Assembly (NCBI GenBank): GCA_013239625.1
Contig: MU053652.1
Span: forward strand, 1,302,001-1,366,000
Length of the DNA stretch: 64,000 bases
Origin: Lama guanicoe
Lineage: Eukaryota
Direction: 5' to 3'
Shown: piece by piece, positions 1 to 64,000 of the stretch
Position numbering within the stretch: position 1 is the first letter of the stretch
How the letters are laid out: the number at the start of each line of letters is the position of its first letter
Position numbers and translations under genes: made by a program
Notes under the pieces: generated by a model
What the model saw: only the letters and a program-made list of their open reading frames with translations
Database searches by the model: none
What the model was told of the DNA's origin: nothing

Positions 1-259
1 GTGTAAAGTGTTATAATAATACCATCTTACATTTGTTTGCATTATACTGGTTTTCCAGAGAACTTTTATATATATATCATCTCCCTTGGTTCTTTGAGTA
101 TTCCAAAGTTAAGAATTACAATTTTACATTTTATTGTTGAGAGGATTGAGAATCAAAAAGTTAAATAACTTGATGGAAGTCGCTACTACCACATAAGTGA
201 CTGATTCATTATATGAACCAGTCTGTTTTCCCACAATAATATACTGCCCTCTGTGTGCA

Positions 260-930
260 GAATTTTAATGCTTTAGGGGTTACAAAGATGACTCAGGCTC
301 TCTTGGTCTTAAATTCTGGTTTGGAAGATGGACAAATACACAGACAGAAACAGTGCTGAGGGGCTAAAGGAATAGTTCAGGCTTTGGAGATGATGTTGGG
401 CCATAGGGATGAAGAGGAGGGAACCTGCTGTAATTTCTTAGAAGAGTGAGTATCCGTGATGGAACTTTAAATAGGGAGGTGGGTAGGGATTTGAAGGGTG
501 TTTGGCATCCATACTTAGAAAACAGCTGGAATAAAGACGTGCAGAGGTGGAAGAACATAGGTTCTGTTTTAGGATGTGAAATAGGTGAATGTTGTTAAAA
601 CTTAAGGTGCTGATCAGAAAGCTGAGAATGGCTGCAGACTTGAAAGGCAGAGAGCAGCCAACTCCCCCTCTCATGACCATGTTGAGGATGGATTAAAGTG
701 TGGGAGAGAAGAAAGGGGAAAATCTGTTAGGAATGTGGTGCAACCTTCCCATCGAGGGGAAGCAGTTTGAATTGGGAGATTGTTCATTGGCACTGAAAGG
801 GAGAGGTATATGGGAGACATTCCTGAGGTTAGAGTAAGACTAGAAGTGGGAGGTTGGAAAAGAGAAGTGAGATGGACCACACTGTAAAGGCTACTCTGGC
901 TTTGAAGACTGGCAGTAAGCACATTTCAGT
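260..930 (-). mobile_element. Degenerate LINE-2 fragment(s)
   Basis: Purine-rich antisense-L2-like text (ggggttacaaagatgactcaggctctc... ggaagatggacaaatacacagac); boundaries approximate. Confidence 0.45.
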
Positions 931-1234
931 TCATTGAACTTTGGTTTATTACTGAACCAGCAAACAATTCTAAGAGTATACATGAGTTAAGAGCCCAAGT
1001 AACTGGGTAAGGCTTCCTCTTGTCTTGTTAGTTCTTTGCAGAGCAAACCTAGGGTTCTGTAGTCATTTCAGCTGTCATGGAGGAAATAGTCTACCATGCT
1101 AGTGGCAGTCAGAACCAGAGGTTCTCTAACTCTGCTGTATGAAGCTGAGGAAGGTGCCCACTTAGACCCCAAATGTCTTACCTAATGGGACAAGAAGAAA
1201 GCATTCCTATGCCTCAGTCCTATGTGTTCCTTTT

Positions 1235-1993
1235 TTTTTTTTAATGAACTCAAAGATGACCCCCTCCCCCATTTTTAAAATTGAAATCTAGTCAGTTTAC
1301 AGTGTTGTATCAGTTTCCGGTGTACAGCATGTTTCAGTCAGACATATACATACATGTATTCCTTTTCATATTCTTTTTCATTATAGGTTACTACAAGATA
1401 CTGAGTATAGTTTCCTGTGCTATACAGTAGAAACTTGTTGTTTATCTATTGTATATATAGTAGTTAGTATCTGCAAATCTCAAACTCCCAATTTAGCCCT
1501 TCCCATCCCCCTTTCCCCCTGGTAACCATGACTTTGTTCTCTATGTCTGTGAATCTATTTCTGTTTTGTAAATAAGTTCTTTTTTGTCATTTTTTTAGAT
1601 TCCACATATGAGTGGTATCATATGGTATATTTCTGTTCCTTTCTGACTTACTTCACTTAAAATGACGAGCTTCAGGTCCATACATGTTGCTGCAAATGGC
1701 ATTATTTTATTCTCTTTCTATGGCTGAGTAATATTCCATATATACGTATGTGTATACACGTTTAGGATGTTTAAGCTGTTTCTATGTCTTGGCTATTGTA
1801 AATAGTGCTGCTGTGAACATTAGGTTGCATGTATCTTTTCGAATTAGAGTTCCTTCCGGATATATGCCCAGGAGTGGGATTGCTGGATCATATGATCTAT
1901 TTTTAGTTTTTTGAGGTATCTCCATACTGTTTTCTATAATGGCTGCACCAAACTACATGCCCACCAACAGTATAGGAGGGTTGTTTTTTCTCC
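1235..1993 (-). mobile_element. Young 5'-truncated LINE-1 (camelid/artiodactyl-type 3' UTR plus ORF2 end)
   Basis: Poly-T start; typical antisense L1 text (gtcagtttacagtgttgtatcagtttccggtgtacagcat ... tatatgcccaggagtgggattgctggatcata); 13-bp TSD atgtgttcctttt at 1222-1234 and 1994-2006. Confidence 0.92.
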
Positions 1994-2129
1994 ATGTGTT
2001 CCTTTTCTTACTGTCTCACTGGGCCTAGACCTGGCTGTGGCCTGTGCCAGGAAATAAAAAATTTACTGCAGTATGAAGCTCAGTGGCAGCTTTAGACTGG
2101 GTTAATGATAAGTTGTTTTTCATATTGCT

Positions 2130-3130
2130 AAATTTGAAAGACCTCCAAGACATTGACATGGATCTGTTCATTCAGTAAGTTGGAAACATAGGTTTGGACC
2201 TGGGGAAGGTGACCAAGGATGGAGAGAGTTCTGGAATCCTCCTCAAAGAGGTCAGGATTGGGAAGGTGTGAGATGTCCAAGAATGGAATGTGGAGAGAAG
2301 AGAAAAATGGGCAGAGGCAGGATTCTGGCAAATCCCCACCTCTAAGTGGCAAGTGGAGGAGGAGTTGTGCAGGAGACCCCACAGGAGCCATCATCACGGC
2401 AAGGCGAGAATGAGGAGCACCAGGCAGCCACCAGAAGAGAGAATTTCAGGAAGTGGGGGTCTGTCAGAGGCAGAGTTTCCAGAGAGGGCTGGTGGATGAG
2501 CGCTGATGGGGCCAGTGAGTCGGGAGATTACTGGTCAGTAGCTACCTTAGGGGATGTGCATAATCACAGAGTGTTGGAGTCAGGCCCCAGACTTCAGATG
2601 GTGACAGCAGAGGGAAAGGGAAAAGCAATGATTATTCTTTCATGGTTTTAATCTTTGAAAGAAAGGTGGTAAAGAATATATACCTTGAGGAAGCAACACT
2701 TTTTAAGGAGGTTTTCTTTAAAGAGATCAATGTATTTGAGAGTTGAGGGGAAGAATTCAGTGGCAAGAGGATAAAAAATACAAGAAAGAGATAATAAATT
2801 GGTAGAGCAAAGTCTCAGAATTTTGGAAGGGAACACTTTCTAGGGTAGAAATGAGGCTCTTTGGAAGGAGGGAGGATTCCTCTTCACAGTGAGGGAAGGA
2901 GAAAAGCAAGGATGATGGAGGAAATTTTAGTGGGAGGGAGGGAAGTTTCCTAACGGCTTTCATTTTCTCAGTCAAAGGACTTACTGAGAATCTGCATTCT
3001 TCTGTGTAAATGCTGAGTCTGTCTGGTCGTTGGGGTAGCAGGCTGAGGCACCCCAAGGTGGATGAGGTCAAATAAGACAGATGAAATGGAATTCCTGAAC
3101 CAGTGCCCTGAGCAGGCACATCCTCAGGCT
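2130..3130 (-). mobile_element. Degenerate LINE-2 body fragments
   Basis: Purine-rich text resembling antisense L2 ORF2; explains the spurious ORFs at 2128-3140; boundaries approximate. Confidence 0.4.
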
Positions 3131-4589
3131 GATCAGACATTGATAACTCTTACCTGTCCTCATTGCCCCCTTCCTGGCACACCTGTCTGAGCTTCAGCTT
3201 TCAGACAGGTCTGCTGGGCTTCTTTCAGTTTTTACCGTTTATCTCTGATCGCATTTCCTTCATGTTACAGATTTTCCTTTGTGCCGACCTGCCCTCCTCC
3301 CTTAGTAGGATTCCTTTCTACTCAGGCCTCCAGCTAAAACCAGCTGGGACTTGGCCTCTTCCGGAAACTGACCAGGTTCTTTGCTGCTAGGAGCCAAAGA
3401 GGCTGAGGTTCCCTTATGGGCCCTTGTTTTCTACTGTATCAATCAATGTGTTTGTTATACAAATACATGACTATAATCGAGGATCCTTCAACAGGGGTGT
3501 CCTTCAGGATATGGGGTAGATGAAGATGCTTCTTGGGAAAGATGGGAGTGTTTAAAAAAAATTAGAATGAAGTCTTAAAGATGTCTGACAGATTTGTTTT
3601 CCATCATACTAATTTTTTATCGCTGGAGCATATTTTTGAGTCTCACTTAAGGTTGAGTTTTTCCAGTGCTTCTGATGTCTGTTCTGACTTTCTGACAGTG
3701 GAAATGGGCATCTCATTCTAATAGCCTTAAAGTAAAGATTGTCAATTTTAAACAGTTTAATAGGTAAGTAAGTGATAGCTCTATTTTAACAATGTCTTTT
3801 TATTTTTTGAAAAACAAGTTGTTTTAGAAATTTAAGCTGTTTTAAAAAGTAATTGCTTCCATGTAACTTAGCAACAGCTGTTAGACTATTCTAAATGGCT
3901 TGGGGAAGGTTCAGTGTTGTAAAACTTGGAAGATCTGAAGTTTGTTATGTATTTTATCAAATCACCAGCTTTTCCTGTGCATTTGATTTGAAACATGTGT
4001 GGATTGTGTCATATCTACCTGTCTGGATTAGGAGCAAAGCTGATTGATTCCTGGTGAGAAGTTAGAAATGAATATAAAGGTTCCAGAAACTTGGTGTGTG
4101 TATTCAAAGCAAAGGAGATCTCTCCCATGTCACTTCATTGTGGTTAATGAAGGCAGCTGAGAAGGGAACCAGAAGCATCAGTAGTTGGCAGAAAATTTAC
4201 GGTTTTCCATGAAACTACTGTTGATACTGCAGTTTGGGGAATGAGCGAGCATCTGTTTCATAGGCTTGGTTATAGTGGGCTCTTAACTGTATGTGGTTCT
4301 AATTCAGGGGTTGCGGATTTATGTGTAATCCTGCGAAGACATGTTTCATTAAGTTGTACTCCCTAAAATTCTGTCATTCTTTGGATTCTGATCATTGCAC
4401 CCATATCCCATAATATGTAGAGCTGCTCATAAAGACAAATCAGTAGAGATTCTTGATAAGCAGGATGGACACTGATGTCTTATTAAAACAAAAATAGCCA
4501 TGTGTCCAAGGTGCAGCTTACAGAAAACATTCACTTCCCTCACATTTGCTTGTCGTGGACTCCTCTGAAGTAGGCTTACTTCCTTTTCA

Positions 4590-5455
4590 TCCTCCGTGTT
4601 CTCCATAGACAGTCTCATCTACACCTATGTCTCTAGCCCTCAACCCTAAACCAACAACCCCAGAATCTATTCAAGGCTATATTTTTCAATATGCAACATT
4701 TGACTAGTCCTTTTCTTTCCACCTGCCAACTTCAGGAGAACCTGGTGTTCTCTTTCTCAGTGGGCGGGTCCACCATCCCCATCAGAAGTCCAGCTGTACT
4801 CCATGCCATCCCTCAATCCTTTCCCAAACCCTGCTGATTCTAGTTCTGGTGACTGACATTCAACCCTGTTGCCAAAGATCACGTCCCAGCCTTTCTGACA
4901 TTAAGCCTGCATTTCTTCAAGCATATCCCTGCTTGCCTTAGTGTTCCACATTGCCTCTGGAGTGGTTTATCTCACCTGAAGCTCTGGTGTGTCGCTGCCA
5001 TGCAGGAAATCCTGCAGTGGTCTTCAGGTAAAGTGGGCACTTCATCATGGCACCGAGGGCCTGTCCTCACACCCTGCCCACGCTTGCTTTGCTGCCTTAC
5101 CTCTGGCCATGTTTCTGGGTGCATCTTCGACTCCACTGCCCTGAGCCCCTTGTGGGTTGCGGAACCTGCCACGCTCTTTTATGCTGCCGCCCTCCATGCT
5201 TTAATGCCTTAGCCTGCGGGTATCTGTCCACATCTTTTCCACCGAACTCTTTCTTGAGCCCCATTTTTTGGAAGTACTTTTGTTAACATTTTCCATCCAC
5301 TGTGAAGTCTGTTAGCCTTCCTCTCTGTTCTGCTCCGTTTGCCCAGTGGATGGAGAAGTCTTAGAAAACAAGGGCAGTGTGGTGTCCACCTGTTTCTCTG
5401 GCACCTTACATCGTATCTGAGACAGATGTATATGCAGTGGATGTTTGCAGAACAT
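4590..5455 (+). mobile_element. Degenerate LINE-2 including 3' end
   Basis: Pyrimidine-rich L2-like body ending ...aagtcttagaaaacaagggcagtgtggtgtccacctgtttctctggcacc...gatgtttgcagaa. Confidence 0.5.
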
Positions 5456-8400
5456 TTCACTGGTCTGAGTCCACACAAATTTTAAGTAACTAAATGACTT
5501 CTTCAGGGTTACAGGGCTGAAATCAACAAAAATTAACTCCATGTCCAAAGTTGTTCTAGTTTAGCGCTTCTATTCTGCTTTTGTGTATGCTGATTTTTTT
5601 AAAAGTAAGTCATGTTCAGCTAACCAAACTTTTGGTCTTGCTTGAGTTACCCTCTTTGGGTTTTTTTTCCCCCTTAAGTGTTGATGTTAAAGCAGCTTGT
5701 TAGTATGGCTGAGCGCTGGTCGGCTGGCTGTACCATAGGTGAAAAATACCAGCCACAGAGCTGTTCAAAAATTTCTATAAATAACATAAACTCAGTGAAA
5801 ACTTCTCATTACCATCCTGAGGGGGTAGCCAGGGGACCATGTCCCTTGTGAATAATGCATTTAATTAAGTCCAATTTTTAACGTTTGAAGGCAATAACTA
5901 GACAAATTTATTACTCCCAATATTTATATCTTATAAAGTACTAAGTTGTAGCTGGAAAGCAGTAATGAAATTCAGTCATTTTGAAATGAATTCCGGAGTC
6001 ACAATAATGAAGGGTTAATCGATGATGTTCTGTGGTTTGTACTTGCAACTTTGCAGTTTAATCAGTTTCTTTTAAAATTAGTCTTACATTTTTAAATGAG
6101 AAATTGTCTCCCACCCATTTTTTAGATAAGAATCTATTCCGTTTTTAATGGAGACTGAAATGATTTTCCTACATTCTTTTTTCCTACTCTACTCCCCCCA
6201 CCCCCACTCCATTTTTAATACTGTTATCTCATAAGGATTGTTTTCTGTTTTGAGAATTTTTTCCCCTGAAACCCAGCACCTTTTCCCCTTCTGAACAGAT
6301 ATATTCAAAGAAAGAATAGCCCTTCTTTCATCCATTATAAATGATGTTTCATTTGAACATGTCATCTTGCTTTTTGTTACAATGGAGATCAAAGGAATAT
6401 AGGTTCACCAGTAGTGTTCAGCGGTTCTTTTCAGTTCTGGACCTTGAAGAAATAGGATCTGGTTTAATTTGTAACAGCCTTAGATCTCTCTCAGACGTGT
6501 GGCACCCAGACGGCTGGCTATTACTGCATGCTGTCTATGTTTGTGTGTTTGTGTGTGTGTAAGAGAGCTGGACATTTGTTATTACATATGCTTTGCAATG
6601 AATACACATCTAAAGGAATGTATTTGTGTTGAAATATTACTTGTTTCTATTTAAACCAAGTTAGGAGTCCTTTAAAGATCGCCATTTAAAAATATTCACT
6701 CCACAGTTTGAGCTCTAGTGTCATGAATTTTCAATATTGCACAGTTGCTTGGCTTTTTTTTTTTTAAGAGGTTTAAAAAATATTCAGTTCCTTACTATGA
6801 CGAGAACCGTATGATGCTTTTAAAAGATGAATCAGTTTGTCGTCTCTTGGAGCATAGGTAGGATGAGATGAGGAGAGATCAGTTGTTACCTATGTTTAAA
6901 ACCAGGACAGTGAATCTCACTTAAATAACTATGAGACACTGACAGATTTATAAATTAAAAACAATTGAGCTGTTTTTGAACACCCTGCTTTGCACTTTGT
7001 CCTGTGAGTCATGTATTTATGTCCGATGATATTGTAAGACTGTTGTTGGGTTGTGTTAAGCCCAAACCTTATCACTCAGGAGGCTTAGCATCTGATCATT
7101 CTTAGTCTTCAGAACTTCCATATGATGTATTCCATATTTCACTGAACCAGGCGTCTTTCTCCCAGTCTCATCCCTGTCACTGAATTTCATCCTTAACACT
7201 GATCTTACTCTCATCTAAATGCCAGAGTTCCTTTTGCTCCCATTCCTTATTTCTCCAGTGTGGTCAAAGTCTCATTCTCCTTCCAGTTGCATTGAATATT
7301 TACTGTAAGATTTATGAGCCAAACATTATTTTATGATTCTGATGAATTGCATAGTTTATCAGTGTTGTCTGCAAAGGATTGCGATATTCTTCAGAAGTCT
7401 AATGCCCATTTATTTATTGCACAGAACTAATAAATACTTAAACAGTGCATCTGTGTATTTTGTGCTTAATTATTCTTGCTCCTTCCCTAAATCAAATTGT
7501 ACTTCCCATGTATCCATTTCTTTTTCATCTTTGGGTGACAGAAGCATTTAAATAAAATTTCAGGGATAAAGGCCAAAAACATTTCTGGTTACTGAGTGGG
7601 TTCTACCTTCTCATGTATCTTCCTTTGACAAGGCCTGTTTGAAAAAGTGTTTATTTGGATGTGTAGAACTTGAGTTCTGATTTTAATCTTATTTTACATG
7701 CAGTTTTATGGATGAGGATCTGAAGGTACATAAAACCTTCACGCAGAGTCAAGTTTATAGACCCTGAGATCCCTGTTGCAGAGAATTAAAAAAAAATCTT
7801 GTTCAAAGTCAATACTATGTTCTAGCCGGTTGCACTTGCCAGAAATCTGGCCATTGTGTAAAATGGAATAATAAAAAAATTTTTTCTCTGTAAATATTTT
7901 ACATTTATATCTATGTCTAATCTTACGTATTCTATCCATTTGGGAAAAGTGGGTTTGGAATGTCCAGTCGCATGTAAGTCTGTCTATGAATAGGTAGTCA
8001 CACTCCCGCCAACTATGTTGAAACACATAGACATTTAAAACCGGTTAAAGTATCAACAGATTTTGAAAAGAATTATTAATGTAAGTTTTTTTGCTAACTA
8101 AATAAAACAACACCTTTATCAAATGAAGCCAGACCATTTGGAATGATATTTCCTCATTATCGGCCAAGGGATATGATTTAGAAAAGTGAGAAGTAGTTGA
8201 TTTGCAAATAGATTGCCCCATACCTGAAATATAGGGGAGCTATTTATAAGTAGACGTAAATTAATGTTAAGAGTTTCAATTGTGGCTAAATCTCTGAAAG
8301 TGTATGCAACTCAGCAAAAATTGATCAGGCCACTTGGACTCAAATAATCAGAATAATTTCATGCTTAAGGGAAAAATATGACAAACATTTCAAAGTTGTA

Positions 8401-8539
8401 ACAGACATTTGCACAAAGTTCAAATATATCAGTAGTACCTGCTGGTAAGTTTGGTTTTTTTTGTTTTTGGATTTTTTTTGTTTTTGTTTTTTCATTTTAA
8501 TGTTGAGAGAAAGAGAAACAAGGCTGCAGTACTGAGACT

Positions 8540-9050
8540 TTTTTTTTTTTAGAGCAGTTTCAGGTTCACAGCAGAATTGAGCAGAAAATACAGAGTTCGC
8601 ACATAGCCCTCCCCACCCACACATATATACTCCCCTATCCTCAACATCTGTCATCAGTATGGCATATTTGGTACAATTGATGAACTAACATGGACACATT
8701 ATTATCAACCAAAGTCCATAGTTTTCATTAGGATTTACTCTTGATGTTGTACGTTCTATGGGCTTTGACAAATGCATAATGACATGTAGCCACTACTATA
8801 GTCTCATACAGAATAATTTCATTGCCCTAAAAATCCATTATGCTCCATCTATTCATTCCTCCATCCCTCTCTCTCCCCAAACCCCTGGACACCACGATCT
8901 TTTTATTGTTTCTGTAGCTTTGCTTTTTCCAGAATGTCATTTGATTGGAATCATATAGTTTGTAACCTTTTTAGACTGGCTTCTTTCATTTAGTAATATG
9001 TCTTTTAAGTTTCTTCCATGTCTTTCATGGCTTGATAGCTCATTTTTTTT
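8540..9050 (-). mobile_element. Old LINE-1 3' end (L1MC-like)
   Basis: Poly-T then agagcagtttcaggttcacagcagaattgagcagaaaatacagagttc ... ccagaatgtcatttgattggaatcatatag ... gactggcttctttcatttag. Confidence 0.85.
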
Positions 9051-9159
9051 TAACGGCACATATATTTTTAAATTTACATATATGTAGTGTTCATTGTTTC
9101 TAAGAACGTTTAGAGTTTTAGCTTTTTAAGCTTACATAGTTATTAAGGAATAAAGCCAC

Positions 9160-9385
9160 CCACAAAATAAGAATTAATTCAAAAAGATACACACACCCTG
9201 CTATTAACAGCAGCATTATTTATAATTGCTAAGATATGGAAGCACCCTAAGTGCACATCGCTAGTTGAATAGATAATGAAGATGCAGCATATATATATAT
9301 ATATATATACATACACACACACACACATATATGGAATGGAATACAGCTCACCCATAAGAAGGAAGGATATTTTGCCATTTGCAGC
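9160..9385 (+). mobile_element. LINE-1 ORF2 C-terminal fragment with internal (AT)n(AC)n microsatellite
   Basis: Translates to MEYSSPIRRKDILPFAA, like the L1 ORF2 end MEYYSAIKKNEILPFAT; gcagcattatttataattgctaagatatggaagcaccctaagtg. Confidence 0.85.
9289..9332. repeat. Compound (AT)n(AC)n microsatellite
   Basis: Seen directly. Confidence 0.95.
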
Positions 9386-11674
9386 CCTTCATTCACTTTT
9401 TTTTTCCTACTTCAAAAACCAGAATCTTATAACCAGCATAAACATTTCCATTACATCAAAAACATCAAAATATCTAGAAGTAAACTTAACCAAGGAGATT
9501 ATACTCTTGAGACCTTTTTTAGTGAGTGAACAGAATATGAGATGTGGCCCTGGCTTGGATGCACATCAGTGATGGGATGTTGACAGCTCTCTAAAACTCT
9601 GTGGCCTTCTCTTTGGTATTTGGGCTTTGGAGGAAGTGAACCAAATACTGATGATTAATGAACAGAGGTGCTTAGTGGTAATATTAGTAGTTTTGCCTGA
9701 GAGAGGTCACGTGTAATGCCTGTGAACAGATTTTTGAGAGATTTGGCCAACGTCTCCTACTTTCTTAAGGGTACAGTGGTTGCACTGTCGCCTGCCCTGC
9801 TCTTTGCATTCATGAAGTTGTCTCAGGCCGCTTCACATGCCCACCCTGTTTCCTCCTTTTCTGCCTTCTGAACTCTTGTCTACCAAATTAAAACCAGGGC
9901 TTCCCCTTTACTTGGGATATTCTCTTTGTGAGCCTGAGAAAGCAGATCCAGTCCAGCTCTGTCATACACATCAAAGAGAAGACGCTGGAGCTAGGTGGTG
10001 TTTCTTTGCTCCTTCTGGCTGAGCGTCCCCGGGCAGTCGTTGATTCCTGTTGAATCTTTGTTTCCTCCTCTGAGCGGAGAGTCTTGAAAAGAGGGGTTTC
10101 TCAAGTCCTTCGAAACTGTAAAATTCTGTGTCTGAAAGTTGTATGTTCTGCAGGGAAGTTAGACCTCTCACTAACCCAGTGTCATCAGCCTCTGAGACTT
10201 GGTGATAAGAAGCCCCATTTAGGTTTTGTAACCGCTTTAGGACTAGTTTCTAAAGGAAACATAGATTCCAAATGCCGAACAATTGCCTCAGAAAGTAGCC
10301 TTAGGAAGAGAACTTAGATAAACCTTTTTCTTGTGTTTTCTGTTTGTGTCCTATTTTTCTGTTTAGTGAAGGTCTCAAGCTCTTCTAAATTTCAGTTTAT
10401 TTATCTGTAAATTGAGATTCTTGACACTTCCTTCAAGCAAGTATTGGGTTTATTTACTGTTTACTTTTGGGATGAGTCTAATATGCAGAGATGTGTTAGA
10501 TTATTAATCTTATTACTTTGGAAAAGATCTGTTTCAAAGGGTGAGTACTGAAACTTGCCCTAGTACTTGGAATTTATTTGTTTTTATTACATTTCATAAA
10601 TGAAATTTCAGAGCCTGGAGGAAAGTAGTGGTGTTAGTATATTTCAGGAATATGTAATTGGCTTGAATTCTTTGGTAGAGGAGAATTTTGTGAAATTAGA
10701 GTATCATTATGAGTAGAGTCTAGTTGTTTGCTTGTCTGTATATGGACCCTTCAAATCTTTTAAAAATTGGAGTCGTAATTTACTCAAATATAATAATGTA
10801 CAGGCTAAAATATTGTTCAGTTTACATATATCACTGTTTTCCTCCTCTTGTTCTACATTTAATGATGTTCCATGGTTTTTGCTTCTCTGTGATAGTGATT
10901 TATCATGAGAAACTGGGAATAATAGCTGGGAAACAGCCTCTATCTGAGGGAGCCCAGAGGAGGATGTGACCCACACTTGCCATTTTAGCTCAAGCAGTGC
11001 CTGTTAGTGTACATTTACCCCAGCCAGTAAGTGTGGGTAAGACAGCACAAAAGAAATGATGTTTAGAATTAGTTTTCTTATAAGCATTTGACAAAGAAGC
11101 TGAGCTGTAATGGGAAGTATGGTTTGAAAAACTGTTTTCATTTTAAACTACTGGGCTGGGTTTTTCTAGCAGGAAAGATAATCTATGAATGACTTTTACA
11201 AAACCAAGAACATTTAAAAAATAGTGATGCATAAAATAATGAAACGATTGTGTTTCATTTTGGGACATAGCAAGCCTGCTATTCTAATTGAGATGCCAAT
11301 CCCTTGAACTTGGAGTGGATGGCCCATTTGCTGGGTGGCCATATTGGGCACAAAAACAACTTGCCTCTAAAACACGCAAGAGCATTCTGTTAGCATCTTG
11401 GACTAACTATTATTGCTTCTCTCTTTCATGACAACAGATAAGTAAACAAGCAAAAACAAATACGGAACAAGTTAGGAATCAATATCCTCTCTATTTATGA
11501 CCCAGATTTCTTGTATTTAATAAGAATTGTGAGTTGAGAGAATGTGTTGTCTCCGTTGTGTTTGGTTATTCAGAAACTAGAACTAAATCATCTGTTTCTC
11601 TGCTTTTTCAGAACACTTGCATGTCAGATAAGCATCTTCTTTGCATAGCTATCCATTTTCTTGCCCAAAGTGTT

Positions 11675-11813
11675 GGGGTGTGAAAGCAGCTGTGGACACT
11701 ACATACATAATTCATACATAAATGAATGGTAGGGGATTGTGTTCCAATAAAACTTTATTTCCAAACAGCTGGCAGGCAAGCTATGGTCCTTGGGCCATAG
11801 TTTACTGATCTCA
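11675..11813 (+). mobile_element. MER58A-like hAT-Charlie MITE, 3' half
   Basis: gtgaaagcagc ... tgtgttccaataaaactttattt ... gggccatagtttactga matches the recalled MER58A consensus. Confidence 0.8.
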
Positions 11814-12634
11814 GAGTTAGGGTCACAATTCTGCTCTCCACATACTCTTACATACAACACTGCTCCATGGATTATCCATATTATAAATAACGGGATAGAT
11901 ACAGGGGTGATGGTTGTGGGCATTTCCTGTGTGCTTACTGTAGCTCTATCCCTTTGTCACTTAAGAAAACATCCCAGAAATCCGAGAAATGAGAGCAACT
12001 TATCATAGGGGTAACCTTGAATCTTCTCTGATGTGTGTAACAAGTAAATCAATCAAAATCTTCAGTAGTTTAGTAGCAGTGTCAGATTACTTGTCATAGT
12101 CCTCACAGCTGTGTGACACCCTGGGTTGTGTACATCTTTGAGAATGCCAGTTTTAGAAGGCCAGTTCTTTGGAGTTAACAGTTGAAGTCTCATAGAATAT
12201 AATTTGTCAAAGCTGAAGCAAGACATCTTTGCTCATCAGTAGTGTGTACACATGGGCCATGCAGAGCTTAGTGTGTGCAAAATGCTCTCATTTGTTGTTC
12301 ATAGAGGTATGTGAATAAGCGAGCCAAATGATAATGTCTTATAGTTTAATTAAATTAATTAAATTAAAAATATTGTAATTTTTCCTCGATTTCCCCCGTC
12401 TCTGCCTTCTGCAAGCTAGAATTGCTGTAGAATAATCTTGAATACATGTGACTGGATTTGGCCAACCTGAACGTTTGTTTTACAGCTTTCTGGGAAGTTG
12501 TTAGAGATCAGTTTGTCTTGGGTTACCGTTTGGTCACGGAACGGTAAATAATTTATGTGAGCTCCTGGCAAGAGCAAACCCAAACGTATGGGATTAGAGT
12601 GAAATGAAGGGTGATGATCATGGTGATTCAGATA

Positions 12635-13270
12635 CAGTGTAACTCTTATCTGGCCTGCACAGAGTCCATTCGGGGGATGGAACAACTTTCATTCCCTCAA
12701 AGAGCCTGATCTGTGATGCTCGTGCCTCATTGGTGCTCATCACTAGTAAACCTGGGACATTTCTTAACTGATCAGTTAAGTTGGATGCTTACCAAGAGTC
12801 AACTGTCTTTGTTCGTAAACCGTTTTAGGTCATTTGTTATTGTAATTACATAATTTAATTAAATGTCATCTGTTGCTATTTGTATGATAAAGAAGGTGAA
12901 TGCTTTGGAAAGACTCATAAGGGTTATTTACTAAAAACTTGCTTTTGACTTGGGTATGGGTATGGGTAGGGGAACTGTGGCAAAGACTGGGGGGAATCTA
13001 GAAGGATCTCACACACTGATTGCTCTATAAGGATCTTTAAGTTCTCCCTCACCTCTGAATAAACTGGTTGAAATAGTAGATAATCTCATATAAAGATTAT
13101 AGAGAACCGGTCCAAGGAAGGGCTCCTTCTTGTATGAGACAACTAGCAAATAATTTGTATTTAATATTTTATTACAACTTAATATATGAAGTACGCTGTA
13201 TCTTTTGTTTCTCACTTTGTGTTTTAAATGTATCATTTACTGGTCCTGATTATATTTGAGAGTTTTCCAG
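12635..13270 (+). mobile_element. Tigger (pogo-like) DNA transposon fossil, Tigger13-like
   Basis: Frameshifted transposase N-terminal HTH remnants KVNALERL / KLAFDLGMGMGRGTV / NLEG at about 12893-13030. Confidence 0.6.
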
Positions 13271-13274
13271 ATGT

Positions 13275-13455
13275 GTTATACACTGAGCCAGTGCTTTACA
13301 TGAAGTCTCTTATTTATCCTTATGGCAGCCCGATTATTATCTTCACTTAAGTGATGGGGAACCTAATGCTTAGAAAGCCAACATCATTTTCCTAAGATCC
13401 CTAAGCTAGTAAATGCCAGATCTGAGATGCAGTATCCTTGTCCTACTCACCATAC
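13275..13455 (-). mobile_element. MIR SINE
   Basis: gtgctttacatg...attattatcttcacttaagtgatggggaacctaatgcttagaaag...cctaagatccctaagctagtaaatg. Confidence 0.7.
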
Positions 13456-16359
13456 CATCTCCCTGCCAGCAGCCAACTCAATATTTTTAATGTAATAGAT
13501 CTTTTTTGAATATGGTAGCTAGTAAGACCTTAACTTGTTATGAATTGCTAAGCCAGTCTTTATTAGAATCAAACCTGGAAGTTGTCTCAGAGTGAATGAG
13601 CTTTAGTTAGTGCAGGAAGTATAGACAAAACTTGACTTAAATCTTAACTGTGTTGTCTTAAGTCTCTTCTGCATTCTGGTTCTCTGTTGTTTGCTCACAT
13701 ACCTACATGGAATGCGTATATTGTTTTTTCTTCTTAAAAAATGCTTATAGGTGTATGATTTAATTTGATTTTTTAAAAGGGAGGTAGTGGGCAGGGATTA
13801 CCAGCTCCATATTTTTAGATGTAGAAACTAAGGTTCATAGCACTTAAGTGAACCAAGAAGAATGTAGAGTGTAACATGTAGAAAAGATCCACATTGCAGT
13901 TGAAAAGTTAAATAAAGAGATAATTTCCTGTATAATACAGATATTTAGTTACAAGAGGAGAATTTTGAGGGGATTACCTTCTCCTAGTATGTGTAGGAGT
14001 ATGATATGGAAGATTACTACTGGCGCTTTTCTGGCTACATCTGAGTATGGGATTAGTTTTTTTCCCCCTCGAGGATTCAATTTCAGCAGGAGGGATTTAG
14101 TTTAAAGACGGGAACTAGTTCTGGTAGAAGGAAAGTCTATTGGTTAATCTTCTCTGTGGGATTGTATAGAACAGTTTTAGATTCTGTCCAGATTTAGAAT
14201 AATAAACTAGCCAACCAAGTGCAAAGTTCTATAGTTATATGTATTGATTTTATTCTTTTTAAAAAAATAACAGTGGAATCATAAACTTGGATGCAGCCTG
14301 TAGCGTTTGATTGCACTCAAAATAAATTGCATTCTTAGACTTTACTGTAAGTAATTTCCTTCCATGTTCTTTTCGTTCTATAGGGAAAATAAAGAATGGT
14401 GATACGAAATAATGTAGAAAGAGGCTCCTAACAAAGTTTCACTCCTCTCAGTTTATATCCTTTCCTACTGAGTGATTTAGTTATTGTTCCTAATTCACCA
14501 AAAGAACACTTTAATAGTAGACCCAGACAGCAGTAAACAAAGGCCTTAGGGTGAAGAGGGGAAGAGGAGATGATGGGATTAAAAGTTAGAGGTGTGTGAA
14601 ATTCAGGGATAAGAAGTACTGTTTAACTAAATCATTAGGAAATAATTAGAAAAATAGATAATCAGACAAGAGACTTAAAAATCTACTGTCAGGGGGAGCC
14701 TCAGGAATTCATTGGTCTGTCACTCATTTGTGTTAATTCTGCAGTGTGAGATTTCAGAATGACATTGCTAGTTTTGACTTATCAGAGAACATTTGACTTT
14801 CTGTGAAAAACTAGCTTTTTTTATATCTCACCATGAAACACCGTTAATTTTACGTGTGTCAACTAGATTGTGTTCTTCGTAACTCTTTGTTCTTCCATGC
14901 TCACAAAATCAAAAAGTAGAGAATTAATTTAAAAATTGGCGAGGCATCAATATGAGCAAATATTAAGAGAACTAAGGATGCATTTGCTAAATCAGGAATA
15001 GGGAATTTTTTTCTTTAAAGTGCTGCTAATTATCTGGAAGGAACAAAGAGAAATCAGACCACCAGTAAGGAGGTGGGGATGAGAATCAAAATTAGGGATT
15101 TTTAGAGTCAGAAATATGTAAATACTCAGCTTGACCTCTTTGGAACTTCAAAACAAAACCCCTCTAATCCAACACATACATTTTAAGCTCCAGGCCAGGA
15201 TAAAAAGTGAAGAAGTAAAAATGAGAAAGAAAAAATGAACAAAGAGAAAAAAGAGAGATGAGAAGAAATTCCTGACAAGTGGAAAGACAGAGGAAGGAGG
15301 GAAAGAATATGTCATAAAGTCCAAAAGAAACCCCAGGGGAAAAAGAATGAGGGAGCCATAGAAGTTGTTCCCATCCACCCTCAACATGCCGGTTCCAGCA
15401 CTTTCTTAGGCTTCCTGGCCCACGCTCTGCCCTGCAATGTGGCTATGTCTGCTTGAAGATTTGTCAGAATTGTCGTTTTCCTGACCCTGTGTTTCCCTCT
15501 GTCTTACTTGAGGTCCTCTCCACAGCTTTGGTTCCTTGCTGCTCTCTCCCCATTGATGCCCCTGAAAGCCTGTGGGGTACGCTGGACTTCAGAGTGTCTT
15601 TTGTTGAATTTTTATTTCTCTTCTCTGTTTTAGCACTCACACACATCCTTCCAAGTAGGGTGCACTGGGGTTGGCATACCTGCACCCCTTCCTCTTACTT
15701 TCAGACTTGGTGCTTTGAGAACATTTGAAGGCTGTTGTCTGGAAAAGGAAAAAGTTTTTGTATTTCATTGTAATTTAGGACGTGTCTGTCACAACAAATA
15801 AACCAGATCATACCATTTAAGTTTAATAATTCTTTTCCCCATTCTGTGAGGAAATATGTTTCCCATTGAATACACACACAATAGCACTAATTTTGGGAGC
15901 ACCTTGATGAACACAATTATATGCTCAGGCCTAGATGACTGAGGTTGTGATAGTGTTTCTGGATGTTTGAGGCATGAGTAGAGATCACTCTGCAAATCAG
16001 CTGACACACATAACCCCTTTCTCTGGTTGGATGCTACATCCTAGATTAATCAGAAGTTAGCTTTTTGCTGTATATAGCCCTGATTTTCATCCAAATGTCC
16101 TTTGAAATACATTGTTCAAAAACACTCATATCTGGCTGGGTTTGCAACTCCACCGGCATGATCTCACTCTGTAGTTGCTTCCAAGCCGGTCACAGCTGTG
16201 TCACATTGTTGTTGATTATCTTCCAGACTTGTCTTTAAAGACTTTCTCCCCTTCCCTGTGCTGCTGGCCACCTGGCCTGACTGGGGTGTCCCTCGCAGAT
16301 TCTGCTGTCATTCATTAGGGAACTATTTAGGTACGCCCTGGGTATCGCCAGTCCTTCCT

Positions 16360-16670
16360 TGAATGCTCCCTGCTCTCCCACCATTAGGGATTCATATTCT
16401 CTTCCTTGAACCTGGAGTACTTTCTCTTGTCTGATACAGCTACTCAGCTTCTCAGACTCATCTCAAAGTTGACCTCCCCAGCAAATCCTTTTCTGACTCC
16501 ATAGGCATGATGTCCTTCTTCTCTGAAGCTCTATGCCACCTTTATCATCGTATTATATTGTGATGTTTGAAATGATTTTTATGCCCCTCATTAGATTTCT
16601 AGATCCTTGAAACTGGGTTTGTCATCACTGACATGCTGAATGCAGTTACCAAAGATTGATTAACTTGAGG
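16360..16670 (+). mobile_element. LINE-2 3' region
   Basis: tactcagcttctcagactcatctcaaagttgacctccccagcaaatccttttctgac...cattagatttctagatccttgaaa. Confidence 0.55.
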
Positions 16671-16959
16671 AGAGGCCAAATCTCTGGCCTGGTTGAAGCA
16701 GAGGAAATGCAGGATCAGTCCCTTCCCTTTGGTTGGAAGCTCAACATTTTCATTCTTTGGCCTCCTTTATCATGTGTATTTGGTATAGCTGTGGTCTCGA
16801 TTTATCAGCATTCTGGGATTTTTATCACATAGTGGACAGTGTCATTTGTTGTGATGCCAAGTTGTTTACTGTGCTTGTGTGCTCTTCAGCAGAACCTGGT
16901 GGTGTCATCACGGAGGTTACACTTTTTAAAATATGTATAAAGATTAAAATGTTTTATAA

Positions 16960-17075
16960 ATATTAACCCATGTAGTCTCGTTAAAGCCTTATGAGGAGGT
17001 ACTATTAATACTCCCATTTTATGGATGAAGAAACTAATGCACAGAGAGTTTAAAGTAATCCTTGAAATCCCAGTA
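16960..17075 (-). mobile_element. MIR SINE core
   Basis: ccttatgaggaggtactattaatactcccattttatggatgaagaaactaatgcacagagag. Confidence 0.8.
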
Positions 17076-17184
17076 GTTCATGGGAAGAGAAAGTTGAGGA
17101 ATAAAGAGTATACTTTAGGTAAACCTACCTGTATCTCTCAGGAACCTGAACAATGTAGATGATACTGGAGCCAGGGAAGTCTTA

Positions 17185-17310
17185 GCATTCATCCATCTGT
17201 CTATCCATTCATCAAACCTATGTGGAGTGTCTGTTATATACTGGCCAGGCTCTGGTCCTATGGCAATCAGAAATAAGCCCATGTCCCCAGGGAGTTCACA
17301 GTCTACAGAT
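17185..17310 (-). mobile_element. LINE-2 3' end
   Basis: cattcatccat...gccaggctctggtcct...ccccagggagttcacagtcta. Confidence 0.65.
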
Positions 17311-17420
17311 TTCACTATTATTTTTATAGTTATTTATATGCTTATGTTATTTCTTGATATAAGTTTTTTTTTAAATAGGAAAACCTGTATTTGATTATTT
17401 TCTCATTCTTACTCCCACCC

Positions 17421-17993
17421 TGTGATGGGTAATTTTATGTGCCAGCTTAACTGAGCTAAAGGATACCCAGGTAGCTGATAAAGTTACTTCTGAGTGTGTC
17501 TATGAGGCTCTTTCTGGGAGAGATGAGCGTATTTGCTTCAGTACACTGAGATCTGTCCCTACTGGTGTGGTGGTCACTGTCCAATCCGTTGTGGTCCTGA
17601 ATGGAACAAAAAGGCGAGGGCAAGGCAAATTCTTTTCTTGAACTGGGACTTCCATTTCTTCCGCACTTAAACTTTGAAGCTCCTGGTTCTTGCACTTTCT
17701 GACTCCAGGACCTGCACCAGCACACCCTCCCCACATTCTCATACCTTTAGCCTCAGACTGGGAGTTACACCATCAGCTACCCTGGTTCTTAGGCCTTCAG
17801 ACTCAGGTTGAGTTACCCCACTGACTTTCCCATTCCTTTGTTTGCAGATGGCAGATTGTGGGTCTTCTTGGCTTTCATAACTGTGTGAACCAATTTCAGT
17901 AATAAATCTCCGTGTGTGTGTGTGTGCACGTGCGCGCGCACACGCACATGTGTTTCATCAGTTCTGTTTCATTGGAGAAACCTGACTAATACA
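17421..17993 (+). mobile_element. Solo ERVL LTR, MLT2 family
   Basis: TG...CA ends; starts tgtgatgggtaattttatgtgccagcttaactgagctaa, has aataaatctc followed by a dinucleotide tract, ends ggagaaacctgactaataca. Confidence 0.88.
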
Positions 17994-18189
17994 TCCCTAA
18001 GCAGCAGCACTCTGTACAATGCTTCATACATAGGAGTTTCTCTATAACTGTTGCTGAGTGAATGATGTGCTGTAGGCTGCTGGTGCCATGAGAAGTGATA
18101 AAGAGGGGTGGTCAGGAGAGCCTGGCATGGCTTTGTAGAGAAGGTGATAAAGGTAGTTGCATAATAATAAAGGAGTGCCTGATAAAAAA

Positions 18190-18440
18190 ACTACCTTGGC
18201 CATTTATTGGCCATGTGACTTGGCAAATTCTTTTCACTTCTGTGACCCTTAGCGTGCTCTTCTGTAAAATCGGGGTGATAATTTTGACAGAGTTTGCTTA
18301 TTTTACTATTTCTGTCTATGCTATGCAGTATTCTAGGCATAGGTTTGAGAATTTTAGTCCTGGTGTTGTTTTGAGAGTTAAATGCTATAGTTAATATGAA
18401 AGAACTTTATAAACTCTTCAAGTGCTGTATAACTGTTACT
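18190..18440 (+). mobile_element. MIR SINE (interrupted)
   Basis: ggccatgtgacttggcaaattcttttcacttctgtgacccttagcgtgctcttctgtaaaatcggggtgataat. Confidence 0.65.
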
Positions 18441-19108
18441 TTTTATTAATCTTTGTTACTAGAAATGGCTTTCCCCAAACTTATGAGTTCAGGGATCTAT
18501 CCCTTTCATCTGCCTTCCATTTTTTGGAATTGTCTACAGAAGCCTAAAGGAGTCAGCCTGGCCTGGACCCAGCACCCAGGACTAGGGTTTATGCTTCCCA
18601 CCTCTTGGGGCATCTTAACCATCTGTTGAAAAGATTGACCTCTTCATTGTAGTAGAGTCTAGAATTTTAATTTTTCAATCATACCTTAGAAACCCAAGTC
18701 AGATGTTAAAGGATACTTTTAAGATCAGAAAGCTAATTAAATGATGAGTTAAGAACAGCATACAGGTGATCTTGATTCACACTTTAAAGGTGGCATACTA
18801 AACAACATGACAGTGAAATATCTGAACAAATATTTAAGTTAAGACACTTAAAAATTTATATGTAAGATTTATATTATGTTTTTTCTAAGGTTGGGAATTT
18901 TATATAGTAATCTTTTGTTGAGGGTAAAGGACTTAAACGTAATGTTCAACTGTAGCAAATTTGAACCTTTTGATGGAAAGACATGATACTTATGTTGAAC
19001 TGGACATAGGGAATACTCCGGTTATATTTTTGCATGTGATGGCAGCATAATTCTCTTAAATACCAGATTTTTAACCATAGACTGACACTAGTGGTTAAAA
19101 TAATTCCT

Positions 19109-19327
19109 ATGGTGATGATAGTTAATAATATCATATTGTATATATGAAAGTTGCCAAGAGTAGATCTTAAAAGTTATCATCATGAGGAAAAAATTTTGTA
19201 ACTAGGTGTAGCGAAGAATGTTCACTAGACTTACTGTGATTATTTCACAGTAGATAAAAATACTGTATCATTATGTTGTGCACCTGAAACTAATATAATG
19301 TCAATTATACGTCCATAAAAAAGAAAA
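19109..19327 (+). mobile_element. LINE-1 3' end (L1MA-like)
   Basis: atagttaataatatcatattgtatatatgaaagttgccaagagtagatcttaaaagtt ... cacctgaaactaatataatgtcaattata followed by an A-rich tail. Confidence 0.88.
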
Positions 19328-19689
19328 TTCCTCATACCTCATGATATATCTCAATTTTTCTCCTTTTTCATTAATTATAGTTTCCTCTTTAATTTTATTT
19401 GAAGAATAAGGGTATTTGACATCTTAAATGTATTTCCATGTTACATGGTTTCTTCTTGGAGATTTTCTGTGCATGGCTAAAGGCATGCATTGTGTTGATT
19501 CTTGTACTTCTCCCCTGCATGGTGGAGCATGGTTTTTGTTCTTTCAGTTTTGTGGTTCACTGTCCTCTCACTAGGATTTATGAATTTACTTTAGACAGTA
19601 TTTAGAAAGTGCTGGCAGAAATGTAACTGCCATTCAGCACACGTGGGCCTCTATTATTCACACCCGGGTCCTTTCAATAGCCCCCTTAG

Positions 19690-20160
19690 TGGTTCCCCCA
19701 CTGGCATCCTCCCTCTTTCTAATCCATCCTATACACCAAGATTAATCTTCCTAAAATACTGTTTTCACTACACTCAGAAACCTTTAGAGGCCCCCCGATG
19801 GCCTGCAGGATGAAGTCCAGACCTCTTAGCCAGACAGTTAAGTCTTCCTGTGGCCCAGTTCCCACTTACATTCTGCCCTCTTAACTGTAATTCCCTCTTC
19901 AACTGTTAGACTTGCTGAGGCCTCCTGCCATCCCTCCTCTGGACCTCTGTTTATTGTCCCTTTCCTTGCAGTGGCCTTTGACCCTGTCTTGTCCCATCTA
20001 AATCCTACTCATCTAGCTTTCACATTCCAGTCCTGCTGATCCAATCCTTTCTTTCCCTTTTAATGTTCATTGTCCTTATCATATGTTATCTTTTATTATG
20101 GTTATTCATACAGCCTGTGTGCTGCCCTCCACCCCAATTTGTAAATTCTTAAAAAACATA
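19690..20160 (+). mobile_element. LINE-2 fragment
   Basis: aatccatcctatacaccaagattaatcttcctaaaatac...caggatgaagtccagacctcttagcc. Confidence 0.65.
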
Positions 20161-23100
20161 GCATTTATAGACAGAAATGGATCATTGCTAGTTTTGTAGT
20201 TCTCTGTGTTACTTGGAGCTTTAGGATTTTGGTTTATGGTCATTGAGTGAGATGCAGTTGACAAGTTATTCATTGTATTCTGCTGTGTTTGGTGAGGATT
20301 CTTATAAAATAGGTTTCATTGAATGCTTGTCGAGTGAATGAACAGATACATTAAATTAATTTTGTTCTTCAGATGGGTTAATTACTTTAGCGTTAAACTT
20401 ACTCTGTTAGCTTGTATATGGGGTTTGGTTTACTCAGAATGTCCAAAGTCACTTAAGGACTGTCGTGAATTGCCTAATCCGCTTAGATTATGCTGTATAC
20501 TTACGTAGGGCTGAGGAAGTTAGTGGCCAGGTCTTTCTATCAGACAAATTGGGAAAGTTCTCTGAAGTGTTCCAGGAACTCTTTGGAGAATAGATCAATT
20601 AACGGTTTTATGTTGCATTTGATCTCTTGAAGATGCAGGCCACCTCAGGTGACGGAAAGCTCCAGGAGGGCAGAATAGGGCAAGACCAGCTAAACAGTGT
20701 TTCTACAAATACTCAGCCAGTTGTCAGCTCTTCCTTGATCGTGTCATCATTACTGCTTGTATTCATCTGACACCAGACTACAAGAGTAAAGGAAAAAGAC
20801 AGGGAGACTTGGGAGGGAATTCCTTCAGTGCTTAAGCCAGAGTTGTCATGCTGCAGGGACAGTGTCTGGTTTTAATGATCTCATGTGTCATTTGCAGTTT
20901 ATTATTAGTAAAATAAAAACCTATTTCTTAGAACTTTTTTTTTATTTTTGAGAAGATTATGAAATGTCACTTAAGCTCTTCTTTCAGGAAAGTGGTGGAG
21001 AGGGGTGTTAACTTGTTAAATGTCATTACACTGCTTGTTTTCAGTTTCAGATTAATAGCAGGTGGTAGCCATTTTTCAAAGCAAACAGGCTGTCTTTTCG
21101 TTCAGTTAGAAAAAAGCACTAATTCTTTATTGGAGCCTGGAATATTCTCTGCAAGGGTCACAAGACACTTCAAAAAATAGAAAAGCTGGTTAATATTGTA
21201 AATTTCTAAAGGACCAAGCCAGAGCTTTCAGCAAAATATTTCTTTTCCCATACTAAATAAGTTACACATCTTGGTGTTTATGCTTAATGTATATATCTAT
21301 TACTTAATGAATATATTTTCATGCAGCTCTTTTGATTTGTGGTCTGTAATATCTTCATCCACTTCTGCAGTGCTCATCTCAGATAGTAAATGCCCCTGGA
21401 AAGGAATTGCATCTTAGAACTCTGTAGATGATCACCCATGTAAATTATGCTTTATAACGTGCTTTTTTTTCCCCCCTGGTGGGGAGGGTGTTGGGGAGGA
21501 AGGTGTTAGTGATGTTAGGTTTGGAATAATAATAATTTTTTTTCTTGGATTCATTTTTCTTATTCATAGGCGAGTTTTTAAAGAATATCTGAGATATTTT
21601 TTAATATACCAATGTTAAAAGTGAGTCAAGATAACCTGTATTCTATTCTTAACTCATAACTAACTAGCTTTATGGTCTTATGAAAGTAGAGCTATCGCAG
21701 AATTAAGATCTTTAACATCTGAGGACCATAGATTGTAAGGCACATTCCTGCTTCAGATGTATACGATTCTTCATTCTTTGTATTTTTGATAGCTGATAAG
21801 TGTGGTATCAAATGTCTTTCATGGTTTGTCATTGAGATCATCACTTTACGTGCATTATACTTGCACTTGGCTTAAGAGGGTTTGAGGGTGGGGGTCACTT
21901 TCCTCTGAGCTGGTGTCTGATCACTTAGCTTCTCAGTCTGAACTGTTGCTGGGAGCTTTCTAGAGTGTGATCAAATGATGGATGAGTGAAAATCATACTC
22001 ACAGGAGGACGATTGTTAAGCCAGAAAGATAATATATAATTAAAATGATAGCCATAACCGTAAAGCAGGCAGGATACCATGTTAAATAGTTAATAATAAT
22101 ATTCTGACTTCCCAGCAGGTGAAACCAAATCAAAATCACAAGGTTGCTTTTTATTTCTTGGGTCTAAACCTAGGGAGGGATCTGCCTGATGAGCTCTAGA
22201 GGGAAGAGCCAGAAACTGTTTTCATGACACAGCTCTTCCGGTTGTGAATTTCAGGCAAGTCTCTCATCTGCAACTGTTTAGTTAACTGTAAAAAATAATG
22301 AATAAGTAAGCAAATAAACAAAGAGGGTGTAGTGAAGCTTTCTAATGTGATTTCATTGCTGTGTCCTGAGATTTTCCTAATGTGATTATGTAGTTTTAGG
22401 TCTTTAAAAGTGATATAGGATGTTAAAAATTATAAGTTGACAGTTAGATTATGTCCGTTTTTGAGTTGCTTGTCAGCAAACCTCTGGTGAAAGGCACTTC
22501 CCAGTGAGCCAGAGGTGTCTGGAATTTGATTCCAGGGTTCTCCGCTTCATATGGTCTTCTCATACCAGTGTACAAAGAGGGTTGAGAACAAGGCGAAGTC
22601 TAAGCTAGCCAGGCTCAATGAATGAGTCAGAAAGAGGTCTGATTCAGCATGGCCCCTCTGATAGGTAGTAATGGCTGTGTTCTCATCCCTCTACAACCAG
22701 CTTGATCTAGGAACCAAAGTGGCTTATTTACATCCTGTCCTTTCCATCTGTTGCTTTCCATTTGCATGATTCATGGTTTGGGTTCATTCTCTTTCCATTC
22801 CTCTCCAGGACTTCTTTCCCATCTTGCTTTGTTCAAGCTTAAGTTTGTCATTAGTTTTTCCCATGATCTCATCTCTTCATCTCTTTTCCTTGGTCAGGTA
22901 AGCTGGAGGCTTTGTGCAGGGGCTAAAGATTTTTTTAAATCCCCTCACTATTAGGTTTGGGGAAAAATGGGATGTCATCAAGGGCTGGGTACTCCTTATA
23001 CTTTGATTACCAGTGGCAATTGCTGAGGATATTTTAAAATAGAATTTTTGTCCTTCTAATGCTTTTACAATTTCAGTTCTTGGTGTACAGTGGAGTCACA

Positions 23101-24429
23101 TCTTACTTAAGAATTTAGTTTTAGCATCAGCATGTGAATTGTCTTTGCCAGTTATACCTTAGTAAAGCTAAAAATTAAAAGTAAAATCCGCATGTGAAGC
23201 AAGGATTCTCTTTGTTCAGTTTTATCCTTAAGAGTCCAGTATTCTGTTTTTCTCTGTTTATTGGGTCAGTAGATTCCTTTGGTTGAGTGCTAGATGAAAT
23301 GTTGGCTTCTGTTTAAGGGTTTTGTGAATGAAAACTGTCTTGAGCTGCTAGCATCTCATTCCCTAGGAAGGGCTGGGGCATGCGAGAGACGAGACAGGCT
23401 GGGGGTAGGACTGTCCCAGGCTTCCATGTGGATGGATGAGACCCTGCACACTGCCTAGATTTCTCTCTCTCTCTCCTCTTCCACCTGAGTAGTTGGAGTT
23501 GTGTAAGCTAAGTGTGTATGTGATGTAGTCCCGCTGTACTGTCCTCGCTAAAGCACTATAAATGAGAGGAGGATGCCCAATTTTCTGACCATAGTCAGTT
23601 TTTGGTAGAAAATGAGAGCTAATGGGATTTGGTTAGCAGCAGTGAGTTAAACTTCTTTTAGAAAATTGTCCATTTCACCTTCAGTCTACTCTTGGAATCT
23701 GCCAGGTGATGTTAGGTTCAGGAAACGGTACAGTGAATACTGCTGAGTGACAGAGAGCAGGCGAAGTCCCTGTCACTTCACCAGCGGTTGCAAGCCCACC
23801 AGCGGTGCCAAGTCAGGCAGAGAGGAAGAGGCTGCCTCTGGCAGCCAGGTGTCACGTATGCATGGTTATTTGCAAATGTGGTTTAATGTGTGCTTGTAGC
23901 ATCCTAGTGATTTGGCAGCAGAACATACGCATTTACTGAATCTCCTCTGGCCTGGCTGTAGAGTAGATTCAAAATGAATAATAGAAGAAATGTTGTGGTG
24001 AATATAATGCATAAAATGTGAATGTTAGAGAACTCTTTGGTATTATTTAGGCCATCTCCTTAAATTTGACTAAGAAGAAGACCCCCAAAGGTTAAGTAAC
24101 TTGCTTGAGATCATCATGAATTAGTAGTCGCAATGGAATGAAAGCTTTAATTGTCTGATGACTGTTTTTGTTGATTTTACTACTATGCAGAACTTCTGGA
24201 TGAAATTGTATTCCATAGGTAGACTTGGATTTACTCCGCCTAGCTTACACAAGAGAAGCAGTTCTAAAGGGAATCATTATACACAAACAGATAGAAACTC
24301 ATTGGTGTTGGCTGGTTTACTTTCTGTTTGAACTGGAAGCTGAAGTTCAAGACCTGCTCAAAGTTGGTTGTTAGCCTCCTTTGTTTTGTGTTAATTGGCA
24401 AGTCAGATTACAGGGCAGCTGTGAGAACG

Positions 24430-24820
24430 TGCCCTTCAGCTCTCTCTTTGAGGGGAGTGTGTCTGTGGAGGGTGCAGTTAGGGGAAAGCCTCAAGCTGCT
24501 GCCACGTGGGGGTCCGCCAATCCCCACCGCAGTGCTGACTGACACTACGTGGCAGTTCTAGACCTGGGCCATTCTGCTTGACACAGGATTCCTCTCATGG
24601 GCAGGCTCTGTGCTCTGGCTCCCCACCGGCTTGGCCAAGGTTTTCTCCAAGACGCACTATTGTCTCCTTCCTTCCTCCATCATAGGTGTCAGACCTGCCG
24701 TGTCGTGGAGGGCTCTCCCTGTCCTCACCTGCTCCTGCTTTCCTTTGTCCTCCCCTAGTAAGTCTCTCATACTTCTGCTTCTGTCTCAGCATCTGCATCC
24801 CAGAGGACCTGAACTGGTAT
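24430..24820 (+). mobile_element. Old ERVL-type LTR (LTR16/LTR33-like)
   Basis: GC-richer block ending ttctgtctcagcatctgcatcccagaggacctgaact, similar to these LTR 3' ends. Confidence 0.5.
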
Positions 24821-26721
24821 GCTCCGTGTTTTTGAAGACACCTTTAAGGATATTCTGCACTAACTGTTAAGGACATCTTTTTATAAATCTCTTCATGTTA
24901 AGTAGTGTTGGAAAAAACTACAAATGTTTGATTAGTCATTTTTACATTATATTCCTTTGTCAAACCAACATGTCAGGGAGTGATGTTAAGTGTACTGCTG
25001 TCAAGATGTCGGGGTCCCAGAACCAGCTCTCTCCCTGACCTTCGAGAATTCCCTCTGTCAGCAAGGAGCTTAGAGCCTGCTGCCTATAAAATGAGCTGGA
25101 TGATCCCTGGATGTTTTTCCAGCTCCGAATGTGAAGTAGATTGCAAGAGAAGAGATTGACTCTGGCCAATTGGTTTTAATAGTGTGAACATTAAATCTAA
25201 ATTTACATTGAACAAATACAAGTTACTATAAAGAAAAGGAATTCAGAAGTTGTGCAGGAATTGTCCCCTGTTGTTGTCCAATTTATTTGTGAGATCAGTG
25301 ACACCAAATACCTTGGCGTAGATAGTACAGTTTAACTAGCATCTCTGTGTTAGAGTGCTTCCGAGATTTTTAATCTCCATGGTAAAACAAGATTATATGT
25401 AAGTGCCTGGAAGTGGAAGTATTATTCCCCACAATATGGAATAAGAAGAGACATTTTAGTGTAATTGCAACTTAGGTTACATAATTCTAAATGCCTTTCC
25501 ACTCTACAGCCTATCAGCTGCGGTCTAGAATTGAGACCACTCTGCTTTTACATGTAATGGTAACATTCAATGGTTTATAGTACCAATCTGTTCTGCAGCT
25601 GAATTTGATAATAAAAGCCCCTTCCTGCTCTAAGTCCTTGTAATCACACCGTAATTTTATTGAATATGGCCCTTTTTACTATGTTTTCTCTTTCAATTAT
25701 AATTTTTATCCTTAAAGTTTCTGAGCTTACTAATGACTCTGAGACATTTTATTTTATTCCTTATTCCTTTATAGAACCTGGTCTTCTGGAACTTTGTTTT
25801 CTATGCAGTTGCTGAATTTAATTATACATGGTGTTTTAGACTTGATCCATGTTTACATTCACTTGGTATTTTATAAACATAGGAGCTAAAGCTACTGTCT
25901 TTAGAGAAGACAAAAACTGCATGTTTGAGAACTCTGAAACCCTAGCAGTTCATTTCACTTTTGATTCAGCATTTATTTATTGTTTCTTATGTGCTGTGTA
26001 TCATGATGGGTGTTCTTTTTTTAAACGGCTGTTAGGAGAGGAGCACAGCATATGTGACACTGAGCTGATGAGGTGATACGTTTCAGCACCTTTCATGTTG
26101 AAATTTCATGTTGGAATATCATGTTGCTTTGTAACATGAAACTTGTAAATTATAATGAAATCACAATATGCCTGTTCTTAGGAATGATCTATAAAATATT
26201 TAACAACAGGTTTGGCATTGTCACTGCCCAAGCAGAACAAATGTTGCACAGCTAGTACCAGTGCATGTCAGTTCTGTCTGAACTGAACATCCTATCCATG
26301 GATTCAGAATCTTATATGTTATATGGACATTAATTCTGTTTTGCAGGGAGGCATACAAAAGATAGGGCTTAGGTACCTGTTTTATGCTTTTCCTGTTTAG
26401 TTTAAAAATAATTAAAATTTCTTCTCTCATTGGGATGTTATTAACTGCTTTACATACATGGGAGCAACTCTTGTTGCTTTTCTACATTATACCTTTTCAG
26501 GCAGCCCTACAACCAGGTTATGGTGTGAACAAGCCTTCAGCCCAGTTCTACAATACATACTGACATTTACTCAAAAGACATTTATTAGTAAGCAGCTACA
26601 GAATTGTTCATACTACCTGCTCTGCACAACTCAGTGAAGTCCCAGCTGTCTGTTCTTAGTGCTCTTTGCAGGGAGGGGTCACTTGAGGCAGACAAGTTGC
26701 TTATAGTTGGCCTGAGACCAC

Positions 26722-26949
26722 CAAGTGGTTCTCAGCTAGGGGCAATTTTGCCTATGTCAGAGAACATTTTTGGCAATGTCGGAGAATATTTTTGGTTTTC
26801 CAGCTTTGTTGGGGGATAGGGCAGGTGGCACTACTGACTTCCTGGAGGCCCCGTATGCTACTAAACATTCTACAGTGTAGCGGACAGTTCTCCACAGCAA
26901 GGAAGCATCTAGCCCCAGATGTCCATAGTGCCAAAGGTCAGAATCTGTG
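26722..26949 (+). mobile_element. MER20 hAT-Charlie MITE
   Basis: agtggttctcagctaggggcaattttgcc...tttggcaatgtcggaga...tgctactaaacattctacagtg...gccccagatgtccatagtgccaaagg. Confidence 0.88.
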
Positions 26950-29900
26950 TCCTGACCTGGTGACCGGACACAGGATTGTTTAGGGATCATGCCTGAGGAA
27001 CTGTCCCTAAAGTTAAAGCTACCAGCCTTATTCTCATAACCTCAAATGTACTCATAATTTGTTCACAAAGCAGATGTAGGAGTATATAATATGTTAGCTA
27101 ACCCTTACATCTTTTTGAAAGTTTTCATTTTATTAATAAGAACATCTAAACATTTATTGTGCCAATTAATGAATCATTTGTGCTAAAAAAAAATCTCATG
27201 TCCAGCAGTCACTGTGCTAACTAGCAAAAAAAATTGTTGGTCAAGACGTGGATGAGTGAAGCCCTGGTCATACCCACTCCTGCTTTTTGAGATACCACTA
27301 TTGAGTTTTTGATAAGACTACTTACAGATTGCTTCTGGATTGTGTGTTCTTGACTAACGTACTGGCAGCACCTGGTCTGGGGCTTAACCTAAGTGATATG
27401 AACACATAACACTGCACTGTGTGTGCTGTAGTATTTTGAAGTAAATCACAGAGGCTGTGACAGATTTGCTTTCTAGAAGCTGTATCTACTTACCTCCCAC
27501 AAACTTTTGCCCTCAGTGCACCTAATTTCATTTTGGCTGCCATGTCCTGAGTGTTTCCTCTGTGGAAGGTGCAGACCTAGGTTCGAGCCAAAGATAGAGG
27601 GGGATAATCTCTGTTCCTGTCTTAGAGAGTCCAAAGTTGAGGACAGGGACTGTTTGTAAGTAAACATGTGTAACACAAGGCAAAGTGAAAAACAGATAGT
27701 TTTATTAGGTACAAAAGTGCGTGAGGCAGCCCAAGGGTATGATGTGGCAAAAGCTGCATGAAGGAAGAACATTTGAAAGGAGTTCGGGAACATAAGTGGG
27801 ATCTGGGCTGCATCAGTGCATGGCCATGTGGTGGTTTAGCAGAGCTGGAGCGTCCAAGTCTCCTGACTCCCCCCCAGGTGGACTTTGTGCTGTGTCATAG
27901 TGTTAGTAAGCTCTGAATTAAACTAGAAACCTGGAGAAGTTAATGTATGGTTTAGAACTCTTTTTTTCTCTCTAAAGCTATAGAAGAAAGCTTGTAAAAT
28001 TGTTCCTGATTTCGTCTAGTGTTTTAGTTTGCTGCTTTTGTCAGGTAGGGTGATCTGCAGAAATGTTACGTGAGAACTACTGAAAAATTTAAAGCAGAGT
28101 ACCACTAGGTCATTTTCTGTTCTAAATTTGTTTACCTAACAGCCTCCTCGCTTCATCCATTATTGGTGTTGCTTTTTAATTTCAAAAACCACTTATCTTT
28201 GCCTGTGCTCTCTTTTCTCAAGAGAAGAAGCAGATATGCCCTAGAATGGCAGAGGATATGTTCACTAGGCTGTTTCTACTTCGTTACGAGTATGAAGAAG
28301 CAGATATGTAGACCAGGGTTCCTAAAGCTCTTCTTAGGAAGACAAAACAGAAACAAATGGATTTAGTCAAATCCTAAGAGCCTGGATGTGACTTCCAGAC
28401 TTGGGATCAAGAAGTTTATTGGAACAATCATCATTGTCTTTCATCTCTTGGTCTGTTTTCAACTTATGTCAGGTCTTATAGGTTAGTGGACATAAGTATG
28501 GTTTAACATTTCAGGCTGGGGTTTGCTCATAGCTTATGCTTAATGCCTCTAAGTAGTCATTGAAAACTATTCTAAAGTTGATGACATGTTAGGCGCAATT
28601 AAGGTTCACCTAGATGAGTTACCCTTTTGAAGGTCACTTTTTGGTGTGGTTTGGAAAACAGTGCTTTGAGTAAAACTCTTTGTTTATTAATGCCACTTGA
28701 TAAAGGCTCATTGAACCCTATGTAATTTCTCATTTATAATGGAAGTCTAGTATTCAGCTAATTGAATACATGGCCACTTTAATTTTTTTGTTACAGCTAA
28801 GTGGTATTCACAGTGATCGTGTTCTACAGCTTCTAAATGTAGTATTACCTTAAAAGTTTATGGTTCAGCCCCCTTGGATATTTCTGTTCTTTTTCTCTGT
28901 TATGTGTCTGCATGTAATTTTGTTAGGTTCCTGTAGTTGTGCCTTATATGTAGTTCTGACATGGAATAAAGCTCTTTTCCCTGCTCTTACTTGCCTGTGT
29001 AAATTGATAGATGTGTAGATTGATGTTGGCGACCACAGATTAGCCATATGATTTTGAAATATTGAATCTTTCTCAATTCATTATGTGTGTGTTTCAGATT
29101 TATTACAAGATTTAAAATGATAACAAGTGTAGTTATAGGGATTTCCTATTTAGATTGATTTAGGGTTGTTGCCTTTTTTCAATCCCAGTAATCTCTGGCT
29201 TCGTATCATCCCATGGAAAATTGAGCAGGTACCTGCTTTGTTTTTTACCTTGAGCTGTTAGAACTGAGAACTGGCATTTCAAGAAACTTTGTCATTTAAA
29301 ATGTACAAGTAAAACTTAACATGCCTTGTAGTTGATGTACGAAGTAACAGTACGACTTCTGGGCTAAGTGATTGTGATGTCACTGTATTCCTAACGCTGT
29401 GCACCCTGTGCTGTGTCTCAGTCCCCGGGAGCAGCCAGGCCTGAGAGGGCTGAGGTACTATGCTTAAGAGTTTTCACGATGAAGATTTCTCTAGGAACAT
29501 ATGTGGAAAGGTAGAGATCCTGCCAGTACAATGTGTCATAGCCATAATCCCAGTTTTTATTTGTTGACTTTATTATATCCTTTGTTGTGAGCACTTTAAA
29601 GACTCTTCTGAAAAGAAGCAAGTCTTTAAGGAAATAAATACATGTATACTTCATTTTTAACCTGGCCACCAACACTGAGTTAAAACATCAAAATGTTGAT
29701 ATGCTGGGTTTCTTAAAGAAAACTTGATTTCCTTATTTTCTTTTTCTATGTGGGACGCTCCTGTTTTCCATAATGATCCACTTAAGCACTTTCTGTCATG
29801 TTTTCAATCCCAATCATGTTATCCCAAATATAACAGGATCTGAAAACTAATCAGTACACATTTCTTCTTGAGGCGGAATCGCAAACTGGAGACGGGGGAA

Positions 29901-30544
29901 ACTTTTTTTATTTATCTTTCTAGGAAACAATTGTACTATGACAGTGAATAATGTTGTAATGCTCTTTATTTTTACTTGTTCGTTTACAATGATTCCATAT
30001 CTGTTGGGGAGTTATACATGGAAGTTTTATTCCTTGGACTTGGTATACTGCTTTTTCTTAAGTTGAGTGTGACTCTCCATCCTCAGCAGCTATTAGCTTA
30101 GTCAGTGTATTCCAGGCTTATTTAAGTTTCGGGATTTGTACTGTGTGACTTTCCCTCCCAGCATCACATTAACTGTTTCAAAGCAGTGTGCCGTTGAGGG
30201 GTTGTGGCCATGTTTCTTGCTCTGTTGTTCTCCCCAGTGGCTCACAAACTATTGATTCTGTTGGCAGTCTCGGGAGAGATTTGTGACGTTAGCCTGTAGT
30301 TGAGTGTTTTCTGGTCTTCAGAGGTAGTTCCTCTTTAGTGTGCCTTTCTGACCTTTTGGAATCAGCTTTAAAAAATTTCAAGGATTACATCTCAGAAAAG
30401 TGAATGTGGATATTTCTGCATATCCTTTATTTAGGTTGTAATCAACCTCAAAGTTAAGTTTGGTGGTTGGTGTAGACTGTATTAGGCTGAAGCAGTATCC
30501 ACATATTCATATAGTTACTCTCATAAATTTTAATGTGCTTTATT

Positions 30545-31750
30545 TGGAATCATTTATATTTAATGTAGTTAAATTCATCCTTTGTGAGATACAGTCCTAT
30601 GAATTTTGACAGATCCATGCAATTATGTAACCACCATGATACTCAAGAAGCAGAATAGTTCCCTCACCTCAGAGAATGCCCTCCTTTGTCACTCGACTAC
30701 ACTTTAATTTGGAAACTATAAAGAAACAAACATAATTAAAATTACCCTTAAGCCTACCACTGTGCCATAACCTCTGTTGACAATTTTGTTGAATATCCTT
30801 CTGGTCTTTTTTTCCCTTCTTTCTTACAAAAAAGAGATCATACTGTCCTTTCTGTTTATAGTCTTTTTCTTTTTTTACTTAGTGTATTTTGAGTCTATTT
30901 AAATTTAACCATTGCATTGGCTTTTGTTTTTGTTTCTTTGCAATTCTAAATAACTGTATTATGAATATCTTTGCATATTGCCATAATTACTTAAGTCCTG
31001 AAAGTAGTGTTTAGATCTCAGTGCATATGTACATTTTTAAAACTTAACTTACATTTTGTCAAATTGATTTAAAAATAGTTGTGCCAGTTTACATTCTGAC
31101 TAGCAATGTCTTGAAGAGCCTGTTTTCCTGTATCCTTGGCAACATTGTTTTATGTTTTTATCAGTTTGATAAATTACAGAATTTCATTATTTTTATTTTA
31201 ATTTTTTGATTTCTTGTGGGATTGGGTATTTTTAAAAATGTTTATTATTTGTATTTTTATGTGAATTGCCAGTCTATGTCATTTATGTGTTTTTCTCTTG
31301 GCTCTCTTTGGGAGTGGGTTTGGGTGGAGGGCTTAATTTTTAAGTGATCTATATGTTAGTAACTGTAATCTCACAGTTGGGGGTTGGTATTTCTTTGTCA
31401 TTTGCTTAATCATTTTGTTTAATTTTTTTTATTTAGTGGAGGTTCTCGTAGGTCCATTCTTTTGCATTTCCTTTGTTTATATTTTGAGGGTATATTTTTT
31501 TTACATTTTTTATTGATTCATAATCATTTTACAGTGTTGTGTCAAATTCCAGTGTTCAGCACAACTTTTCAATCATTCATGGACATATTTGAGGGTATAT
31601 GTTGAATTTAGAAAGATCTTTTCTCGTTACGTCATATAGTCATGCATATTTTATTCACAGGTAGCTTTATCAGCAATCCTTTCAACATTTACTTTTTCTT
31701 TTCCATTCCTGAGAGCCTAGTGTGGTCTTTACTGTGTTGTACCAAGGAAC
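30545..31750 (-). mobile_element. Old LINE-1 (L1M) fragments, interrupted by a young insertion
   Basis: tacagtcctatgaattttgacagatccatgcaattatgtaaccacca; gtgccagtttacattctgactagcaatg; T-rich antisense L1 composition. Confidence 0.6.
31496..31587 (-). mobile_element. Young, extremely 5'-truncated LINE-1 3' tip (92 bp)
   Basis: T-tract then cattttacagtgttgtgtcaaattccagtgttcagcac; perfect 13-bp TSD tttgagggtatat at 31483-31495 and 31588-31600. Confidence 0.88.
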
Positions 31751-32041
31751 CATAGATTATGTACTTGCATATATGTGTATCTATATGTGATCTCGATATT
31801 TTGGTTTCGTTTATTCATATACTTTGAAGCAACATGATCGTTTCATTGAAATCTTCTATTCAAATTGTAATAGAACAATGATATTTAAATATGTCCCAAG
31901 TAAAGCACATCCTCTTATTTTTTCCCCCATTACCTTCTTTGGTTTGCATTTTAAATAGATATTATCCATCAGATTTCTCTGTTGACATTAGTGGGAAAAA
32001 AAAACTTAAGTAACTCTTCCTTTGTTTTTAACATGCTGCAG

Positions 32042-32056
32042 GATATTGAAGTCAAA
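32042..32056 (+). CDS. CHCHD3: 15-nt alternative microexon of CHCHD3, GAT ATT GAA GTC AAA = DIEVK
   Basis: Acceptor taactcttcctttgtttttaacatgctgcAG|, consensus donor AAA|GTAAGT, frame-preserving, 1014 nt upstream of the 84-nt exon; resembles the DIEDK insert I recall in a longer human MIC19 isoform. Confidence 0.82.
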
Positions 32057-33070
32057 GTAAGTAGCAAAACAATGAGCTACAAATATGCAAATGTGTTCAC
32101 CTAAACTAAGCAGATAGTGGACAGTCACCCTACACAGATTGAGCCAGGCGACTGGTGTATGAACAGGAATGCCAAAAATATATACTTTGTTTGTTTCTTA
32201 AAATTCTTGATCAGGCATATCTTCAGCATTCACTGAACAAAATACATGTTAAAAACTTTTCTGACATGGAGTGATGTAGGGAGGTCTGTTCTCTCAGAGA
32301 TAAAGTTCACTTAAACATAATAAAGGTAGAAACAGCAGTTTAAGAAATGCATTTTTAAAATTTATCTTGAAAAAATCCATAAATAACCATCTTTATAATT
32401 TTTTCAAGAATCAATATTTTATCACTTCAGTTTTAATTTTGTGAAAAAAAGATCTTGTAAATTAGAGGTGGAATAACTTAAGAGTTTAAAAATTACTTTT
32501 ATTTTTATTATTGTATTATTTTAAATTATTCAGATAAACAATTATAATAGTTTCTGCCCCTTTCTCCAAAGACAATAATATTTCATGAAAGACAAGGTAG
32601 AACAATACATGTCTTTATATGCAGATTTCACCAGGTAATTTAAGGGTTCTCAAACGTAAGGTTTATATACAAAATGTTATATAGGCATCTTTTTGTTGTT
32701 GTTCAAGAAACAAGGTTAATAACTATGTGTCTTATGCCTGGAATAAAATCGAGGTTTTATTGTGCAGAATATTAATCCTTGAAATTACTCTCCGAAAGAG
32801 AAGTTGAATAAAACTTCTGACATTTCCAAATACATTTGAACAAAGTAGGACACAGCTGTTATAGTTTGAAAAAAAAATACAATGCAGACTCATTCTTTAC
32901 ATTTAAATACAGCAATCATCATCTTATTAATGTTTTTCTGTGGCAGAGACCTAATAGTTTGCAAAAATCTTCAGCTTTGTATACTCATTTCTAATGTAAT
33001 TTATACTTGACTTTTGCTTTGCTGTTGCTGCTTTTTCTTGATATAGTATATTCTTCATTTCTGTTTTTAG

Positions 33071-33154
33071 GCTAAGCAGCTGGAAGAGAAAGATCGGGTG
33101 ATAAAGAAGCAGGATGCATTCTACAAAGAGCAGCTGGCTAGACTGGAGGAAAGG
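33071..33154 (+). CDS. CHCHD3: Internal coding exon of MICOS complex subunit MIC19 (coiled-coil/DUF737 region), 84 nt, phase 0-0: AKQLEEKDRVIKKQDAFYKEQLARLEER
   Basis: Acceptor ttcttcatttctgtttttAG| and donor AGG|GTacga; the 28 open codons match the mammalian MIC19 segment recalled as ARQLEEKDRVLKKQDAFYKEQLARLEER. Confidence 0.96.
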
Positions 33155-33974
33155 GTACGACTCTTTCTTGTCAGTAATTCTCTTTTACCACATCTGCAGC
33201 TTTCCCATGTACTTATTTAAAAATCAATACATTAGCACTGTAACTGCTTTTCCTAGTTAAAAAGTGGCAAGGAAATGAAGAAGCCAAGCAGGTAGATCAT
33301 TCTTGAAGATAATGTCATTTCTACTTTGGTAGTTTGGTGTATGGCTGTGTTAACTGATTCATTCATGCATTTTACCACTCAGGAACTGCCCCCTCCTGGC
33401 TCCAACCCCCCCAAGTTAGTGGAGTGCTACTCTTAACTCTCGAAAACATTAAACTGAAACACGTTCTTAGAAAACGGTAGTGTTTTAAAGGATAAATTGT
33501 CTTTGTGAAAGCTGTTTCACTACACTTATGGCTAAGAAATGAATGACTCTTAAAACTGGTGGACAGGAGCTGAATAGTAGGGTTTAGAAGAAGAGTTAGG
33601 AGGAGGACTAGAGGCAGTACCTCCAGTCTGCATGGCCCTAGAGTTTGACAGAGACGCAAAGAAGGAAATTAAGGCTGAAACTAAAGGAGGCAGTGCGTTT
33701 AAGAATGGAGGTTTGAGCACCCAGTCAGGGCCCTGTTCAATGAAGTTTATCTGTTGTCTAGAGTAATTTCATACATAGACCATGAGGTTACAAGCTAGCT
33801 TTCTTTTCCCTTTGAGTGAGACCCCCCTAAATTTGATTGGTTTAGAATAGGATGTTTAATAAGAAAGTAGGTAAAATAAGAAATACACTATTAAGCCCCA
33901 TTCAGTACAGATATTTACATGTTAAATGTCTTCACCTGAACTTAGTGCTTCTTGAAAGTCAAGACCGTTTTCTT

Positions 33975-34680
33975 GTTCATTCAGATATCTACCTAATATA
34001 TATCAAGCTGTGGTAATGCCAGAGATGTACTAATGAAGAAAATCTACCCTCGTGGAGCTTAAATTCAATTGAAACCCAGTCAATATATTGAGTGGCAGAT
34101 TGTGGTAATATGACAAACAATAAAGCAGGAGAAAAGGAGTCCCAGGGCCTAGGAGTGCAGGTGTGGGGTCAGGTGGAGAGGGAGGGCCTGTCTAATAGGA
34201 TGGCATTTGGGAAGAAGTCTGCCGCAGTGGGGAAGCAAGCCAGCACCAGGCCTGGAAGCAGGGGTGTGCTTGGCATGTCTGGAGAGGCTAGAGGGTTTGT
34301 GAGCAGAGGAGTATTCTGGCTGCTGTCTTGGACAAGAACTGAAGGAAGAGAGACTAAATAAGGGGTAATAGCAGTACTTCAGAAAAAGGATGGTGATGGC
34401 TTGGGCCAAGGTGCTAGAGGTGGAGGCAGTGAAACGTGTTTGGCAGAGCTGACCAGATTTGCTGATGGTTTTGAACATGAGTGAAAGAAAAAATGAAAGA
34501 TATTCTAGGTCTATGGCTTTTATAGCCAGAAGGATGGATTTTCTGTAGTGGAAGATTATTAAAATATGGATCTGGATGTGGGTATTGGAAGAAATCATAA
34601 TGCTGATTTTGGATATGGTAAATTTGGGATACTACTTAAAACATCCAAGTAGAGATGTTAAATAAGCATAAAGTGGAAAT
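33975..34680 (-). mobile_element. LINE-2 (L2a-like)
   Basis: Antisense 3' end (ccctcgtggagcttaaattc); the minus-strand translation STLAQAITILFLKYC resembles L2 ORF2 TLVQATIISRLDYC. Confidence 0.8.
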
Positions 34681-34688
34681 GCTTAGAG

Positions 34689-34997
34689 AAGAGGTCAGTA
34701 AAGATTTTGGTAAAGGACCAGATAGTAAATATTGCAGGCTTTGCAGGCCATGTATGGTTTCTGTTGCAACTACTCAGCTCTGCCACTGTAATGTGAAAGC
34801 AGCCAGAGCAGTGGACAAGTGTGGCTCTTCCAGTTTATGGACATTGAAGTTAGGATTTCATGTAATTTTTACATGTTTTGAAATACTCTTCTTTTGACCC
34901 CCCCCCCCCATTTAAATATGTAACACTGTTCTTAGAGCTGCACCGAAACAGATGGCAGGCTGGCCTTGACCCACGAGTTAGAGTTTTCAGAAGCCTG
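34689..34997 (+). mobile_element. MER58B/C-like hAT-Charlie MITE
   Basis: gtaaaggaccagatagtaaatattgcaggctttgcaggccat...gttgcaactactcagctctgccactgta; degenerate 8-bp TSD gcttagag / gcttagta. Confidence 0.88.
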
Positions 34998-35002
34998 GCT
35001 TA

Positions 35003-35215
35003 GTACACAGGCTCTAACATCAGAATACTTGTGTTTAAATCCCTGAACTGGCTTTTACCTGCTTAGTATCTTGGAGCATCTTATGTAATCTTTTGGTTTC
35101 CTCAGCTATGAAATGAGAGTATATTAGTACCTACGTCAGTAATTTGTTAAATGCGGTAATTCTCATAAGTCACCTATAATGATGTTGAATACAAGGTAAC
35201 CACTCAGCCAGTGGT
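35003..35215 (+). mobile_element. MIR SINE
   Basis: caggctctaacatcagaatacttgtgtttaaatccc...gtttcctcagctatgaaatgagagtatattagtacctac. Confidence 0.7.
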
Positions 35216-35794
35216 AACTCCTCTCTTACTTCTATCTGTCCAGAGCACTGTTCCTGAAATAATTCGTAAATGTTAGCTGAATAAAATGCATGAGTGAAGT
35301 GAGGTGATTTACCCAGCCCCCAATAATATTTTTCCCCACCCAATGATAATTTTCTTTGACTCCAAGTATTACTTTGCTAAGTACCCTTTGAAATCTTTGT
35401 CAGTTACTGTGAGGTACAAGAAAAGGCACTGATAAATATCCAACCATTTCTCATAAATCTGCCAATTTGATGGCGATAATTCAGTGATTGATTTGAGCCG
35501 CTGAGATGATTTGTTCTTAGCAGATTAAACTGGTGTGCTCAGCAGCTAACTCTTGTTTCTGGCTTCAGGTTAGAACAAGTAGAGGAAGATCAGGTGGATA
35601 TGGTGTGCTGGTGTCAAATCAGTGTGATTAGTGTCTTCTCATCACATACGTTTTATTTCCTTTTTGAAGATGAGGCTGGAAAGTAGTTATGTAGGAATTT
35701 TAACTGAAAGCTGAGGGGCGCTAATGAGCTTAGAAGAATGTGGAGCTGGAATAACCAACCACACCATTCTAAGTTAATACTTAATGCCTCTGTA

Positions 35795-35980
35795 TGTAGT
35801 AATGTGCTGGAAAGAATGCTGGACTACGAGTCAGAAGGCTTGGCTTTTCATCTAGTTATCTGACAGTTCACCTAAAAAGTGAGGATAGTACCCTTCCTTG
35901 CTTGCCTTTGTGAGTGATTGGAGGGACCAGATAAGATGATATATTTAAAAGCCCCTTGAAAACTGGAAAGAGCTTAATAT
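35795..35980 (+). mobile_element. MIR SINE
   Basis: ggaaagaatgctggactacgagtcagaaggcttgg...gataagatgatatatttaaaagccccttgaaaactg. Confidence 0.65.
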
Positions 35981-37399
35981 AAGCTGTTGCTTATAGTAAA
36001 GAATATTTACTTCCCATTGTGTGCAAGATACTAATAATCATAAAATTAGTATTATTCAACTTCCTGGTGTCTTCTACCTATTTCTATAACAATCCTGTTT
36101 TTGCTAATTACTGCCATTCCTAAGATACCTAAGTTAAATTTTGTTCAACTGGATTTCATCTAGGAGTATTTGAGAGACTCTTAGGTCTCCAACAGTGAAG
36201 CATTTTCTAGACTAAATACAAGATTGTAAAGAGGGATTTTCTTGTGATGACACTGAAAAGTACAATGTCCAACCATTTCTGTGAGAAATTCTACACACTT
36301 TCTGTTAAAAGATATAAAATGCTGAATCCAGTAATGTGTAATGTAAGAAAAAAATGATTGTGATATTAGAACTTAATCAGAATCATCTTACTATGAAATC
36401 CAGTTTCCTATTTAAAATCCAAGTTTAAAAGTGGATCTGGGGACAGCCCTCTCTCTCTATTTTAACCAAATGAATTGATGAAATCATAAACTAGATACCA
36501 GGTGGTATATCATTAATGGAGAAAGGGGACATCGAATCTTTTACAGAGTCATTCCAAGGATGATTTCTAAGATCGCCGGGTCACCTGCCCATCAACTAAA
36601 TTAGCAAGTACGGCAATTGTAGACATTGTCACTTTTTGATGACTCATAATCTTATTATTCAAACTACTCATTTTCATTGACTTGATGCAAATTTCATGAT
36701 GCAAATACAGCATGATACCCCTGAGAGTTATTTTAATATCTAGTTGTGTGTCGTTTACTTTGAAGTGAGAAATTCATGGTTATTTGAGAATATGAACCCA
36801 ATTCTACTAACATTTGAAGCACATTGAGTTCTGTGATAACTACTTGGTTTGCCTCTTGGATCTATTTCAGTAAACATCAGTGAGAGAATAAACATTCTCT
36901 TGTATGAATCAAGCTTTCTTCTCCCAGGAATTTATATTGGATAGTTCACAGGAGTCTGAGAAAATTTTCTCCTATCACTAACTTGGGAGGACTAATAAGT
37001 ATAATTTAACTGGACACCAATTTAACCTTTCTTAGAACCAGCATGCAAAAGCAGCACCTCTTTACTGAGAAAGAAGGTCAAAGCCATTTGAAAGTTTTTC
37101 AAGTCCTTATTTTACTGTAAATGTTGTCAGCTTTATCAAACAACATTGACATGGATGTGAGGTGAACTTTTATATTTTCCGAGTCTGAGAGGCATTCCAT
37201 GTAGGTATGCCCTAACTGAAAGAGGCCTGAGTATCAGTTCCTGGTTGTTGATCTAAGAGACTTGAGAGTGTTACTTCCTGATTGGTGATTTGTTGAAAGG
37301 AAGCCCAGGGCAGCTTTCAAAGAAGAGGTTCTTAAAGTTTTTAAAAAACCTTTGCCACGTCCCTCAGGGAATTCTCCATAATGTTTTGTATACCTCTCT

Positions 37400-37530
37400 T
37401 AATATGCCACATTTATGATAACTATAGTTAGTTATCTGTGTTACTCTTGTAAGCTTCTTGAGGACAAAGGTCATTTTCTTATTTCTTTTGTTCCACAACT
37501 CATGTAGTAGGCGTTCAATGAATGAATCAT
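37400..37530 (+). mobile_element. LINE-2 3' end
   Basis: gtaagcttcttgaggacaaagg...gtaggcgttcaatgaatgaat. Confidence 0.65.
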
Positions 37531-37709
37531 ACATTTACTAAGCTTATGCTGGAAAGTTATGTCCAAGCAATTAGTATACAGTTTTTAAGTATGCACAGAT
37601 GTTTTGTATCTTCTTCATAAGTCATTTAAATTCAGACAATAAATCTATCCTTGAGAAAGTCAAGTTTAACTTTGAATATCTGGATATTTATAGCATCCTC
37701 CTCATCCTA

Positions 37710-37870
37710 GTAGCTAACAGTAACATTTTTTGAGTATTTACATTGTGCTGGGCACTTTGCATGGATTATGTCATTTTATTCTCATAAACAACCACATGAG
37801 GCTGTCGACCCTGTTTAGATGAAGGTCCCAAAGCTTCAGGAAACTTGCCTGAGAGGGCTTGAGCCAGGTC
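37710..37870 (-). mobile_element. MIR SINE
   Basis: taacattttttgagtatttacattgtgctgggcactttgcatggattatgtcattttattctcat. Confidence 0.7.
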
Positions 37871-40597
37871 CCACACCTGAGCGTTTAGGTGTTGTCCAGT
37901 ATCAGCTTTAATGTTTGTCAGTTCTACACCGAAAAGGTTAAATCCTGCTGGTTGTTTTGATAGTTTTTTGGTTAGTAAGTTAACTCTTTCTGGCTTCTAA
38001 TACAACTTTTTAGATCCTGATAGTAAAACTTGATCAGTGCTGCCTCATAAACTGAAAATGTTAAGCATTCAAAATGTGTAATTTTCTTCCTGGGAAAATT
38101 GGACGAAAAGGGAATAAACAAGGTCATATTACTTAGCAACTGCAGCCACAAACTCCCAAGAGTTATTTTAATATCTCGTTGTGCTGCTTTTACTTTGAAG
38201 TAAGAAATTCATAGTCATTCAAGCAGTTTAGAAATGGTTTTGAGGCATTCATTCATATGTTCATAGTGTTGCTGTAGGAAGGTCATCTCATTTTATCTCT
38301 AGAAAGAAAACAAACTTTCTGTGACCATTTTATCAACTATTTCGATGGTTATTTCATTAGTCTGGGTTGCCTGCTCCTGGAACATGCATCGCCTGGATGT
38401 TCTTCAGGAAAATGTGTGTTTTCCTGTAGTCTTGTTGGCCCTCTGGAAGGGAAGGCAAGACCAAGACCGTATTATAACAGAGCGGAGTCGAGATTCTCCC
38501 AGGATCTTCTAGAATGAAGGACCCCTCAGCCCCCAGGATATCTTAGAGACGTGAGTTCTTTGGATGATTAATGTGTCTTGCTGTCTAACTTCTCAATTAT
38601 GAACTTGAATTGATTTGCTCTGCTAAATCCACTCTGCTCTTGGCATTCCTCAGAATGGTGGGGTTTGGCACAGCGTGAAGAGAGCCATAAAAGCCCTGGT
38701 GGCTTGCGGAGCTGAGGGAGATTAGAGAGCTTAGTTGGATGCTGTTACAGTGTTCAGATCAACAGGGTATGGGGGTATGTATTGCTTTTACTTTACAGAC
38801 TCCTCCGGATTTCAGCAGCTACTCGCATACACACTGCAGTCAACCCCATACAATTAAGAAGGAGAGGGAATTATACAAGCTGGGCAAAAGAGAGCAATGC
38901 AAAGGGAATGGTGAAAAATAGATTGTCATTAAGAAGAAAAGTACTTTACTAGTTTGTCACCTGTGGAGAGAGTTGCTAATTAAATTCTAAGGTCATGGTT
39001 ACAACAAATGAGCAGTTTTTAAAAGCCTTTACTTATAGTGGGTGGCATATCTTCTATTACATCATAAAGTATCAGGCTCATCTGTATGATTAATTTGCTT
39101 TTTTGATTACTTGACTTCTTCTTTGTCAATTAGTACCTTATTTTCTGTGTTCCTCTGTGCAGACAGAAAATAATGCCAACAATGATAATAAAGAGAAATG
39201 ACAAAAGAACAGATTATTGCTAGCTCACTGTGCTCCTTACGTGAAGAAATTATTTTGCATTTTTACGACTGGATGAAGTCTGTTGTAAAAATATCTCACT
39301 GAGTGAAGCTGGGTCAGCCATTTCAAGGGATTATTTAAAACAGGGTAGAATCACAGTTGACCACTGACATCTGAGAGCCTGAACACAAACAATCCTTTTT
39401 GGGGAGAGGGAGGCGATAAACTCAATTTATGGGGTAAAAGAACCTTTTGGTATTTTCCCCCTCAGGTGCTTTCTGAACAGTTGTCAGTGATTCTAGATGA
39501 TGTGGGTAGCTCATATACACTAAGTTACATATGTGTTTTGGCTATGCACTGTGTTATAACAAATTAAACACAGTAGTTAAAAGCATAACTTTGTGGTAGC
39601 TCTGCCTTGGTAGGTTGTGCTAGTTTGCATTTATCAACCGAGAGAGAGATTGTTCCTTTGACATGTGGAAATTTTGTACTGGCTTCCTCATTCATTTTGA
39701 AAGCAAGGCAGTTTCTCTGTGCTTTCTGTAGTTACCAAGAGTTTCAGGAGCAGATAAGCTTCTGTGGTCCAGGAGTTTAGCTGTTGAAGACAATAGAAGC
39801 CAGTGTCACTTTTAATTGTAATGCCGTTAACAAGTGACAAAGGTTTCAGTTAAAGTTAAGCATGTACCTTGAGTTGCTCTGAATTTTTTTTAAATCATTA
39901 AGTAAAGGTAGTTCACTTAAAATGCACTTAGATGTTAATTGTTAGGTAGACAATTAATTAGGCCCAGGATCACATATCTTTTGTTAATGTAATTGAAAGT
40001 TATTTATAGCTTTGGTTCAAAGACTGAACTCTTTTGCATTTTTACCTGCCTACCTAAAGAAAGTTCATTATTGCAGATAGTCCAGAGGTAGCAAGCTGGG
40101 TGGACTTTTTTCTATTTGTTCTCTAGGGGCAAAAAAAAATCGATACAGTGTAGTGAGTCTTGGGATCTTATCCTTAATTCATTATTCAACAAGTCCTCCA
40201 AATGCTCTGTCTTTTCTGTTAACTTCTCTGAATTTTCTAATGGGAAATGTGGTTTGGGTAACCTTGAAATGGTTTTTTAATCTGACTTTAAGGATATGAA
40301 ACATTTTTTTTTTCTGGGATGAGCTGTTAAAAATGTGCATTCTATTAAAATTATCCCTTTAAATGGTGCCAGTTTTTCTATGCTAAACTTTAGAGAAAAG
40401 ATTTGCAAATCATGGGATCAGCACTTAATTTGGGGCTCTATTTACCATGTAGGCTGTCAAGAAGCATTAACCTTAAGGTAAGATGAGAACATGGAGTCCA
40501 CAGCTATGAGCTGATGGCAGAGAGTACACCAGGTATTAAATAGCATTATCCATCCTGCTTGCTACAGTAAATAGGATTTCACTGTTATGATGTGTCA

Positions 40598-40769
40598 NNN
40601 NNNNNNNNNNNNNNNNNNNNNNNNNNNNNNNNNNNNNNNNNNNNNNNNNNNNNNNNNNNNNNNNNNNNNNNNNNNNNNNNNNNNNNNNNNNNNNNNNNNN
40701 NNNNNNNNNNNNNNNNNNNNNNNNNNNNNNNNNNNNNNNNNNNNNNNNNNNNNNNNNNNNNNNNNNNNN
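40598..40769. other. Assembly gap (172 N)
   Basis: Run of N seen directly. Confidence 1.
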
Positions 40770-43269
40770 GAATGGACCACTGTGCTTTGCAGCGATAGCC
40801 GCAGGGCTCTGAGAAAGAGATAATATAGCGTTCAGCTTTAAAGCCCATATTGCCTTTTTGTGAGTGCATGTAATGATCTTTAAGTGCCAAGATGCCAGCA
40901 ATATGGGTTGCATACTTTCTCAACTCTTCACATTTCCTTTACCTTGTGAAAGACAGTAAAATAGATTCTGTTTACTATGACGGTTTTAAAAATGATTTGC
41001 CACTTCAATGTGTAAAGATAAGGTAAGAAATAAAGCATTACGAAATCCAGGGAAAATTAATTCCATTTTTAAAGATTCTGTTCATTTTGTCTGGGGAGGC
41101 TCAATAGGCTGTTTTATTTGAAAAACAATACCCTCTTTCCTTTCCTTGGGATCTTTTCTTGCTATTGATCAGAATACTGTAGCCAAGAAGTCATTGTGTT
41201 TCCTGTGTATTTCCTGTATATGTGATTGAAAATGAGCTAAATCTCTTGAATTTTCTTTGCATCTAATTTTGTAATTAGTGATTGTTTTGCTTCTTGATAT
41301 CTTGTTTGTTTATAAATTTCGAATGTACTCCATTTAGGCAGACCAGCCAATGCTTATTTCCCTATTTTACTGACTAAAAAATTAAAATACATGAATATTA
41401 ATTTTTTTAAGGAAATTGCAGGGCTGGTGTTAGAAAATGCTCTTGAATCGCAGTTTTATGTTCAGATCATGAGCCAGCTGTGCCTCCATAAGGGATTGCG
41501 TTTCAACACATTAGCTTCATTAAGAAAGATGTATTTGGTCATTGAAACATTTGCAAATAATATTAGCTCATAACATCATCAAATAAGAAGTGCCCATATC
41601 TGAACTTGCTATATAAAGCAGGTTGGCACAGTAAGGTCAGCATTTAATGAAGGGAATCTGAATCCAGTTTAGCCATGGAGACTAAGATAGGAGTTTGACC
41701 TTGGTCATTCTTATCAGAATTTTGGGCGGCTAGAGGGAGTCCTTGGCATTCACCATTCATTCAGACACACATTTGTTAAACTCCAGTGAGCCAGGTACTG
41801 TACATAGAGAGACAAACAGCACAGACACTCGTTGTCATCTGGTACAGGGCTTTTAATTGCCACAGTATATCTGTGGAGGCTATGCCAGGTGATTATTTTC
41901 CAGAGCAGAAATTTTTTATGAGGAGTAGGTGCTACTTTTGTCCCTTAAAGTTCTGAAGATCATGGGATTTAGAGGAGAATGTAGTGGCCTGGAGAGATCC
42001 ATCAGGTTAAATGCTCAGATAAAGACCCAATGAACTGGTTCCCTAAATAGCTGTCCTTGAAAATAAATGATCAATGTGTAAGCTCCATGAAGACCCGAAC
42101 TGTTTCCCTTTGATGACCATGAGAATGCCTGGCACATAATAGGGACTAGAAAACTTTTTAATATTAATGTGCTAGATAGGAAGTGGGATGGGTTCCATGG
42201 CCAAATAATTTTGAGATATGTTAGACTTAACTAAGCAGAACATATTTCTTTACTGTACGCCTTCTCGGAGTTTATATACATTCAGAGCTTCCAAGGTAAG
42301 GATGCTGCCTGCCATGTTTCAGCATTATAGTCAGACTGTAGAATCTTTTTTCCAAGATACACTCATTAACTTATCCCAGCACACCATCTGATATTTTCTG
42401 TGCCCTGCATAATGCCAGTACTTACATGTTTTTCAGTCCTTCCTGATTTGTATCTTAGACTGTAGAGGCCAAGAAGCCATAGAGTTTCACTGAGAGTTCC
42501 TGATTTGCGGGCTTCTGAGGATCTGCAGCCATCCTGGAATTGCCTGCCTTTGCTCTGTGTCCTCAAAAAATGGGCAGATGAGAAAGAGGCTTACAGATCC
42601 TAAAGTTCCTCTGATTCTTAACTCTCCTCGTAATCTCTGGTCTCTCTGAGTCTTTGAGAAAGTTATACCCATGCTATCTCAGTTTTGTGTTTGCATTCAC
42701 ATTCCCAATTCAAGCTTACATTATCGCAGGCTCCCCAGAAGGGGGAGCGATGGGTAGTGGGGTTTCATCAGGGACACAGAATCTCACCCATTAACCCAAG
42801 AGTCGTACATCCTCATGTGAAGAATTGGGCATGTGACTCAGCAGAATGCCAACAAGGATCCAGGGCCCCCATAGGAATTCCCTTCTCTTTCATAAAATGA
42901 AGTAGGAGGGTAACCAAATTTGATAAATATTTAATTACCACTGTGGGTCTTTAACCCACAAGTGTTTGCCAGGATCTAGAGCTGGAGGAACAAGTGAAAG
43001 AAAGATGTATCAACGTCTTCCGTTCTTCAGAACCTCGAATTTTCTGTGACCCTTCAGAAAGAGTTTATAGGACTGGCTGTTATTTGGTGAGGAAGCAGTA
43101 AGGTTTGCTTGCCTAGGTCAGAAAGTCATGCAGTCTTTGAATCCTAGTATGTTGAATGAAGGTCAGCAGTCACGTGCTCTGTAATCTCATTTGCTTTCAG
43201 AGATGTTTAAGCACAGGAGTTCAGGGGGAATAGTGTGGCCACAGCACTGCCCCCTCACACTTGTTTCAC

Positions 43270-43382
43270 ACAGGATCTGTGAGAGCAGGAGCCCCATCTG
43301 TTCACTGCTGTACCCTCAGTACCTAGAACAGTGCCTGGTACATAGTAGGTGTGTGACAAATCTTTGATAAGTAAACGAGTAA
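43270..43382 (+). mobile_element. LINE-2 3' end
   Basis: tgttcactgctgtaccctcagtacctagaacagtgcctggtacatagtaggtg. Confidence 0.85.
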
Positions 43383-44221
43383 GGGAGTTTTCAGCAAGCG
43401 AAAGGCTTTAATCTCAAAAGTGGCCCATGTAATTGAGATATGCATCTTCCGAGTGACTGACCGTGCGCCTTACCTCAAGTTATCACCCATCCTGCAGGTT
43501 TTTGCACAGATTCAGGCGAGGATCCCTCTGCTCCACTCATGCTAGCTACTGATACAAATGCAACTGCATGTCTTATTTACATAAAATTAAATGGTCAGTG
43601 TAGGTGCTACTATTTGAGCAAACCTTTGAAGTAAATTAAATCATATTGCCTTAGTGATGTTCTTATCCATACTTTTACGTGACTTCTTGGCAGGGGTAAT
43701 CAATTTTAACCACAAACCCTTTCCTAATTAAAACACCCAGATTCATGTATTATCCCCAAACTCGGCTTTTGGTGAAAATGTTCGTGGGTACTTTGCACTG
43801 TGGACATCCCGGCTGTTCCAGAGCTGTTGACCAAGAAATGTGGTATCAGTATCATCAGGATCTTATTAAAACAGCCACCATTGATTGATGGATTATTACA
43901 AGCCACGCAGTACACAAAATGATTTAACACAATCATTTTGGCCCTAGAACAGACCACTAGGGGAAGATATTTTCTCTTTTCACCACCTGACCAGTTACTG
44001 ACTTTGTTCTTGAGGCTCAGAGACATCAAGTAGCTTGCCCTAAAGTTTCCCAGCCGGTGTAGCCAGACCTCTGTGTTTCTCCTCACAGACAGTGTCTCCT
44101 TCTGTGTGACCAGTGGTAGATTCTGATACTCCCATGAGGCTTTCTGGCTTATATGCATTTCCACTCCCATTGCTCAGATTTTAAGAAGAATTTTGGTAGA
44201 AATGGGCATGACTTGACTTGA

Positions 44222-44290
44222 CTTTTCTTTTCTTTTCTTTTCTTTTCTTTTCTTTTCTTTTCTTTTCTTTTCTTTTCTTTTCTTTTCTTT
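44222..44290. repeat. (CTTTT)n pentanucleotide microsatellite, 13 perfect units plus CTTT
   Basis: Seen directly. Confidence 0.97.
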
Positions 44291-45946
44291 AGTGCCAGTA
44301 AAGTAACAGATTCTCAGCCACATTTACTTTAGCAGTGTTTGTACTTGGCTTCTTTTATAAACCAAGCACCAGTAGTGTTACTTAATAGTGGGTCATGTTC
44401 CACAGTAAAGAGAAATTAAACCAGTTTCATTATAGGGCATGATCAGGTGATGGGTACACTCAGTATGGCTTTAGTACAGAGAGTAAATTGATAGGAGAGA
44501 TGCTAACAGTAAGGAAGCAGTAACGGATCTGTCAGTCGGGCCTTCTCTGAGGGATGGAGCGAAAAGGTGGTGGTCCTGAAAATTCTAGGGGGATAAATAA
44601 GCAGAAATAAAAGTTACAAGCCCAGCTAGACCAGCCCAGGTGATGGTGATGAGACTTAGTGTGATGGCAACGAGAGAAGAGGGTGGAGGGTCCAAGAATG
44701 ATCTTCTAGCTCTTGCTGCTACTTGGGCATTTTTGCCCCCACCATCTTCCTTTACCATAGCCTACTTTGCAGAATCATTTGTTCCTAGTAGATCTCTGAC
44801 ATAGCCCTTCAACTCAACCCTGTGCCCACAGCACTTCAGCCTGCCTAGCCTGCTGTTTAGTTTGTGAACGTATGGAATCTTGGAGTGTAAACTTTCTGCA
44901 AATTTAATTATAGTCATGCAAATATGAGTTTACTGTCAATTTCCTTTCTTGAGTTTAAGGCCAGAGGTGTTGCTCCTATCTTAGAGTTATTTGAACTTCA
45001 GTGCTGGAGCTTCCCTAGACTCTGCCTGAGAACTAACCAGAGTAATCAAATAAATCTCAGAAATACACAATTCAGTTAACTATCCTTAAGCCATTCCTGC
45101 ATGTAACCTCTGTGATTTTCCATCTTCTGCTTCCATGGTGTTCACTAGGAAATCCTCAAGCTTGCTGTCTCTGTGCATAGCTCTGCTCTTTCTCAGGGAT
45201 GTTGTCTTACATTCCCAGGTGTTGTGCATAGTAGCTCCTGTGATACATGCACTCAGTCACTGTTCATCTCTGCTATCTCATCCTTTCTCCTTACCTGGCC
45301 TCTCATTTCTTCTTAATAGAACTTAATCGTAGAACTTAATCTAAATTTAAACTTCTAGAACTTAACCATAATGTAGTCTCTACTGTACCTGGAAGGACTG
45401 TAAGTGTTGTGAGGTAGAGTGGAAATAGAAGTGAGAGGAGAGTAGTTCAGGGCTGAGAGTTAGGATCCTTGGTTAGGCAATCCATGTGTTGAGAAGATGC
45501 GTGTTTGTTTGTCTATCGTTAAAATGAAAATGTAACTAGAACTACAATGAGTGCTTTTCTGTAATCCCAGAAAAATAATACATAGTAAATTATAACTGCC
45601 TATTCTCTCATGATATAGTTTCTCTAAATTGTAGAAATTTGGCAGACATTCCTAGAACTATTTGTTAAAATTCAATAGCATGTAATTAAAGACAGTGACT
45701 GCTGTTTCTCTTCTGCATACATTGAAAAATTACATTATGTATCATTTGAATTTGACCCTGAACTCAGTTCCCAAAGGAATAACATCAGAAATACAAAAGG
45801 GTAGATATTTTAGTCTAAATAGAGGCACAAGTTACATAGAGTAACTACGTTTATAGAAATGTCAGTTCTACTCCAGCTATTTAAGAGTATGTGAAAGATA
45901 GTTGCTGAATGAGCATTACTTTACACATGGCCAAATGAAACAGCGA

Positions 45947-45999
45947 TTATGATGAAATTCTAGGTTTTATGATGAAATTCTAAGTTTTAAATTCTAGGT
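45947..45999. repeat. Short tandem duplication, 20-bp unit ttatgatgaaattctaRgtt x2 plus a partial third copy
   Basis: Seen directly. Confidence 0.9.
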
Positions 46000-46669
46000 G
46001 TTGATGATTAAAAACAGTATTAATACAACCTGGATGCTATTTTAATGAAATGGAATATTTTATAGACATTGAAGTTTACTGCTCCTTGGAATTTTTGTGT
46101 TTATCTAGTACAGAAGTATACTTTTTCAGACAAGGATAGAGAAATCTAGAGGTTTAAAAATTGGCTTTATGTAGTTGAGAAAGTTGCATTGTTTACCTAG
46201 TCATTATTATTGTCTCATCAAATAGGTTCTAAGTAACTGAATGATTGTTTTCCAGAACTGACTTGTGTTGGAGTGCCCATTCCAAATATTGCAGAGGTGG
46301 CTGAAATATAATGAATATTTGGGAACCATTCCTTAGGTTTTATGAAACTTAAACAATAAAATTTCACTAGCTTTGTTGATATGGTACAAAGCAGACATGG
46401 AGTAGTTTTTTTTAATTAGTTGCTATACTGAACAAAAGAAGTTTTCAGTAGAACTCACCTGATTTGTTCTGTCAGAGTAAAGGACAGCTAATCTACTGAT
46501 TTGTTCCAGTTGCTAACTTTCATGTGCCCACAAATGCTTGTCTTTTGGTCATTGCCTAAGATATTTAAGAATAACTCCAGACCTCAGAATGTTAGGGGAA
46601 TGGGCTTAGGTAATTCTGGAATACATCAAAGGCTTGAAATCCCTCCCTCACCTTAAGGTGGATATAATG

Positions 46670-46830
46670 GCATCCAGAACAAGTGGATATGGATTCAAAT
46701 GTTCATCTTTCTACCTGCCGGCTCTTTGTCCTTGGAAACACTATATAACCTGTTTGACCCTCAGAGCCCTGTAAAGTGATTTTCAAAACATATTTCCTGA
46801 GAGTGTAGAGAGGAAATAAAATATTATATG
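46670..46830 (+). mobile_element. MIR SINE
   Basis: tggattcaaatgttcatctttctacctgccggctctttgtccttggaaacactatataacctgtttgaccctcag. Confidence 0.6.
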
Positions 46831-47301
46831 TGAATTTATAAGGATATTAAATTGGGATAACATCAGCTATCATCATCATTAGGCTCCACCATCTAGGAGA
46901 TTGATAATTACGTGCTGTTTGAGGTAACTTGTTGGAAGAAAAAAACCCTAGAAAAAACATCTAGTATTTTGTCATGTTGAAATGTTATATTGAATTTTGC
47001 CAGAAGGAATAGAATCATTCACTCAATTGTAGAACTATTTTGTAATATAGAAATAACTTTTTAAAAACCTGCAAGTTAGGCCTATATAATCTTTTAGATT
47101 TTCAGAACTGTTTAATGTACTTCATTTTATTTGTAAAAAGGGATTTCTCTTGTATGTATTTCACTTCACATTTGGCAGACGATACGTATCAAAGATAGTA
47201 ATCTGGGTACTTCAGTGTACTTAAGCTTATGTTTTTCTGTCTTCCTCCATCTTTTGAGAGAGGCTGTTGTGAATCTTTGTTCACTTAGTTGAATGCATAA
47301 A

Positions 47302-47446
47302 TAAGTCATTTTCAACCTGAAAAAGTCAATGTTCAACCAGCTCTGTGTTTGTTTTGTTTTTTTGGTTTTTCTGTTGGGGAATTAAAATAACAGCAACAAA
47401 CTCAGAGCTGGTTGAACTTTGACTTTTCCAGGTTGAAAATGACTTA
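47302..47446. repeat. Long inverted repeat: 52-bp arms (49/52 complementary), 41-nt spacer
   Basis: Left arm 47302-47353 aligned by eye, without gaps, to the reverse complement of 47395-47446; 3 mismatches. Confidence 0.95.
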
Positions 47447-49499
47447 CTTACTAAATCCTGGGTTGCTGTAATATCCAATGTTGTAATATTGGAGCCCAGC
47501 TCCTAAAGACCAGGGACTGAACACACAAAGGAAGAGAGACCAGATTCTAGAGACTACAGTTGTGAAGCTTGGTGGCACCAGCTTTAAGGAAGTTGCTGGT
47601 GTGTGGAGAGCATAGGGACAGAGAGGGCTGTAGAATCCAGAGGGAGTACTACACAGCTTATGTCCAAGGTTTGTGTTTGTGTTCGTGGTTTTTTTTTTTA
47701 ATGTTTGCCTTTGATTTTAATCTTATGTTGGAAGCCTGGTGATTAAGGATTCACTTCTTCACTGTGATTTTTGGATCAGTCTTGGCAGAGTTTTATTTAA
47801 CTAGTAAGAAGTACAGAATTAGTCATTTTTTCCCCCCTCTTCTTATTACCCATTAAAATGGAATGAATGACGAGGAGGAAGCATGAAAGCATGGATAAGG
47901 ACAGGTCTCAGGGTTGTGTTGGAGCAAGAAGCCATGGGGCAAAGAATCACAGAGGGGTGATTCCTTGACAGACACTGCTTTTCTAATGATGGATTTCACA
48001 GTTGAGGATATTCTTGGTTAAAAGGGTCTTTTCTTGAAAAATGAGGCTTTTATTTTGATATTCCTGAGAGGCAGAAAATATCTCTGGTGGGGTCATAGCT
48101 TCAGAAAAATGACAGAGGGATGTTGATATTAATATTGTAGATTTCATTCTACAGAAAACTGCTAGATCAGGCTTAATTCTGGCATGTCTCATCATTTTTG
48201 TGCAGTTTATATAAGGATCTATGAAAAGAACTCACGGAAGAGCAAAATCACTGAAGTCCTTTTAATTATAAAATGAAGAGTCTCCGCATATTGTTGGCCA
48301 GCTCAGACGAAAATCACAGTGGACTGTGTTATCTTCTTTAAAAATGGACCCTTTTTGACTAGGTTCCTCAAGGCATTTTAAGGTTAGAGAATTTTCATAA
48401 AACTAAATGACTAAATACTTCAGTCTGAAAAAAAATCACTGAACAGTAACCTTTCAGAAAGGTTTCTCTATATGAACTTGTAATGTCTTTCTCATGTAAA
48501 TTCATTTTCATATTTCTCCTGCAACTTCCTGTTGTCTTTACTGCGTCTGCCTCAAAAAACAAATCAAAAAACCCAACTAATCCTGGTTAGTCCCTTTAAA
48601 TTATCTTTTATATATGCAAGTCTTGTATTTTTAAATCCCTTGAATTATAGTATATTTTAATTATCAAAGTATTTAGTTGATACAAATTATGGGCATTATA
48701 AGGATTAAACCCAGTTTCTCAATTGTGGATGAATGCCTTTTTATTTGAATATGTTACAGTTTAAAGATAAAGGCATAACTATCTATTGTAAATTGCTTTT
48801 TCTTTCTCATTTTCTCTGTGGTACAAAATACGGTAAAATACCTGCTACCTCGCCACCTTGAACACCCACACAGCAGTCTAAAAATTTTCCCATAGTCTAT
48901 TTTATATAATATACTTTCTGGATCATCCCATTATCCAAAGAAAACCGTTTTTCTTTTGAGAAAATTACAGCTCTTAAAGTTTATCCACATACGAAAACAA
49001 GATACTGGTAGATAGTCTTTCTGCTTTGTAATTCTCATTATTCATTTATCCTAAAATCAGTAATGGCAGTAAAATACTACATGTTCATGGGAAGTATTTT
49101 TTAAGCTGAAATACTGACTTTTATTTAACGTATTTCTAGAAATAACTTTTATCTGTGAACATTTTAAAGAAGAGAGAAGTGTTTGATTTCAGTTAACAAG
49201 TGAAATAACAATTCTCAAATATGTATTTCATAAAACTACTTTTTATGTTCCTCAGTCAGTTTTGTTTATTTCAAGGGTGACTGTCCTTCAGTTTCTTGAT
49301 CCCATCTGTGATTTAAAATACTTTTAGATAATTTCCTTGGATTTTTATAAACTTCTGAAAAGTAATTATTACTTCAACAATATTTTAATTAATTTTTAAA
49401 ACAAGCATTTTAGTACCCTTCTTACTAATCATTTAGAACTTTTGCTGGACATTTTGCTTCTCTTTTCTTGGTCACCACGAGCTGTCCACCAGACTGAGT

Positions 49500-49815
49500 C
49501 ATTGATTTAATATTTATTTAGAGTGGACTCTACAGAAGGCTCCATTTTAGGCTCTGCGGAAATAACAGTGGGAAGCAGGGGGAAATACCATTTTTATAGT
49601 GTTAGCACTCAGTTAATACCAGATAGTCAATAACAAATATACTTTATGTCAAATGGTGATGAGTTCTGTGAAGAAAAATAACTCACAATAAGGGGAGAGA
49701 ACATGACAGTGCGTGGAGGGGTGGAGATACCGTTTCATGCAGCAGGCTCTGATTAGGTGCCACTTATGCAGGGACATGAACGCCCGGCGTGTAGGGGAAG
49801 AGCCTTCTGGCAGGT
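49500..49815 (-). mobile_element. LINE-2 3' end
   Basis: atatttatttagagtggactctacagaaggctccattttaggctctgcggaaataacagtg...atgtcaaatggtgatgagttctgtgaagaaaaataa. Confidence 0.7.
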
Positions 49816-50234
49816 GCTGTCGAGTACCGGTTGCCCAGATCTTTCGCCTTGATTCCGTGCCATTTATTGCTTTAGTGTATTCTTCACTATCTTTTCAGCA
49901 AGTGCCAGGTTTGCTTTTCAAGTACTACAATATCTGTCTTGCCAAGCCTGGCAGACGGTGCTCATTTCAGTCTGTACTTTGTTAGATCAGCTTTATGCTG
50001 AGTTCAAATGGCACTCTGATTTCAAGAGTGATTCTAATTCTTGTTCTCCTAGAAGAATGGTAAATGATACTGTGGATCTGGTAGATGAATATTGAAGTAT
50101 TGTTAAAAAAAAATTCCTCATCAAGTGAAAATGTGCCTGAGTCTGCCTGTGACCTTAGACTCCTTGCCTTAAGCCTCCCTCAGACCGCAGTCCAAGTCAA
50201 CGTGAATAACCCTACCGAGCTCTTTGAAAGGTAG

Positions 50235-50470
50235 AATGGCAACATTTATCGTCAGCTTACCATTTGCCAGCACTCTGCAATGAGCTTTACAATGCATTAT
50301 TTCATTTAACTTTTCATGCTGTTCTGGATGGTTATCCTCATTTTACAGACACGGAGAGCGAGGCAGAATAATGGTGTGTACTTTATCCAAGGTCATGGAG
50401 ATAGGAAGTAGTAGAGCCGGGATTTGAACCCTGGAAGTCTAAGCCCACGTTCTCAACCTCTACACTACAC
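50235..50470 (-). mobile_element. MIR SINE, near full length
   Basis: tatcctcattttacagacacggagagcgaggcag...ccaaggtcatggagataggaagtagtagagccgggatttgaaccc. Confidence 0.88.
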
Positions 50471-51289
50471 AGACTCCTGGGAAGTTGGAGTTGGAATGGA
50501 ATTGAATTAGACACAAGGAAGCTAAATAGGCTGCTTTGACTCAGGCTGTCCCTTCCAAAGTTAGACATGCATGTTATAGTATCAGTTGGGCAAAAAATTC
50601 CTCCTCTAAACACATCTGTAGATTAGGCATGGTTGGCCTGTCCATGAGGTGGACAGTCTGTTTTCACCACCTCCACGTTCTCCTTCCTGTTTTCATGAAG
50701 CCAGACATAAAAAGCCTAAGAGCTACTCTTTCCATCTATCTTTTTTGTACTGAGTCTCCACTTTTTGGATTCCCCCCCCCCTTTTTTTCCTCACCATTGA
50801 GGGAATTGCCCTCCCCTCTTTGAGCTTCCTAGAGCCTCTGCTGAAAGAAGCTGGACACCCCAAAGGTTTCTGTGCTGTGGGCAGCCTGCTGAAGCTGCAG
50901 CAGTTGGGCAGGACTGTAAATGTTAAAGGGACTGTTTTGGAGCTTTGGAACACATGTTCATTTCTTACTCTTAGCACAGGTTATCACTCTCATTTTTCCC
51001 TTTCCTATAAATTTTTCTCAAGATACTCAGTTTTATGATTTGCTTTCCAATACATTTGGCATAGTTTTATTTTAAATGTATCTTTGTTCTATAACCCTCT
51101 TTAGCTGATAAATTAAAATTCATTTTAACTGTCTTTTACTGTTTCTGACTATAGAAAATGGAGCTTTAATGACAGGGTATATGGCTGAATACATCCTTGT
51201 AATTAATAGAGATATTGCTGACATTGTATTTGAGAATAGTATTTGTTTTGAGCAGGAAGAGTTACAGATAATACAAGAAGAGTTTTCAG

Positions 51290-51404
51290 TTGGGTAGGGT
51301 ATAGCTCAGTGATAGAACACCTGTTTAGCATGCATGAGGTCATGGGTTCAATCCCCAATACCTTTATTAACAAGAAAAAAGGAAAAAAATACATTACAAA
51401 AAAA
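51290..51404 (+). mobile_element. tRNA-derived SINE, camelid Vic-1-like
   Basis: A box tagctcagtgatag, B box ggttcaatccc, A-rich tail, 12-bp TSD aagagttttcag at 51278-51289 and 51405-51416. Confidence 0.88.
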
Positions 51405-51816
51405 AAGAGTTTTCAGAACTTATGATGTTATTTTTAGGATCGTTCATTTAGTTGAGTCTTTATTGTAGTTTGAAATTGAGGTTTTGCCACTCATCTTTTG
51501 AAATTGATACGTCTTATTCAATCTGGCCAGACAGTAGCAGAATCAAGAGGAAATAAGCTTTGTCTTTGTTTTTGACTTGTCATACATTTCTGCTATTCCC
51601 TCCTTGTCCCCCTTCAGTCAACACATGTCAAGTACTACGTGCTGAGATTCATGGACATGGTTCCCTTTTCTTAAGGAGTCAGTAGACTATAACAGATACG
51701 TAAATACAAGGATTATTTTACAGTATGATGAATTCTTTAATGCAAGTTACACCATTTGGTTTAACATTTCCTCACTCTCCTGTTCCTTGACACCAGATGC
51801 TTGAATTTTAGATACA

Positions 51817-52100
51817 CTGGGGTCAGCAACGATGGCCCACACACGCTGAGTGCTTTTTACATTTTTAAATGGTTGGAAAGAAATCAAAAGAGTAATTTCA
51901 TGGCACAGAGAAATTACATGAAATTTAAATTTTAGTCTCCATAAATAGTTTTTATCGGATCACAGTCACACTCATTTATTTGCATGTTCGCCATGGCTAC
52001 TTTGACACCACCACAGAGTAGAGTAGACAGCAAGAGACTATATGACCGGCAAAGCTTAGACTATTTACTGCCTTTTTATGGAAAAGGTTTGTCAACCCGT
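51817..52100 (-). mobile_element. MER58B-like hAT-Charlie MITE
   Basis: Termini ctggggtcagcaac / gtttgtcaacccg; internal tttttacatttttaaatggttggaaagaaatcaaaag. Confidence 0.8.
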
Positions 52101-52149
52101 CTTTCAGGTACTCTGCCCCCCGCCCCCCACCCTGAAATTGCTGAGGGTA

Positions 52150-52300
52150 AATCACTGAGCGAACATTTACTGAGTTCCAGCTATTTGCCAGGCCCTGGGC
52201 TAGGCCCACTGGAAACAGGAATAAACATGACGGACATGTCTTTGCCTTCATAGAGCTCGCAGTCTATGGAAATAAGCCAAAATAAGTTAGATTACGAAAA
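52150..52300 (-). mobile_element. LINE-2 3' end
   Basis: aacatttactgagttccagctatttgccaggccctgggctagg...tgccttcatagagctcgcagtcta. Confidence 0.8.
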
Positions 52301-52489
52301 GTGCGATTGAAGAACCATGAACACCATGAGAGAAAATAGATCAGAAGGCGTTGTTTTAGATGCGGAGCCTGAGACCCTTAAGAGGAAGAACAAGAACGGT
52401 CTATAAAGGAGCATGAACATGGGACACACACACGGACACGCACACACGCAAGAATGGCAGCTGTTGTGATCCGGAGTTGTTCTAGACAC

Positions 52490-52850
52490 CAGTCTTCCTC
52501 TAGTTTTCTTCTGTCTTTGGAAATGGTACCATTAGCTATTTAGTGGTTGAAGCTAAAATCTCATGGTATATTTTTCTCACTTTTCCTCACATTCTTTCCC
52601 TTCTCCTTTCAGTTCATCTGGAAGATCTTTTGAGTGTACCTCCAAAACAACTCAATTTCTAATTCTTTCTAATTCTGTTACCAGTCTAGACCAAGCTCCC
52701 CTCATCTCTCCCCTAAACTCTTGTGATCACTTGATTGTCTCCCTACCTCTGTTTTTCTGCCCTACTCATCACTGTCTATTCTCCAACCAAGACCTACAAG
52801 GATCTTGTACGAACTTAAGTCAGATTATATAATTTCTTTGTGAAAAATCT
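52490..52850 (+). mobile_element. LINE-2 ORF2 C-terminal remnant
   Basis: Translation TSLDQAPLISPLNSCDHLIVSLP resembles L2 TTLVQATIISHLDYCNSLLTGLP. Confidence 0.75.
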
Positions 52851-53004
52851 TATTTATCATCCTGTATTGTGTAATAGAATCTATAGGAATTGTTAACCTG
52901 TGAATCACCTCTAAAGAATCTATATTGCTTTTTAAATAAGCTGGTTATATAAAAGACAAGACAAATAAGAGAAACTCTAGCAACCAGGTCATTATAGCTA
53001 AGGT

Positions 53005-53032
53005 AAAAAAAAAATATATATATATATATATA
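53005..53032. repeat. A10(TA)9 microsatellite
   Basis: Seen directly. Confidence 0.9.
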
Positions 53033-56000
53033 TTTTTAATACATATTATCTGATTTTAGGTTGACATGAACTGTATTGGGAGGGAGCACATGAATTACTC
53101 TATAGAAAGTTATGTTGCTATATTTCACAGGCTTCTGAGGTTTGGTTGAACATTTAAGGGGCTTTTAGTGACATTATCAAGTACATTACTGCATCACTTC
53201 CCACCATCGAGTTCACTGACTGTGACTAAGGCGCTCATAGTAACAAATGAGGATCTCTTCCAGGTGGTAAAATGAGGCTCCAAAGTGTCAACTGAGCTCT
53301 GTTCGCTGTTGAACTAAATGTCAGTGCATAGAACAGCATGGCTGCTCAGAGTCCTTGCAGATCGGACTTAAGAGCTATTTAGAAAAAAGTGCCTTTATGA
53401 ACACTTAGCTAGAAGATGTTACTGATTTATAAAGATAATATTCTTGCTCATGTTTATATTCTTTCTTATCCCCCAAAGGATTCTGGGACTTGAGCAACAT
53501 TTTAGCAATATTGTATCAGGAAAGCTGGAGTTCTCTGGTATCCAAACTCTTAAGTGGACAAAAGACTAAAAACCGATTTTTCTAACTAGTGCTAGTACAA
53601 TACTAGACTGTTTGTGCTTTGTTGAACTGAGAGCTAAACTCCAGATAGTTGGCATCAGAGAATTAGGGAAATCAGGGTAGGGCTGAGATAAGCCAGCCGC
53701 TTGAGGGGTTGTGCCAGTGGCTGGCAGCCTCAGTGAACACTCCATTGCATTGTTGCTTCTGCTCTTTGTCATGAATGAAAGGTGTATAACAGATGTTGGT
53801 TCAAGGGAAACCAAAGAGGTAAGAGGAAGAAAGAATTGAAGATAGCTCTGCTCTAGATGAGCTCCATCTCCTGGTTGGAATGCCCGGCATCTCAGTGTAG
53901 TTAATTATAGACAAGGTGCCAGCTCTGCCATGGAGTGGCCTTCCTCAGGAGTCAGTGAGGCTTCCTGCAACTGCTGGACCAAATAGTCTTGGCAGGGTTG
54001 AGGTGGTCGAGCCTCTGGATGAACTTCTCCTACAGTTCTGATTCTTTCACCATCAGAGTAGGTTAATTTTTATAACAAGAACCCTGGGACCCAGAGAGGT
54101 GGAGTAGCTTGCTCAGGGTCACTAGCAATCAGGCCACCCTTGAGGGAGCTTGGCCCTATCAAGCAGAAGTCTTCATTTCTAAAATAAGCTGCCTTGTGGG
54201 GTGTGCCAGTCTGTCTCCCTGTTATCATCAGTGCTTTTGCACAATGAGAGTGATCATTTGTCAAGGATGTTGCTAAGAAGATTCTTGCAAAAGTATTCAA
54301 TGACTCTTACAACTTTAAATTCTATGATTCTAGCTCTGGTTTCATTGGTTTAATAAAGTGGTTTCTTTGGTTCTCTTGCTAGCTCTCTAGCTCCTTGTAG
54401 AAATGGGTCTTTTAAAGCATTTTTCTAAATTTTCTATTTAAAATGACAATTAGCTTTGCATGTCAGGTACTTCACAGTGTACCATGTATATCATTCATTT
54501 GGAGTATTAGTTCACTAGCTAATAGCCCACAGGTTTAGTTACATACAAAGTGGTAATTTGGTGAAATATCATTGCTGTTCCTCACTAAACCAAAAGCTCG
54601 AGAAAGCTGCTTGTCGCAGAAGACCCTAATTTTCCCAGCTGTCAGCCTGACTGATATTTTAATTTTTCCGCCCTGCAGAAAACTTCAGTCTTTTACCCAA
54701 TAGATAAATGAGTGAACCCCTCAGGAAATGCAGCAGAATGTTTCTGTTTGCCAATGCAATAAATGCAGAAGCTAATAAATGTCTACTTCCATCAGGAGGA
54801 GGCGTGTAATGAGTAAATGATGAGAAAAAGAATTCCAGGAAACAAATGATCCATCCAATCTAAGATGACAAACAATTTCTTAATAACTTGTCCTCTGGTT
54901 GGAGAGAGGGCTTTCACCAGGCAAAGAGAATGCCTGTTGAAACGAAGCCCAGCACAGGGCCATTTACATCTGGCTGCCGATGGACTCCGTCTGGTTACGT
55001 TTGGGTCACACTGAGCGGTAAGCTGCTGTTCAGACTCAGCCTGGGTATGGCTGAGTTTCTCTGCGTGGTAATTTCTGTGAATGTGTGCATTTCAGGGCCT
55101 AATTCACATTATTTACCCCGGGTTACATTTATAGTTCACATTTGTTTTTTTAATAAAGACCTTTTTTAAAAGTAAAGATACAGTCTCTTTCCCTTGAGAT
55201 GTGCTCAGATCACAGGAGTTTCACAAGAATTTCTTTCCTGTGGAGTAAATATGCTGTTATTTAAAGCACTTTTGTGGACCTCACCTCTCTTAACCCCTCT
55301 CTGAAGGGCAGGGTCTGCCCTTATGGAAACCAGCAGAATGCAGCATGCTTTGCCCTCGTGGATGACTGCATTCTTGCTCATCTTATTTGGAAGGACTTGC
55401 ACTAGGCAGAAGGCACAGTGTGACTAACATGGAGTAAACGAGATAGGCTTTGGAAGAAGAGTTACAATCCGCACTGAAGATGTGAGAGAGACTCCGTGCC
55501 AGACCGAAAAATCATCTGATGAGATGCATTTTATTATCACCCTTTTGTGGGATCTTTCTAAGAACATTTCTCAGAAGAGTCATGTGGAAAAGATTGGCTA
55601 CCAAATACCAGCAGTTTTCAGAGACAGATTTTCATGAATATTTCTAGAAGAAGACTATCAAATTTGCTTACTGGGTCTTCCATAATTATCTTTTCTTCCT
55701 CATTTCATTCCCCCCCCGCCACTGTTTTTTTTTTTTAAATAATAATACAAATAAGACATTCTGATATGTTTTAGAACCACGTGAATGAATGTACTTTCTG
55801 CAGTTGAGGAGTGAAACTTTTAAGTAGTAGTAGGGTTTCGGGGCATAATTCAGGGAAATGTTAATGAGTCATCAGATAAAAGCTGGTCAGAGTGGTACCG
55901 CGGGGCCCTTGGTGACTTGGCAGCATTTGAAATGTGCCTTAGGTATTCAGGAATCCTGCATTGTACTTTCTGTAGGAGAGCCATTATACCTGAAAGCTAA

Positions 56001-57133
56001 GACTTTTCAATGTGCCTCTATTCACATGCATATTTCTATGCCAAATCTTTCCAAAGGCCTTTCCTTTGAAATACAAAAAGATAAACATGTCTTTGAAATG
56101 GATAGGTGATCCCTTTGCCACTTTTGAAATCTTTCTCCATTTCATATCTGAGATTTTTTAACCCTTAAATTAAGACCGACTTTTCTGTTTACCAAGTAGC
56201 TTTATATGCATTGCCAGCACTTGAGAGAACCATTGTCACAGTTATTATCAGCATCTGAGTTTGGGCACAAAATCGATGAAAGGAAATTAAAACAAGATAG
56301 ATGTTCCATCTGCATTGGATCTTATTTTGTTTGGGTATTGCAGTTCATTATATGACTGTTCAAAAAGTATGATACCTCCGTGGTCAAAGAAAACCATGAA
56401 TTTGTCGAGTACTTACAGAGTACCATCTGTTGCTTTGTATTAAAGACACTACAGTATTTTAAAATCTCAAGATCCAAGGCCTTACACCCCTGGATTTGGA
56501 ACATCACACCTGGGCTGATTTGGTTATAGCACTTACTACCTACGGGACAATAAGCAAATGTGTAATGGTGGTTAAGCATACCTTTTCTGAAAGGTAAAAT
56601 GAAGACCGTAGCCTCTAACTTTACTTCCTTCTTGGCTGGTTTTTATCATGTAATCAATTGAGTTACATGATTGCTTCCTAATCGTATTTGCTGTCGGGGA
56701 ATCCAAGTCTCCACCAGCCTCCCAGCAGTTTTAACTCTTGCTCTGATGGAATTGTGTTCTTTTTTGTAAACAGGGAATCCCTAGGGCCTCTGTTCTTCCC
56801 AGGGATTTTTTCCCTTATGAATATCACTTCCCTGCAGAGTATAAGCACTGCAGTCACATAACTCCTTTTTAAAAATTTTAAATTTTTTTAGATATTCCCT
56901 TCCGCTACGAATACCTTGCTCTTGGGAGATGGTTGTCAGTAAATATTTCAGTGAGTAAAAGGTGAACATTCACCCGCTTAACAAATGGCAGAAGAATTTC
57001 AGAGACACCAGGAATAAATAGGATTTCAACCATCATAATTTAAAATAGATTCCCCACCTTTAAAATTAATCTGTACTGTCTCATCTGTTTTGGCCTTGTG
57101 AGTGGATGCATTTGTAGCTTGTGAAGATGCTAG

Positions 57134-57168
57134 GTTTTTGTTTTTGTTTTTGTTTTTGTTTTTGTTTT
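57134..57168. repeat. (GTTTTT)n hexanucleotide microsatellite, about 6 units
   Basis: Seen directly. Confidence 0.92.
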
Positions 57169-60100
57169 GGAGGAGAGCAGATTCAGTTTGGAACATTATA
57201 AGAAACGGCTATGTAACTGTCCTTATTCTAAAATCTGTTCACCAAGGACTAAACCTTAAAGGAATTTAAATATTTCTTCTCTTCTTTTCCTTCTTCAAGA
57301 GAAAAAAACAAAGCCCCAAAACAACTCCTATCCTTCTGTTGTATGGGTCATCTGTTACTCATTTTAGCTGTCCTCTGTGACAACTTGAATATTTAAGTTG
57401 TTTTTCATTTTTCAATATTGTAAACTCTGATGAAAATTTTTTTTACTTAGTTTTTATACACACCCATGATTATTTCAGATATTTCTAGAAGTGGAACTGA
57501 GTGAAAGGCATTTGAGACGTGTTGCTGTAAATTGTACAGTTTATACTCTCAGTAGCAAATTATGAGGAGCCCATTTCCTCATATACTTAACTAAAGAAAA
57601 CAGCCAGTCTGATAAGGGTACAATGAAGTGATTTTACCAATCTTTGTCTCACAAATTTTTCTATAACCTATCAAATGCTGCTTTCAGGGAAGTGTATGTG
57701 CCAGGTAGCTGAGCCCTAGACCTTTATCAACCAGGAGATGTTGAAGAATGGCATTGTCTCTCTGGTGAAAGTTTTAAATAATAAAAGTAATAAAATTATT
57801 TTTAAAATTTTGGCATTGGCTATGTTTTACATAGTTTCTCTCCTAGACCTTTGGGAGTGCACAATGCCAGGGGCAAGAGTAAATCCACACAGGAGAAACT
57901 GTCGTGGATGGCAATTTCATGCCCCTTACCTGCCCTGCGCCGCCGAGGCCCTATTGAATAGAGGTGTTCAGTGGATGCATTACAAGAATGAGCATCCTTG
58001 CCTGTATGAGTGCGTCTCAAAGGTGACACAACAGGAACTGTCAAAGCATTGTGCTGATTATGTTTTGAAGCCTGGGAATGCTTTGCCGAATCAACATCTT
58101 TAGAGCACCCCTCATTAAGGCTTTGAGCTCATCACTCTGCTGAGGTCAGTCAGAATTTTTCATCTTGGAGAGATGTGCACAGTCTGGGATTCTGAGCTTA
58201 GTTGGAGTGCTGTCCCCTTGTGTGAGCTGCTTATTTTCTGTAGTGTTGGAAAGGTATTACCTCCGAATAGATTTGATTCAATTTGTGGTGGGTGCCGAGG
58301 AGCGAAGAAACCAACTATATTTAATGTCTGTGAAAGAGTTCAAAGATTTGCTCAGTTTTCAGGAAAGTTTTTGTTAAGTAGATGTTCTGGCTTGGAATGA
58401 GTTACTGGTGTTGGCCTCTGTTATATTTTAAAAACTCAGGTTCTAGGCAGAAGTGGGAAGAAGGCAAACTTGGTCTTGGCTTCTCCATTCTCTTCTGTCA
58501 GGATCCCTTCCTTCCCTGACCTCTCTCCTTCCTCCCAGGATTCATTTGTTACCCTCCACACTTACCTTTTGCCTTGGAAAGCCTTAGTCTTGCTCCCACC
58601 TGTTAGGAAGTTAATGGACAATAAGCTAAATAAAGGGTAATAAATGGGTTAGCTTAGAGTTTCTCAACCTGGAAGCCAAGGAAATAACCTCAGGTCTTCT
58701 AATTTCTATGAGAATCTTTAAAATTTGTTTTCTGTTCTATGATTTCTATGATTATTTCTATGATTAATATCTTTTCAGTCAGTAGGATGGACCTTACACA
58801 TTTGAGGAATGCTGGGTTGGATGACTGAACTTACTACCTCCTGTGGCATTGTACATTGTGACATGCAGCTCTTGGAGGCGGAAGGGACTACAAAACTGAA
58901 GGCAGTTGTCTCTGTGTTAACGCAGGAGATTAGTTGTTTATGTATCTCACCCTCATCCCTGGGCCTGGACCATACTAGTTCTTCAGTGAGCTCTTTTGAA
59001 CGACTGAATTTTAGATTGGCCTAAGTTGGTCAGAGGGCTGGAAAAGAAGGTGAAATGGATAAGAAAGACCATCCAGGGGAGCATCTGTTGTAAATCCTTC
59101 AGATTATTAGTACAAAATTGTGGATGATCAAGAACTAAACAGTTTATGATAAACTTGTGTCTACTTGCTTTTCCACAGTAAGGATTATTGTTGACCACTT
59201 TCCTTGTAGCCCATGGGTTTCAAGAGGACACCATGTGCACGAGTGCACACCCATGTGTATGCTGAGCCAGGGCAGGAGTGTTTGTGAGTTGGGTTCATAG
59301 AGTTCTTTGCACGGGAGACGACCTCAGATCAGCTCAGGTAAGGTGGTTGCAAGCTTGAGCTGCACTGGCAATACAGACGTGATGCTTCGTGGATGGAGCC
59401 GTCCGTAGGTGTGCTCTTAGATGTGTGTGTGGTGTCACCTCGTTGAGCGCTGTGCAAGTCACACTCACGACCTGGAGAGCGACTGTGTCACGTTACACAG
59501 CCATCCAGAACGAGAGCTTCCTGTGCTGGCAACACACAGTAATTTAAGAGTTTATACGTGCGTCTTGCGAGACATCATGGTGAATTCTCCTGTTAACCCT
59601 CCTGATGACTGTGAAATTGCTCTGTCTCACCACTGCAGAAAACCAGTGAGGCACAGCTGTGTCAAGAGCTGAAAGGTCTGAGGTGTGTAATACAGAGTCT
59701 GATCAGCGAGTGTAGGAGGGTGGCTGCTTTTCTGCTTCAGGTAGAAGAGCTACAAACAATTGAAAGATTTAAGACCTTTTATTGACATTATAGGCAAGAA
59801 AAACTGAGAAAAATGAATGCTTTCTAATTAGAGAAAATGGGGACTCTCCATGTAAGTAGCGTTAATGGGAGCTGTGGGTGGGAGAGGGTCAGGCAGTCAC
59901 TCTCCCAGTAATGTCCAGGGAAGTTACCTTTCTTGCATGATACCAGTTTAGGTGTAATGCCTGTTGGAAACTGAGGCGTAATTAGTTTTCTTACAAAAAT
60001 GATGAGCCCACAGTAAGAACTTAACTTGCTACCAAAAGCTATTAAATAAGGAGGAAAAGTATCTCCTTCTCAGGTCCCCTTTCTAAGGTTGTTTTATAGG

Positions 60101-60329
60101 TTTTTCATACTACTTGGACCTCTTTCCGTCCATATCAGTGCAAGTAGTAGATCTCCCTTACTTAGAAAGAAGTTAGGATAAACTGTTACAAATGGAGAGA
60201 GTCCTGATAAGCTTGAATTGTTTGGAAAAGGAAACAGAAGCACAGTCACCTTAAGAACTGAATATGAAGGATAGTTAGGTACTTCAGAGAAATACAGGGC
60301 TTTAGACACTCATTAGAAAAGCTACTTCC

Positions 60330-60545
60330 TGGAAATAAAGATCACATTATATGTGGTCTTATCATCACTGTGATTATTAATTATGCATTTATTTGTGTGA
60401 TTTGTAAATTTATGTCTGCTCCAGTACACCATAAGCTCCATGAAATTAGGGCCAAGTGTCTTGTTTGCTCACCGTTACACTCCAAATTCCTGGCCTCGAA
60501 TCTGGCACAGAACTTCAGTATTTGTAGAATGAAGAAATGAGCAAA
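60330..60545 (+). mobile_element. LINE-2 3' end
   Basis: ccataagctccatgaaattaggg...tgtcttgtttgctcacc...tctggcacag...tatttgtagaatgaagaaatga. Confidence 0.75.
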
Positions 60546-61179
60546 TAATAGGAAACTCAGAGTGCCAAAATAGTGTTTGGTACAGATATTTATTTGAATT
60601 GCCCAGGTGAAGAAACCAAGGCATGCAATAATATAACTAATATGTAACTAATATTGCTTGTGTAGTGGCAAGGCTGTCAATGAATCTAGGATTCCTGTTC
60701 TAATTAGAAAACTAAATCAAGAAAAAAAAACCCTCAGACTCTAATTAGTGAAGTTTCTACAGTGCCTGAAATAAAACTAGAAATGCCAGAAAAAGCTCTG
60801 AACAGCTCTGTTTCTTTATATGAGAAATAGTAAAGATGGAGTGAAAGGGTAATTGCAAAAGCAGTTTATTAATTTTGCCCAGGTTCCCAGGAGACAATGG
60901 GATTTTCATGAAATGTGTCTTCTTAGAGGTGGTAAGGCTTGATGCTAGAGTTAAACATAGCTTTAAAAATTTGTAATTCTTCCTGTTTTTATGTTGGAAA
61001 AGGAGAGAGGCAGAAGGAAACAGATTTCTGACAAGTGGAAGCAGAGCATTACTGCAAAGGAAAAAGATACTCCTGCTGGCTTGTTGCATTTGACTTTGTT
61101 AAAATTATTCATGAGATGCACAAAAAGCCAATGTATCAAGGCATAAGGAAGGTCTATCCCTCATTCATTTGACTTCGTA

Positions 61180-61630
61180 TAGCATAAAAATGGAATAGCT
61201 TTAATTAGGAAGTTTATTTTTTCTTATTTAATGAAAGTCTAGAAGTAAGCAGTCCAGGGCTGGCATGGTGGCTTTGGCGTCTTCAGAGCTCCAGGGACCT
61301 AATGTTTCACTTCTGCATCTTAGCACAGGGTTTCCCTCTTTAAGTTCCACGATGGCTACTGGAGCTCTGGCCATCACATTTATATTGCAGCCTAGAAGAA
61401 AGAGAAGGGGCAAAGGGCTAAAAAGATTCCCTGCCAGCTGAGGTCAACTGTCTTTAAGCAGCCGACCTGGAAGTCCCACCTAACAATTCAGTTTATGGCT
61501 CAGCCTAAGTAGAGCCAAGCTGGGAATTTTAGTCTGGTTGACCATATATCCACCTTAAAACGGGTGTTATCTGAGGAGAGAGGAGAGAGGGGAGATGTCA
61601 GGATAAGCCACGGCTGACAGTCTTTTCCAC
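61180..61630 (-). mobile_element. MaLR solo LTR, old MLT1 subfamily
   Basis: aagtctagaagtaagcagtccagggctgg...gatggctactggagctctggccatcacattta...ggaagtcccacctaacaa...ccaca. Confidence 0.78.
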
Positions 61631-63781
61631 AGGGACTCATCAGTTGTCTTTACTGCAGTATGGTTTTTGATTTGTTATAAACTGCTAAATTAGTAATTTA
61701 TTATTGATCACTAGTGATACGGATCTGAAAAAGTAGGGCCAAGAAAAATTAAGATATACTAATAGGTGTGCACAAATGGTTATAAGCAGATATTTAAGGA
61801 TACTCAGGGTAAGTACCTAGGCTTTTGAGTTTATTGCTTACATAAAACAAAGCATTACTCACTATTTGAAAAATGGAGATGAAGTTTGAATCCATCTGCT
61901 TGACGATCATTCTTCAGGTTTGTACGTAGTTGTGTAGGTAAATTAATGGTGATCCAGGCTCTCATGGATTGGCTGGGGAGCCAAGTGTTGTTGGCAGGAG
62001 TAGTATTGTGAGTGAGAACCTCTGTCTTCCACAAGGAAAAGCCAGGCTCTGTGCCAAGTACTGAAGTTATACTGTCCCACTGACACAATCACCCTGAAAG
62101 ATAAAGTCCTCATTTTGTGTGTTAAAAAGTGAGACTCAGTTTAAATAACCCAAACCATTCCTTGGTGTACCTTTTAGAAACAGAACACTGAATCTGATAT
62201 ACCATGCATCTGGACCAGTCTTGGCAATTTGCAAGCTATTTAAATATTACCTTTGATTTTCCTGTCTTGTAGACAGAATTTTCCTGAGCCCCAGAAGGTT
62301 AGAGGGAGGGGAAGGTGTAACAGGAGAGAGTCCAGGAACAGTGGAGTCCAGGCCATGGGTCTGCGGAGTGCCGATAATGGAAGGTTCTTCAAGATGCCAA
62401 CTACTCAATTCAAGGACCTCTCCCTGCACTGAGAATTATCAAATCTTTCCCACTGCTCTTCTGCCCACCTATAACAGACTGTAGCATGAACAGGAACCCA
62501 GGGAAGGCAAAACTCAATATGCTCTCTGACAGGTTTGTCCGGAGAAATACTGAAACTGCTTGATCAACTAAACTTCGATCATTAGTGATTAAAAAAAAAG
62601 TTCTTTAGCTCTCAGTGTTGTTGTGGTAAAGCAAAGTCATGCTTTTTGATTCTGTGTAATTCTGTAAAAAGACAGGATGTTTGAGAAAGTATGAACTCTT
62701 TTTGGCCTCATGATGCCATTCAATAAATGAGTCTCAGGGTTTCTGTGCCTGGAATTATATCCAAACTACATTTGCATCATTAAAGTGTGTCCTCACATAT
62801 TTAACTCTTTATTGGAGGAAGCATACTTACCTGCATCTAGCTGATCACATATTGTAACATAGTTCCTGGGTGAGTGTAATAACAAAAAGTGTAAGTCAGT
62901 CTTGAATCCAGCTACTTAATAGTACGAACGCTCTTATTGATTTTGTTGGTAGGAAGGCTGATATTGGTGTTTGTACACACTAGACCTTGTGTTTGGATGG
63001 GTTATAGAGGGATGGAGACTGGCAGTTGTTAGCGGTAATTACAGGTGAGCTTAGAAAGAGAGATCCACACCTTCAGTCAGTCTGCTCACATCCAAGGTCA
63101 GACTTGTTCCTTCTCCCATTCACTCTTGTAAACATAAGCAGAGTTACCACCAACTTTGGACAGTGCAGAGGAGTTTATCTCTGTGAAATAGTGTCAGGCC
63201 ACCAGAATTTAAATTGTCCCTTAGGATTGTGTATTATGTAGCATTTTGTAAAAGAACTGAAAAGCTATTTCACAAATTTTTCTTATAGCCTTTTTTGATT
63301 TGTTCTTTTCTTGTATGATACAGGTATGATCATATTAGTTATAATAGAACAGATATAAGATTCAGAACCTGAGAAAATATTGCAAGAATACTGTGTGCAT
63401 GTTTTCTTTTAATCTAATTTAGAAGTTGAAAAGATGCTTCTCAAATCTAGCAATAGTGTGTGTCTGTGCGTGTGCATTTTAAAATATACTTTTAAAGGGA
63501 GACTCTGAAAATGGAAAATGGCAATACATCACATTCAAAAACTTGGGCCATGGCCAGCCCAAAGAGACTTGGGAATGATGCCCACTCTTGTTGACTCCCG
63601 TTTCCTTCCTACACTGTCTTAAAAACTTTGTTCTTGGGTTTCAGAATACCAGATGGGTAAATCCCCCCCAACACCTCGAATTAGAACTTCAAGGGAGATT
63701 GGAAAGAAATCTTAGAATACTTGCATCTAAAAATCAACCACTCTGTTTTGTGTATGCTTTTGTGCTGTCACTTCAGCTTTC

Positions 63782-64000
63782 TGTGGCAGGTATGATTAAC
63801 CAGCTCAATAAACACTGATCCCAAACTCCATCCTTCTTTTTCTTTCCTCTAGAAGAAGAAAACAGAATCACTCAATTTCCCAGCCTCTTTTGCAGCCGGC
63901 GTTGTGCATGATATATCATTCTGGCCAAAGAGATGTGAGCGGAAGTCTCTGGAGAGGCCTTCTCTTCTCGTATTTACCTTCCTCAGATCATGGGCATGAC
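63782..64000 (+). mobile_element. MaLR LTR (MLT1), truncated by the window end
   Basis: Starts tgtggcag; atttcccagcctcttttgcagc...ttctggccaaagagatgtgagcggaagt. Confidence 0.78.

What the first reader, a model, noticed from the sequence alone, without database searches (positions are those of the whole stretch)
32010..32062. Hidden 15-nt in-frame microexon (DIEVK) in CHCHD3/MIC19
Seen: a TAAC-containing pyrimidine tract, TGCTGCAG acceptor, 15 nt with no stop, then a perfect AAA|GTAAGT donor, 1014 nt before the phase-0 84-nt exon. Established: UGC just upstream of the 3' splice site is the SRRM3/SRRM4 motif typical of regulated microexons; I recall a longer human MIC19 isoform with DIEDK at this junction (from memory, unverified). 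Inference: inclusion adds 5 residues to the MIC19 coiled coil, shifting heptad register and perhaps tuning MICOS assembly by tissue. ORF finders and many annotation pipelines would miss it.
Basis: partly seen in the sequence, partly recalled or inferred. Interest (0 to 1): 0.75.

Follow-up and report, generated by a model that had tools for sequence, protein, structure and literature searches.

The report
Known 15-nt CHCHD3/MIC19 alternative microexon
A 15-base mini-exon with textbook splice signals lies 1 kb upstream of a MIC19-family coding exon; it is most likely the counterpart of an alternative microexon already annotated in mouse, so it is ordinary, though its function is unstudied.

Summary
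The acceptor ends at 32041, the 15-nt exon (DIEVK) is 32042-32056, the GTAAGT donor is 32057-62, and a 1014-nt intron leads to an 84-nt exon at 33071-33154. That exon matches Pfam MIC19_MIC25 positions 118-145 from its first base (E 1.7e-9). This fixes phase 0 and therefore the DIEVK frame.

The bare pattern is not beyond chance: about 1 per strand is expected in simulated 64-kb sequence. The full architecture is less common, with 0.078 expected and 7.6% of 500 simulations having at least one. That architecture is a branch-point-like TAAC at -29, a 15/16 pyrimidine tract with CUCU/UCUU, UGCUGC at -8 to -3, no competing AG, no stop, and an 8/9 donor. It fits the published SRRM3/4 microexon layout.

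A Chchd3 microexon is already quantified in mouse islets against GENCODE M25, so "hidden" is not supported. I could not test cross-species conservation or transcripts. No mammalian sequence is reachable, the one exon-wise protein search was blank, and I did not build a joined model.

The heptad-shift idea is untested. The exon shows one 7-periodic seam but a poor a/d core, and this part of Mic19 is unmodelled.

Verdict: probably real, already known, low interest.

The parts
32010..32014 (+). Branch-point-like GTAAC, with the candidate branch A at 32013 (-29 from the exon)
   Evidence: Read, with distances. No branch-point predictor was run. A second TTAAC has its A at 32031 (-11), which is probably too close to the AG.
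32014..32029 (+). Polypyrimidine tract CTCTTCCTTTGTTTTT (15 of 16 pyrimidines) containing CUCU/UCUU motifs
   Evidence: CTCT at -28, TCTT at -27. The best 15-nt pyrimidine fraction is 0.93.
32034..32039 (+). Tandem UGC motifs (UGCUGC) at -8 to -3, between the pyrimidine tract and the AG
   Evidence: TGC at -8 and -5. The position matches the UGC enhancer described.
32040..32041 (+). 3' splice site AG. The only other AG in -40..-3 is at -33, upstream of the branch-point-like site.
32042..32056 (+). Candidate 15-nt cassette microexon GATATTGAAGTCAAA, encoding DIEVK in phase 0-0
   Evidence: The frame is fixed by the phase-0 start of the downstream exon.
32057..32064 (+). 5' splice site GTAAGTAG. 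AAA|GTAAGT matches MAG|GTRAGT at 8 of 9 positions.
32057..33070 (+). 1014-nt intron between the microexon and the 84-nt exon
33071..33154 (+). 84-nt coding exon, AKQLEEKDRVIKKQDAFYKEQLARLEER, of a MIC19/MIC25-family gene
   Evidence: Pfam PF05300 positions 118-145 of 168, E 1.7e-9, 38.8 bits against a cut-off of 33. AG at 33069-70 and GTACGA donor.

Best explanation
The 15 nt at 32042-32056 are a genuine, alternatively included cassette microexon of the MIC19 (CHCHD3) gene. It is most likely the orthologue of the microexon already annotated in mouse Chchd3.

Proposed mechanism:
1. In most cells the exon is too short for exon definition. Its AG sits 12 nt beyond the end of the pyrimidine tract, and CUCU/UCUU motifs can bind repressors such as PTBP1, so the exon is skipped.
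2. Where SRRM3/SRRM4 are expressed (neurons, endocrine pancreas), they engage the UGCUGC element next to the AG.
3. Together with the strong U1-complementary donor, this recruits the early spliceosome, and the exon is included.
4. Inclusion inserts five mostly charged residues (DIEVK) between Pfam MIC19_MIC25 profile positions 117 and 118, in the helical region upstream of the CHCH domain, without changing the frame.

Shown here: the sequence anatomy, the frame, the host family, and that a Chchd3 microexon exists in mouse.
Inferred: orthology to the mouse exon, actual use in this species, the regulators, and any effect on the protein.
For: - Exact anatomy and frame.
- The host exon is MIC19_MIC25 and starts in phase 0.
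- It is the only site on either strand of the 64 kb that passes the strict microexon filter.
- The full architecture is expected 0.078 times per strand by simulation.
- The region 31742-32357 has no second copy in the window, so it is not part of a repeat represented there.
- The published SRRM3/4 microexon architecture has a 5'ss close to consensus, Py and BP signals set further from the AG, a bipartite UCU_CUC[N1-50]_UGC enhancer, and a UGC between BP and AG in 57/73 and 51/71 dependent microexons. All of these are seen here.
- Mouse islet RNA-seq shows a Chchd3 microexon whose inclusion rises in LKB1 beta-cell knockouts. In those islets the abstract reports upregulated neuronal genes, and events were called against GENCODE M25.
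- From recall only, with no call: human databases list a MIC19 isoform 5 residues longer than the canonical one.
Against: - No transcript evidence and no cross-species comparison could be obtained for this window.
- Splice-like flanks of this quality arise about once per 64-kb strand by chance. The richer filter was defined post hoc, and 7.6% of simulations still pass it.
- The mouse paper's text gives neither the size nor the position of its microexon. Its Supplemental Table 14 and Figure 2 were not available.
- No paper in the library links CHCHD3 with SRRM4-dependent splicing. The search CHCHD3+SRRM4 gave 3 papers, none about splicing by title and none opened. CHCHD3+vast-tools gave 0.
- There is no GCAUG within 300 nt and no branch-point prediction.
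- The MIC19 versus MIC25 assignment is recalled, not tested.
Confidence: 0.65

Rival explanations
1. The site is a chance pseudo-exon. It is an intronic sequence that happens to carry an AG, 15 open bases and a GTAAGT, and it is never or only negligibly spliced into CHCHD3 mRNA in this species.
For: Strict splice-like microexon patterns are expected about 1.0 times per strand in composition-matched random sequence. A bare AG-N15-GTAAGT also occurs once on the non-coding strand. No conservation or expression data were obtainable (blank, closed).
Against: The full UCU/CUC-UGC-AG architecture with an open frame is expected only 0.078 times per strand. It lies on the coding strand, 1 kb upstream of the only recognisable coding exon, and in frame with it. 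A Chchd3 microexon is documented in mouse.
Confidence: 0.2
2. The microexon is real but is not an SRRM3/4 switch. Inclusion would be set by other factors, such as relief of PTBP1 repression, MBNL acting on the YGCY in UGCUGC, or muscle/heart programmes. Alternatively it is included at a low, roughly constant level in many tissues.
For: CUCU/UCUU motifs sit at -28/-27 and a YGCY at -8. The SRRM3/4 paper itself says the same enhancer region binds PTBP1, SRSF11 and U2AF2, and that UGC is neither necessary nor specific. The mouse change was described as small. A review-level preprint abstract notes microexons in muscle and pancreas as well as neurons (listing of PMC13174390).
Against: The tandem UGC directly abutting the AG, the set-back Py tract and the strong donor are the hallmark SRRM3/4 layout. 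No RBFOX GCAUG or QKI ACUAAY motif lies within 300 nt. The mouse event rose in islets that gain neuronal gene expression.
Confidence: 0.25
3. A real alternative exon with different boundaries, for example using the AG at -33 or another donor. It would then not be an in-frame 15-nt insert.
For: An AG exists at 32009-32010.
Against: That AG lies upstream of the pyrimidine tract and of the branch-point-like TAAC. Using it would add 31 nt and break the frame, and there is no other AG in -40..-3. GTAAGT at 32057 is the only strong donor nearby.
Confidence: 0.03

Closest known systems
Annotated mouse Chchd3 microexon (quantified by rMATS on GENCODE M25 in LKB1 beta-cell knockout islets; bioRxiv 10.1101/2024.05.13.593867, passages read)
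   Same: Same gene family and, by recall, the same gene. It is a cassette microexon that is alternatively included.
   Different: Its length and intron position are not given in the text I could read. Orthology with 32042-32056 is inferred, not shown. The species also differs.
SRRM3/SRRM4 (eMIC)-dependent neural and pancreatic-endocrine microexons
   Same: Length within 3-27 nt, a near-consensus 5' splice site, a pyrimidine tract set back from the AG, and a UCU/CUC...UGC bipartite enhancer with UGC between the branch point and the AG.
   Different: Dependence on SRRM3/4, tissue restriction and vertebrate conservation are untested here. No paper I could search lists CHCHD3 in that programme; the supplementary tables that might list it are closed.
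[quoted passage not shown]
   Same: It is another tissue-regulated splicing change in the Mic60-Mic19 subcomplex of MICOS, and it alters a helical, non-catalytic region.
   Different: It is a different gene, it removes 33 residues rather than adding 5, and it is not a microexon.

Membership tests
SRRM3/4-dependent microexon programme | Exon length 3-27 nt, frame-preserving | tested here: met
   15 nt, with no stop in the phase fixed by the downstream exon
SRRM3/4-dependent microexon programme | UGC motif between branch point and AG, downstream of a UCU/CUC-rich pyrimidine element | tested here: met
   TGC at -8 and -5, CTCT/TCTT at -28/-27.
SRRM3/4-dependent microexon programme | Strong 5' splice site close to U1 consensus | tested here: met
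   AAA|GTAAGT matches 8 of 9. No MaxEnt score was computed.
SRRM3/4-dependent microexon programme | Branch point and Py tract displaced from the AG (long BP-AG distance) | tested here: inconclusive
   The Py tract ends 12 nt before the AG and a TAAC has its A at -29. No branch-point predictor or mapping was available.
SRRM3/4-dependent microexon programme | Inclusion depends on SRRM3/4 and is neural/endocrine-enriched | not testable with these tools
   No expression data. The only indirect hint is the mouse islet result.
SRRM3/4-dependent microexon programme | Deep conservation of the exon and flanking intron among vertebrates | not testable with these tools
   No vertebrate DNA collection is available. 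The exon-wise protein search was blank.
MIC19/MIC25 (Pfam PF05300) host gene | Significant match to the family profile above the curated cut-off | tested here: met
   The 84-nt exon scores 38.8 bits against a cut-off of 33, E 1.7e-9, profile positions 118-145/168
MIC19/MIC25 (Pfam PF05300) host gene | Paralogue is MIC19 (CHCHD3), not MIC25 (CHCHD6) | not testable with these tools
Pfam does not separate the two. PDB gave no hit and the homologue search was blank.
MIC19/MIC25 (Pfam PF05300) host gene | C-terminal CHCH domain and other family exons in the same gene | tested here: not met
   I scanned 300 of the 1081 + strand open frames of at least 20 aa, pre-filtered for splice-like flanks. None hit MIC19_MIC25 or CHCH at E<=0.01. 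The other exons are presumably outside the 64-kb window, so this says nothing against membership.
Already annotated CHCHD3 microexon isoform (mouse/human) | Same intron position and a 5-residue insert in annotated isoforms of other mammals | not testable with these tools
   This needs full-length isoform sequences or a joined model, and neither was obtainable or allowed. The mouse coordinates are in closed supplements.

The most novel reading that the evidence does not exclude
The five-residue insert is a conserved neuro-endocrine, and perhaps muscle, switch. It would change how the uncharacterised helical region of MIC19 packs or binds (MIC60, SAM50 or membrane), and so tune crista-junction architecture by cell type. 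No paper in the searched library connects MICOS with microexons (0 papers), so this layer of MICOS regulation would be functionally unexplored.
Probability: 0.2. Interest if true: 0.55.

Novelty: already known. Interest (0 to 1): 0.2.

Why it matters
If the exon is used, cells would make two MIC19 proteins. They differ by five residues in a region whose structure is still unresolved. MIC19 controls Mic60 oligomerisation and crista-junction architecture (introduction passage).

An SRRM3/4-type switch in a core MICOS subunit would link the neuronal/endocrine microexon programme to mitochondrial ultrastructure. I found no paper that addresses this.

As a genome-scan finding, however, it re-discovers an exon that annotation already appears to carry in mouse. 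What it offers is a correct local annotation and a reminder that the isoform's function is untested.

Tried and rejected
- **Exon-wise homologue search.** I searched the 49-aa open frame holding the 84-nt exon. No candidate was found in the 27-86 aa length band, and 3 sample-only candidates were left out by the tool. I did not try to get round the length band and did not use the other two searches, because no unjoined window sequence is long enough to reach full-length proteins of roughly 230 aa.
- **PDB sequence search with the exon**: 0 hits at E<=10.
- **Protein Atlas**: closed for new sequences.
- **Search for further exons.** Of the 1081 + strand open frames of at least 20 aa, 301 passed a splice-flank filter. 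I scanned 300 of them against Pfam; the 301st is the known exon frame, already scanned. There was no MIC19_MIC25 or CHCH hit. Only four chance-level hits appeared (HTH_11, AgrB, Phage_zn_bind_8, DUF7398). The 780 frames dropped by the filter were not scanned, so a weak-site exon could have been missed.
- **Rfam gathering scan of the window**: no ncRNA at the site.
  - CHCHD3+microexon gave 1 paper. CHCHD3+micro-exon gave 0.
  - CHCHD3+alternative splicing+exon inclusion gave 2. Passages of both were read and were irrelevant.
  - A six-term regulator search listed 30 of 1069 papers, none containing CHCHD3.
  - MIC19+isoform+splice variant gave 22 papers, 17 listed. Passages of three were read. 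One had MIC19 only in its reference list. One names the MIC19/MIC25 Pfam domain among domains affected by splicing in aged mouse ovary, without detail. In the third the variant concerns Mic60.
  - CHCHD3+exon+inclusion+splicing gave 21 papers, 20 listed. Passages of two more were read: a TCGA alternate-donor event CHCHD3_81837_AD and an expression table.
  - The two pentapeptides gave 137 papers, and the 20 listed were unrelated by title.
  - CHCHD3+SRRM4 gave 3 papers, unrelated by title and not opened. CHCHD3+vast-tools gave 0. MICOS+microexon gave 0.
- **Closed supplements.** The supplementary tables of the microexon papers and of the LKB1 preprint are closed and may well list this exon.
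- **Rejected readings.** A poison exon is excluded because there is no stop and the length is a multiple of 3. Exonised repeat: I found no sign of it, since no second copy lies in the window. That test only detects families represented within this 64 kb, so it is weak evidence. An intronic snoRNA or miRNA is excluded because Rfam gave no hit.

Full report
**What is in the sequence**

- 32010-32041 reads GTAACTCTTCCTTTGTTTTTAACATGCTGCAG.
- The next 15 bases (32042-32056, GATATTGAAGTCAAA) are open and translate to DIEVK.
- 32057-32062 is GTAAGT.
- After a 1014-nt intron comes an 84-nt exon (33071-33154). It is preceded by AG, followed by GTACGA, and encodes AKQLEEKDRVIKKQDAFYKEQLARLEER.

**Host gene and frame**

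The 84-nt exon alone matches Pfam PF05300 (MIC19_MIC25). The score is 38.8 bits against a curated cut-off of 33, with E 1.7e-9. Residues 1-28 align to profile positions 118-145 of 168.
- The match begins at the first base after the AG, and the codon just upstream is the TAG that contains that AG. The exon therefore starts in phase 0.
- A 15-nt exon spliced in front of it must then be read as DIEVK. Inclusion would insert five residues between profile positions 117 and 118 without shifting the frame.
- Pfam does not separate MIC19 (CHCHD3) from MIC25 (CHCHD6).
- PDB holds no sequence relative of this exon.

**Rest of the window**
- Of 1081 + strand open frames of at least 20 aa, 301 had splice-like flanks. 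I scanned 300 of them against Pfam; the 301st had already been scanned.
- None hit MIC19_MIC25 or CHCH at E<=0.01. The 84-nt exon therefore appears to be the only standard coding exon of the gene in these 64 kb, as expected for a gene with very long introns. The 780 unfiltered frames were not scanned.
- The region 31742-32357 has no second copy in the window. I found no sign that the candidate is an exonised repeat, but the test only detects families represented within this 64 kb.

**Is it more than chance?**

Not on splice-site looks alone.
- AG-N15-GTAAGT occurs once on each strand.
- A strict microexon filter required a donor of at least 8/9, a pyrimidine fraction of at least 0.75, and a length of 3-27 nt in multiples of 3. 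It picks only this site on either strand. Composition-matched simulations yield 1.07 (200 sims) and 1.02 (500 sims) such sites per strand.
- I then required an open frame, a UGC within 20 nt of the AG, UCU/CUC upstream, and no competing AG. The expectation falls to 0.078, and 7.6% of 500 simulations have at least one.
- The site also lies on the coding strand, 1 kb upstream of the only coding exon, and in frame with it. These filters were chosen after seeing the site, so I treat them as suggestive, not decisive.

**Acceptor anatomy**
- A branch-point-like GTAAC has its A at 32013 (-29).
- A 16-nt tract at 32014-32029 is 15/16 pyrimidine and carries CUCU/UCUU.
- AACA follows, then UGCUGC at -8 to -3, then AG.
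- The only other AG in -40..-3 is at -33, upstream of the branch-point-like site.
- The donor pairs with U1 at +1 to +6.
- Passages of bioRxiv 10.1101/2024.09.17.613571 describe SRRM3/4-dependent microexons this way: 5' splice sites close to consensus, strong Py and BP signals set further from the AG, and a bipartite UCU_CUC[N1-50]_UGC enhancer. That enhancer can bind SRRM3/4 (at the UGC), SRSF11, U2AF2 and PTBP1. A UGC lies between BP and AG in 57/73 and 51/71 dependent exons.
- The site here fits that description feature by feature. The same paper stresses that UGC is neither strictly necessary nor sufficient.
- No RBFOX GCAUG or QKI motif lies within 300 nt.

**External evidence**
- Only one paper in the searchable library holds both CHCHD3 and microexon. 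It reports increased inclusion of "a microexon" in mouse Chchd3 in LKB1 beta-cell knockout islets. Events were called by rMATS turbo against the GENCODE M25 annotation (passages). So a Chchd3 microexon is annotated and expressed in mouse.
- The text gives no size or position.
- From recall only: human databases list a MIC19 isoform five residues longer than the canonical protein, which would fit a 15-nt exon.
- No searched paper connects MICOS with microexons (0 papers), or CHCHD3 with vast-tools (0). The 3 papers with CHCHD3+SRRM4 are unrelated by title and were not opened.

**What I could not do**
- No tool here holds vertebrate genomic DNA or transcripts.
- The one exon-wise homologue search (a 49-aa open frame) was blank, because only proteins of 27-86 aa were candidates.

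**Is the window human?**

I do not take it for human.
- A gathering-level Rfam scan of all 64 kb gave no SRP/7SL-type (Alu-like) match and one tRNA-like element with an A-rich tail, typical of tRNA-derived SINEs.
- This is weak evidence, and I made no comparison with human sequence.

**Protein consequence**

- The 28-aa exon has one perfect 7-residue seam (L4, I11, Y18, L25). Its best a/d register is hydrophobic at only 5 of 8 positions, with Asp at two of the partner positions. That looks more like an amphipathic helix than a canonical coiled-coil core.
- Five extra residues would rotate a continuous helix by about 140-154 degrees. If the flanking segments form one helix, their hydrophobic faces would be put out of register. 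If there is a break or loop at the junction, the effect could be small.
- A 2026 integrative model of human Mic60-Mic19 modelled only the CHCH domain of Mic19 (residues 180-222). It excluded the rest for ambiguous AlphaFold conformations (PMC13615979, passages). There is thus no structural framework yet in which to place the insert.

**Verdict**
- The most likely explanation (about 0.65) is a real, alternatively included microexon of MIC19. It has an SRRM3/4-type acceptor and corresponds to the microexon already annotated in mouse.
- A chance pseudo-exon remains possible (about 0.2) until conservation or junction reads are checked.
- A real exon under other regulators is a live variant of the main reading.
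- The claim that the exon is hidden or new is not supported, so I rate it already known and of low interest.
- The residual interest is that nobody seems to have asked what the five residues do.

Noticed in passing
window 51295-51366 (+), with an A-rich tail to about 51410: Rfam calls a tRNA (39.5 bits), but ARAGORN finds no tRNA gene. The element is followed by an A-rich tail, so it looks like a tRNA-derived SINE. No second copy lies in the window at E<=1e-5.
   Followed up: partly
window 1-64000: There is no SRP/7SL-type Rfam match in 64 kb of intron. This is a weak sign that the window is not primate.
   Followed up: partly
window 40598-40769: A run of 172 N.
   Followed up: no
window 31996-32004: A run of nine A lies a few bases upstream of the branch-point-like GTAAC of the microexon acceptor. 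Its significance is unknown.
   Followed up: no
window 33071-33154: The constitutive exon is exactly 28 codons, or four heptads. It has a perfect 7-residue hydrophobic seam (L4, I11, Y18, L25), but charged or polar residues occupy the positions a canonical coiled-coil partner seam would need.
   Followed up: yes
intronic open frames in window 434-29258 and 29164-64000: Pfam gave four weak hits among the 300 scanned intronic frames: HTH_11 at 2.4e-4, AgrB, Phage_zn_bind_8 and DUF7398. With 300 frames scanned, I take these as noise.
   Followed up: no
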